Origin: Geosiphon pyriformis uo1
Lineage: Eukaryota; Fungi; Glomeromycota
DNA: 64,000 nt
Assembly (NCBI GenBank): GCA_016748015.1
Contig: JAAOMT010000175.1
Coordinates: 105,395 to 169,394, forward strand
Reading direction: 5' to 3'
Part shown: piece by piece, positions 1-64,000 of the stretch
How positions within the stretch are numbered: the first letter of the stretch is position 1
Layout: each line of letters starts with the position of its first letter
Position numbers and translations under genes: made by a program
Notes under the pieces: generated by a model
The model's input: only the letters and a program-made list of their open reading frames with translations
Databases searched by the model: none
What the model was told of the DNA's origin: nothing

Positions 1-89
1 ATGAATTCAAAGATATCACTTGTCCAGAACCAATCTAATCTACACTGCCAATAAATAAAACATATTTATATTACCAAAGCTGTAGAAAT

Positions 90-1077
90 ATGAATAATCA
101 AAACAAAATTGATTCCCTTTACACTTTTATCAAAGAACAAGTCAAACTCAGAGGGAAAAAATTAAAGATCATTGCTGATTGAGATGAATGTTTACAATCT
201 AGTAAGCCTTTTTTATTGTGAGAAGTTGGTAAGAAAATCCCTTTTCCTGAATACTTTAAAAAGTTTTGAGAAAATTCCCAAATTGTTTATTCTACTACCC
301 TTGGTTCTAGACTAAATGAAAAGGCATAAGAATATTCTTATGTTGACAAAGATGATCCATGAGAAAAAGAATATTGAAATGTTAGCTAATAGAACTTTAA
401 AAAGAAGAATAAAAGCCAATCTAGAACCTCACTATAGTAATCTTCCCAAATTTTATGACCGAACCTTTTATCTTTCATTAGCCCAAGAATTATTGCAGGC
501 TTTAAAAGAAGAACTAATTAGTGAATTAGTGATTATCAGTGCTATGGTCAAAGGTCGGAAAAATGCTGGAAAAGGAAAGAAAGACAAATTCGTTAAAAAT
601 TTTGCTAATTTTTCTCAAAGCAGATTGGTTTTAATAGAAACAGTAATTCCCAAAAAAAGTGAAGAAAAAGGAAGAAGGGATGGCTATAAATCTATTCGTT
701 GAGATTATATTAAAAAAAATGTCTCTGATTTTGATATTTTTATTGATGACAGTGAAATTATTATTGAGGAAACTAGAAAGCTCTTACCTGATAAAACTTA
801 TGTCATACCAAATTACAAATACAACCAAAATCTCCAAGCTTCCAATATCTATTATCTGACAACCAGTATTAGTGATTTAAAAAACAGTGATTTTGTTATT
901 GCTACTTTAGAAATAAAAGATAATCAATTAAAGAAAAAACTAAAATTTCTGCAAATACAAAAGAGAAGAGACAATTGAGTTTTTTGGATAATAATTAGTG
1001 AATCACTAATTTTAAAAACATATGAAGCAATTTTTTTTTCTTGAGCTTTCTTTAGAATACTTCTAATAGTGCTGTAA
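90..1077 (+). pseudogene. HAD-superfamily hydrolase (5'-nucleotidase-like) with hydrophobic C-terminus, translatable with genetic code 4 (TGA=Trp); probable Mollicutes-related endobacterial origin; one TAA and one frameshift
   Basis: ATG at 90 gives MNNQNKIDSLYTFIKEQVKLRGKKLKIIAD(W)DECLQ, a HAD motif I DxD with TGA at 180. Further in-frame TGA at 219, 267, 360, 375; TAA at 327; frameshift near 378-385 into the ORF 316-702 frame. That frame reads through TGA at 700 into (W)DYIKKNVSDFDIFIDD (HAD motif IV) and through TGA at 976 and 1042 to TAA at 1075-1077. Confidence 0.75.
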
Positions 1078-1354
1078 TTATTGAATTCTATAATAAATTT
1101 AATGTAAATTAGTTTCATATATTTTATTTTTATATAGAAATAATTCTATATTAATCTTGTTATGATTTATATTTATCACATTTTATAATAAAATGAATAT
1201 TAAAATTAACAAGTTTATAAATTATAAATAAGCACTATTATTACTTTTCAAAATATTATTAGTCATATTAGTCAATTTTACAGTCATATTATAAAATCAG
1301 TCTTTTATTTATGTCACATAATAGAATATTTACTTTGTCTGATTTTGTTGCAGT

Positions 1355-2754
1355 ATGCTCTATATAAAAGAATTTTTTGGAAATTAGTTATAGTATACTT
1401 AGACAATACCAATATATTTTTTGAAACATTTAATAACTATCTGCTTTATTTTCAAAAAAATTTTGATTATTTCTAAAGTACCAAACTAAAACTTAATCCA
1501 AACAAATGCTTCTTTGGAAAGATTAAACTAAAATTTTTGGAACACATAATAAGTAAAAACAGAGTAAAACCAGATCCTAACAAGATTTGAAAAGTCAAAA
1601 ACTTTTCAGTTCTGACCAACTTATAAGAATTAAGAGAATTTTTAAAATTAGCTAAATACTACAGCAGATTTGTTAAAGGTTTTTTGGATATTGCAAAACC
1701 ATTCTATTATCTGTTATTAAAACATGTTCCATATTTATAGAAAAAAAAACAGCAAAAAGCTTTTAATTATCTTAAACAATACTTAATAAAACACTAATAT
1801 TAATTTATTTAGACTTTAATAAATGTTTTATTGTTATTACAAATGTCTTAAAAAATGCACTAGGAACTATCCTGTTACAAATCAAACTGGATAATTGAAA
1901 ACATCCAATTGTCTATGCCAATTACAGTACTAATATAGTGAAAAAAATATACAGTATAACAAATTTAAAATGTTTTACTATTTATTAAGCAGTACAAAAT
2001 TAAAGACACTATTTTTATTAACTATTTAATCTATATACAGATCACAAAAAACTTATTTAATTATTTAACAAGCCATAATTAGAAGAAAAATATGCACAAT
2101 AAAGTATTTATCTGTAATAATTCCTTTACAAAGTACATTATAAAAAAAAGCCAAGAACATCAATGTTAACAGTTTGTCAAAGATGATACAAATCTAACTC
2201 TGGATTCATAAACACAACTACTTATCAGCAATTATACTAGTATTTATTAACACTGCAGTTTGAAAAGAAATTATCTTAACAGAAACAAAATATTATACAA
2301 AAACAAGTTTGTAATTACTTTATTTAAAACAATTAATTATATTATTATAAATACCAAAACTGTACTATCCTACAACAATAATAAAAAACAATAAAAAAAA
2401 ACTGTTTTGCATAGCATGTACTTTAATCTAATTGCAAAACACTTTAACAAAAACACTACTCTGAAAAAAACAATAAATCTATATTATTGGCCAATAATAT
2501 ATAAAGATATTTTTGAATATATTATCAATTGTAATTTATGCTAATAGAAAAGAGAAGCTAAAACAATAGAACTATTTTGACCTATTTCAGTTTAAAATCT
2601 TTTTAATAGAATCGAGATTAATTTGGTTGGTTTTTTCTCAATTATATCCAAAAAAAATTGTTATATTACTATAACTGTAGACTATTTTACCAAATAGCTT
2701 AAAGTCCAACCCATTCTAGTGGCTAAAGCTAAAACAGTAGCCGAATTTGTGCAT
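1355..2754 (+). mobile_element. Ty3/Gypsy element A, left part (5'-truncated): RT C-terminus, RNase H, integrase N-terminus
   Basis: Degenerate VYLDN(D), LKLNPNKCFFG, RNase H HPIVYA...DH, integrase H..GH/YYW/CxxC and RIGIDLVG. Cut at AEFVH by element B. Confidence 0.9.
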
Positions 2755-3327
2755 TGTTATTCATAGAAAAATACAAAGAAAAAAAACTGAAAAAACAGAT
2801 ACAAAAATAGATTAATAGGAGAATAGTACTTAACACATGAGCACAATATTAAAAAATTATAACACATTGCTAGTGAATTAGGGCACACTGCTTAGTAATG
2901 TAAACAATATCAGTAAAATTAAGATATACTGTTCAGCAATGTAAGCAATGTTAGTAAAATAGAGCATATTATTTAAGAAAATATGAGATTTTATAGAACA
3001 AAAAATATGTATATATAGCGAAAATATTAGAAGCAGAAAAAATAGAATTCATCCCAAAATTCAATTTAGAATCAATAATCCAACTCATTAATTATCTTAT
3101 ATCTCTTCCTTCAAAAAATAGTTTTCTATAACTTAAAGTGATATCCAATTACATATCAATAAAATATTAATTATTATCTAAATTCATATTATGATTATTT
3201 GATTAAAAAATTTTTATCACTCTTATTCTATCAATATTTTATGTTAATAGAATATAATATTTAACTACACTAGACCAATAGTTCTTGATTATGACTATTA
3301 ATGGGATACTAATTTTTTATTTTCTTG

Positions 3328-3359
<32 letters not shown>

Positions 3360-3717
3360 TTGTATTTGTTGTTTATTAATAAATTAAAGGGATTAAGTAT
3401 TGAGTAATTTGATGTCAAGAATAGCCTAATAAAAGACCCAAAAATAAGAATAAGAAACTTGGAAATTAAGAATAGCTTACCAAAAGAGCACAACTGTTAA
3501 AATAAACTGGCCACCATACTGAAAAAAAAAATTTGACAGAATAATCATTTTAAAAGGCTACTAAAACAACTATTGAATCTTTGTTTATTATACAAAGGAC
3601 TTAATCAAAATTTTCAGATTACAAAAAACCTTCAAATATTACTAACTGTATTAGCTATTAAACACCAAATTATGAGTTTGTTATTTGTTTCCATACTCCA
3701 AATAATCATTTATAATA
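2755..3717 (+). repeat. 5' LTR of element B
   Basis: Starts TGTTATTCATAG, ends TATAATA (from TGTAACA), aligns with 11845-12852; ~41-bp U3 tandem repeats; TATA-like box near 3010. Confidence 0.92.
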
Positions 3718-3719
3718 TT

Positions 3720-3737
3720 TGGTACTCTTTGTGAGAT
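3720..3737 (+). promoter_or_regulatory. Primer-binding site of element B (TGGTACTCTTTGTGAG)
   Basis: TGG 2 nt after the LTR end; homologous to the PBS at 22664. Confidence 0.8.
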
Positions 3738-3781
3738 ATAATCTAACAGAGAACTAGCATCAACAACAATTATTTGAAACA

Positions 3782-6700
3782 ATAGTAGAATCAAAAGTAA
3801 TAAAGACAAATCACTTGGAATTTGTGAAATTTTTATTCTAACAATATCACCAACAGTTAAAATTAACCAGCAATCATTGGCCAGCCAAATCAGCCTTCAA
3901 TTGTTACATTAACAAAAAAATTACATACTTCTTAAGAGAACTAACAGATACTGAATTAGCAAAAAAAAATTTCTACAACAAATTAATCCAACATACCAAC
4001 TTATTATTAAATTACAACTTTGCTCTTACCATTATTGAAATCAACTAAGGAATTAAAAATTACATTCAACAAAAATTTTCTATTACTTATGCAGACAAAG
4101 ACAAAAGAAAACCACAAACTCCAGCAGAAACACCAAAGAAAATACAACTATCTATTTAAAAAAAACAAAAAATCAATTTCTTAATCAATTTATTATATTA
4201 CTACACATCTGAAAATACTATCAATATACCATCAAAAGTTGTATTATTATCAGCAAAAACACTATTAGCAATAATAATGTTTTAAAGCAAACAAAAAAAA
4301 GCCGATTTATTAAAAACTTATGGTAATTTTTTTGAAAAATTTAAATTGCAATCACTAATGCCATCAGAATTTTAATCACTGCCATCCCAACCCAATTTCA
4401 GAGCCACTAGTTCTTGGAAAATAACCAACTCAAAAAAAAAAAAAGATGATAATCAAGAATTTAATTATCAAAACCTGATTCCAAAAAACCCAGAAATACA
4501 AACTCTGATTATTTAGGCCCAGCAAAACCTGAATAATTTAAACTCAGCTTCTATTGTTCTCCAAAATTTACCTTCAGTAATTGTAATTGATCCATCACCA
4601 ATTGTACTAATTGCTATTCAATAACAACAAGCTTAACAACAACAACTTTAACAACAATTATCACAACAACTGTTACCAATAACATATGCTTCTATTGCCA
4701 AATTAGAAAAGTTTACCAGCAAAAAAGATAATGTTCAAGTCTGGCTTAATAATATTGCTAAGACAATTGCTGCCAAAAATTGAAACAATACCAGAGCTTT
4801 ATAAGTCATTCCATATTTCTTGTAAAATACTGCCAACTTATAATATTAAAGTTTGGTTTAGAAACCCCAAAACTTCAACAAGTTCAAATTTAAATTTTTG
4901 AAATATTTTATTAACAATAATAGCATTAATTGTCTTACAACTGTCTTCACCACCATTAAACAAAGAGATACTAAAGCCATTACCATTTATTTAGGACATT
5001 TTTATAAAAATTTGCATCAAATACAAATGATTAATATAAACTATTTTACAGTGTCTCAGATCTTGAATTAATTTATCTGTAATTTATACAGTAGCTTTCT
5101 ATAATACATATGTTCATTGCACTTACAAACACTTCAAGACACAGTTATGTATGCCAGAGATTTTAAATCAGCCAAATTTAAGGCCAACCATACTCAAGTT
5201 GTTAATCTAGTAATGAATAGATTATCTGAATTAGATACCAAATTGAAACAATTTGGTGAAGCTATTAATTAGAAAATTGAGAAATACTTAGTTAACAATC
5301 AGGCAATTTATTAATCTTTACAATGTCATAAGAATCAAGAAAATTCAAATTGGTTCCACAATTAGTCATGTTCAATACTATCATCATTAATCAATCAACA
5401 GTAATAACAAGAGATGTGTAATTATTATTATTATAATAAACAAGAGTACTTGAAAATAAATTGTTGTCTAAGACTAAATAATTAATGATCGGAAAATCAA
5501 TATCAAAATTCAATTGCAAATTTCAAACCCTAAACTATACCAGTAATCAATCACTTGAACAATATTACTATCAATCATACTACTCTTAAATAATACAACT
5601 AATTTATCAGCCACTAATCTATCAAACACCAATACTAGTAATTTATCAGCTATCTCAGTCCCAAATAATGTATTAATCCCAACAAATTCAAACCCAGCCC
5701 CAGAACTTATCTCTAAACAGAAACCAAAGACTGAGAATTATTTAACAAAATTGGAGATTAATAATGGTAATGTACCAACCAATTCTTTAATTCCTTGAAT
5801 CAACAATCAGAATTACACCAATATAGTTCAGAAAATGGGTATGCTCAAAACCTGAATTCTCAATACTATTTAAGTTTTCCAGTTACTCCAAAAACCAGCT
5901 TATTCAATAACTTAGAAAACTCAAAAAAACTACTTATTAGTAACATTCTATTAGCAACTGTTATTGAAAACAAATTACTTGTAGTCATATTTTTATTCAA
6001 AGTAAAAGAATCAACAATGCTATCTCTATTTAATGGAACAACTATTAGCACTCAATTTATCACAGCAATATACACAGATACCAAAGTTAATGACCACTCT
6101 ATCAAGCTAATTCTTAATAGTAATTTAGCAGATAGCATCATTACATAACAACTCATGAACCAATTAAGTCATTAAGTTGATTATATTGCCAATACCAGAA
6201 TTATTACTACCAATGAAGTGACAAAAACACTCATTAGTGAGATTAACAACTTCCTGATTAAAGTTAATAATATTACAGCATCTATCAAAGTTTTTGTAAT
6301 GAAAATCACACAATACCAAGTGCTAGTTAATAATGACTGGCTATTTAAAACCAATATCATGTTTAACTGAAATACTTAAGAGCTACAGATTAGTAAAAAT
6401 AATCTGCAAACACAAATATCTGCCACTTGTGGCCACTTTAAACCAATTACCACTATCTAATTACCACTAATTGAATTGGAAAAAGAAAAAAAAAATCTAT
6501 CTGAGAAGTATATCAAATATTGTGGATGAAAGAAGACTATAATAAGCTATTACCAATTTTATTATGGAACAATAAAGGGAAAAGAAGAGAGGAAAACAAA
6601 CCACAAGTCACTACTAACACCAGTAAAACTGCAAACACTTGGCACATACTATACTTAGTAAACACAAAGAAAAAACCATCTTATATTTTTCTTAAGTATA

Positions 6701-9700
6701 TTGACTGCAAAAAAAAGCTTTTATTCATAGAAGCTTGGGTAATACCAGACAAAAACTATTGGATGTATACTCATTATTACTGCAAATCATATTACCAAAA
6801 ATGTTTTGGTTACCCAAAATAACAAGGAAAGTAAGACAATAAATCATGCCTCACTTGTAAAGAAATATTATTTGATAAAAAAATATGGAATAACATTCCT
6901 GGTTAAGAAGAAATATGCAATGCATTATGTCAATACACAATTCTTATTAGTGATTGGGTAAACTGAGAAACACTTTTCAATACTGTATAGAACCAAGTAC
7001 TTTTACACTTGGATAATTATTCACATGATAAGAATAAAATCTGGTGAATAACAAGTGTCAAAGTCAAAAATACTGTGCTTAGTAAAATATTGGCAATCAA
7101 AAACAACCCACCAAAACCAGTTAAAGCCATTTTTATTCCCAACCCAAACATATTTTTTGATATTTTAAGTAATTCAGAACAATTCCACAAATACTACCAA
7201 GACTTAGCACTTTCTAGAGAAAAACAAGAGCAGTATTTAAAACAGTTAAACACAAGACTGTGTAAACATTGCTTAATTTTCAGTGACTTTAATTATTGTG
7301 ATGATTGTAATTTTATTTACAATCTACCACCACACATGATCTATTTGATTCCCAAAAAAAAAACCAATCAACAAATGTGCAGTAGAATCAGAATTAAAAT
7401 TTAATTCCAATTTAAACTCTAATAATAATGACAATAACAGTTCCAACTCTATTTACTATGGCAATGACAATAATGATTCAAACTTTAATTACAATCTTAA
7501 ACAATATATCACACTTCCAGATCTGTTTATAGAGCAAGAACTAAAATAGTTTAGTGATAATGATAAAAGTATTATGCCAAAACAGTGTATAATATTAATA
7601 TAAAATTTGATCTTAAATATTCAAGAAAAACTGCTATTAGATTAGAACTATATTTGCATACCAGTATAGATCTGAAAATAGCACTAAAAATTTCAGCAAC
7701 AACAATGGTTCAATTAACATCTAGATTTAATTTAGCAAAAAAAGAAATTAATATTAGAAGAGAAATAATTGATGCAGAATATATAGAAAATATTATTACA
7801 ATGGTATAAAATAACTCAAAAAAAGGATATACTATTGAACCAAATAAAAAAATAGCACAGACAATATTTTTACTTTTGGTAAAAGTAGCTTATTTAGTAT
7901 TAGTGAGAACAAAGAAAAAATTAGAAATAACTGTAAAAAAAATAAATAGATTCGGATCTATAAGTAAAATAGATATACCAGTTAATATGGCAAAGAAAAA
8001 AGAAATTATCTTTACCAATCAATCAATTTTTATTCTACCATATGACTAGTATATGTTAGTAATAGAGAGAAAAGTAAGAAACCAGTCTTAGATTTTTAAA
8101 GTGAAACCAATTATTTGTGAATTAAAGAAGATTAGAATTACCAATCTTTATATACCAGCCAAAAACTATAAACACATCAAAATTCTCATCTACAATACAA
8201 CTGAAAACACTATTAAAATACCAAACAGAACTATTATTAGATACTTAAGCACTGAAATTGAAAACTAACTACCAAATACTATTTTAGATTTTCTATAACT
8301 GTGTAGATATGTAAATATTATATTACAAACAATATATGAACAAGAAGAATATTATTTGTTCTAATCAGAACGATTAGAACAAATAAACTTGAGAAACTTA
8401 GACCCACTTTAACATATGCAACTTAAGATGCTACTTAACAATTTTATTAACATCTTTGCTAGTGAAAACAAATTTGGCAAAACCAACATTATTTAACACC
8501 AAATCAAGACAGAAAATACAATGCCAATTAAACAAAGAGCATACAAAATACCACCAATAACCTACAAGATCATCTGACAAGAAATTAACAAAATGTTAGA
8601 CAATAGATTAATTCAATTATTTATGAGTTTATAGTCATTATCAATAATAGTAGTTTGGAAAAAAAATGGAAAAATTCACTTTTGTGTAGATTACAAAAAG
8701 CTTAACAATATTACTTGTGGAGACAGCTATTCAACTTTACAGATTCAAGAATTATTCAATACATTTAGAAGAAAAAAATGGTTTTCAACATTAAATTTGA
8801 ACAGTGATTATTGGCAAGTAGTCATAAACCCAGCTGATAAAAAAAAACAGCATTCACTACCAGAAAAAAGAACTTTGAATTCAATATTATACTATTTGGC
8901 TTAATAAATACTCCAGCCACTTTCCAATAGCTAATAGAAATTGTCTATACTAAATTTCTATAAAAGTCAGTAATAGTCTACTTGGACAACATTAATGTAT
9001 TTTCCAAAACATTTGATGATTATTTCTACTATCTCCAACAAGTGTTTGAAAGATTAAGAAGAGCTGGACTAAAGTTAAACACTACAAAGTATTTCTTTGG
9101 CAAAACAGAACTGAAATTTTTAGATTTAAATAAAATTGAAATAGTTAAAAACTTTTCAATACTAACAAATCTTATAGAATTAAGAGCATTTTTGGGATTT
9201 GTTAAATACTATTGCTGCTTTATCCAGAACTTTTTCAAACTGGCTTAACCATTTCACCAGCTCTAAACAAAGAATATAAAATATAAATAAACCAAAATCC
9301 AACAAAAAGCTTTTAATATCTTGAAAAGAAAGCTTATTCAAGCATTAGTACTAATCTATTTAAATCACAACAAATTATTTATTATCATTACTGATACATC
9401 AGGTCAAGTTTTGAAAGCAGTATTGTCACAAAAAAGGCCAAATAAAAGAGAACACTCAATAGTATATGCCAGCCAAAGCTTAAGCCTAGCTGAAAAGAAC
9501 TATAGAACTTCAGTACTAAAACATTTGACTATCTATTGAGCTGTTATCAAATAGAAAAAATATTTGAGTCAAAATTTTGATGTATACACTGATTACAAGA
9601 AATTAATATCAATTCAAAAGCAAAAATTTGGAGATAACTGCTATGTAAGATAAAAAATAGAACTATTACTATTCAATTATATAATACATTATAAAAAAAA

Positions 9701-9748
9701 AAAAAAAACAGAAATGCCAATGGTTTGTCATAAATAAAACAAATCTAA
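3782..9748 (+). pseudogene. Element B gag-pol: Gag (Q-rich, retrotransposon gag, CCHC knuckle), aspartic protease, Cys-rich domain, dUTPase, RT, RNase H
   Basis: Degenerate EKFTSKKDNVQVWLN (gag), LILNSNLADSII (DSG protease), CxxC clusters 6690-7325, dUTPase about 7565-7965, FCVDY.KLN, YLDN(D), IIITDTSG...VYAS; ends ..KQI* at 9746-9748. Confidence 0.88.
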
Positions 9749-9779
9749 GAATATTTTTAACCCAAAAATATAACAAAAG

Positions 9780-11139
9780 ATGAACATACAAAAATATCAA
9801 CAATTCCAATATTTTATCAATACTCAACAATTCAAGAAAAAATTATCTCAAAAGAACAAAACAATATAAGACAACAAGCAAAATATTTTTTATTTATCAA
9901 AATATATTATATTAAAAAAACAAAAAATATTCAGATCAGCTATTCAAAGTAATCACAGAGCCAGAAAAAGAAACAATACTATTCAACATGCATTCAAATC
10001 TAACAACAGAATATTTTCATAAAGAAGCAATCATAAAAAGAACCAGAAAAAAATACTATTGGCTATTTATATATCCAGACATTATTTAATATGTTCAAAA
10101 CTGTGATGTTTATCAAAAAAGAGGAGAAACAAGACCCAGTAAATTACTAAGACCAATTAAAGTAGGACAATCATTTGATCAAATTGGAATTGACTTAGTC
10201 AGACCATTAACAATAACCAGCAAAGACAATTGTTATATAGCAATAGCTATGGACTATCTTATAAAATGGCCAAAAGCAAAAACAATCCAAAAAACAGATG
10301 CAGAATCTATAGCCAAATTTGTTCATCAAAATTTGATTTGTTAACACAGATGTCCAAAAAAATTATTATCAGATTAAAAAACTCACTTTGTGAACAGAAT
10401 ACTAACAGAATTGAATTAAAGATTTGGAATTAAGAGACTATTATCATTACTATACTATCCATAAACAAATAGTTTAGTCAAAAAGTTCAACAGAATATTG
10501 TGTAAAGCAATAGTTAAGATTAGTCAAAAAAACCAGAACAAATAGAATTTGTTTATAACATCAGTACTATTTGCTTATTGAACAATGAAACAAGATATTA
10601 CATAAACAACACTATTTGAACTTGTTTATAATAGAACAGCAATATTATCAATAGAGATAGACATTAATAAAACCAATAACAGAGACTAACTTTCAAAAAA
10701 CATTGCTGAAAAGAACATACAAATTAATAAAAACTTTGGAAAACAAAAGATGAAAAACAGTTGATAATATTTAAAAGTTACAAAAAAAATGACATTATAA
10801 CCAATTACCAAATAAACTAGTTGAATTCAGGATTGAAAACAAAGTATTCTTATATTGTATTAAAGCAAAAAAACAATAGAATAAAAAATTTAATCCTAAA
10901 TGAGATGAACTATTTTACATTGAAAAAATTCTAAAAAATAAAGCTTATAATCTAAAATAAGACAACAAAATCTTAGCTAAAACAGTACATAAAGATTGAC
11001 TGAAATCATATTACAATATAGCATCATCATTTACCAATAATATTTACAACTGAGAATACAACAAATACTAGTCTAACCAGATAAGATTCCACAAGATCTA
11101 GAACCAATCATAATTATCAATACAAACACATCAAATTAA
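9780..11139 (+). pseudogene. Element B integrase, encoded as a separate ORF
   Basis: Own ATG at 9780, out of frame with RNase H; YYW...CDV, IGIDLV, SDQ.THF, Y.P.TN.LV, W.GPF-like C-terminus; stop 11137-11139. Confidence 0.8.
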
Positions 11140-11193
11140 TCTACAAAATAGTATATAAAGACACAGTAAACATAACAACAGCAACAATAAAAG

Positions 11194-11828
11194 ATAGAAA
11201 TTTCAGACCACATTTACACAATGGCTCAATAATTATTTTAAGCCATAAATCAACAACAATTAGACATGGAAATTGTCATCAACCACTAAACAATTTACTA
11301 TCAAAACACAAAAAAAAAAAAGCAGAAAAAACCTTATATTAGTGACCACAAAACCAAACAAAGTATTGGTCAGATAAAATCATAAAAAAAGTAAAAAACA
11401 CTTTTAGAAAAATACCAAGAATAATTTCAACAGAAAGACTGACTAAAGAAAACTAAAAGCTATAAATAGAACAACTTACAGTAACTTACTGTTATTATTA
11501 GTTGGGACAAATACTGAATATTCAAGAATTATATATTGATAAATCTAAGAAAATATTCAATCAAAAAATAGTACAACAAATTAAACAGTTTATTGAAAAA
11601 AAAACAAATTCAAGAATATATATTAAAACAATTTACTGACTATATACCATATTTCAAAACTATCCAGAAATATTACTATACTAAAAAATAGAAACAATAA
11701 TCATTAATTAATAGAAAATAATAAACAACTCTCAATATAAGAAAATAAGAAACAAAATTAAACAAACAATATTAAAAAAAGAAGTAATGAATTTAATTCA
11801 AAGTGAAGATTTTGATAGAGCTTAATAG
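11194..11828 (+). pseudogene. Element B ORF3 (env position), unknown ~210 aa protein
   Basis: Homologous to 13758-14372 in A and about 29840-30255 in C (YCYY.LGQ.L...Y.LYTIF...I); ends right at the PPT; TATATAAAG at 11152-11160. Confidence 0.7.
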
Positions 11829-11844
11829 TAAAAAAAAGAGATAA

Positions 11845-12852
11845 TATTATTTATAGAAAAATACAAAAAAAAACTGAAAAAAAGATAAGAAAATAAATCA
11901 ATAAGAGAATAATACTTAATATATGAGCACAATATCAGAAAATTATTATATATTGTTTAGCAATATGTATATTACTAGTAAATTAGGGCATACTACTTAG
12001 TAATGTGAGCAATGTCAATAAATTAGGGTACACTGCTTAACAATATGAACAATGTCAATAAAATTAGAACATACTACTTAACAATATGAGCAATGTTAAT
12101 AAAATAGGGCACATTGCTTAAAAAAATATGAGATCTTATAAAACAAAAAATATGTATATATAACAAGAATATTAAAAGTAAAAAAGATAGAATTTATTTC
12201 AAAATTCAATTCAAAATCAATAACTTAATTCATTAATTATTTCATACCTCTCTCTTCAAAAGGTAGTTTTTTACAACTTGAAATAAAATCCAATTACATA
12301 TTAATAAAATATTAATTATTACCTGAATTCATATTATTGTTATTTAATTAAGAAATCTTTATTGCTCTCATTCTATCAATACTTTATGTTGATAGAATTC
12401 AATACTTAATTATACTAGACCAATAGCTTTTAATTATAATTATTGACAGAATATTAATTTTTTATTTTCTTGTTATTTTTTTTTATTTTATTTTGTTGCA
12501 TTTGTTGTTTACTAATGGATTAAAAAGATTAAGCATTGAGTAATTTAACATTAAGAATAGTCTAATAAAAGATCCAGAAATAAGAGTAGAGAATTTGGAA
12601 ATTGAGGATAGCTTACTAGAAAAACACAACTGCCAAAATAAACTGGCCACCACACTGAAAAAAAAATTTTAACAAAATAACTATTTTAAGAAACTACCAA
12701 AACAATTATTAATCTCTGTTAATTATATAAAAAATTCAACCAAAACCTTCAGATTACAAAAGATTTTCAGATATTACTAATTGTACTAGCTATTGAACAC
12801 CAAGTTATAGGTTTGTTATTTGTTTCCATACTTTAAATAATTATCTGTAATA
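11845..12852 (+). repeat. 3' LTR of element B
   Basis: Follows the PPT; aligns to 2755-3717 mainly with transitions; carries one more U3 repeat unit. Confidence 0.92.
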
Positions 12853-12856
12853 ACAT

Positions 12857-15800
12857 TAATATCTGATTTGTTAACATAAATGCTCAAAAAAATTATTATT
12901 AAACCAAAAAACTTATTTTGTTAATAGTATATTAACTAAATTAAGCCAATAATTTAGAATGAAGTAATTATTATTATTACTATATTACTCATAAATAAAC
13001 AGACTGGTAGAACAATTTAACCAAATATTGTGTAAAACATTAGCAAAAATAAGTTATAAAAATATACAAGAATAAAACTTAATTATATTTTTTGTATTAT
13101 TTGTATACTGAATATTAAAGCAAAATATTATTTAGTTTACACTGTTTAAATTAGTTTACAGAAGGAAAACCACTCTATTTATTGAACAAAAAATACTTTT
13201 TTTCTTAACAAAAACAATTATTGAAAAAAATTTTGAAGTTATATTATACTAAAGAACATACTAGCTTATAAAAACATTAGAAAACAATTGAAAAACAGCA
13301 GCTAACAATATTAGTAATACTCAGGAATAACAGAAAAAAAGACATAATAATTACTTATTTAATCAATCAATTGAATTTAAAATTTAAAATTAAATACTAT
13401 TATATTATATAAAGACTAAAAAACAGTGGAATAAAAAATTTAACCCAAAGTAAAATAAACTATTTCACATACATAAAGTTTTAGGCAATAAAGCTTACAA
13501 ATTACAAATCAAAGAAAAATTTTTAAAAAAAATAGTACATGAAAATTATCTAGAAATTTATCATACTAAACAAAAGTTATTGTCATTTGTACTTTAATTA
13601 GAAAAATAAATTTTATTAATTAGACCAAAAAATATATCACAAAATCTGGAACCAATTATTGTTATTAAAATATAGTCAATATATGATAATTTAAATTGAA
13701 AAATTTAAATATATATAAAGACCAAAACAGCAAAAAAAAGATGATAGAACTTTTAATATGGATTTTTCAGATAAAATTTTAAAACTTTTAAAACAACTAT
13801 TTAAAGCAATTTAACAATTCATAATACTGATTGAAATTATAATTGATAAAAAAGAGATATGATACAGAAATTTGTGCAAAAAAGAAGTGAATAAGAGTTC
13901 AACTAAAATTAAACATTTCTATTTTTATGAATAATTAAGAAAAAAAAAAGATAAATGTTAAACAAAGCTTAACAAAATTAAGGAAACTTTAAGTAGACTA
14001 ATTTTGGAACCAATAACAAAAGACTAGACACTAGAAATCTTTAAAGCATACCTATTAATATATTAGTTCTTTAAAATTGACAAAAAATTTGACCTATAAA
14101 TACCATATCTAGATACTAATAAATAAATATTTAACAAAAAAACTTTGAAACAAGTAGAAAAATTTGTTAAAAAAAACAATCTGATACTGTATTATAAGAT
14201 AACATACCAACTGTATTTAATATTCAAATGTTGTTTAGCAATATTGTTAAACAATTTATTAAAGTCTATTACAATTAACAACATAAGACAAGCAATACTT
14301 AATACAACAATTAAATATTATATCAAAAGAACAATTTTTATAGATACATATAATTTTGCAAAAGCTTAATTTTAAAAAAAAAAAATAATGTTATCTAATA
14401 AGAAAAACCAATTCAAAAAAATATTGAGAAAAATGTGATTAAAAAACATGATAACTTAAAATTGCTAAACTTAAACCAAACCCAAACACATACAACAAGT
14501 TTGGTTCAATTTTAGTTTAAAGTTTATGAATATGTTTAGGTTTGACTATTAAAAACATTATATTATATTATATTATTATTTAATTTTTTTTTCAATGGTC
14601 TTTGTATCTATAATTAAAAACACTGTGCTGTTTTTATAGTTTTAAGCACTAAGTAAAATCTTATATTTGTAATCAAATTTCCATTTGCAAAAAAAATGTG
14701 TTCAAAATCAATAGATAATTTTTGGATTGCCAAATAATTACAAATCATATATGTAAGACAAAAAAATTGTATTTAATATATCTAAATATTAAATTATTAA
14801 TAAAATATTAATTTAGATAAATATTTTTTGTTATATATTTTTCATTATGTTATTATATTCATTTTCTTATTGATCACTTTTTCAGAGATATAATGATCAA
14901 TTTTGTTAAGTATTTTTTTATTATTATTATCAAAGTTTGTTTCTAATATAAATTATATGATTGATGCTATAGTATTATTATAATTGTTATTCAACAAAAA
15001 ACTGTTATTTGATGTTAATATAATGTTCAATATGTACTTTATTTCAAAGAAAGTACGCATTTTAAAGGTTTATTTATTGTGTAAGAGTTGAAAAATAAAA
15101 TCATTTAAATAAATTAATAACTTATAATTCTTTCATTTTATTAATATTATCATTTGAAAATTTCTTCTTTGTGAAATAATGGAATTTTTTTCTTGGATCC
15201 AATATAATGCAAAGTATTATAGTTGTATTTGTTTTAGAGTAATATTCAACCAACTTTCTTTTTGCTGTTTTAACTGCTATAACAAGTAATAAATTTAATA
15301 TTAAATGTGTTAAATAAATAACTAAATAAATACAATTATAATTATAATGTTTTACCAAATTCATTATTATCAACCATGTTTTTGACATAATTAAGAATAA
15401 TATTAAAGAAAAAAATAATTGAAAAGCAGTATTATTTAAGCTAACTGACATTTTGACTATAATATCCTTAAATAATTCAAGAAATTTAGCAATTTTACCA
15501 AACACAGTTCACTAATTATGTGAAAAAACATATTAATAAAGATCAATATAAGTGCTAGTAAGAGTGTTTAATGTTTATAAATTTATAATTAGAATTTTTG
15601 TATTCAACATATATAGAATTAGAAATAAACAATTTGCCAATTTAAGAGATAACTTATTCTTAACTATATTATAAATAAAATTTTACTAGATAAGACAATC
15701 CAAAATAAGTTTATAGTATTTAATTTAACATATATTACAGGTACATTTAAAAAGCTTAAAATATTGAAACAAGATATAGATTGCAAAGTTAAGTTTCCTA

Positions 15801-18576
15801 ATTTTTAATTTATACAAAGTTTATATTAGAAAAATTTCAGATAAATATATTTAGTTTGAGTTTTTAACAAATACTTTGCAAACATTTTATTTTATTTTAT
15901 TTAAAGTCATCTGTACTGCCAAGTTTAGAATATAATCAAAACATTAAAATCAAAAATCTTTTGAATTCTATTGAATGTTTTTCTCTTCTAATTTTCTTAT
16001 TAATTTTTTTATAAAAATACTATTATTTGTGGTATTATTGAGAGTAATAATAAAAAGCTTCAAAAAAAATTAGATTATAACTAATAAAATTAATAGTAAA
16101 CTTATATAAAAAAAAGATAAATGTAACTTTTTCTTAAACTTCTTTCTTAACTTTTTTGGCTGAAAATTTGGTTTAAGGCAATAATAAAAACCATTTAAGC
16201 TAATATTAAAAAAATGCAGTTTTCAATAATATGAGCACTATGATAATTTTGAGCCTTAAATGATGCTATTGCTAAAAATTCAGCTCTAAAACAATAATAA
16301 AAACCAACTTAAGTTAATATTGAAGAAATACAATTTTTGATGATATAAATATTATAGTAATTCTAAGTCTTAGATAATACCAATATGCTACATAATATGC
16401 CAATCTTATTATTGGCCATTGATTAATTCAAATTCATGTAAAAATATATGTACATATCTTTGATGTAATTCTATAATTTTTTAATATTTTAAAAAATCTA
16501 TTCACAATATTTATTTTATCATGTCATTCACTTATTAATTCAAAATCAATTATTGTTTGTTAAAAGTTCCAATTGTTATTAATATAATAAGCAGTAATAA
16601 AAACAAAAACTTTGTTATTAAGAGATATCCAAAAATCTAATGTAAAAAAATTTTTGAACTTAATAATATTTAAATATGCTTATTATATTATAAGTATGAG
16701 TAAGAAAAAAAAGATATTTTATAATAAAAGTAGTACTTATTCTTAATTTTTGTCTATTTAAGACATAGAGTTCTATAACTTTATTCTTAATTGTATTAAT
16801 ACAAACAAATTAAGAAGTAGATTTAAATATTAGAATATTTTGATTAATTTAAAGTCTTTCACTATAAAAAGTAATTGCTGATGATTAATAAGCTAAATAA
16901 TAATCATGTTATAAAGTTTTTTATTATCAATATTAATAGTAGTTACTACAGAAAATTAAAACAATTTTCTAATTAGATTGGCCAAAAATCATAAAAAAAA
17001 TAGCAATTTCACTCATTAAAACATTTTTTTAATTAACTTATAATTTTTTTGAACATTTTGCCTTTTTTTATAACAATTTTTTATTGTAACATATACTGTT
17101 TAGTGAGAAGTTTTTAAATAGTGTTATAAGAATTTAGTAATGCTTATAATTTCACAAAAAAATGGTTTATGTACACATTTTGAAACTGTATATTTAGCTG
17201 TTTTTTTTTTATCAAACTATTCTTTATTTTTTGCAGAATACTACCAAATTGTACTTAAACTTATCAAAATAGTCTTATACTTTATTCTAAAAACTACATT
17301 TACTAAAAATATTAATATTTGAACTATTTAAGTTATTAAATTCTATTATTTCGAATTTTGAATCTTTAGTAATATTAGATAATACCAACAATAAATTCAT
17401 TTTAATAAGTTAAAGAGTAGAATTGTTATATATACATAGTTTTATATACTTTTTTAACTAATTATTATAATTAAACAAAAGAATAATTAATAAACAAATA
17501 ATATAAGTTATATTTTTTTTTAATTTTATTGAACTTAAACAAGTTTATAAACTTTAAACCAGACTTAAACCGAACTTAAACTTGTTAAAAAGATTTAATA
17601 CCAAACTTAAACCAAACCTACTTTAAAAAATTGGCTCAGTTTGAGTTTAATTTGTAATTTGAACCAAACTTGAACAACACCCAAAGTTTAATTCAATTTA
17701 ATTTAATTAAAACTCTATTTAAGATAATATGAGATAATACACAATAATGTGAAATAACTAATTATAACATAGAATAATTAATTATAGTATAAAAAAATAA
17801 AGCAACAAAAATAGCAAACAATAGTTAGTAATAATAAACAATCAAAAGCAATTTTGTAAAACAAAAAATATGTATAAAAATAAGTTGTTTTAACAAAAAA
17901 AAAAACAGACAAAAAAACAGAAAAAAATATCCAATATTTTTTTACTCATATCTGTTAGATCAATTTTATCTATATATCTATATTATTATAAATAAAAAAA
18001 ATATTCAAAACCAAAATTATTTATACATAATCCACAAATTTTATGTTTAAAACTAAATTAATTGTTTTCTTATCTTTGTTTCTAATTTGATGTTTTTAGC
18101 ATAAAACTGTTTTAAACAATAATAACTTGGACTAATTACTCTTGATCATAACAATTAACAATACTATTTTTTTTATTTTTTTTTATTTTATTTTATTTTT
18201 TGTGAAGTGGCAATATTGTAAAATTAATTGTTTGTAAATAAATTTTATAATAATTTGGTAAAAAAAAAAGCTTTCTCTAAGATTAGATATTAATATTATT
18301 TTGTTAGCTTACTAAAAGAGCAAAAAGACACTATTAGATTTTAACAATTACATTCAACTAACTTGGAAAAAATAACTCATATACTTAAATTATAAACAAT
18401 CAAATATTTTTTTGTGTTTTATAACCAAAGAACTTTACAGATAAAATTAGCAAAAATTTTCAAAAACTAATATTATCAACTCATTTCCAGTATCTATAAT
18501 AAAAATATTCAAACTCTTTTATCCAGATTTAAAGCACCAAACATTATTACCATAAACTCCAAGTTTACCTGTAACA
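12857..18576 (+). mobile_element. Ty3/Gypsy element A, right part: integrase core and C-terminus, ORF3 (13758-14372), PPT, 3' LTR (14389-18576, interrupted by hAT)
   Basis: Integrase continues; A-rich PPT then TGTTATCTAATAG at 14389; LTR ends CTGTAACA at 18576; LTR homologous to the solo LTR at 52805-57945. Confidence 0.85.
14457..17717 (-). mobile_element. hAT DNA transposon (degenerate), inserted in the element A LTR
   Basis: Minus strand has a BED-finger relic (about 17100-17250), FTLD.W.S...ITAYYINNNW (about 16570-16650), ORF 15122-15505 (KFLE.FK...KLVEYY...ILDPRKK) and a hATC dimerisation relic (YLAIQ..S...E.IF, about 14620-14770). Terminus AACTCTA; AAACC(G)AAC-type subterminal repeats; probable 8-bp TSD CTTAAGAT. 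Confidence 0.88.
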
Positions 18577-20364
18577 GTATTTAAATATTATATTCTTTTA
18601 ATAACTAATTACAAAAATTTGAATTTGATTTTAATAGAATAGTTTGGTTGTTTTCTAATAATTCATGTTATTTTTTGTGTTCTAAATGTAAATTTAATTA
18701 ATTTTTCTTAAAAACTTTACTAAGCTGGTTTTTGTTCAAAAATAAACAATAATAATTTTATTATTTTTTTATTTTATAATTATTATTTATAATTCCTATC
18801 TTTTTTTTTTTTGTGTTATAAAATAAATTCATATAATCATATTTATATTGTAATTAAAACAGTTGTAATACATAATATTTATATTACAAATTAAAATTAT
18901 TAACATCAAAAAAAGTGCTTAAATTTGTTATCTTAAAACTATAATATTTTATTTTTTATACTTAGTGTATTTTAAATTAGAAAATTTAGTTCAAATTAAG
19001 TTTATATTTTTAAAAACTAAAGTTAAGTAAATAATAATATTTCTAGTTACAGTAAAATTGAAATATACAACAACATAATATGCTTGTATATATAATATAG
19101 AATTGTAAACAATAAAACATATTTTCTTATCATAAAATAAAATTAGACTAGAAAGATTGTAAACAATAATATTTATTAACAATATATACAAAAAAATAGA
19201 ATAATAGTTTCCTAAATTTTACAAATATTTGTTTTTATTGGTTTTTGTCACTTATACTGAGTTTTTGTTTATTAAAATTAATTATTTAGAGAACATCTGA
19301 TTAGTAACTTTAAAACTTTTGAGCTTAATAAACACTTTTTATTACAGATCAATTAATTGTAATTTAATTAATTTAATTATCAAATTTGAATAATATTAAT
19401 TTTAATGCTAATTTAAACAAATTAATGTCTAATACAAATAATTTAATTGAATCAAAACATATTTTTTCTTTAATATAAACATCTAAGTATAAAATAAAAC
19501 TAATAAACAGAAGTAATAAAAATTTAAAGACATTATTATTATTTAATATATTAAAAAACAACTTTTTAAGAAATTTTTCTAGATTATATAAACAAATACA
19601 AGTGTTTTTTGGTGTATTTTTGTTTATAAATTTTTTACTACTTAAATTATTTGGATTAATATAATTGGTTTTTCTATTATCATGTTTTTTAAGTCTTTTA
19701 AATTAAATGTTTTGTTAATATTTTTATTTTTGTTTTCAGCTTTACTGTTTGAAATAATATTTAAATATATTATTATTTATTAATATATTTATAGTTAAAA
19801 GCCTAATTAATGTATTCACAATTTCAAATTTATTAACAGACTTTTTGAAATATTTAATAGAACTTTTTAGTTTATAGATATATAAATCTTGATTTTTTTT
19901 GATTTAGAGCAGTTTTTTACTTTGCTTTTTCTAATAAATATAACTTTGTTTGAACTTTTGGCCAGCTTTATAAACACAAATAAATTTGTGTAAAAAAATG
20001 ATTTAAAAAATAAATGAACAAATATAACTTTTTTTTTACAAAATTTAAATATTTTATTATGGACAAAAAATTATTAAGACAAAAAGTTTTTTTAATTATT
20101 CACAATAAACTTATTTATTTAAAACTATTAGAATACATAATTTATTATTTATTTTGTTTGTTAAAAACAATAAATATTAATAATTATAATTATTAACAGA
20201 ATATTTATTTATTTTATTTTATTTTTTTTATTGTTTTATTATTTGTTGTGTTAAATTAATTAATTAATTAAAATAAATATTAAAATTATAATATTATAAA
20301 TTATTTAGTAAAACATGCAAAAATAAACATAAAATTAACTTATTAATTTTTTTTATTATGAGAT

Positions 20365-21803
20365 TTACAAGTGAAGCCTAACTGCTATTTAGTACATAAA
20401 TCCAAACTAAGTAGTTCAAACTAAATACAGCTCATGCTCTTATTATATGTGACCAGCCACTCAGGCCAGACAAAACAACACTACATGTTTATACTAACAA
20501 ATAGAACACCATCCAAACCAGAAAAAAAATGACATATTTTGTGCTTACTAAAATTAACAGCAAAAATTCTACAACACCAAACATATAAACCACTCTATTT
20601 AACAACATAGATACTATACAGCAAAACAAGCCCAAAACCACACTATTATCTTTAATCAACCCAGTTTTTTCTATATTTATCCTATGTTTGGATTTAATAA
20701 ACTATATCTTTATATAATACAACTCTATTACAAACTTTATGTATTTAACAAGAGTTAAAACAGTCTTTTTTTTCATCAAAAACCAAAACAACCTCAACAT
20801 ACCAATTTCTTAACACAAAATCTTTGCAAAGTGCAGTATACAAACTTATGTTTAAAAAACACAACAAAAGCAAATGCAAAATAACAGAAGTTAGTAAGCA
20901 AAAAAAACCAGTTAACAACATTCATCTTTTAGCAGCCTTAGCCAAAACATTTTTACAAAGACCAATGTTATCAGCACAAATAAAAACATGGTCAGACACT
21001 TTTATTTTACCACACAGCAAACACAGCATTCCAGAATAGCCTTTGTCATACAATCTTTTCTTAATTACAATTGGCAACTGTTTATGTATTGCTTTCATCA
21101 AATACATATGCAGATTAGCCAATTTTCTATTAATAAATTTCAAGAGCATATGTAAGTCAAGTTGCCAAACCTTCATAGTAGTAGTCCAATCTATCTTTCT
21201 AATCATAATACATAAAACTATGTTATAATTAAGACTGGCCTTTTAACAAACATAGCAAATTGACCAGTACAGATTACAAACAAAATGATAAGTGTTACCA
21301 AATACAGTTGTATCTTCAGCCACTAAAAACCATTTCTGAATCCCAACCAGCAAAAAAAAAGAAAAAAAAGTGGCTTTATTAGTCAATACATTAGCTCTAA
21401 CATTGCTCAGAATCTCTAAATGTTTTTTAACTTTTACCACTTAACCAAAATGGCTTTATTTTTAATAAGATTAACTACATGCCTTTTTTTAATCCAACAT
21501 TGACTGTGGAAATCAGACACAGCAAATAAAACCTTAAACATATATGTATTAATTGCAGATTGGCTGTCCAAGTACAAAACCACAATACATAAAAATAGAA
21601 CATACTCCAAAGTCAAAGCAACAGCTTGTAACTTAGCCAAAGTAAAAAACAAAAGCCTATTTACTCTAACACTAATACTTATGTCCAAAGCTAAAAAGTA
21701 AACAGCTGTTCTACTTGTTACTACAATAAAACCAGCATTCTTCAAGAATCTATCTGTGTAAATCTCAATACAATCTAACCAAATCTTTATCAAACTATTA
21801 TGT
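20365..21803 (-). mobile_element. Non-LTR retrotransposon 3' part (RNase H, CCHC zinc finger, 3' UTR); continues at 31129-31560
   Basis: IYTD(G)...LQAVALTLE...YLDSQSA...KVK.H..NVRAN; CLLCGKIKVSDHVFIC; family 3' UTR GAGTGGCTGGTCAC. Confidence 0.88.
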
Positions 21804-22661
21804 TGTTATTTATAGAATATAAGAAGTATATTAGTATATAAATTAGCCAATCAGAAATAGCCATAGTAAATATGAAATTCCAGGATTTTTCTCAGAAGAA
21901 TTGCAAAATTCCAAGAATTTCAAGATTCTTATACAAGGAATCACAGAATTCCAAAATTTCAAGATTTCTCTTAAAAGAATTGCAAGATTCCAGAAATTCC
22001 AGGATTTCTGGTGTAAAGAATTAAGAAATTGAAAAATCTCAATTATGTATATATAGTGGTAGTATTAGAAAAAAAAAAGACAGATCTCTTAGTTTAGATT
22101 TGATTTAAGCAATTTTTTTATTTACAAATATTAATAAATAACTATTTATTATCTCAATCTATTTTCCACTATTAATATTTCATGTTAATAGTAACTGATA
22201 CTTAACCATACTGGAACAATAGCTCTTAATCATGGCTATTAATGGGATACTAACATTTATTGTCTTGGCTTATTTCTTTATTTTTTTTTATTTTCTTTTG
22301 TTATTTCTTTTTGTTTTACTAAATTGATTAAAGATTAAAAAGCACTGAATTACAGATGTCATAGGGACTAGTAAAAGACCTGTAAAACAAGAATAGAACA
22401 CTTATAATTGAGAATAGCTTACTAGGAGGATTACTGGCCACTATGCTGAAAAAAAAATTTGATGGAATTGCAATTTCAGGAGGCTATTGAAATGACAATT
22501 GAATCTTTGTTCATTATATAAATAACTTAACCAAAATCTTCAAATCACAAAAACCTTCAGACACCAACAACATACAGATATTACCAACATTTTTAAATCA
22601 ATTGAGCACCAAGTTATGGGTTTGTTATTTGCTTTGAGACTTTGAATAATCATCTGTAACA
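21804..22661 (+). repeat. 5' LTR of element C
   Basis: TGTTAT...TGTAACA; GGAATTCCAGGATT-type U3 array at about 21873-22030. Confidence 0.93.
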
Positions 22662-22704
22662 TTTGGTGCTCTCTGTAAAGTATAATCCTACAAAGAACCA
22701 GCAT

Positions 22705-25700
22705 TAATAACAAGTTATCCAAAAGTGGCAAAATCAAAAATAATAGGGACAAATTATTTAGGATTTGCCAAATCCTTATTTTAACAGTACAGCCAACAAT
22801 TGGACTTAACCAACAACTATTATCCAGCAGAATCAGCCTTCAACTTTTATGTTAACAAAAAAATCACAGATTTTTTAGGAAGACCAGTTGACATTAAATT
22901 AGCAAGAAAAAATTTTTATACAGAATTAATCCAACACACCAGCTTACCACAAAATCATAGTTTCATACTAATTATCAGGGAAATCAATCAAAAAATTAAA
23001 AGATATACTCAACAACAATTCTCCATTACCTATGCAGATAAAAGTAAAGAAAAGTTACAAACACTAGTGACAATCCTAAAAAGAACACAATTACCAATGT
23101 AAAAAAAACAAAAAATTGAATTTCCACTATATCTATTATATTATTACACACTTGGAAGTACTATCAATATTGTATTAGCAGACATGTCCACATCAAACAC
23201 AACATTAACATTTGAATGACTTTCATTTCAAAGTAAACAAAAAAAAGCAGAATTATTAAGAACGTACAATAATTATTTTAAAGGATTTAAATCACAATCA
23301 CTGACTCTATCAGGATTCCAATCACCACCACTTTAACCAGATTTTGGAATCACAAGTCCTTGGGAAGTAACAAAATTGAAAGAGAAAAAAAATAAGAATT
23401 AAGAATTTAATTACCAAAATCTGATTCCAAAAAATTCAGAAATTCAAATGCCAATCATCCCAACTCAGCAAAATTAGAATAATCCAAACACCACTCCTAT
23501 TGTTCCCTAAAACCTACTACCAATAATTGTGATCAATCCACTACCAGTCTTACCAATTGCTAAACAACAACAACAACTACCATCACCTTAGCAACAACCA
23601 CAACAGCCACTGCAACAACCACAATAACCACAACCACTGCCATTTATAGCTTCAATAACATATACTCCAATCGTGAAAATCAAAAAATTTACTGGTGAAG
23701 AAGATAATGCCCAAGTATGGCTCAACAATATGGAAAAAGTCATTGCAACCAATAGATAAAACAATGACAGAGGCCTTTAAGCAATTCTCTATTTTCTTCA
23801 AAACACTGCTAATTCATGGTATTAGAGTTTAGCTGCCAAACCACAAACTTTTCAAGAATTCAAATTGGAATTTGTGAGATATTTCAGTAACAATAATAGT
23901 ATCAACCAATTGGCAAATACCTTTACCACCATTAAGCAAGGAAAAACTAAAGCAGTTACTACTTACCTAAGACACTTCTATAAAAACTTACACCAAATAC
24001 AAGCAATTGACACAAATTACTTTACAGCACCACAGATTCTAAACCAGTTTATCCATAGACTATGCAGTAGTATTCTCTAATGCATATGTTCATTATATTC
24101 AGCTAACTTTCAAGCTGCTATCACTCATGCCAGAGACTTTGAATCAGCTGAACTTAAAGCTAACCATGTCCAAACCATTAACCTAGTAATAAACAGATTA
24201 TCTGAATTAAGTTCTAAGTTGAAACAATTCAGTGATTTCATCAACCAAAAATTAGAGAGATACTTAACTAACAATTAGGCAATTTATCAATCTTCACAGT
24301 GATGTAATAATCAAGGAAATGCAAACTGTTTCCAAAATCAGTCATGTTTGTTATCATTAATCAATCAGCAATGACAGCAAAAAATGCATGTTTTTTACTA
24401 TTGTAATAAACCAAGACATTTGAGGATTAACTGCAGGTTAAGAATAGATAACCAATAATTGGGAAATCAATATCAAAACTCCAATCATCAGTTTCAAACT
24501 CCAAGATATCAACCCAACCCAGAACTATATCAACCAAATTACCTACTAGTGACACAACCACCAATCTATTAACCACTCATTTATTAGACTCTAGTACCAG
24601 TTATTTATTAACTGCAACCACAAATAATATATTAACCTCAACAAATTTCAACACTGCCACCAATCTTAGCTTAAATAACATCAAAAAATTCCAGATTTAG
24701 GATCACTTAAAACTGGAAATCAGCAATGGTTGTCTACTAGCCAATTCTCAACTCATCAAACCAGTTATCAGAATCACATCAGCAGAGTTTAAGAACTGAG
24801 TACACCCAAAACCTGAGTTCTTAAAACTATTTAAGTCTTCTGATTACTCCAGAAAATGCCACATCCAACAACTTAGAAGTCAAACAAAAGCAGCCACTTA
24901 CCAACAATATATTGCCAACAACTATTATTGAGGACAAATCACTTACTGTCATTTTTCTTTTTGAACTCGAGAAACCAGTTGAAACACTGCTATTTAGTGG
25001 AGCCACCCTAGAATCAAAACTCATCATTGCAATATATACAGAAGCTAAAGTTGATAGGCAGTACATTAAACTGATTCTGGACAGTGAATCAGCTGACAGC
25101 ATCATCACTTAACAACTTATGGATCAATTAGGTCACTAAGTTAATCACACCACTAGTGCACAAATAATCACAGTTGATAGGGCAACAAAAACTCCAATTG
25201 GTAAAATAGATGACTTTCCATTTGAAGTCAACAGCATTATAATATCAATCAAGGTATTGGTAATAAAAGCAACTCAGTACCAAGCTCTCGTTAGGAATGA
25301 CTGGCTGTTCAAAACCAATGCTGTGCTCGACTGGAACATCTAAAAACTGCAGCTTAGCCAAAACAGTCACCATATATGTGTGCCAGTCACTTATGGTTAT
25401 TTCAAGACCACTACCAATAACAAGCCACTCATCGAATTGGAAGAAGAAGAAAGAAAACCTACCTGGAAAACCTACTAAGTTTCCTGGACCAACATTAAAC
25501 ACAATGAATTACCACCAGTACTTTCCTGAAATGACAAAGGGAAAGGAAAAAAAGAAGACACACCAAAAGAAGACACCACCACAGAAGAAATAACTAGTAA
25601 CTGAAAAAAATTCTACTCACATGAGCCACTGAAACAACTACCATATATCCCACTCAAATGCCAAAATTGTGACAAGAAACTTTCTTCTATGGGAGCTTGG

Positions 25701-28700
25701 ATTGCACTTGACAAAAATTACTAGATGCAAACCCACTATTACTATAAGCCATATTACAGAAGACAGTATGACTATCCAAAATAACAAGACAAGTAATACA
25801 ATAAACCATGTTTTGCTTGTAGAGAACAGTTACTTGACAAAGAAATGTGGAATGACATTTCTGGTTGAGGAAAAACATGTGACACTTTGTGCCAGTACAC
25901 AATTCTTATCAGTAACTAGATAAGTCATAAAACTTTTATTACTGTAGCTTAGCACCAAGCAATCTTTTGTTTGAATGGTTACCCATATGACAAGGACAAA
26001 ATCTGGCAAATGGCAAATGTCAAAGTCAAAAGAGCTATGCCCAGCAAAATCTTGAAAATTAAAAATAATCTTTCAGAACCAGTCAACATTATTCTCATCC
26101 CAAATCCAGATGTTTTTCTTGACATAGAAACAGGCCCAGAAGAGTTTCATAAGCACTATCAGAATTTAGCACTCACAAAAAAAGAACAGAAACAGTATTT
26201 AGAACAACTAAACACCCAACTATGTAACCATTATTTGATTCAATGTGACTTCTAATATTGTAATAAGTGTGATCTTATCTACAATTTACCACTATGCATA
26301 ATTTACACAATTTCAGAAAAAGATGAACCAATCAGCAGCTGCATATTGAAATTGGAATTACTATTCAATCTTGATTCAAACTCTAACAACAATAACAATG
26401 ATAACAATAATTCCAGCTCTGTTTAAATTGGCAATAGCAATAACAATGATTCAAATTCAGATTCAAATTTTGAACAATATATTGCACTTTTTGATCTTAC
26501 CAAAGAGCAAAAACTAAGATGGTTTAGTAATAATGATAAAGGTATTATGCCAAAACGCATATATGATACTAATGTAGGGTTTGACTTGAGATATCTAAGA
26601 AAAGATACCATCAAATTGAAATCACATTCACACACCTGCATTGATCTCAAAATAGCTCTGAAAATTTCAGCAACAACAATGATTTAATTAGCATTCAGAA
26701 GTAGTTTAGTGAAAAAAAGAATCAACATCAGAGAAGAAATAATTGATACAGGATATGTAGGAAATATTATTGCAATGCTACAAAATGACTCAGAAAAGAC
26801 CTATATTATAGAGCCAAATAAAAAGATAGCACAGGCAATATTTCTGCCTCTGGTGAAAATAGCTCAGTTAGTGTCAATGAAAAACAGAAAAAAATTAGGA
26901 ATTACAGCTAGAGAAATACAGAGATTCAAATTCATGGGTAGAATAGATATACTAGTCAATATAACAGAGAAAAAGATTGTTGACAAGAGAGAAATTATAT
27001 TCACCCATCAATTAATTTCCATTCTGCCATATGACTAGTACATGTTAACTATAGAAAAAAAAGTGAAAGATCAGACACAAATTTTTGAAGCAGAACTAAC
27101 TATTTGTGAGTCAGAAGATATTGGATTAATTAATCTACACATACCAACCAAGAACTACAGTCACATCAAAATTTCTATCTATAACAACATGGAAGACATT
27201 ATTGAAATACCAAAAGGAACTATCATTGGATATTTAATCACCAAAATTGAGAACCAACCACCAAACACCATTTTAGACTTTTCACAACTGTGTGAATATA
27301 TCAACATAACATCACAAACTATCTATAAACAGAATGAGTGTTATTTGCTCCAATCAGAACAATTGGAACAAATAAACATAAGAAACTTAGACTCATTTCA
27401 ACATATGCAACTCAAAATATTACTCAACAACTTCACCAACATTTTTGCAAGTGAAAATAAGTTTGGCAGAACTGACATAATCCAACACCAAATTAAGACT
27501 GAAAATGCAATGCCAATCAAACAAAGAGCATACCAAATACCACCAGCCAGTCATGAGATCATTTGTCAAGAAATCAATTAGATGCTTGACAACAGGCTAA
27601 TTCAGTCATCAATGAGCTCATGATTATCACCAGTAGTACTAGCCCAGAAAAAAAATGGAAAAATTTGCTTTTGTATAGATTACAGAAAACTTAATAATGT
27701 AACTTATGAAGACAGTTATCCAACTCCATGGATTCAAGAATTATTTGATGCTTTCAGAGAAAAGAAATGGTTCTCAATATTAAATCTAGATAGTGATTAC
27801 TGACAAATAGCCATAAATCCAGAAGATAAAAAAAAGATGGCATTTACTACAAGAGAAAAGAATTTTGAATTTGAAGTAATGCCATTTGGCTTAAGTAATA
27901 CACTGGCCACATTCCAATGGCTAATGAAAATTGTCTATATCAGACTACTATGGAAATTAGTAGTCATATATTTAGATAATACCAATGTGTTTTCAAAAAC
28001 ATTCAATAATTACCTCCATTATTTTCAGCAAGTATTCAAAAGACTGAAAAGAGCAGGATTAAAACTAAATGCAGCCAAGTATTTCTTTGGCAAAACAGAA
28101 CTCAAGTTTTTAGGACATGTTATAAGCAAAAAAGGCATTAAAACAGATCCAAATAAAATTGAAGTAGTAAAGTTCTTTTCAATATTCACCAACTTAACCA
28201 AGCTATGAGTATTCTTAGGATTTGCAAGATACTATCATTACTTTATCAAGAACTTTTCCAAACTGGCTCAACTATTGCATCATCTACAAACCAAAAATTT
28301 TAAATATAAATAGACAGAAATACAACAAGAAGCTTTTAACACACTAAGAAAAAAGCTTATTCAAGTTCCATTACTGATTTATTCAGATTATAGCAAACCA
28401 TTTATTATTATCACAAATGCATTAGGTCAAGCATTAGGAGTAGTACTATTACAAAAAGAACTGAATAGAAGAAAACATCTAATAACATATATTAGCTGAA
28501 GCCAAAAAGAACTATAAAATACCAGCACTTAAACACTTAGCAATTTATTGGGCTGTTATAAAATGGAAAGAGTACTTAAGCCAAAAATTTGAGATACACA
28601 CTAATCATAAAAGATTGACTTCAATTCAGAAGCAAAAATTTGGAGACAATTGACACATAAGATAGAAAATAGCACTTTTATTATATACTTTTACAGTACA

Positions 28701-28761
28701 TTATAAAAAAAGAAAAGAAAACAGAAATGCTGATGGTTTGTTGTGAATGAAACAAATCTGA
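22705..28761 (+). pseudogene. Element C gag-pol: Gag, protease, Cys-rich domain, dUTPase, RT, RNase H
   Basis: ORF fragments 22800, 23865, 24912 (LILDSESADSII), 25971, 26709, 27042, 27837 (VMPFGLSN...YLDN); ends MKQI* at 28759-28761. Confidence 0.9.
26541..26945 (+). pseudogene. dUTPase domain of element C
   Basis: All five trimeric dUTPase motifs are recognisable: (A)GFDL, RSS, IIDTGYVGNI, KIAQAIF, and R.I.(G)F(GST)G; copy B reads NRFGS at motif 5. Confidence 0.88.
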
Positions 28762-28823
28762 ACATTTCAACCCAAAAATATAACAAAATCTAAACAGTTG
28801 AAAACAAAAATATATAACAAAAA

Positions 28824-29837
28824 ATGAACACACAAAAATATCAACAACTTTAGCATTATATAAATACTCAACAGTTCAAGAAGAAATTATTTCCAAAAGA
28901 ATAAAGTCATATCAAACAATAATCCAAATATTTTATTACTTACTAAGATATATTTTATTGGAAAAACAGAAAGAATTCAGATCAACCAACCAGAGTAATC
29001 ACAGAACTAAAAAAAAAACAATATTATTCAACATGTACTCAGATCCAACAGCAGAACATTTTCATAAAGAAGCAACCATGAAAAGAACCAAAAAAAGATA
29101 CTATTGGCCATTAATATATCCAGATATTATCTAATATGTTCAAAATTGTGATGCTTGTCAGAAAAGAGGAGGAACAAGGCCAAGTAAACCATTAAAACCA
29201 ATCAAAGTGGGACAACTATTTGATTACATTGGAATTGACTTAGTCAAACTATTGACAATAATCAGCACAGAAAACAGATATATTGCAGTAGCCATGAATT
29301 ACCTTACAAAATAGCCAGAAGCAAAAGCCATTCAAAGAGCAGATTCAGAATTTGTTGCTGAATTTGTTTATCAAGATCTAATTTTTCAATACAGATATTC
29401 AAAAAAACTATTATCAAATCAAGAAACTTACTTTGTAAACAAAACACTAGCAGAACTAAATCAAAGATTTGAAATTAAAAGACCATTATCATCACCATAC
29501 TATTCACAAACAAATGGGTTAGTTGAAAGATTTAACAAAACATTGTGTAAAGCAATTGCCAAAATCAGCCAAGAAAACCAGAATAAATGGGATTTGTTCA
29601 TACCATTAGTATTATTTGCTTATTGGACAATAAAGCAAGATACTACACAAGCAACACTATTTGAATTAGTATATGGTAGAACAGCAATATTACCAGTTGA
29701 GATAAAAGTCAACACATATCCAACTGAACCAATAACAGAAAACAATTTCCAAGAAACATTGTTAAGATGAACATATAACTTAATGAAAACACTAGAAAAC
29801 AAACAACAAAGAGCAGCTGATAATATTCAAAAGTCAC
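28824..29837 (+). pseudogene. Element C integrase (separate ORF, C-terminus deleted)
   Basis: ATG at 28824; YYW..CDAC, IGIDLV, QTNGLVERFNKTL, LFAY...TLFELVYGR. Confidence 0.82.
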
Positions 29838-30269
29838 CCAATATCCAGAGTTGACAATAGAAACATGAAATTGGTGGACACAACAATTTCCAAGAAACTT
29901 TTGCTATTTCCACTTGAAACAATATTTGAATATTCAGAACTTATATACAGATAAAACAAAAAAATTATTTGATACAACAATATTATAACAATAGAAGAAA
30001 TTTGTAGAAAAAAACAATCTAACAACACAAGCAAGAGCCATCTATTGATTACATACTGGATTTTAAGACCAATCTGAAATTTTACTTAATTTAGCAATAG
30101 ACACCATTACTGTTAACCAAATGGAAAAAATAACCAATGTCCAATTTGAAGAATTACAGAACAAGATAACTCAAGTAATTTTCAAAAAAGAAGTTCAAGA
30201 AATACTCAAAGACAGAGAACTAAAATTAGGAGATCTTAACGAAGCTCAATATTAAAAAAAAGGGAATAA

Positions 30270-31124
30270 TATTATTTATAGAATATAAGAAGTATATTAG
30301 CATATAAATTAGCCAATCAGAAGTAGCCATAATAAATGTGGAATTCCAGGATTCCTTTTAGAGAAATTACAGGATTTCAGGAATTTCAGAATTCTTGTAT
30401 AAAGAATTGCAGGATTCCAAAATTCCAGGATTCCTCTTAAAGAAATTGCAGGATTTCAGGAATTTCAGAATTTCTGGTGTGAAGAATTGAGGAATTGAAA
30501 AATCTCAATTATGTATATATAGTGGTAGCATTAGAAAAAAAAAGACAGACCTCTTAGTTTAAATTTGATTTAAGCAATCTTTCTATTTACAAATATCAAT
30601 AAATAACTATTCACTATCTTAATTTATTCTCCACTATCAATACTTTATGTTAATAGTAACCAATACTTAACCACACTGGAACAATAGCTCTTAATCATGA
30701 CTATTGACAAGATACTAATATTTATTGCCTTGGCTTATTTTTTTATTTTTTTTATTTTCTTTTGTTATTTTTTTTTGTTTTACTAAATTGATTAAAAATT
30801 AAAAAGTGCTAAGTTACAGATGTTATAAGAACTGGTAAAAAACCCATGAAACAAGAATAGAACACTCATAATTAAGAATAGCTTATCAGAAAGATTACCA
30901 GCCACCATGCTAAGAAAGAAATTTGACAGAATTGTGATTCCAGAAGGCTACTGAAACAACAATTGAATCTTTGTCCATTATACAAAAAACTCAACCAAAA
31001 TCTTCAGATTACGAAAACCTTCAGACACCAACAATGTACAGATATTACAACATCTTTAAATCAATTAAGCACCAAGTTATGAGTTTGTTATTTGTTTTGA
31101 AACTCTGAATAATTATCTGTAACA
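30270..31124 (+). repeat. 3' LTR of element C
   Basis: Aligns with 21804-22661; differences are nearly all transitions. Confidence 0.93.
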
Positions 31125-31128
31125 ATGT

Positions 31129-31560
31129 ATATCAGAAAACTTCTCAGATTTCAAGACATCTAACACAGACACTTTGGAAACAGCAGCAGACTTGACTCCC
31201 AAAAAAACACTTTCACTTATAAATTCAAATGCCAGTATAAACCAGCAAGACACAAAGTCTCTTAAATCTAATTTTTTTCAATATCAAAACATTTTCCAGT
31301 TCATCATATTTTTTTTCTTGTCTAAAAGTCTGTTACCAAATACAATACCAAATCATTTTAAAGAAAGAACAAAATCATAAAACAAGAGTTGTCTCAAAAT
31401 GCCAGATATTAGAAACTTATCTGATTTATAAAAAACATTAGGCAAATTGTTTGCCAAAAATAACTCATTTTCCAAAAAAATTTTTACCACCCTAGCCAAA
31501 AAGTTATTTATTAGACTGATACATAACTTGACAAAAAACTATAAAAGATTTATAGAGGAC
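31129..31560 (-). mobile_element. Upstream continuation (5'-truncated end) of the LINE at 20365-21803
   Basis: Minus strand NNFLA.VVKIFLENEL...W..F..WKKLD matches the same ORF2 region of the other copies. Confidence 0.8.
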
Positions 31561-32995
31561 TATTTAACATAACAACTTTAAAATACTATTAGTTAATTTA
31601 CACTTATTGCAAACAATAATTTAAAATCCAAAATAGAATTATAGCTTTTAAAAAACACTTATTTAATATATTGAAAACCAAATTAACAATTATTTTTTTA
31701 GAAATTAAAATATCACAAAAGTTAAACAAAATTTTCTTAAAAATTTAATTTACTACTCTAATATAAAATTTAAAGCTATTAATACAAATGCTTATACTAT
31801 TTATTTTAAAAAACTTAATTACAATATTATTAAGCTTTGTAAAAAAAAATTTTGTTAACTCACAATTTGTTTTTAAACAAAAATAAAAACCAAAAACAAA
31901 CAACAAAAAAAAAGCAAAAAAAATACTCAACCAGTTTATACAATTTTCAATACATTAAAAACAATTTTTTAATACTTGCAAACTCTTAAACTAGAAACAC
32001 ATTTTGTAAACAATTTAATACAAAAAATTTGTAAATAATTTAATATCAAAAGATTATATTTTTACTTTATTATTTACAAACAAATAGTCTTATAAAATGG
32101 TTTAACAAAATACTTTATAAATTATTAGCCAAAATTTTAATCAATTTTAAGTAAAAATAAGATTTTTTTATTTTATTAATATTATTAGTATATAAAACAC
32201 TAAAACAAAATACAATAAAATATATGCTATTTGATTTAATTCATGAAAAAACAATAATATTACCAATTAATTTTACAATAAAATTCTATTTAGTTCAATC
32301 AATTACAAAGAACTTTTAAAAAATATTACAAAAAAAAGCTTAAATTCTTTTTAACATACTGGAAAAAAAACAATAAATTACAGCCACTTATATAAAATAC
32401 TTTTAAGCTTTACAAAAAAAATAATATAATAATAATTTATTATCAACAAATTTAAAATAAAAACAAAGTTTTTTTACATAAAACTAAGACTAAAAAACAA
32501 TAAAGTAAAAAATTTTATTATAAATAAGATAAACTATTTTATATACATAAAATTTTAAAAATATATTATATAAATTAAAACTTGATAATAAAATTTTAAA
32601 GAAAATTACATATAATAACAGATTTAAGCACTATTATAAACCAATTCTAAAGTTTTAATTTTGCAAATTAATATACAATTTCTCTTAGTTAATTCTAAAA
32701 GTATTTTTTAATACTTAGAACCAATAGTTATTATTAAACAATTTCTAAACCTAAACATTTAAAATTTAAATTATTTTATTTCTATATTATAAAACCAATT
32801 TTCAAACCAAATTTTTTCAATAATTTTGAACTACTATCTGAAAATTACAGACAGTATTTTTATTTATTTATTTATTTATTTAACGAGTGAGGTCCAAACG
32901 CAACCTAGTGTTTTACATCATATAAATGATCTAAACTAGGAGTGAATCATGTACTTTCTACACGTGACCAGCCACTCGGGCCAGTCAGAACTACA

Positions 32996-35900
32996 CTATA
33001 CACCTATACACACAGAAACCAAATTCCCAATATCTGAAAAAAATGGACAAAACTTACGAAACCCAAAACCAACTTCAAAAGTCTCAGCCACACCTAGCAA
33101 TCTAATTACACCAGCTGAAAAAACCATAGACAAACCAGAAACCAAAGTGAGAGTGAAGCCGTCACATAGAATCAAACCGTGCTTTTCCATAAACACCTGG
33201 TGCCTGGCGTGGACCAACCAAATGTTATCCCGAAATGCAAAACAAAACCCACGTACAAAATTCACAATTTTACTAGCCCCAACCTCAGAATTCTTGAAAA
33301 CCAAAACAGATTCACAATACCAATCATTGAAAACAAGGCCCTTATACAGAGCAGCACCAACTCCAACCTTGGAAATACAGGAATCCAACAGCTGTGAGAC
33401 ACACGAAGAAGACCGAAACAGACCAGAAAGAGCTGCCCAAGCCGAAGCATGTACGTCCAACAACTGGGCATGACCAGTAGCATTATAAGAACAAAAAAAG
33501 ACATGATCTGAGATCTTAACATCACCACAATACAAACACACTACACTGGAGTACTCCCTATCATACAAACACTTATGCACAGCAACTGGAAGCCGACGAT
33601 GAAGGGCCTTCATAAAGTAGGTCTGAAAGCCAACCATATGCACACTAGTGAAACCAACAGCCAAGTGAGAATCGGGATGTCATACCAGGGAAGACTTGGA
33701 CCAATTAATATCAGCACGCAAACTATCTGCCACAACCCAAGAGCCAGACCCAACCTCCCAGTGAGCACAATGAACTGAACAGAAAACATCATGAACAAAG
33801 TGTCTAGAATTACCAGAAACCACGGTACCACCCGCCTTCAGAAAACATTCACTGACCAAATGAGGTAGGTGCCAAGCAGAAGAAGTGGCCTCCTTAGTAA
33901 GTACATCAGCACGTTCATTGCCTGGGATGCCTGAATGACCCTTAACTTTAATCTAATTTACTTCTAAATTTTTGTGATAAATGATATTAGCTATGTGACA
34001 GCACTCAATCCAACAACGGTTCCTAAAATCCGGATAAACCAACAAAGACTCCAACTTGCATGCATCCATAGCAGCTTGGCTGTCTGAAAACAAGTCAACC
34101 AACCAAAAAGAGGAAACACACTCAAAAGCCAAAGCAATTGCCTGCAATTCCATCAGAGTAGAAGAAACCAAACCAGACACCCCAACACCCAAATCTGAGT
34201 TAATGTCCTTAAAGAAAGCAGCAGCACCTGCCTTCATGTCAACAATGCCTAGACTACTTAGAAACTTATCCGTATACACAGACAGGCAAGTGGTATCGAT
34301 GGTCAGCAGAGTGTCACAAACCACACCAAAACTATGAGACAAACGAACATCAGAACCAGCATGATCCTCTACAAAAGAAGAACAAATAGAAGGAGGAGCA
34401 ACACTACTGAGAAATTGAACGAAGAGATCAAACCACAAAAGGACTGAACCACGAGGGTCCAGCCTTTTCTAATGCTTGAAGATTCCTCAACTGAAAACAT
34501 CCCCACTACAGTCACGAAGTTGTTCCACAAAAGCAATCTCATAATGTCTAAGTGAAGAGACACACTTGAAAAAATAGTGTTCACCAAGAACCAGAGACAT
34601 AGGAGTACCATCCCGATGGCGAAAAACACAAGTCAAAAAGCCACCCAAAGATAAATTATACCCAGAAAAGATACGAACCACACCCGCCAAAAAATTATTC
34701 GAGAGACTGACACCAACACAAGCCAGAAACAGCAAGTGATAATGAGGACGCCAGCTGAGAACCTGGAGGTCATGAGACTTATGAGAAAACAAGTGACCCA
34801 AGACACCAGTGGAATTTGCAAAAGCAACAATAGAAGCTGATTTACTCTCAGCCTGGATTTGTTCAAAGGTCTTTAAATTGTACAAAGAGGGGTGATAAAG
34901 TGCATCACTGGGGAAATCATGTGACAACTCAGACTTAGACTTCAAGATCTTGCATACCAGAGCATCCCATTTATTACAAACACCAACAGAAATGAAACTG
35001 AACTGAGTCCTGTAGCTAATGATAGGGAAAAGAACTACAGACAACAAATATGCACACTGTTTGTCCGAAACTGTCTTCCTTAAAACAAGGTTCACGAAAA
35101 ACTGCACATCCGTCTGAGCTTTAGCCAAGCTAGGCTTTGAAAGACCCTCAGAAGACAAAAAGATACCTAGATAGCGATGAGATTCTCCCTTCTTGGTGAT
35201 AGAAATGGGTGAGCCACTAATAGTTAAACACAGGTCCATTACCCAGCAGTTGATAGGGATGACAACTGTCTTGTTGTTATTTATAGAAATGTTATTAAAC
35301 CTGAAAAATTCATTAGCAACATTAAAGATGTGTTGAGTAGCAGCCTGGCTGCTACCAACCCAAATAGTATCATCAATAAAAGCACCAGCAGCGAGAAAGA
35401 AAGTCAGTCCAGCTTGAAGATCTATTCGGCCAGTTTTGGAAATAAAATAAGAATTTAATCTGTAACTGCACATACTCTCCTGTCTCTTGACCTTGCACAA
35501 AAGTAAATTATAAAAAATACACCAGAGAAGGGGCGAGAAAACTTCTCCCTGATCCAGCCCATCATGAACACAATACTCATTAGTTAAGCCAAAGTCAGTC
35601 ATCACTCTGTTGACGCGACCATTGTGAATACTGCCAAAAAATCTAATAAACCTGTCACATATCTTGATCCTGACCAGACTCCTCCTAAGATGTTCTCAAC
35701 CAACTGAGTCATAAGCTTTGCGCATGTCTTGTAAAACCAGCTAAAGTTCACAGTTCTTTTTTAAGGCATCCTCAACCACAGAACTAATAGCAAAAATGGG
35801 AGATTGCATCATCATACCTTTCAAAACAGAAAAATTATTTCCACAAAGGACCTCAAAAGTGCTGCAAGCCAATGAAATTCTATCTGAAAGGATCTTGGAA

Positions 35901-37684
35901 AGAATTTTGTGGGCTGTTTCAATTAAAGCTATAGGATGAATGTTCGTAAAAACTCCCTCCCATTCATATGGTTTAGGAATCATTGAAACCCAAGCTTTTC
36001 TTTATGGCCCAGGAACTGATTTACCAACCAAACAGGAATTCAAAAGCACCAAAAGCATATCCAAAACCAATTTGTCACAATGTTTTCACAATTCATTGGA
36101 GATACCAGAAAGACCAGCTGTCTTTCCATTAGGAAGATCCTTGACAATAGTCAACAATTCATCTAAACTAATCAAACACATAACATCAGAGAAAGCACCA
36201 TCGAACACATAATCCAGAGGTTGATATTGGCAGGCCCAATCCTCAGAGATGTCAGATACCACCTTATACTTTCTGGTCTATTCCTCCATAATTTTGTCTA
36301 CCTTAGATTTAACCAAATCAGGCTCTAAAACCAACTCATCTTCTACAACCAGATGATCTAAGACCATCTTGCGAAAAAGATGCTCCAAAATGCTCCTAAT
36401 GATGTGACCCTTGTTCAGCTCAAAACTTTCCATTCTCTTATCAATAGCCTGCTTGATCGAGGACTCCTCAGCGCACTTGAATTCCAATAATTTGGAAGAG
36501 TGGTACAATTTCCTTGCTTTGGCCAGCGCAAAACAAATAAGATCAAAATTAGAACCTAAAAGAAACAGAGACTTAACCACTGATGCATCTGGAGAGTCGA
36601 GTCTGTGCCACACTTCCAACAAAGAAGCAAAACCATCACTAGAATCCAAACGCAAAGCCTTAACCAACTTAGAAACCAGCAGCTCCAGCTTGTAAAACCT
36701 AGAGGAAGTTTTGGTAAACACACCATCAAAACCTTTGAACCATTTTTTTTTAAATGTACCACCCACTGAAAGAACCATAATCTTGCGAACAATGTCTCAC
36801 ATAGTGTCCATATCTGAAAACCTTACTGCCACACCAAAAGCATCCGAGAACATAGAGACATTAGCAGCTGAAGCATCTTTGAACTCCAACCACCTAGCTT
36901 CATTGGCACTTTTGATGTTAAACTTCCAATGATCTCTATTCACTTGCGTGCAAAAAGAATTCAAGTGCATATCCAAAAGTCCACCCAAACCCAAAGACAC
37001 TGAAACAGCTTGATGGTCCATGTCAAAATGCTCACTGACATTTAAAACCCCACGATTCACTATTGTATTGACCAGATTCAGGGAAACAAACACGTAATCA
37101 ATTGTTTTTTTAACACCTCTAGAATTTTCCCAAGTGGGTATTTTTGCAGCTGGGCTACTGACTAAAGAATTGACCAGACCCAAATCAAAGCATTTTTTGA
37201 AACTCACACTCTTATGAGAACTGTCTTCATTAAAATCACCCCCGAGAACGACAAAAGAAGATTTGTTAACAGCCCTCGCAATAAGAGAGTTGATCTCATC
37301 AGCCTGAGAAAACCGTACCACCGAAGAAGCACCAGCGTAAAGCCCCAAAATTGACACTGAGAGTTTATTCTTGAAAAGTAATTTAATAGACAGAAGCCAG
37401 CCAGGCACTTTAGAAATCTTGCACACATGCTTTGCCAAAGAAGAGTCCATGACAACCACCACACCAGCACCCAGATATTCAGAATCCAAACCAGAGGTAA
37501 ACACCCAAACACCATCAAATCTGTTGATGATCCAGGAACGAACTTTATCCTTCAACTTCATCTCAGTAAAAATAGAAACCAAATTGCCCATGTCTTTGTG
37601 CCAACAAACTATATCATCCTGCTTTGCAGGATTGTTCATTCCCCTAATATTGCACATGGCAATTTTCCAAATATAACTGGTCAT
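32996..37684 (-). pseudogene. LINE ORF2: AP endonuclease, reverse transcriptase, RNase H, CCHC zinc finger
   Basis: CNIRG, GGDFN, IDY, DH (APE); PIALIETA.KILSKI, QDMRKAYDSV, GLDQGEVFSPLL, AFIDD (RT); YTD, ELQAI, SDSQ, KVKGHSG.PGNERAD (RNase H); CLYCGD...HVFFC. Confidence 0.92.
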
Positions 37685-39581
37685 TGAGATGAGAAAAAGA
37701 CCAGAGGACCCGAACCAGCACACATCTGCTCTAACTTTACCAAAATCAAGCCAATGGAGGCATCGAGGGCAACCAACTTTGACTCTAAAACGCCAACTTT
37801 AGAAGTTAGCACCTTGGAACTGCTCAGACCCAATTGAGAATTGTCATTGCCAGAAGAGAGAAAAGTAGGCTGAATCAAAGAAACATCTAATACCATGTTG
37901 AAACCCAAGTTAGAGTCAGCAACCATAAGAGAATCAGAGATGGATGGGTGAGAAGTACCCACAGAAGGAATCACACTAGAAGGAGGAGCCGAAGGCACCA
38001 AACTGAGATTGTCAAGATGATGAAGAATGTTCAAAATTTGATCAGATAAGAGCTCCACAGAGTGTTCCAGATGTGCCAAATGTGTACCCAAGGGGAAATT
38101 AATCATAGAAAAAGGGAGAGGGGTACCACCAGAACTTAAAGCACCAAAGGGCAGAGAACCAGAACCAGAGCCATCATGAGAACCATGAGAGGCTGAAATG
38201 ACTGAGACCACTTGGGCCCAGGATTTGCCTCCAAAAGCAACAGAACGAGAGATTGGAATCTTTTTTTTAGCATATAATTTGGCCAACTATAGACGAGTAT
38301 CCAAGTTAGCAGGCTTTTTAAATGACTTGGGTGACTGAGAAGCTGACACAACCCCAGCATTACATTCCAAGGCAGAATGACCAAACTTCTCACACTGTTC
38401 ACAGCGAACTAAATCCAATCTAGCCCATGAGAGTTTTACACTACCAAAGATTGGCTCCATGTGAAAAGCTGATTCCATAGCTTCATTAGATTCAAAACAG
38501 ACCACAACACAACAAAACCTATTGCCAGTTTCCAATGAACAATTAATGATGCAAGTTTTTCCACCAGCCTTCTCCAAAAAATTGCCAAGATTGTGTGCAG
38601 TTGTTCCCACTGGCAAAGTAAACAACAGCGCTCTAAACCGATCTCTTGAAGCCCATGTATCACGATCTCCCACAGCCATGGCCACACGAACCAAATCTTT
38701 CCCAATTAGGAACAACCATCTTGAAGTCAATTGCACAGCCTGATCTGAAATGGCAAATTCTACCACAGCCTTTTGCCACATACTGACCAACTGGATTTTG
38801 ATTGACTTAATTTGCCCAAACTCAGAAACTGTGACAACGATCATTTCTTTTGGCATATCCATGGGAATTTCTTTGATCACCACAGCCCAATCTAAATGAA
38901 GCCCTTTTTTCTTTACATCATTATTTATGACAATCCCTTCTTGTTTGGCCAATGACACAGCTTTTCTTATGCTCTCCTTAGATGTAAATGTTGATCAGAT
39001 GATCCCTTCAAATTTTGAAGGGGTAGTGGCCCCCCAAAACCATTGATTCCTGAAAATAATCTTCTTATAATCTAAGTTTTGGCCATTGCCAATTTCCTTT
39101 TTACAGCTGAAAGATTGATGTCCAAAGCAAAAAATTTTTTCACAGACACCTCAATCTGAGTTTTAATGACTTTAGGATCAATTCACTTTTTATCCAGAGG
39201 AATAGACACATGAGAGGGAAGCACAATTTCATTATCATCCATAGTGAAGTCAGGAGAGCCAAGTAGAGAACCAAACATTGTGCTAGTATTAACATGTTTC
39301 GCCTTAAGAGTAGTTGCAGCTGAACCCAGAAGAGATCTTTCATGTACGCCTGTTATGCCAACATCCTCATCATCACCAGACAGACTATCCACATCAAAGT
39401 ACACACTAGCACCAGACCCAGATTTACTCAAAGAGATATCTCTCTCATCACCAGAATGTTTAACATTGCCAAGAACCACCCTTTTTTTTTGAGCAAAAGA
39501 ACCACCAGCAGGACCATGGAAAGCACTTTTGAGTGCCTTTTTTTTTGACATATTACTGCCCAAAGCAATCTTTAAATCCAC
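37681..39581 (-). pseudogene. LINE ORF1: two RRM-like domains, CCHC knuckle, C-terminal coiled coils
   Basis: VVIKEIP...FGQIKSI...AVVEF; CEQCEKFGHSALEC; split by stops and frameshifts. Confidence 0.85.
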
Positions 39582-39980
39582 GACGAAGAGGTTATTGTTT
39601 AAGGAAATGTTGAAAGAAAACTAACAAGAAAAAAAATAAAAAACTTCTTTTTCAGAAAATGTGCTTTTTTGAGAATTTTTGGAGGTAAGAAAAAAAGAAG
39701 TTTTTTTTTTAAAAAATCTTATAGTATTTGGATTTCAATAAAACTCAATCTTAAAAAAAAAGTTATGTTATCAGTTAAAATTTGAGATATTATTTAACAT
39801 AAAATTATTTTTATAATTCTTATTATTAATTAACACATATTATTGTTTTAATTTATTACTTATTATTTTATCAAATTATCTAAATTATTATTTAATTAAT
39901 AACTTAATTTATATAAAACACAAATATAATTAAATTATAACAATCAGATTATATAATACACTAAACTATATAATAGTCAA

Positions 39981-40100
39981 AATTTGTTGAAATATTTAAT
40001 AATTTGACAAAATAATTAACAATTTACTGAAATAATTTATAATTTGCAAAAATAACTTATAATTTAACAAAATATATTTTTAGTTTACCAAAATATTAAA
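39981..40100. repeat. Degenerate 20-bp tandem repeat, about 6 units (AATTTGnnnAAATAAnTTAT)
   Basis: Units start at 39981, 40001, 40021, 40041, 40061 and 40081. Confidence 0.6.
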
Positions 40101-40617
40101 AAAAAAATGTTAAATTATAGAATAATATTATAAAAAATTATATAAAAAAAGAGTTTTTTTCTTTAAAAAAATATATTTTTGATCAAAAATATCTTAATTA
40201 GAATTAATTTTACTTTAGAATTAATACACAGTTTTTACAAATCAATTTAATAAAAATTATTTTAAAATTCAAAATTTTTAAATATTAAATATTTAAAATT
40301 AATTTTTTAAAATTAACATTTAAAATTAATTAGCTACTAATTTTAGTAATTGTTAATAACTTCTAAGCCTAAATTTGACATAATTTTTTTGACACATTTT
40401 TTTAGTTTTTTTTTTTTTATATTATTGAATAATTTATAATTAAAATTTCTTATAAAAAAATTAACTTTTGTAAAAAAATAACTACATATTAATTGAAAAG
40501 TTTACAGATGAAATTTTTATGTAAAAAAGTTAACTTTTATTACAAAATAACTATACAAGTAATTAATACAAAATTGATTATTTTATTATAAACTTAATAG
40601 TATATACAGTTTAAAAT

Positions 40618-42980
40618 ATTCTTTTTATTAGTGATTTGCCCATCACTATTACCAAAAAGGGGAATCTCATTGGTATTTGGGTATTTTTTTTTTGACTGAG
40701 GGTCTTTCAAAGCCTAGTTTGGCTAAGATGCATTCAGATGTTCAGTTTTTTGCCAATCTGGTTTTGAAGAAAGCTGTGTTAGATAAATAGTTCTTATATT
40801 TAATGTTGGCAGTTCTTTATCTTATTGTTAGCTACAGAACACAGTTTAGCTTTGTTTCTATTGGTGTGTGCAACAAGTGGAATGCTTTGATTCATAAGGG
40901 CTTGAAACTTAAGTTTGGTCTACTGCTCGACTTTTTTGGTAATACCATTCACCATTCTTTTTTTTATGATTTGAAATCCTTTTCACAAATTCAATCTGAG
41001 AATAAGATTGCTTTACTTGTTAGCTTTGTGAACTCTGGTGGGATTTTGGGTCACTTATTTTCTTACTGGTCTTATGACTTGTAAGTTCAGTGTTGGCACC
41101 CTGTTTATCCATTGGTTTCTCTTGTTCATACTTGTGTTAATGCTTCTGATAATTTTCTGGCAGGCATAGTTCATATTCTTTTTGATTGTAATTTGTCTCT
41201 TAGTGGCCCCATGACCAGTTTTTTTTGGTTTCATGATGGGATGCCCATGTCTGCTGTTCTGAGTAAGTTGAAATTTATTAAGTTTCTCCCTTTTCTTTGG
41301 TGGTATGGTATTGCATTTGTGGATCAACTTTGTGATTATCATGGTGCTGTCTTTGATTGGTATATCTTTAAATGGTAGAAAAAATTGAATTCCCATGGCC
41401 CTGTTCTAGAGTGGTTTAAGTTGTTTACTGTATTTCTTACCAATATGACTTGCTCTTTGGCTCATTCCTTGGCTATGTGTAATATTGGTCTTTTGAACAT
41501 TCTTAAGTTTAGTAACTTTGTGTCTATTTGTGATTGTCTTTCACAAATTGATACTGGCATTTTATCTGTGTACACTGATGGATCTTTGAAGAACTTGGGC
41601 ACAGTCAACTATAAGGCTGGTGCTGTTGCCTTTTTTAAGGACATTGGTTCGGGTTTAGGTGTTGGTATGTCAGGTTTGATGTCTTCTATTCTGGTGGAAT
41701 TGCAGGCTATTGTATTGGCTCTGGAGTGTGTTCCCTTATCTAGTTCTATTTGCTTGTTTTTAGATAGTCAATATGTTTTGGATGCTTGCAAGTTGGAATT
41801 GGGTCTAGTGTGTCCTAACTTTCATAATTAGTGTTGGGTTGAGCATTATCATATCTTCAATGCTATTTACAATAAGAATTTGAGGGTCAGTTGGCACAAA
41901 GTAAAGGGTCACTCTAGTGTTTCAGAGAATAAGCGTGCTGATATGATTGCTGGTACCACTTCTCTTTTAGGTTGGTGTTTTTCTCCTCACTTGAATGAGC
42001 ATTTTATTGTGGCTAATGGTAATATAGTTTCTGGCAATTTTAGACACTTTGTTCATGATATTTTTTGTTTTAATTGTTATGTATGTTGGGAGGTTGGTTT
42101 TGGTTCTAAGTTTTTGGAAAGTAGTTTGCTTTCTGAGGTTGACTGAGTCTGCTTTTTATTGGTGTGGCATCCTGATATGCACATGGCTGCCAGTTTTACC
42201 AGCTGGCCCTCAACTAATGCATGCACTTACTTTATGAAAGCTTTGCATTATTGCCTACTTGTAGCTGTTCGGAAGCATCTTTATAGTAGACTTTATCCCA
42301 GTGTATTGTGTTTATATTGTGGTAATATGGAAGTTTCAGATTATGTATTCTTTTGTAAAGCTAACAAATCTGCTTGCCATCAGTTATTGGGCTCTCACAT
42401 GAATTCTTGGAAGGCACTTTCTAATTCCACTCATGCTTCTTTGTGTATGCTACAGTTGTTGTCATTTTGTACTTCTGGTTCCTCTATGTCTATGGCTCTC
42501 TTTAAGGGTTTTGTTTTTGATGATTGGTTCTGCGAGGCTGTTTCCATTTTCCATGATCCCAAGTTAGCTGGTTTGGAGATTGTTAAGTTTGTGTGCTCTT
42601 TCAGTATGGCTTTTAGAGATGATATATAGTTGGTTTATGCCAAGCATTGCGCCTATATAGAAAAAAATAATTTGATTCCTCCTAATGATTTGACTCTCAT
42701 TTCGGTTTCTGGCTTGTCTTTGGGGTTTTCTGCTGGTGTGGTAAAATTGCTTAACATGGCTGATGCTTTTAGTATACATTTCGGCTTTTGCAAATCTTGT
42801 TCATTTTTCTTAAGCCTTGGTAGTTCAGTATCAGTTTATATAGCTGCATAGTGTTGTTCTGATTGGCTCAAGTGGCTGGTCATGTGTAGAAAATACATGA
42901 TTCACACCTAGTTTAGATCATTTTTTTTATGTATGACACTAGGCTGTGTTTAGATCTTACTTGTTAAATAATAATAATAA
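40618..42980 (+). mobile_element. 5'-truncated LINE (RT C-terminus, RNase H, zinc finger, 3' UTR, (TAA)n tail)
   Basis: YLGIF..EGLSKP, VYTDGSL, WHKVKGHS, CLYCG...; stop at 42851; family 3' UTR. Confidence 0.92.
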
Positions 42981-43089
42981 AATATATATATATAAAAATA
43001 TTTTTAAAAAAAAATTAGCTTATTAAAAGTTTATTAACTTTTATTAACAACAAAATTAATAACAAAATAGTATTAACAACATCAAAAAA

Positions 43090-43517
43090 AAATCTTTAGT
43101 AATTTTAGAAATAATAGATTAAATTTTTTTAAATGAATTTTTGTTAATTATTACATTACTTTTTAATGATAAAATAACTAAATTTTTTAATACATTAAAC
43201 AAAATTTCAAGACATTATAATAGTAATATTGTTAACTTACTATTGGTTTTATTATATTTTTATTTGGTTTTTAAATTAGTATTTGCTTAGTAAAAGTATA
43301 TTTAAGTTTTTATAATTCTTAAGTTTTATAATTAAAAAAATATTTTAACTAATACTTATTTGATAATATTTGTTTAAATTGCTCATAAAAAATTTTAAAT
43401 TAGATATTAAATACATGTAATAATTTTAATGTTTTTTAGAATGACAATTTTTCTGTTTTTAAAAATACTTCAATTTTATTACCAATTTTTGCTATTGGTT
43501 TTGTTGTAAAAAATATT
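43090..43517 (+). mobile_element. Highly eroded LINE ORF2 relic, left part
   Basis: AT-shifted IIL(P)KFY..ILTNT...NDNFSVFKNTSILLPIFAIGFVV corresponds to the RT N-terminus of the family. Confidence 0.75.
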
Positions 43518-46500
43518 AATATTGTGAATATAACCTCGTCAATTTCCTAACACAAAGAGAGCAAAAGATAATTTTGAAGAAATCCCTTTTTTTTTCCCTC
43601 TTCCCTCAATCTCTGTTAACTATTTCTTCTAACTTATCTTTATTTGTTGTAATAGAGCTGGTAGGCTCATCTGCTGGTGGTTCTGGTTTGGGTTTGGCTG
43701 GTTTGGGGACCTGCCAGAGTGCTAAAAACAAGTGTGTTAATATGGTCTACTCTCATGGTGTATCTTATAAGAAGCCTAAAAAGCCTGCAACTGGCGTTTT
43801 GGTTGAGTCATCTGCTGGTCCTTTATATTTAGAAGATTTGGGTGGTAATAATGGTAAGCTGGCAGTGTCTTGGGAAAGCAGAATGAATAGCGTTTCTGGC
43901 AGTGTAAGTGGTCTTTTGGATGTTGAGAACTTGAGAAACTTGGTTGCTAAAGAGACAAGCTACATTAATTCAGGTGAGGACAACAAAATGAACAAGACTA
44001 CACCGTGAAGGACTCACACTCAGATGTATGTGTTGGAACAATCTCTTAAGGCACCTCTATTTGCTACTATAAATGATGACGATGACAATTCTGTGTTGCC
44101 GCTTTCTAAAATCAGTGGGTTCAATCAGCTGCCCTCTTCTAAATCACATGTTCTCGAGAGTCGTAATTTCAGACCAGTGAAATTGTTTGCTTTGGATGTG
44201 AATTTGTCAGCTGTTTCTGGCAGGACTAATAGTGATAAGCTTATTTCAATCAAAAAAATTTTTTACAAATTGATGGTTTTGGGAGAGTTTCAACTCCTTC
44301 AAAATTTTCTGGTATTATTTGTTCAACTTTCACAAGTGAGTCTAGTTTAATTAAGGCCAGAGAAATGACAGTTCATAAGAAAATTGTTGTTAATAGTAAT
44401 CTCAAAAAAGCAAACATTTGTTTGAATTGAGAAGTGATCATTAAGGAGATCCTAGTTGATTTTCCAAAGTTGGCTGTGGAATCAGTTTTTTCTAAATTTG
44501 GCAAGATTGTTTCCATCAGGATGCAATTGATTGGTCTTTGGCAAAAGACCCTGATTGAATTTGAGTCATCAAAAGTTGTCAGTTTGGTCACTTCTAAGTG
44601 GTCTGTTCTTGTGGGAAAGAATTCAATTCGTGTAGCACTGGTTGTCAATGATAAACAAATGTGGGTGTCAAGAGATTGTTATTGGGCTTTGCTCTATACT
44701 CTTCTAATTGGTACTTTAGTCTATGATCTGTCAGATTTGTTGGTATTATATGGTGGAAAAACTTGTTTCATTGGCCACAATTCTGGTTCATATGTCCGTG
44801 ATTAGTGTGCAATCATTTGTTTTGAGAATGAGAATGCCAGATTGGCTGCTATTAGTACCATTCTAATTTTCAAGAATGTTAGTTTGTGTTGGGCTAGTCT
44901 TGTTTTGGCTAACTGTACCAAGTGTGAACAGTTTGGTCATATTACTACCAACTGTCCTGTGGGTGGAAGTTCTGGTGTTTGTGAAAAGAGGGTGGTTTCT
45001 GATCAAGATTGGGTTTATCTGGCTGGTATATATAAGAAAAAGTCAGCTTCTATTGCTCATCCAGTTTTGTTTGGTGGCAAAACATGAGCCCAAGTTGCTA
45101 GTGACACTTCTTTCCATGTGTCTCTTTCTGGTTCTTCTGGTTCTGATTTGTGTTCTGGTTCGGTTCCTCCTTCAGTAGTCTCTGATCATCTTGTTGTTTT
45201 CCATTTGAATGATTGTTTGGCAGTTTTGGAACACTCTTTGGAGCTTTTGGCTGACCGTGTTTCTGGCATCCTGGTTAGGTTAGATTCTTTTGGTGTGGTT
45301 CCTTTGGTTCCTTCTTCCCTGGCCCCCCCTCCTGTTGTTTCTGCAGCTTTGAGTTCTGAAGTGGATTCAGATATGATTGTGGACAATGCTTTGAGTTCTT
45401 CTGATATTACTCCCCCTGTTACTATTGATGCTGTTGTCAACCTCAGCACTAGTAGTTTCAAGATTCTTACTGCCAAGGTGGGCGGTTTGGAGACGAAATT
45501 GGTTGCTTTGGAGGCTTCAGTTGGTTTGGTTTTGGATAAGTTGAATCTTCTGTGCTCTGGTTCAGGTCTGTTAACTCCCATGTCATCTCAATAACTCACT
45601 TAATTTGGAAGATTGCCATATGCAATGTCAGAGGTATGAACAATTGTGCAAAGCAGACAAACATTGTTCATTGGCATAAAGATATAAACAATATGGTTTT
45701 TATTGTTACTAAAACAAAGTTGAAGGAAAAGATTCACCCTTGAATTGCTGATAAGTTTGATAGTGTTCATGTTTTTACTTTTGGACTGAATTCTGGTCAC
45801 ATGGGATCTGGTGTTGCAATTATTTTGGACTCTTTTTTGGCAAGACATGTGTGTAAAGTTTCAGAGGTGCCTGGTCAGCTTCTGTTGATTAGATTGCTTT
45901 TTAAGAACAAACTCTCTGTGTCTATTTTGGGGCTGTATATTGGTGCATCTTCGGCAGTTTGTTTTTCTCAGGCTGGTGAGGTTAACTTTTTTATTGCTAA
46001 GGCTGTGAGTGAGTTCTCCTTTGTTATTCTTGGTGGTGATTTTAATGAGAATAGTTCTCACAAGTATGCAAGTTTCAAAAAATGTTTTGATTTGGGTTTG
46101 ATTAACTCTCTGGGGGGAAGCTCTTTTGTGAAGTCACCCACTTGGTGCAATTCTCATGGCATCACTAAAACAATTGACTACGTGCTCATTTCTTCTAATT
46201 TGGTTGGTACAGTGGTAGATCATGGTGTGGATGGCATTGAAGACTATTTTGATACTAATCACAAGACTGTGTTTGTTTCTGTGAGACTGGGAGGCCTGTT
46301 CAATGTCAAGTTGAACTCACTGCACAAACAAGCAAATAGAGATCATTGGAAGTATGATATCAAAAATGCCAATGAGGTTAAGTGGTCTGAATTCAAGGAT
46401 GCTACGGCTGTTAATGCTGTTATGTTCTCAGATGAGTTTGTTGCAGCTAAGCAGTTTTCTGATCTGGATGCAATGTGGAACATTGTTTGTAAGATTATAG

Positions 46501-49500
46501 TTCTTTCGGCTAGTGGAACGTTCAAGAAAAAATGGTTTAAAAATTTTGATTGTGTTTTTAATAAGGTGTCTTCCTGGTTTCATAAACTGAAACTACTAGT
46601 GTTTAAACTGGTAAAGGCTTCTCAGTTGGTTTCTGGTGGAGATTTTGCTTCGTTGTTGGATACTTGAAACAGGCTTGATTCTGTGGGCACTTTACTGGTG
46701 AGATCTCTGTTTCTTTCTGGCTCCAGTTTTAATGCGATCCATTCTAAGCTGGCTAAGGCGAGGAAGTCTTACCACTCTTCTAAGTTGTTGAAATCTAAGC
46801 ATGCTGAAGAATTTTGTATGAGGCAGGCTATTGAAAGGAGGATGAAGAGTTTTGAGGTGAATAAGAGTCATACTATTAGGAGTGTTTTGAAGTGTCTTTT
46901 TCATAAAGTAGTGTTGGATCATTTAGTGGATAATGGGAAGTTGGTCTTGGAGTCTGAGTTGGTTAAATCTAAGGTGGATGGAATTATGGAGGGTTGGACC
47001 AGAAAGCATGTGGTGGCTTCTAATATCTCTGATGACTAGGTGAGGCAATTTCAGCCTTTGGATTACGTCTTCTATGGTGCTTTCTCTAATGTGATACATT
47101 CAATCAGTTTTGATAAGATGTTTAGTGTTATTTCAAATTTGCCTGATGAGAAAACGGCTGGTCTTTCTGGTGTCACTAATGAACTTTGGAAATGCTGTGA
47201 CAAGTCAGTTTTGGATATGTTTTTGGTGCTTTTGAATTTTTACTTGGATTGTAAGTTAGTGTCTGGACCTTGGAGGGAAGCATGGGTCTCGATGATTCTT
47301 AAACCTTACAAGTGGAAGGAGATTCTTACAAATATCCACCCCATTGCTTTGATTGAGACAGCTTGCAAGGTTCTTTCCAAGATCTTTTCAGACTGGATCT
47401 CTTTGGCTTGTAGCATTTTTGATGTCCTCCATGGGAACAATTTCTGTCCTAAAAGATACATCTACACAATTACCTATCTTCACTATTGGTTCAGTGATCA
47501 AAGATGTTTTGGAAAAAAACTGAGAGTTGTGGCTGGTTTTACAGGATATGCACAAAGCATATAATTCTGTAAGTTGGGAGCATCTCAAGAGGAGTTTAAT
47601 CAGGATCAAAATGTGTGACAAATTTATCAGATTTTTTGGTTGTATTCATAATGGTCGCACAAACAGAGTGATGACAAATTTTGGTTTGACTGATGGATAT
47701 TATGTTCACGATGGATTAGATCAGGGGGAGGTTTTTTCATTACTTCTTTGGCACATATTTTATGATCTGCTCTTGTGTGAGATTAAGAGACAGGAGAGCA
47801 TTTGTGATTACAGATTGATTTCTCATTTCGTTTTTAAGACTGGCTGGGTGAAATCTCTGACTGGGCTGATGTTATTTCTGGCCATTAGTGCTTTTGTTGA
47901 TGATACTATCTGGGTTGGTAGCAGCCAGGCTGCTACACAACACATCCTCAATGTTGCTAATGATTTTTTTTGTTTAAATAACATTTCGATAAACAATGAC
48001 AAGACTGTGGTCATTCCCATCAACTGTCAGGTCACTGCTCTTTATCTGACCATCAGTAGTCTGCCAATCTCCATTGCCAGAAGGAGTGAACCTCATCATT
48101 ATCTAGGGATTTTTTTATCTTCTGAAGGTCTTTCAAAGCCCAGCTTGGTTAAGGCGCATTTGAATGTTTGGTTTTTCACCAATCTTGTTCTAAGAAAAGT
48201 TGTTTTGGATAAACAGTTTGCTTATTTGGTGTCTTCAATTCTCTTTCCTATTGTCAGCTACAGAACTTAGTTTAGTTATATTCCTCTCAGTGTGTGTAAT
48301 AAATGGGACGCTTTGATTCGCAAGGGCCTAAAATTTAAATCTGGGCTGCCTCTGGACTTTCCCAATGATGCACTTCATCATTTTTCCTTGTACAATTTAA
48401 AGACTTTTGAGCAGATTTAGACTAAAAACAAGTTAGCTTTTGTCATTGCTTTTGCGAATTCGTTTGGTGTTTTGGGTCACTTGTTTTTTTATAAGTCTCA
48501 CAATCTCCAGGTTCTCAGCTGGTGTCCTTGTCACCCTTTGTTGTTTTCTGTTTGTGTTAGAATCAGCCCTTTGAACAACTTTTTAGCAGGTGTGGTTTGT
48601 ATTTTTTCTGGGTGTGATTTATCTCTGGGTGGCTTTCTGGACAGTGCTTTTTGTCTTTGGAGTGGTACTTCTATGTCTCTAGTTCTTGGCGAGGTGGTTT
48701 TCTACAAATGTGTCTCTTCCTTCAGACATTATGGTATTGCTTTCATGAAACAACTTTGTGACCGGAATGGCATTGTTTTTGATTGGAAGACTTTCAAGCA
48801 TTGAAAAAGACTGGACTCCTGTGGCTTGGTTCCCTTCTGGTTTGATCTCTCTGTTCGTTTTCTTAGTGGTGTTGCTTCTTCTTCTGGTTGTGCTCCTTAT
48901 GAGGGTGTTTGTGGCTCTTCTAACATCTGTCAGTCTTTTGGTTTTGGTGTTATTTGTAATGATCTGTTGAATGTTGGTGCTGCTCACCTCTCTGTGTACA
49001 TGGTTGGATCTTTGAGTAACTTGGGTACTGTTAACATGTTGGCTGGTGCTGCAGTTTTCTTTGAAGACATTAATTCAGGTCTGGGTGTGGGGGTTTTTGG
49101 TTTGGTTTCTTCTACTTTGGCAGAGCTGCAGGCCATTGCTTTAGCTCTTAAGTGTGTTTCTTCTTTTCATTTGGTTGACTTGTTTTCAGACAGCCAGGTG
49201 GCATTAGATGCTTGCCAGTCAGAGTTTTTATTGGTTGGCTCTGATTACAGAAATTGTTGTTGGATTGAGTGTCGTCACATTGCCAATGTTATTTGTCGCA
49301 AAAATTTGGATGTTAATTGGATTAAGGTTAAGGGCCATTCAGGTGTTTCAGGCAATGAGCGTGCTGATGCACTTGCTAAGAATGCTGCTCTTTCTGTCTG
49401 GCATCTGCCCCATTTGGTCAGTGAGAGATTTTTGAAGGCTGGTGTTGGTAAGATTTCTGGTAATTCTAAGCATTTTGTTCGTGATATATTCAGGTCAATC

Positions 49501-50379
49501 CATTGTGTATATTGGGAGGTTGGTTCTGGTTTCCGGGTTGTTCCAGGTTGTTTGCGTGATGATATTGACTGGTTGAGGTCTTCTCTGGTTTGGCACCCAG
49601 ACTCTTATTTGGCTTTGGGCTTCACTAGTGTACGAACTGCTGGCCTTCAAACGTACTTTATGAAGGCTCTTCATTGTCAGCTTTCTATTACTGTGTGGAA
49701 GCGTTTATATAATAGGTGTTATCCTAGTGTGATGTGTTTGTTTTGTGGTGATGTTGAGGTCTCAGACCATGTTTTTTCTTGTTCGTTTGATGCTGCTGGT
49801 TGTGCTTAGTTGCTAAATGCTCATGCATTGGCTTGGGAGGTGCATTCTGGTTTGGTTTGGTCTTTTTTGTGTGTCTTATGATTGTTGTCTTCTTGTGTTG
49901 CTGTGCAAGGGCTTTGTTTTTGGTAATTGGTATCGTGAATCAGTTTCAGTTTTTGGGGATTCCAAGGTTGTGATGTCAGTTATTGTGGATTTTGTGCATG
50001 CATTTTGCCTCTCTTTTCAGGATAATATTTGGTTGGTTTGTGCTAAACACCAGGCTTTTATGGAGAAGAATGGGCTGATCCCACATGATGGCTCTATCCC
50101 AGCTTTGGTTTCTGGTTTTTCTATGTTGTTTTCCCCTGGTGTGGTTAGATTGTTGGATATTGCTAAGGCTTTTGGTGTTGGTTTCAGGTTTCGCGAGTCT
50201 TGTTTTTTTTTTTTTGGTATTAATAATAAAGTCTCCATTCATATAGGTGCTTAGTGTTGTTCTGATTGGTCTGAATGGCTAGTCACGTATAAAAAAAGCA
50301 TGATTTGCTCCTAGTTTAGATCATTTGAATGATGTATAGTACTAGTTTGTATTTGGACTTCACTCGTTAAATAAGAAAA
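43518..50379 (+). mobile_element. Full-length non-LTR retrotransposon (ORF1 about 43652-45594; ORF2 45591-50254) inserted into an older LINE
   Basis: Same domain set as 32860-39720; TSD AAAAAATATT at 43508-43517 / 50380-50389; the older RT frame resumes after it. Confidence 0.92.
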
Positions 50380-50389
50380 AAAAAATATT

Positions 50390-52800
50390 TTAAAAAAAAA
50401 TTATAAGCTTTAATTAATTCTACAAAATATATACAAAATATATAATTCTGTTGATTGGTTTTATTTAAAAAACAGTTTATAAAAAATTAAAATATGTTCT
50501 AGATTTATCAGGTTTTTTGGTAACATTTATAATAATTAGATAAATTATATTATAATTAACTTTAAACTAATTAATAGCTATAGAGTTTATAATAGTTTAA
50601 ATTAAAATAATGTTTTTTTTTGTTGTGGCATATTTTTTATGATTTTTTTTTTGTAAAATAAAAAAATATAAACAATTTTTTGGTTATTATATAGACTTTA
50701 AATATATTTAAGAATAAATTAAATTATTGGTTAATTTAGTTTTATATTATATTTAGTAACTGATATTTTTGTAAATAATATAATCTGAATTAAAAATAAT
50801 TATATTATAACACAATATATACTTAATATAATTAATAAATTTTTCAAATTCAATAATATTTCTATTAATACTGACAAAATTGTGGCCATTTTAATTAAAA
50901 GACAAATTATTAATACTTTTTTATTTATTAGTAACTTACCTATTGTAATTGCTAAAAAAAAATTATATTGTTATTTAAGTATTTTTTTGTTTACAAATAG
51001 GCTTTTTAAGTTTGATTTTTTTAAAACTTATTTTAATATTAAGTTTTTTTTCAATATTGTTTTGAAAAAAGCTATTATTAACAAATAGTTTTTATATTTA
51101 GTCTCTATTATATTTTAACTTATTATTAATTACAGATTATAATTTAGCTTTATTTTTAAGAGTATATATTAAAAGTAAAATGTAATAATATATAAGAGTT
51201 TAAAAAATAAAATAAAACTTTTTTTTTTGTAGTTTTAAGTTATTTAAGCAAGTTTAAACTAAAAATAAAATTGTATCTCTGGTTTTTTTAAATGTTTTTG
51301 ATATTGTTAATTGGCTTTTTTATTACAGATCTATAAATTTACAAATTTTTAATTAAACTTTAATAAATTTTTTGTGTTATTTTATTAAGTTATATATTAA
51401 TTTAATTAACAACTTTCTTATTAATATAATTAAAATTTTGTTAGACTGTTATGTTTTATTAATTAGCTTTGTTTTTTCAACATTTTTGAATTTAAATTAC
51501 ATTTTTATTTCAAATATTTTGGATGCAAAGTTGTATTTTAATGTTATTAGTTTTTTAAAAAAATTTAATATAGTTTTTAATAAGCAATTATTAAATAAAC
51601 ATAGTAATATTTTTATTTAAAAAATTTTTTACTAATAAAAAAAAGCTTGATTTTAGAAGTTTAATGTTTTATTAGTTTGTTATTATTATTTATTGTCTTT
51701 AAAACAGATGTGTTTATAAGACTAATTTGTTTTATTATTGTAATATTAATTATTAAAATATTATAAACTTTTATAATTTATCAATAATTAAAAAGTGTTT
51801 AATAAAAACAGAGCTTTTAGTTATTAATTTTTTTATAAATAGTTTACTAAAAAAGTTAAAATTTTGTGATATTGTTGTTTTTTTAATGATTTTAGTTTAA
51901 ATATTAATATGTTTTCAAGTTAGTATTATTAATATATATTAAATTATAAACTATTTTATTGGTTTTTAAATGTATTTTTTTCTTATATAATTAATATTTA
52001 TTTAAACAATTAGATTGTATTTAATGCTTGTATTTTGGAATTTGGTTTGTTTAAATTAAATATCTATAATAGTTTTTAAATTAAAAAAAGACAAATTATT
52101 AATTTTATATATAATAAAAATATTTTGATATTGTAGTCTAAAGTTAAAAATAATTTAAACATAATAAATTATGTAATTACTAATAAATTGGCTGAAACTA
52201 CTGCTTAATTGCTATTTTTTTCCAATTTTAGTTTAAAAGAATTATTTTTAAGCTGATAATAAGGTTATATTAGACAATATTTATTATTTTATTTGCTAAA
52301 TTTATTAGTTTATTGAAAACACTAAATAAAAACTGGTTCTAAAACTAATGTAGTTTTTTATAGTAATATTAATAATGTTAATTAGTGCTATACATTTGTG
52401 ATATAATAATTAGATTTATATATAAATTTAGGTTTTATTAATAGACTTATAACCAGTTTGCACACATATTTTATAAAAACTATTTACAAATAACTTTTTA
52501 TTATAGTTTAAAAATATTTATATAATAAATAATATTTTAGAATAACTTGTTTTTATTATAAAAAAGTTAAGTTTTTAAATTATGGTTTTACATATAAATT
52601 AAATACTAATATTTATTTAAAGTTATTAAAAGATTTTGGGTTTTTTAATTAGATGTTTTGTCTTTGTTTTTTTGGTGATACTGTTATTAAATTTAAATAT
52701 TTTGGACAATTCAGTTTACACAACTTTATATAAAAGTATAGTTTTTACTAATTAGTACACTAAAACTTTGTTGGTTTTTGAAAAAACCAAATTAGCTTAA
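50390..52800 (+). mobile_element. Highly eroded LINE ORF2 relic, right part (RT, RNase H, zinc finger)
   Basis: LILQNIYKIYNSVDW (from LVLQDMRKAYDSVGW), FVNNII (from FVDDTI), ORF 50882 ISNLPIVIAKK, KVK.., LYKSIVFTN. Confidence 0.8.
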
Positions 52801-54726
52801 CTATTGTTATAAGTAAACTTGATAGGATATAATTATAACATTTAGTGCTCATAATTTAATAATAAGAGCAGTATAAAGATCAAATAAATTAGCTTTAATT
52901 ATGTTGTAAGTTATTAGTTTTTAAAAATTTTTTTGTTTGAAGTTCTATTTATTGAGTTTTTTTGTTATAAGACACAAAAATAAATTTTTTTAATTGTATG
53001 ACTATTATTGTGTTTATTTCTGAATTAGTAAGTATAATTACTAAAATCTAATATTGTTTTTTTACTTTTTTAATAAGCTATAAAATTAATATTTAAACTT
53101 AGAAAAAACTTCTTTTTTTTATCAGATTATTATAAAGTTTATTTTTAAACAGTTAATTTTTAATGTTACTGCTTCACAAAAAAAAAATTAATATTCTGTC
53201 AATTACTATAATTAAAAGTAATTGGTTTAAGTTATTAGAGTTTCAAAAGCATTTATTTTAATAACATTTGGTCTAAAACAAAAATAAGCAAAAATAATTA
53301 ATTAGATCTTAATAATTAGAATATTAGAATTATAAACTTGTAAATTAAACAATAATATTTTATTTGGTAAATTTAGAATATAAAAAATGAAAAAAAAAAA
53401 TTTTTAAAGCTAAGATTAATATAAAAATATTAAGCTAATTTTTGTTTGTTCTGTTTTTTTTTATTTGCTAAAACCACTTATTTTTATACATATAGTGAAC
53501 TTTCTTTATAGTTCCTCTGGTTATAGTCACTATCTTCTTATAATCACATTATTTTAAAAACCAAAACCATTTATATATAATATTATCTTCTTATAGTCAC
53601 TTTTACTATATATATGTCCTTATAGTCCCTATTCCCACAAATATGATAGCAGAATATAAGTAATTTCCACTCTCTATAGTCACACTATAATCATATAATA
53701 TTAGATATAAACATTAGATGTCATCTCATATTTAATTAGATATGTACAGTCAAGAAGATTTTCCAATTGTCAATAGAAATCATTCTTTTTATGGTAGTAA
53801 AAAAAATTAAAGAAGTTTCTGAAAATAATTGTAGAACACTAAACAAAATTTCTTAAATATTACAACATTCAATTACTCTTCTTTATAAGCTGCCACCACC
53901 ATCAGAAGACAATGACAGAACTATTATATCTGGCTTATTGTTTGCAGGTATTATGAGAGTTTTAATAATAGTTAATATATGGTACAGTACTGCTGCTCTT
54001 GGTGCTTTGAAAACTGGTAATGCTTTAGAGACTATTGCTGCAAGTATTAATAAAGTTACTCTGGATCAAACTTTGGCTAACAAGATTACTTTTTTTTTGT
54101 ATTGGAAGAAGAAATTAACAGACTTACAAGCAAGAATAATGGCCCAATGGGATCCTCTGGGAACAAGTTTGTTAATAGAACATTGCTCAAGCAAATCAAC
54201 TGGGAACAGAGTTCAAATTTACCTTTTCTTAGGAAAAGAAATGTAACCAGTAATAAAACTCAGAGTATGAAGATTCTGATATATACCCAATAAATACATT
54301 TTCACATCAACTTTGACATCTACAATTAAAAAAAGGCTCCATACTAGCAATTATATTCATCATTTGACCAATATTTAGTATTAGCGAGTAAAAGTTTGAC
54401 TGATAGTTTTAAAGATGTATTAAAAATCAACTTTTTTGGAGCAAATAAATCCATGTTGAATGTTTTTCATAATCCAAACATAATCATGCAGAATGGAGAT
54501 TCGGACCTAGACTCAACATATCATGTTTTAAAAATGCCAATTATAAATGGTAATGCATCCAACCCAAGGTAAACAAAACTGTACACATTACAATATATTT
54601 TTAACTTCTTAAAGAATATTTATTAGGCTGTTACATGATTAACTTGATAAGCTTCAAAAACATGATCACTTAAAAGAGATATTAGAGAGTTAATAATAAG
54701 TAATAATTGTGATTTTATTAACAGAT

Positions 54727-55680
54727 TTATATTTTTTGATGATCTGCTTTTTTACTTGTTACTGAAATTAGTTTCCAAGTACCTAACAATGTTTTCTTAA
54801 TTCGCTTTGCTTTAAGAAAGTCTATTCTTTTCATCCATGCAATTTTCCTGAATTTTTTTATTTCTTCATTTAATATCCATTCATGGCCAATATCACGAAA
54901 AACACGATTAGAGACATTTGGATTTACAAACTGTGTCTTTTTTATCTGAACTCGAAATTGATTTGATTCAGCAATAAAGCTAGGACATGTATGAAACTTG
55001 TATATTTCACTTTTAGAATATTTGATGACATTAAAAAGGTTAGTATGCAATCTTTCAAATTTGATACAGTTATGCACTGCAATTTCCCAATGCCATTGTG
55101 AAGATATAGAAGGAATTAACAATTTGAGCATTTTGTTAATTTCTTCAAGTATTGCATCATGGCCTTAATGTTGATTTAAAAGTTTAGATCAAAAAATTAC
55201 AATTTTTTCTTGAATCAGCTTGCAAACTTCAGGCTTCAATTGTAGTCATTGTTCTTTATTAGCAATTTCAATTAATTGGTAAATAGGATGGTACCGAACA
55301 GACCAAATTGGTGCAAACATTTGTCTAGCCACAAGTCTTAATGAAAACCTATTGAAACAAACTCCAGTACGAAAGTTAATAATTGCTTGTAAATAAAAAA
55401 AGACTTGTTCATACTTTAACCTGAACGTGGGATCTGTTTTATTTTGGGTCTATTCTAAGTAATCTTCAACAGATAGATTTTTTTTAGAAACAACATATGA
55501 CCACATTAGTTTGGAAGCCATTGCATGCCTATATATATTACATATTAAATCCCATGACTTATGATGATCAAGACATTTTTTAAAAAACTGCAGTTGACTT
55601 TCACTCTGATATCTCTAACATTGTGCAAAGTATTTTATATCGATATTCTAATTGATATAGGCATTGCTGTATTTGGAGGG
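54727..55680 (-). pseudogene. Captured fragment of a second putative transposase-like gene (DUF6589-like, DHHKSW motif)
   Basis: Continuous minus frame with transition-type stops: YFAQC..YQSESQLQFFKKCLDHHKSWDLIC...YLQAIINFRTGV...HPIYQ...GHDAILEEINK, running into ORF 54727-55131. The family call is from motif memory only. Confidence 0.5.
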
Positions 55681-56018
55681 CTTGACAACATGATATCGTA
55701 CTATCTTTTACACGATTATGTAAGTATGTAGAGGATCAAATTAACAGCCTTCATTATTAATCATCAGTTGGAGGTAAGAGGCAAAAAGTGTCACAGATGC
55801 ATTATTGAAATTAAGTTTTTTTTTACTGAGAATTTGTCATTTGCACTTAGAATCCTACAGTTGGATTAAAATCTTCATTTTTATAATTTGGCCACTTTTT
55901 ATAATCTGAGGCACCTCATATGTCCGATTAGATATAAGGCAAAATGACATTTGAGACATAACAAATACATTAATGCATTATAAAAGCAAAATGCAATAAA
56001 AAGTGTATTCTTATTAAC

Positions 56019-57577
56019 ATGTCAAAAAACACGAACCAAAAGTGAACAACAATCTCCTTGGATACTAAAAAAGCTCTCTGCTAGTACAGACTAGAGCATC
56101 CTGACTACTCAGCAAATAGACTTATCAAAATATTTAATCTAAAAGTTGACTGCTCTACTGTAACAAAGATACTCATAAAATCAGACTGATGGATTGAAAA
56201 GAATATATTTAACAACTCTGGTCAATTGACAAAGAACAGGAAAGAGATGTTTCCAAAAATAAATGATGCACTGGGAAAATGGATGCTTGGAGCACTAACT
56301 ACCAATTGCATTCTTACTAGAAAAATTTTACAAATAAAAGCTCTCAAGTTTGCTGAAAAGTTTTCAGAAGAAAATAACTTTAAAACATCAGATAGTTGGT
56401 TAGAAAAGTTCAAAAAATGTCATAATTTGCACCACATTAAGATGCATAGTGAAGCAAACAGTGCCCTCTTGGAAATTTTACCAGAGGAACAAGAGAAACT
56501 ACATGAGATTATCAGTAAATATGATCTAAATGATGTTTACAATGCCAATGAGACAGCATTATTCTTTAAAATGCCACCAAATGCAACTTTGGCAACAAGA
56601 TCTACCTCTGGCACCAAGTATGATAAAAGTTAAATTATTATACTTCTTGCTTGTAATGCAACAGGCAACATCAAGTTGCAGTCTTTAATTATCGGCAAAG
56701 CCACAAAGCCATGATGTTTTCACAATATTAATATAAATGCACTTCTAATTACTTATTGTTACAATACAAAAGCATAGATGTGAACCAATATTTTTAGTAA
56801 ATGGCTTAATTTATTAAATGAAAAAATGCATCGCAAAAAAAAAAAATTTTGCTATTGCTTAATAATACTGGTCTCCATGGTAGAGAATCTTCCATATTAT
56901 CTAATATTATAATTAGATACTTACCATCCAATACAACATCCCATTTGCAACCATTAGATGCAAAAATTATTGTATCTTTTAAGGCACAATACCGAAAGTT
57001 GTTTTTTTTTCATTTTATTAATCAGTATGATGGCAAGATTCTAATATCAACAGTAACATTAAAGGATACAGTTGACTTTCTAATTGATGTGTGATCAGTG
57101 GTAACAACAACTACAATCCAAAACTGTTGGCATCATATGAGAATTCTGAATAATAGTTAAATGCCAGCCCATCTATTAGATATTGAACAAGAATTCCTAC
57201 AAGAAGTACAAGTTCTTATTGAACATGTTAATATTGATAAGCTATTGGCAATAGACTTTATTAATATTGACAAGTTTGAACCATTATTCACTTATGCCTT
57301 AGAGAATAAGATTGTGGATCTTATTAACAACAAGTATAGTGGAAATTCTAATGCAAATGAAGATTTAGAAAGTGAAAATGAAGATAAACCTTTGTCTTTG
57401 CTATCTACACATCAAGGTAAAATTGCACTTGAAGATACATTGCACTATTGTGAAGAGCAGTATAGTGAAAAAATTGATTCAGACTTTTTTAAAACTTTGA
57501 GAATATTAATTCGTAATACTGTTCTCAAAGTTCAAGAAGAAAAAAAACAGTTGCAAATAGATAGCTTTTTTAAATAA
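56019..57577 (+). pseudogene. CENP-B/pogo-like transposase (psq HTH, HTH_Tnp_Tc5, DDE_1)
   Basis: FKTSDSWLEKFK..HN, VYNA(D)ETALF, LLACNATG, LLL(D)N, YLP.NTTSHLQPLD; several stops. Confidence 0.92.
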
Positions 57578-57945
57578 AATATATATAATTAGTTATTATA
57601 TTATACATGTGATATATAGATCATGTGATAAAATATTGATCATTTTTTATAGTCCCATCTCTCTATAGTCACCACAAATGTGCTGACCAAAAGGTGTGAT
57701 TATAAAAAAAGTTTATTGTATTTTCTAGTTTTATAAAATTGTTTTTAATTATTTGTTATTATTAATTATTCTGTATTATTTCATATTATTGTATATTATC
57801 TTGTATTATCTTAAGTTATTTTGTATTATTTTGAGTTATTTTGTATTATTTTGTATTATTTCATATTATTTTATTTTTTTTATATTATTATGTATTAATT
57901 ATGTTTTTTCAATAATTTTGAATTTGATTTTTTATTTAGATAATA

Positions 57946-58580
57946 CCAGCCAGAAAATTGTTTAATAAACAAATTTTCAGATGAACTGAATAATACAAAA
58001 AATAATAGAGAAACCAACTTAAAACTTATAAGTTAAAAGACTTATAACTAAATAAATAGTCCAAAATACCATATATGTTAAAAAAACTTAACAGAAAAAC
58101 CAACTTGTTTTTAATTTGTACTTGTTCAAAAGTTTTTAAGCTGTATAATAAAAAATAAAAATTTTATTATTTAAAAAGTCTAAAAATAAACAAAACTTAG
58201 ATTTCAAGTCTTTATAAATTATAATATTTTATTTATTACACATTTCATTTAAATTAAGTTCTGTAATTAATAATTAAATAATGCACTGTTAAACCCAAAT
58301 CCAAGAAATATTTGTTAAAAATAGCTTTTTTTAAAACTTTACTAGCAAAAAATCTAATATTTAAATAAGTTTTTATCAAATTAAACTTAAAAAAACTTTT
58401 TATTAAAAAAATATACCCAAATATTTATATAATTTTTCTTATTTAGCCATTAAAATTGGCAAATTACTAATTGATAAAAAAAAGTTATTATTTTGCAATT
58501 AATTAAAATAATTACAGTTTTATTATTATTGATTAAAATATTATTAATCTGAAAAAATATACTTATAATATTTAAGATAT
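57946..58580 (-). mobile_element. Eroded LINE ORF2 relic (RT C-terminal region)
   Basis: Minus strand ILNI..FFQINN..NNKTV...YLGIF...VLKKAI...NNFLAG. Confidence 0.78.
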
Positions 58581-61500
58581 TGTTACAGTTAAAACTCATA
58601 CTTTTTATTAATTATCACATGTATTAGCCACTGATGTCATATAATTAGCCACCCTATTTTTAGATAATAATCATTGATCTGATCAATAACTTGACCATTA
58701 AACTGATTATTGAACTGATTATTGATTTGATTATTGATCTAATCAATGACCTGATTATTAATCTGATCATTGACCTAATCATTGACCATTTTTAATAACT
58801 ATATAAACAATGAATCTCTTAGTTGTAGAAGGCATGTCAGAAATCAAGAAAATTAAATAAATAAAATAACAACTTTCGTCTTAATTCTTCTCTTATCACT
58901 AATTTTTCTTTTTCTATTTTTAAGTATCTAAACATCTTGAGATAAAAGATTACTTGTTGGTTATTTCCTATTCTTTTCTTGAAACATGTAATTGTAGTGT
59001 TTAAAGATTATTAAATAAAATATGACTGAAGAGTATATCTGATACCTAATATTAAATTCTAAGAATGTTGATGTAAAGTATAGAATTATACTAGTGTGTG
59101 ATCATTTGTTGACAGTATAGACTATCTCTCTGCCTTCAGATTCCCCAATTATCTTTTGAAAAGTATAGCAACTAAGATATTTTATAAGACTGATTTTACA
59201 CATTGAATCCATACTTATTCAATTTGCTCTTTGAAGTTGAATTTTCTTTGATTTTTTTCATTATTCTACAATCCTGTTTTCCATTATTATCCATTAGCTT
59301 GTTATTCCAACTCATAACATAAAAGTGGGTGCTCCCTGTAAGGTTGTCAAAATTTACTTTGTTTTTTATTGTATGGGTGATTATTTATACTTGTCACAAC
59401 AATCAGAAGAATACTTTAAAACACACAACAAAAATGGTCTAGACTTTATTGAACTCAATTCTTTGTTCTTTTGCTTAATTTGCTTTCCCATTAAAAAACA
59501 ATCTAGCAAACAATTCCAAAACTTTTGGAACTGGTTCTTGAATGAGCATTCAGCTGAAATTTACATATTCTATACAACTTATTATTTTGACCAAGTTTAT
59601 TTTAAAGACAACTTTAAAGAAAGAAACAACAACATCAATCAGCTTTTATATTCCACAACCTTTAATCAACAGCCTTTTGATTTTAAATACCTGAACCACC
59701 AAATTCTTATTTGAATTGCTGCCCATCAGCTAGCTGAAACATCTTTTAAAACAGAAAAAAAAAACTATCAAACTGCTTCTGTTTTTGATCTTTTTTCAAG
59801 TAAATTAAAACACTTTACATAAACAGCTACTTTTGAACCAATGGCTAATAACCCTATACAACAAAACATTCTGATCACTTTTCAAGACATATAAACTGCT
59901 TTAGGGCAAAAAAACAACATCTCATTATCTTTATTCAGAGATAATACACAAGATTCAATTAAATGGTTAGATAATTTTAAAAAAGCTGCTATAGCCAACC
60001 AATATGATAATGAATACAAGTTTCAAATTATTGGTGGTTACTTTCAAGGCTCTTTTGCTACTTGGTTCTTACAAAAAACCAATGCCAATGCTTAGCAAAA
60101 AATTATTAAATAGACATCAACAAATGCTAAAGAAGATAACATCTCTTTTATTATCTAGTTTGAAATGAAATTTAGAACTCCTATCTTAATATCTAAATAA
60201 TACATAGAATTAGAAAAAAGAATTCAAGATTCTGGTGAAGTTGTAACTGAATATGCCAAAGCAATCAGAAAATTAATCAAGCAGATAGACTCTGAAAAAA
60301 ATTGGACAGAAGAGCAGAAAATTCACTTCTTTACAAAAAGATTGAAAACTGATTTTTTATATGCTTTTTGGCCTCTTTTGGCTCTAAAAAACAATTTCAC
60401 AATAAACATAACCATTAAATTTGTCCAACAAATTGAAAACAACCAAAAGATGTACTTGGAATTTACACTATTAGTTTTTGCTTTTGCTTCTCAAATGGCT
60501 ATTGTTTTTTTTACTGCTCAGACTTCAGATCTTAATAAACAATTGATAGATAAACTTACAGCCAATCTTGTCTAGTTGTTAGAACTCTTAGTCTAAGCAG
60601 TCAGAAAAAATTAACAACCCCAAAGACCCAGATTTGAACTCCATTTTAATCAGCCCCAACAATTTTCTTATCAAAGACAGCAAAATTATGGCCCACCTGT
60701 GTGCTATTGCTGTGGATTAACTAAACACTTTTCTAAAGATTGCAACAATCTTTCATTGTCTCCTCCAGTTTTTAGAAGCAATAACAATCAAAACAACAGA
60801 ACTATTAACAACAATATCCCCAATCAAAGATCCAATTATGCCAACATCAATTTTTTTGAAAAAGATCTCTTAGTTGAAGCCACTTTTTATTAGTCTTTAA
60901 ACTAGTAGACACACTTCCAAAAAATAAAAATGCAAGCCAATCAAAAGAAAACTCTTTTTATGTTTTTAATCTAACTAATAATAACTATGACATAGATAAA
61001 CTAGCAATCAACACCTTTGAATCAACAAAAAAGAAAAAAAAAGCCAAGATTAATTTCAATTTGGACCCAAAAAAATTATCTACTAAAGTTTTTAAAAATT
61101 CTCCAAAGTTAAAACTTTCAAAAATAGTACAAAAATTTGGTCCTTATTTCGTTGTTAAAAATCTTATGGAAATCCCAGCATATATTACATTTGGCCAATT
61201 AATGACTCATTTACAGTTTCAGAAAAAATTTTTGCAAATCATTGATTCCAAAAAAAAAACACCAAAGACCAACAAGTGCTCTCACCAAGCTGAACTTGCT
61301 AACAACAGCAATATTACTTTTCTTATTTGCAAAGCCCAAGTGGCTGGTTATTTTATTGACTTGATTTTAGACAGTAGATTATCTGTTAGTGTAATTACCA
61401 AACACTTTCTGGAAGCTATTAAAAGAAAGATTGATAAATCTTCTATCTGGCCTATGACCAATGTACATAGTGACAAAAAAAAAAGCCTGGGCATAGCCAA

Positions 61501-64000
61501 AGCTGTTCCTGTTTACATTAATAATATCAGCATTGAAATTAACATAAAAGTATCTGAAGCAAAAAAGTATACTATCATTGTTAACAATAAATAGTTTAAG
61601 AAAGCCAAAGCATTACTTAACTATAAACTTTGTGAACTAACCATCAAATATGATGAAAAGCTTATTGTAGTTAAGTGCTGTTATTGAACAATTTCTTCAA
61701 TACTTAAGCAAAACCAAAAAAAAGAACAATCAGATAAATTAGATGATGATGAAAACAATGAAGAAGAAGATCAAAAAAAACAAGAAAAAACTGTCAAACT
61801 CGTCTATATCATCTTTACTAGCAATAACAAGCCACTAAATAATATCAAAGCTGACAAAAAAAAAATTCTTGTAAATGGCAAGTTGATCTGCTGGCTCTAC
61901 TATGATATCCTCAGAAGAATTTTTGATAGAAAATCTGGCAAGAAAGCCAAATACAGTTATTGGTAACATGGTTTTTGTGCCAAGTGCTGGTGTGATAAAC
62001 TTTTGTATTCTCCTAGTAATGAATACAAGTTCTGTTTAATCTATTACAAAGATTAAAAACCAATTAGTTTGATACCCTAAGAAGAAATAAAAGAAGTGCA
62101 GAAGTCTTTTGAGAATAAACCACCTAAGATACAATTACTTACAATAGAACAAAAAAAATTCTCTTCAGAAGAAAAAAAATAAACATTGAAAATCTGTTGG
62201 CTAAAAATAGCTCAGTTATCTCAAAAAAATAATATCTTTAGACAAATCTATGTAATACAATACACCATTATTACCAAAAAAACTCATCCCATCTATTTAA
62301 AGTCTTATTAATCCAATTAATGCAATAATAAGTTCATCAAAAAAGAAATAACCTGAATGAAAAATCTTGAATTCATACAAAAAACCAAGAATAAATAGGC
62401 TTTTTCAGTTATAATAGTATCCAAAAAAAATAAAATCCTATGCTTTTGTGTTGACTATTACCAACTAAATGTCATTATTATAAAAAATATGTATTTACTC
62501 TCCAAAATTAATGCAATGTTAGATAAATTCAATGGTGCTGTTTTTTTCTCAACTATTGACTTAACTGCTGAATTTTAACAAGTAGAAATAGATTCAGAAA
62601 GTAGAAAAAAAACTGCTTTTATTACCAAGTATGGTACTTATAAATTCATTGTCATGTCTTTTGGTCTTACCAATGCTTCTCTCACTTTTCAATGCTTAAT
62701 GAACAAAGTATTTGAATTAATAAAAAAAAACTTTGTTCTAGTTTATTTGGACAATATAATGATATACTCAAAAAACTGGAATAAATACTTTGAACATTTG
62801 CAGAAAATTTTTGATCTGCTTAGAAATGCTGGCCTCAAAATCAATCCAATCAAATTTTTCTTTGAATGCCAATCCATTTAGTTTCTTGGTTATCTTATTA
62901 CAAAAGATAAAATCTTTCTTGATCCAGCTAAAGTTGAAAAGTTCAAAACATTAAACAACTAATAAATATTCTTAAACTATGCTCTTTCCTTGGTTTGACT
63001 TCTTACTATCACAAATTTATCAAAAATTTCTCCAAAATTGCTTTTTCTCTCAATTAGCTACTCAAAAAAAATATCAATTATTACTGAGGCACTCATCAAC
63101 AAAAAGCATTTAAAACTCTGAAAGAAAAACTTGTTACTAAACCAATTCTTAAGCAACTTAATCTGAACCAATTTTTCATCCTCCATACTAATGTATTTGT
63201 TTATGGACTTGGTACTGTCCTCTTACAAAAAAATAAAAATAGCAGGGAATATGCTATAACATATGCCAATAGATTTTTTACATCAGCAGAAAAGAACTAT
63301 TCAGTTATTGAACAAGAATGTTTAACAGTAGTCTGGGCCACTAATTACTGGGATTAATATCTTTTTGGTGTGAAATTTTTAGTAGCAACAGATTATCAAG
63401 TTTTGGTTTGGCTGTAGAACAAAAAAAAGCTGGAACATAAATAGATAACTTGCTGAATACTCCATTTGGATGAATTTAACTATGATATTCAACACCACAA
63501 AGGAGCTAATCATTAAAATGTTGATGTTCTCTCTAGACTTATTATTCAATAATAGTACAATCTCTCAACCAAACCAACTTAATTATTAGTAAATCTCTCA
63601 TAAACAAACACAATAATAGACTTGGACAATTACTTTGTCTTAATGAAATTTTTGGGTAAAGAACAATATCCACCAGAATACACTTGACAGCAAAGAGAAC
63701 ATTTACACAAACAATTAAATTTCTATTTAATTTGTCAAAACCAATTTTACAAAAGAAATAAAAAAGATCCTAATTGCCTTTAGAGAGTTATTAGATTTGA
63801 AAAAAAAGAAATTGTGATCTATAACATGTACATTAATCCATTAGTTGGACACTTTAAAAAAACAAAAACAATTCAAAAAACTTTAACTCACTATTATTGG
63901 TCTACTTTGGGAAAAAACATTGCTGAATATATAAAAATCTGTGATATTTGTCAAAAAAAAGACAAACCCAATTGCAAAGAAGATATCTATCTAATCTCTG
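58581..64000 (+). mobile_element. Ty3/Gypsy element D (different family, no dUTPase), truncated by the window end
   Basis: LTR 58581-59319 (TGTTACA...ATAACA); PBS-like GGTGCTCCCTGTAAGG near 59328; gag WLDNFKKAA.AN; CYCCGLTKHFSKDC; LILDS; FCVDY; MSFGLTNA; YLDN; RNase H; integrase zinc-binding GHF...YYW...CDIC. Confidence 0.92.
58669..58788 (+). repeat. 12-bp tandem array (GATCATTGACCT, about 10 units) in U3 of LTR D
   Basis: Periodicity is directly visible; TATATAAA follows at 58800. Confidence 0.85.

Follow-up and report, generated by a model that had tools for sequence, protein, structure and literature searches.

A transposon with TGA-for-tryptophan genes and a HAD-like passenger in the nuclear genome of Geosiphon pyriformis

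The start of the window is the right end of a transposon inserted in a Gypsy relic

The window that we analyzed was a 64,000-nucleotide stretch of DNA from Geosiphon pyriformis (C777:105395-169394, in an assembly of 128 Mb and 792 contigs). A cut-and-paste transposon of 6.24 kb, bounded by terminal inverted repeats (TIRs), lay in a Gypsy relic in a nuclear chromosome, and positions 1 to 1360 were its right end. The features of this end and of its insertion site are listed in Table 1.

Table 1. Features at the left end of the window (positions are those of the window)
Feature	Position	Strand	Basis or remark
DUF7869 transposase, last 11 codons (EFKDITCPEPI) and TAA	3-38	+	Common C-terminus in all copies; rest of the gene left of the window
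Spacer, 51 nt	39-89	+	Between transposase TAA and passenger ATG; read directly
HAD-like passenger, dead copy, ~329 aa, C-terminal hydrophobic tail, TGA=Trp	90-1077	+	Translation and sister-copy alignment
Right TIR, ~300-430 bp	1007-1360 (start approximate)	+	Inverted pairs, aligned termini; overlaps the passenger 3' end
Target site duplication (TSD), TATATA	1361-1366		Identical TATATA before the left end; 4-6 bp, exact length ambiguous within the TA run
Decayed Ty3/Gypsy-type pol relic, insertion target, outside the element	1367-2541	+	High-copy repeat and Integrase_H2C2

The outermost bases of the right TIR were ...GTTGCAGTATGCTC, and the partner TIR was found at C777:100512, 4.9 kb to the left of the window start. 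Inverted TIR pairs that were 5 to 6.9 kb apart were present in several contigs. The element termini read GGGCATGCTGCAACAAAACCAGAC..., and TATA(TA) adjoined both ends. Furthermore, four uninterrupted copies of the Gypsy repeat held TATATA once, exactly at the position that the element occupied in the window. The TIRs, the TATATA on both sides, and the empty sites with a single TATATA showed that the element had arrived by transposition and had duplicated 4 to 6 bp of its target.

The Gypsy flank was a high-copy repeat (1350 first-look candidates), and it contained a match to Integrase_H2C2 (PF17921; positions 2395 to 2541, E = 2.1e-8). A preliminary description of this DNA, made from the letters alone, had placed such a relic about 280 bp after the gene; the relic was confirmed, and it began directly after the element end and the TSD. 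To examine the junction between the two, we used unitigs (Logan contigs) from Geosiphon's own sequencing run, which was probably from the same sample as the assembly. Unitigs spanned positions 1227 to 1434 and 1411 to 1825 with 0 mismatches, and the depth of these unitigs (63 to 90) was similar to that of the neighboring unique sequence and flank, which is the nuclear level. Thus, the junction was bridged by unitigs at nuclear depth and was not an assembly chimera.

The transposase gene is part of a multicopy nuclear family

The preliminary description had suggested that bases 1 to 38 might be the end of an upstream bacterial gene. A gene end was indeed encoded there, and the C-terminus ..RDEFKDITCPEPI followed by TAA was found in all copies of a gene that was 584 to 609 aa long. 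The gene was not a bacterial neighbor, however; it was the transposase of the element itself, and its nearest standard-code relatives were in Glomeromycotina. In a sister copy (L003:993-1535), the transposase matched the DUF7869 profile (PF25273) with 36.6 bits, which was above the curated cut-off of 26 (E = 4.5e-9), and a second matching piece flanked a TGA.

The Geosiphon genome contained at least 45 transposase loci, which were 36 to 100% identical at the amino acid level. The HAD-like region was found at 70 to 96% identity in at least 10 loci, always downstream of a DUF7869 gene of about 590 aa, and the spacer region (query positions 1 to 96) was conserved at 99 to 100% identity in several loci. 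The passengers located 3' of the transposase varied by subfamily; they were HAD-like in the case of the window element and coiled-coil elsewhere, and all of them were rich in TGA codons. No introns were found in the transposase and passenger genes. Most of the Geosiphon copies carried private frameshifts or stops. Intact code-4 transposase open reading frames (ORFs) of 609 and 602 codons were found on C648 and C702, and C457 carried an intact code-4 transposase plus a 326-codon passenger. On C596, the passenger (L012:6692-7681) was an intact code-4 ORF of 329 codons that was 96% identical to the window copy. The copies were located in Mb-scale nuclear contigs that also bore tubulin genes.

These findings bear on the idea in the preliminary description that the window holds a one-off endosymbiont fragment beside a retrotransposon, namely a piece of endobacterial chromosome that integrated by chance, in the manner of a nuclear mitochondrial insert (NUMT), and is now decaying. 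The code-4 spelling of the gene, the single stop and single frameshift in the window copy, and a CpG content slightly higher than that of the flanks are what such a fragment might show. A random insert would be unbounded, would lack TIRs and a TSD, and would have unique junctions. What we found was a multicopy TIR transposon with a TSD and precise empty sites, with fungal cargo within the same repeats (see below) and with a transposase as the upstream gene. We consider the chance-fragment explanation refuted, with hardly any probability left to it. The element resembles known endosymbiont- or organelle-to-nucleus transfers (NUMTs and Wolbachia inserts) in that DNA in an endobacterial code is present in a host nucleus and has a relative in a Moeniiplasma chromosome. 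It differs from them in being bounded, in having a TSD and dozens of copies, and in carrying genes in the host code next to genes in the bacterial code.

The passenger gene in the window is a dead copy with six in-frame TGA codons

An all-frame translation of bases 1 to 1400 showed that the passenger could be read from the ATG at position 90 in frame 3 and then onward in frame 1 to a TAA at positions 1075 to 1077, and nearly all of the breaks were TGA. The change from frame 3 to frame 1 corresponded to the loss of 2 bp (AA) after base 358 relative to intact sister copies. The preliminary description had counted eight in-frame TGA codons. Six of these were truly in frame (positions 180, 219, 267, 700, 976, and 1042), and the alignment with sister copies placed those at 360 and 375 out of frame. 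It had also noted one TAA and one frameshift; both were present, but the frameshift was located after base 358 and not near 385. The codon at position 327 was TAA in the window and TGA at the same site in 8 of 10 copies, which identifies it as a former TGA that mutated. One TGG was kept in the window copy (in VFW, at about position 985). The reported TGA inside HAD motif I (IIAD-W-DE) was real; this tryptophan codon was TGA in eight of nine copies and TGG in a divergent copy on C457.

The window copy of the passenger is dead, and the annotation that fits the "HAD gene" of the window is that of a dead passenger of a transposon, not that of an isolated bacterial insert. We also found that the retention of CpGs, which the preliminary description had set against the neighboring repeats, was only modest: there were 4 CpGs in bases 1 to 1006 (observed/expected ratio of 0.20) versus 0 in bases 1007 to 2400. 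G+C averages across the window ranged from 16 to 40%. There was no Rfam match in the window, and tRNA genes were absent from the window as well as from 41 other loci, which comprised copies of the element and related contigs from metagenomes and assemblies.

The genes of the element use TGA for tryptophan under purifying selection

To characterize the code, we tabulated the codons at tryptophan sites in 11 copies and found 70 TGA, 14 TGG, 9 TAA, and 1 TAG, a distribution that lies well outside what chance would produce. At PRWK, KLWH, and TRWDY, for example, the tryptophan codon differed between subfamilies, with TGG in one and TGA in another, and both the motif I tryptophan and that of FLLWE were TGG in the C457 copy. 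In the standard-code relatives (Gigaspora, a metagenomic fungal-type copy, a sponge, and a crinoid), the TGA sites corresponded to tryptophan or another aromatic residue and never to arginine, the residue that would have spoken against the code-4 reading in the preliminary description.

Nei-Gojobori estimates of dN/dS under code 4 were 0.05 to 0.2 between transposase copies (dS up to 0.66) and 0.23 to 0.5 between passenger subfamilies. Near-identical passenger copies gave ratios of 0.65 to 0.8; for example, the window and C596 copies had a dS of 0.033 and a ratio of 0.8. The family thus displayed TGA at conserved tryptophan sites, interchange with TGG, otherwise intact ORFs, and purifying selection, as a gene of a TGA=Trp organism would. 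These sequence comparisons show that the transposase and passenger have been maintained in TGA=Trp spelling by purifying selection across a diversified family.

We considered whether the TGA codons could be a mutational artefact, such as RIP-like G-to-A changes in TGG, or could reflect a code-4 mitochondrial origin. Fungal mitochondria read TGA as tryptophan, which counts for a mitochondrial source, and the AT-rich genome and the heavily decayed flanking repeats would suit an artefact. However, a TGG codon can become TAG by a transition just as easily as TGA, and a ratio of 70 TGA to 1 TAG is thus not what mutation by itself would give. In addition, dN/dS was far below 1, there are intact ORFs about 600 codons long, and the neighboring cargo keeps TGG. 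As for mitochondria, the copies reside in the Mb-scale contigs with tubulin genes noted above, and no mitochondrial relative appeared in any search that we made. Both versions of this explanation are very unlikely.

The host tubulin genes were fungal in type and contained introns; every tryptophan was TGG, and both of the stops that we read were TAA. Thus, the nucleus uses the standard code. A host nucleus with a ciliate-like TGA=Trp code was ruled out by the same fungal-type, TGG-only tubulins and by the match of a sister-copy piece to an annotated Geosiphon protein. The preliminary description had proposed a TGA=Trp gene that could not be translated in the nucleus; this agrees with the host tubulins and the kinase cargo of the element, in which only TGG is used.

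The same elements carry kinase-like cargo in the standard code

Kinase-like ORFs were located between the left TIR and the transposase, and they contained about 34 TGG codons versus 0 to 3 TGA codons, the latter at the ORF margins. In L020, two kinase ORFs were joined in frame by a 63-nt intron of the spliceosomal type (GT..AG) that read GTAGGT...TAG. Thus, fungal kinase-like genes that are written in the standard code and contain a spliceosomal intron are present as cargo in the same elements, together with the elements' own genes in code 4.

The cargo kinases were only 31 to 37% identical between elements whose transposases were far closer or near-identical. This difference indicates that cargo was captured or swapped repeatedly and was not coinherited, and we rejected the idea that the kinase cargo is a long-term coevolving part of the element. 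Pack-type DNA transposons that capture cargo (Pack-MULE and the like) are known. The Geosiphon elements resemble them in that the host kinase-like genes between their TIRs differ from one closely related element to the next, but the own genes of the Geosiphon element are in another genetic code.

Relatives of the transposase occur in fungi, soil metagenomes, and Moeniiplasma

An exhaustive profile search of a representative library yielded 1517 relatives of the transposase, and those with names included Gigaspora, Rhizophagus, Ambispora, sponge, and crinoid sequences. The Gigaspora and Rhizophagus loci had TGG; in a contig of an Ambispora assembly, TGA was present at the sites where Geosiphon has it. 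A scan of GTDB with a Geosiphon-only alignment returned no transposase relative. When a diverse alignment was used, the GTDB scan identified DUF7869 relatives in Desulfobacterales, which formed a separate bacterial branch, and in some MAGs, and with that pattern it returned none in Mollicutes.

The family was widespread in JGI metagenomes: a single scan identified 123 relatives, and the best 80 of the 123 were 55 to 92% identical. We took the contigs mostly as soil or rhizosphere samples. In the long soil contigs, a standard-code ORF was followed by an intact code-4 transposase and then by code-4 passengers, which is the same layout as in Geosiphon. A second set of contigs (L044, L174, L175, and L169) used code 4 throughout and encoded LRR proteins and a prokaryotic wHTH protein, and the best named relative of this wHTH protein was from Candidatus Moeniiplasma glomeromycotorum (62% identity).

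The neighboring wHTH gene led us to a transposase copy in Moeniiplasma. Specifically, the Moeniiplasma contigs of three MAGs contained a DUF7869 remnant about 1 kb from the wHTH gene. The remnant (L183:8373-9068) corresponded to the C-terminal 233 aa, was 51% identical to the Geosiphon transposase, and had an in-frame TGA. Genes for L3, L23, L2, and S19, for type I restriction-modification, and for a PemK toxin were present on the same contigs. The link to Mollicutes-related endobacteria (MRE) in the preliminary description was borne out for the transposase, which had a sister-clade copy in a Moeniiplasma contig beside L3/L23/L2/S19, but not for the passenger, since the contig stretches that were read (12 to 17 kb in each of the three) contained no HAD-like relative. 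In the Geosiphon assembly itself, a search for bacterial 16S rRNA yielded no bacterial match, only 18S-length and organelle-like ones, which indicates that MRE contigs are not part of the assembly.

In a tree of the transposases, all code-4 copies grouped together (support of 100/98), and this clade as a whole was sister to the standard-code copies of Glomeromycotina. One code-4 group contained Moeniiplasma, the Ambispora contig, and the code-4-only contigs (98/96). In the other, the nuclear copies of Geosiphon were interleaved with the soil contigs that used two codes (100/99). The code-4 transposases thus divide into a clade of endobacterial DNA and a clade of fungal nuclear DNA. These two main subclades had one TGA site in common (FY.wN/D), which argues for a common ancestor that used code 4. 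Copies in a bacterial context were truncated or frameshifted, and the intact transposase ORFs were in the nuclear clade. No element with two codes was seen inside an endobacterial genome.

The passenger protein may have a HAD-type fold

In an alignment of Geosiphon subfamilies A and C, the HAD motifs were present in canonical order: IIADWDECL, (V/I)I(S/T)A, GKK.K, and F(I/L)DD. A codon table for subfamily B agreed with this, with DDH in three of five copies and NNH or NNY in two of five. The +4 residue of motif I was Cys and not T/V, motif II had T/S, motif III had K, and motif IV had DD. The gap of about 100 residues between motifs I and II was the size of a cap, and a hydrophobic C-terminal segment followed the motifs. 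A soil homolog (L110) that was 32% identical to the passenger had NVND and lacked both motif I Asp residues and the DD. Thus, catalysis is not conserved across the family.

Searches of Pfam, NCBIfam, PHROGs, and PDB sequences with all of the stop-free pieces (pieces only because of the TGA codons) yielded no match to a HAD family, and the AlphaFold2 model of the longest stop-free piece (156 aa, C-terminal) had a pLDDT of 37, too low for a usable fold. Two nonoverlapping pieces from two subfamilies had ESM-Atlas look-alikes with scores of 0.87 to 0.91, and these were HAD phosphatases (phage T5 dNMPase, NT5C, PNKP phosphatase, Acid_PPase, and Mg-dependent phosphatase); at such scores, the look-alikes are leads and not proof. 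Based on the motifs and these language-model look-alikes only, we slightly favor a tail-anchored protein with a HAD-type fold. The predicted phosphatase activity, probably that of a deoxynucleotidase, is a more tentative assignment, and we would put it at somewhat under an even chance.

The HAD 5'(3')-deoxyribonucleotidases (NT5C, PF06941; T5 dNMPase, PF26880) share with the passenger the order and spacing of motifs I (DWDEC), II, III, and IV, and HAD phosphatases were the look-alikes of both passenger halves. The passenger differs from them in having no HMM or PDB match and an extra C-terminal membrane tail. It also differs in having a distant homolog that lacks the catalytic residues, and no relatives of it were found outside these transposons. 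A word-based protein search returned only two Geosiphon fragments as relatives of the passenger and no named organism outside of Geosiphon. A bacterial origin of the HAD-like gene is unproven.

A fungal transposon that may have been recoded in endobacteria

The explanation that we find somewhat more probable than all others together is that a fungal transposon was recoded in MRE, that its descendants are spread across both compartments, and that the window holds the right end of one such element with its terminal passenger. In this scenario, a DUF7869 transposon of Glomeromycotina would have entered the endobacteria and acquired their code there. Its descendants would operate across both compartments, with the code-4 genes translated in, or helped by, the endobacteria, and it would be in the nucleus that the copies insert and acquire cargo. 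In its weakest step, the scenario holds that the passenger is most likely a membrane-anchored HAD phosphatase, akin to 5'-deoxynucleotidases, in the service of the element or of its bacterial host.

Another possibility is one-way traffic, in which endobacteria are the only place where the family lives and is under selection, the nuclear copies are dead on arrival and decay neutrally, and the nuclear insertions were made by transposase that arrived with bacterial DNA or lysate. It would account for the finding that selection is seen between unrelated copies but dN/dS is 0.65 to 0.8 among near-identical ones, and it suits the private frameshifts or stops in most Geosiphon copies and the sister clade in the Moeniiplasma chromosome. 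The intron-bearing, TGG-only cargo inside the TIRs argues against it, because cargo that differs between close elements points to capture in the nucleus followed by further movement. The broken copies, moreover, are those in a bacterial context. We regard one-way traffic as unlikely, at about one chance in a handful.

A third explanation, marginally less probable again, is that the transposon is exclusively nuclear and that its UGA codons are read as tryptophan in the fungal cell, with a transposase output that is very low or conditional. The candidate means are a suppressor tRNA, leaked endobacterial or mitochondrial tRNA-Trp(UCA), and UGA-to-UGG RNA editing. Such decoding is consistent with the intact code-4 ORFs of 584 to 609 aa in a nuclear context, in Geosiphon and in many soil contigs, and with the purifying selection within the nuclear clade. 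Several findings weigh on the other side: host genes never use TGA for tryptophan (tubulins and kinase cargo), no tRNA gene was present in 15 elements or contigs scanned or in the window, and the 3 to 8 TGA codons per gene would make leaky readthrough hopeless. The TGA site shared with the MRE clade also argues for an ancestor that used code 4. Furthermore, the A-to-I editing known from fungi repairs UAG and not UGA, which likewise counts against fungal decoding.

Three observations fit no simple model. First, the copies are intact in the nuclear clade and broken in a bacterial context, which is the reverse of a simple picture in which the element lives in the bacterium. Second, to have captured cargo, the elements must have moved again after a stay in the nucleus, even though the nucleus cannot read the transposase. 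Third, the unitig of an intact variant had a depth that was 3 to 4 times that of single-copy sequence. As a result of these three observations, fungal decoding of UGA keeps appreciable weight.

A further reading, which we offer as a speculation about as doubtful as one-way traffic, is that the nuclear copies are the living population and that their genes are "encrypted" in the endobacterial code, so that the products would be made only with endobacteria or components of their translation machinery. If this were true, then the symbiont would be required for transposition and cargo capture in the nucleus, and the element would provide a permanent route by which the two genomes exchange genes.

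Relation to known elements

The transposase of the Geosiphon element, about 590 aa long, matches the profile of DUF7869 (PF25273), the RNase-H-like DDE transposases of eukaryotic TIR transposons. The element also shares with those transposons its TIRs and a short TSD that is rich in TA, and the nearest standard-code relatives of its transposase were in Gigaspora and Rhizophagus. Unlike in those transposons, its transposase uses TGA for tryptophan and is selected as such inside a standard-code nucleus, and it travels with code-4 passengers. Sola elements have been reported from Rhizophagus (PMC5751038). Transfer from host to MRE has been discussed (PMC10507103; PMC5982333, citing Naito 2015), and no MRE donors were found for the bacterial genes of R. 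irregularis (PMC5982333).

In the literature that we searched, there was nothing on code-4 transposons in fungal nuclei, and a mobile element that is kept functional in a code unreadable by the resident nucleus was, to that extent, undescribed. The additions made here are the HAD-like passenger, the proof of transposition from empty sites, the split between nuclear and bacterial clades in the tree, and the cargo that is not coinherited. If recoding in endobacteria is the correct explanation, then the element would be a concrete means by which genes move in both directions between Glomeromycotina and MRE, as has long been suspected, and it would be a natural example of transposase expression being blocked or locked by the genetic code.

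Recoding would also explain "orphan" TGA-bounded fragments in fungal annotations. One example is the hypothetical protein G9A89_020566 [Geosiphon pyriformis], which was annotated on a 600,258-bp contig. This protein was 100% identical to a stop-free piece of a sister copy, and it is no more than a single TGA-to-TGA fragment.

Fungal-code cargo and code-4 genes within the elements

One element copy in the Geosiphon pyriformis assembly carried a kinase-like gene (L020) within its TIRs. A 63-nt intron (GTAGGT..TAG, positions 3881 to 3943 of L020) linked both ORFs of this gene in frame. Because all of its Trp codons were TGG and the intron was in frame, we concluded that fungal-code cargo adjoined code-4 genes. 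Two intact transposase ORFs, L090 and L091, each contained 3 TGA and 2 to 4 TGG codons, with no TAA or TAG. Downstream of each transposase lay a TGA-rich passenger gene for a coiled-coil protein, in place of the HAD-like gene.

Standard-code ORFs were also found on two soil metagenome contigs, L110 and L105, that carried two-code elements. The presence of these ORFs beside two-code elements suggests that the two contigs are of fungal nuclear origin. Judged by eye only, the C-terminal tails of the ORFs were similar to those of TnpB/Fanzor proteins.

Features of the elements and their relatives (G000, Geosiphon assembly; C, contig; L, locus)
Feature	Location	Source or property
Kinase-like gene within TIRs	L020:2886-4596 (G000:C673)	Trp = TGG only
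Transposase ORF, intact, 609 codons, code 4	L090:1028-2854 (G000:C648)	
Transposase ORF, intact, 602 codons, code 4	L091:2188-3993 (G000:C702)	
Standard-code ORFs, C-terminal Zn-finger/RuvC-like tail	L110:2-799; L105:3-911	Soil metagenome contigs
DUF7869 gene, truncated	L183:8373-9068 (GCA_021409665.1, JADQCM010000012.1); also L184, L185	Ca. Moeniiplasma glomeromycotorum MAG contigs
DUF7869 copy, code 4	L098 (CAJVPS010011573.1, 4.8 kb, GC 31%)	Ambispora leptoticha assembly
DUF7869 relative	L076	OY764894.2, Desulfobacterium chromosome
DUF7869 relative	L071	Desulfocicer vacuolatum DSM 3385

Copy number and insertion sites

In the organism's own run (X1), a 452-nt contig of an intact variant covered positions 106 to 555 of the window at a depth of 268, compared to 63 to 90 in copy-specific and flank contigs. 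Relative to the window copy, this variant had an A328G change that restored a TGA codon and an AA insertion at 358 that restored the frame. The inner right TIR (window 961 to 1200) matched dozens of loci in the Geosiphon genome, and in two rhizosphere metagenomes its depth (130 to 356) exceeded that of every other part by a wide margin. Abundant TIR-only (MITE-like) derivatives may be present.

The window copy (1 to 1360) and L012 (G000:C596:351602-352960) occupied the same position in two Gypsy copies. The elements were 94 to 96% identical, whereas the flanks were only 83 to 87% identical; this difference may reflect site-specific re-insertion, gene conversion, or a methylated flank that decays faster.

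Relatives in bacteria and in Ambispora

Desulfobacterales genomes contained multiple DUF7869 copies with 30 to 40% identity (L047 to L050, L076, and L071); the family was not purely eukaryotic. These copies grouped with animal copies in the transposase tree.

The Moeniiplasma DUF7869 gene had a type I R-M gene on one side and a wHTH gene on the other, and genes for ribosomal proteins L3/L23/L2/S19 and a PemK toxin were a few kilobases away. The Ambispora copy, which grouped with that of Moeniiplasma, had its TGA codons at the same sites as the Geosiphon copies. Either its contig is of endobacterial origin and remained in the fungal assembly, or it represents an insert in the nuclear genome. 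The protein annotated at this locus, CAG8665680.1, contained false introns that bypassed the TGAs.
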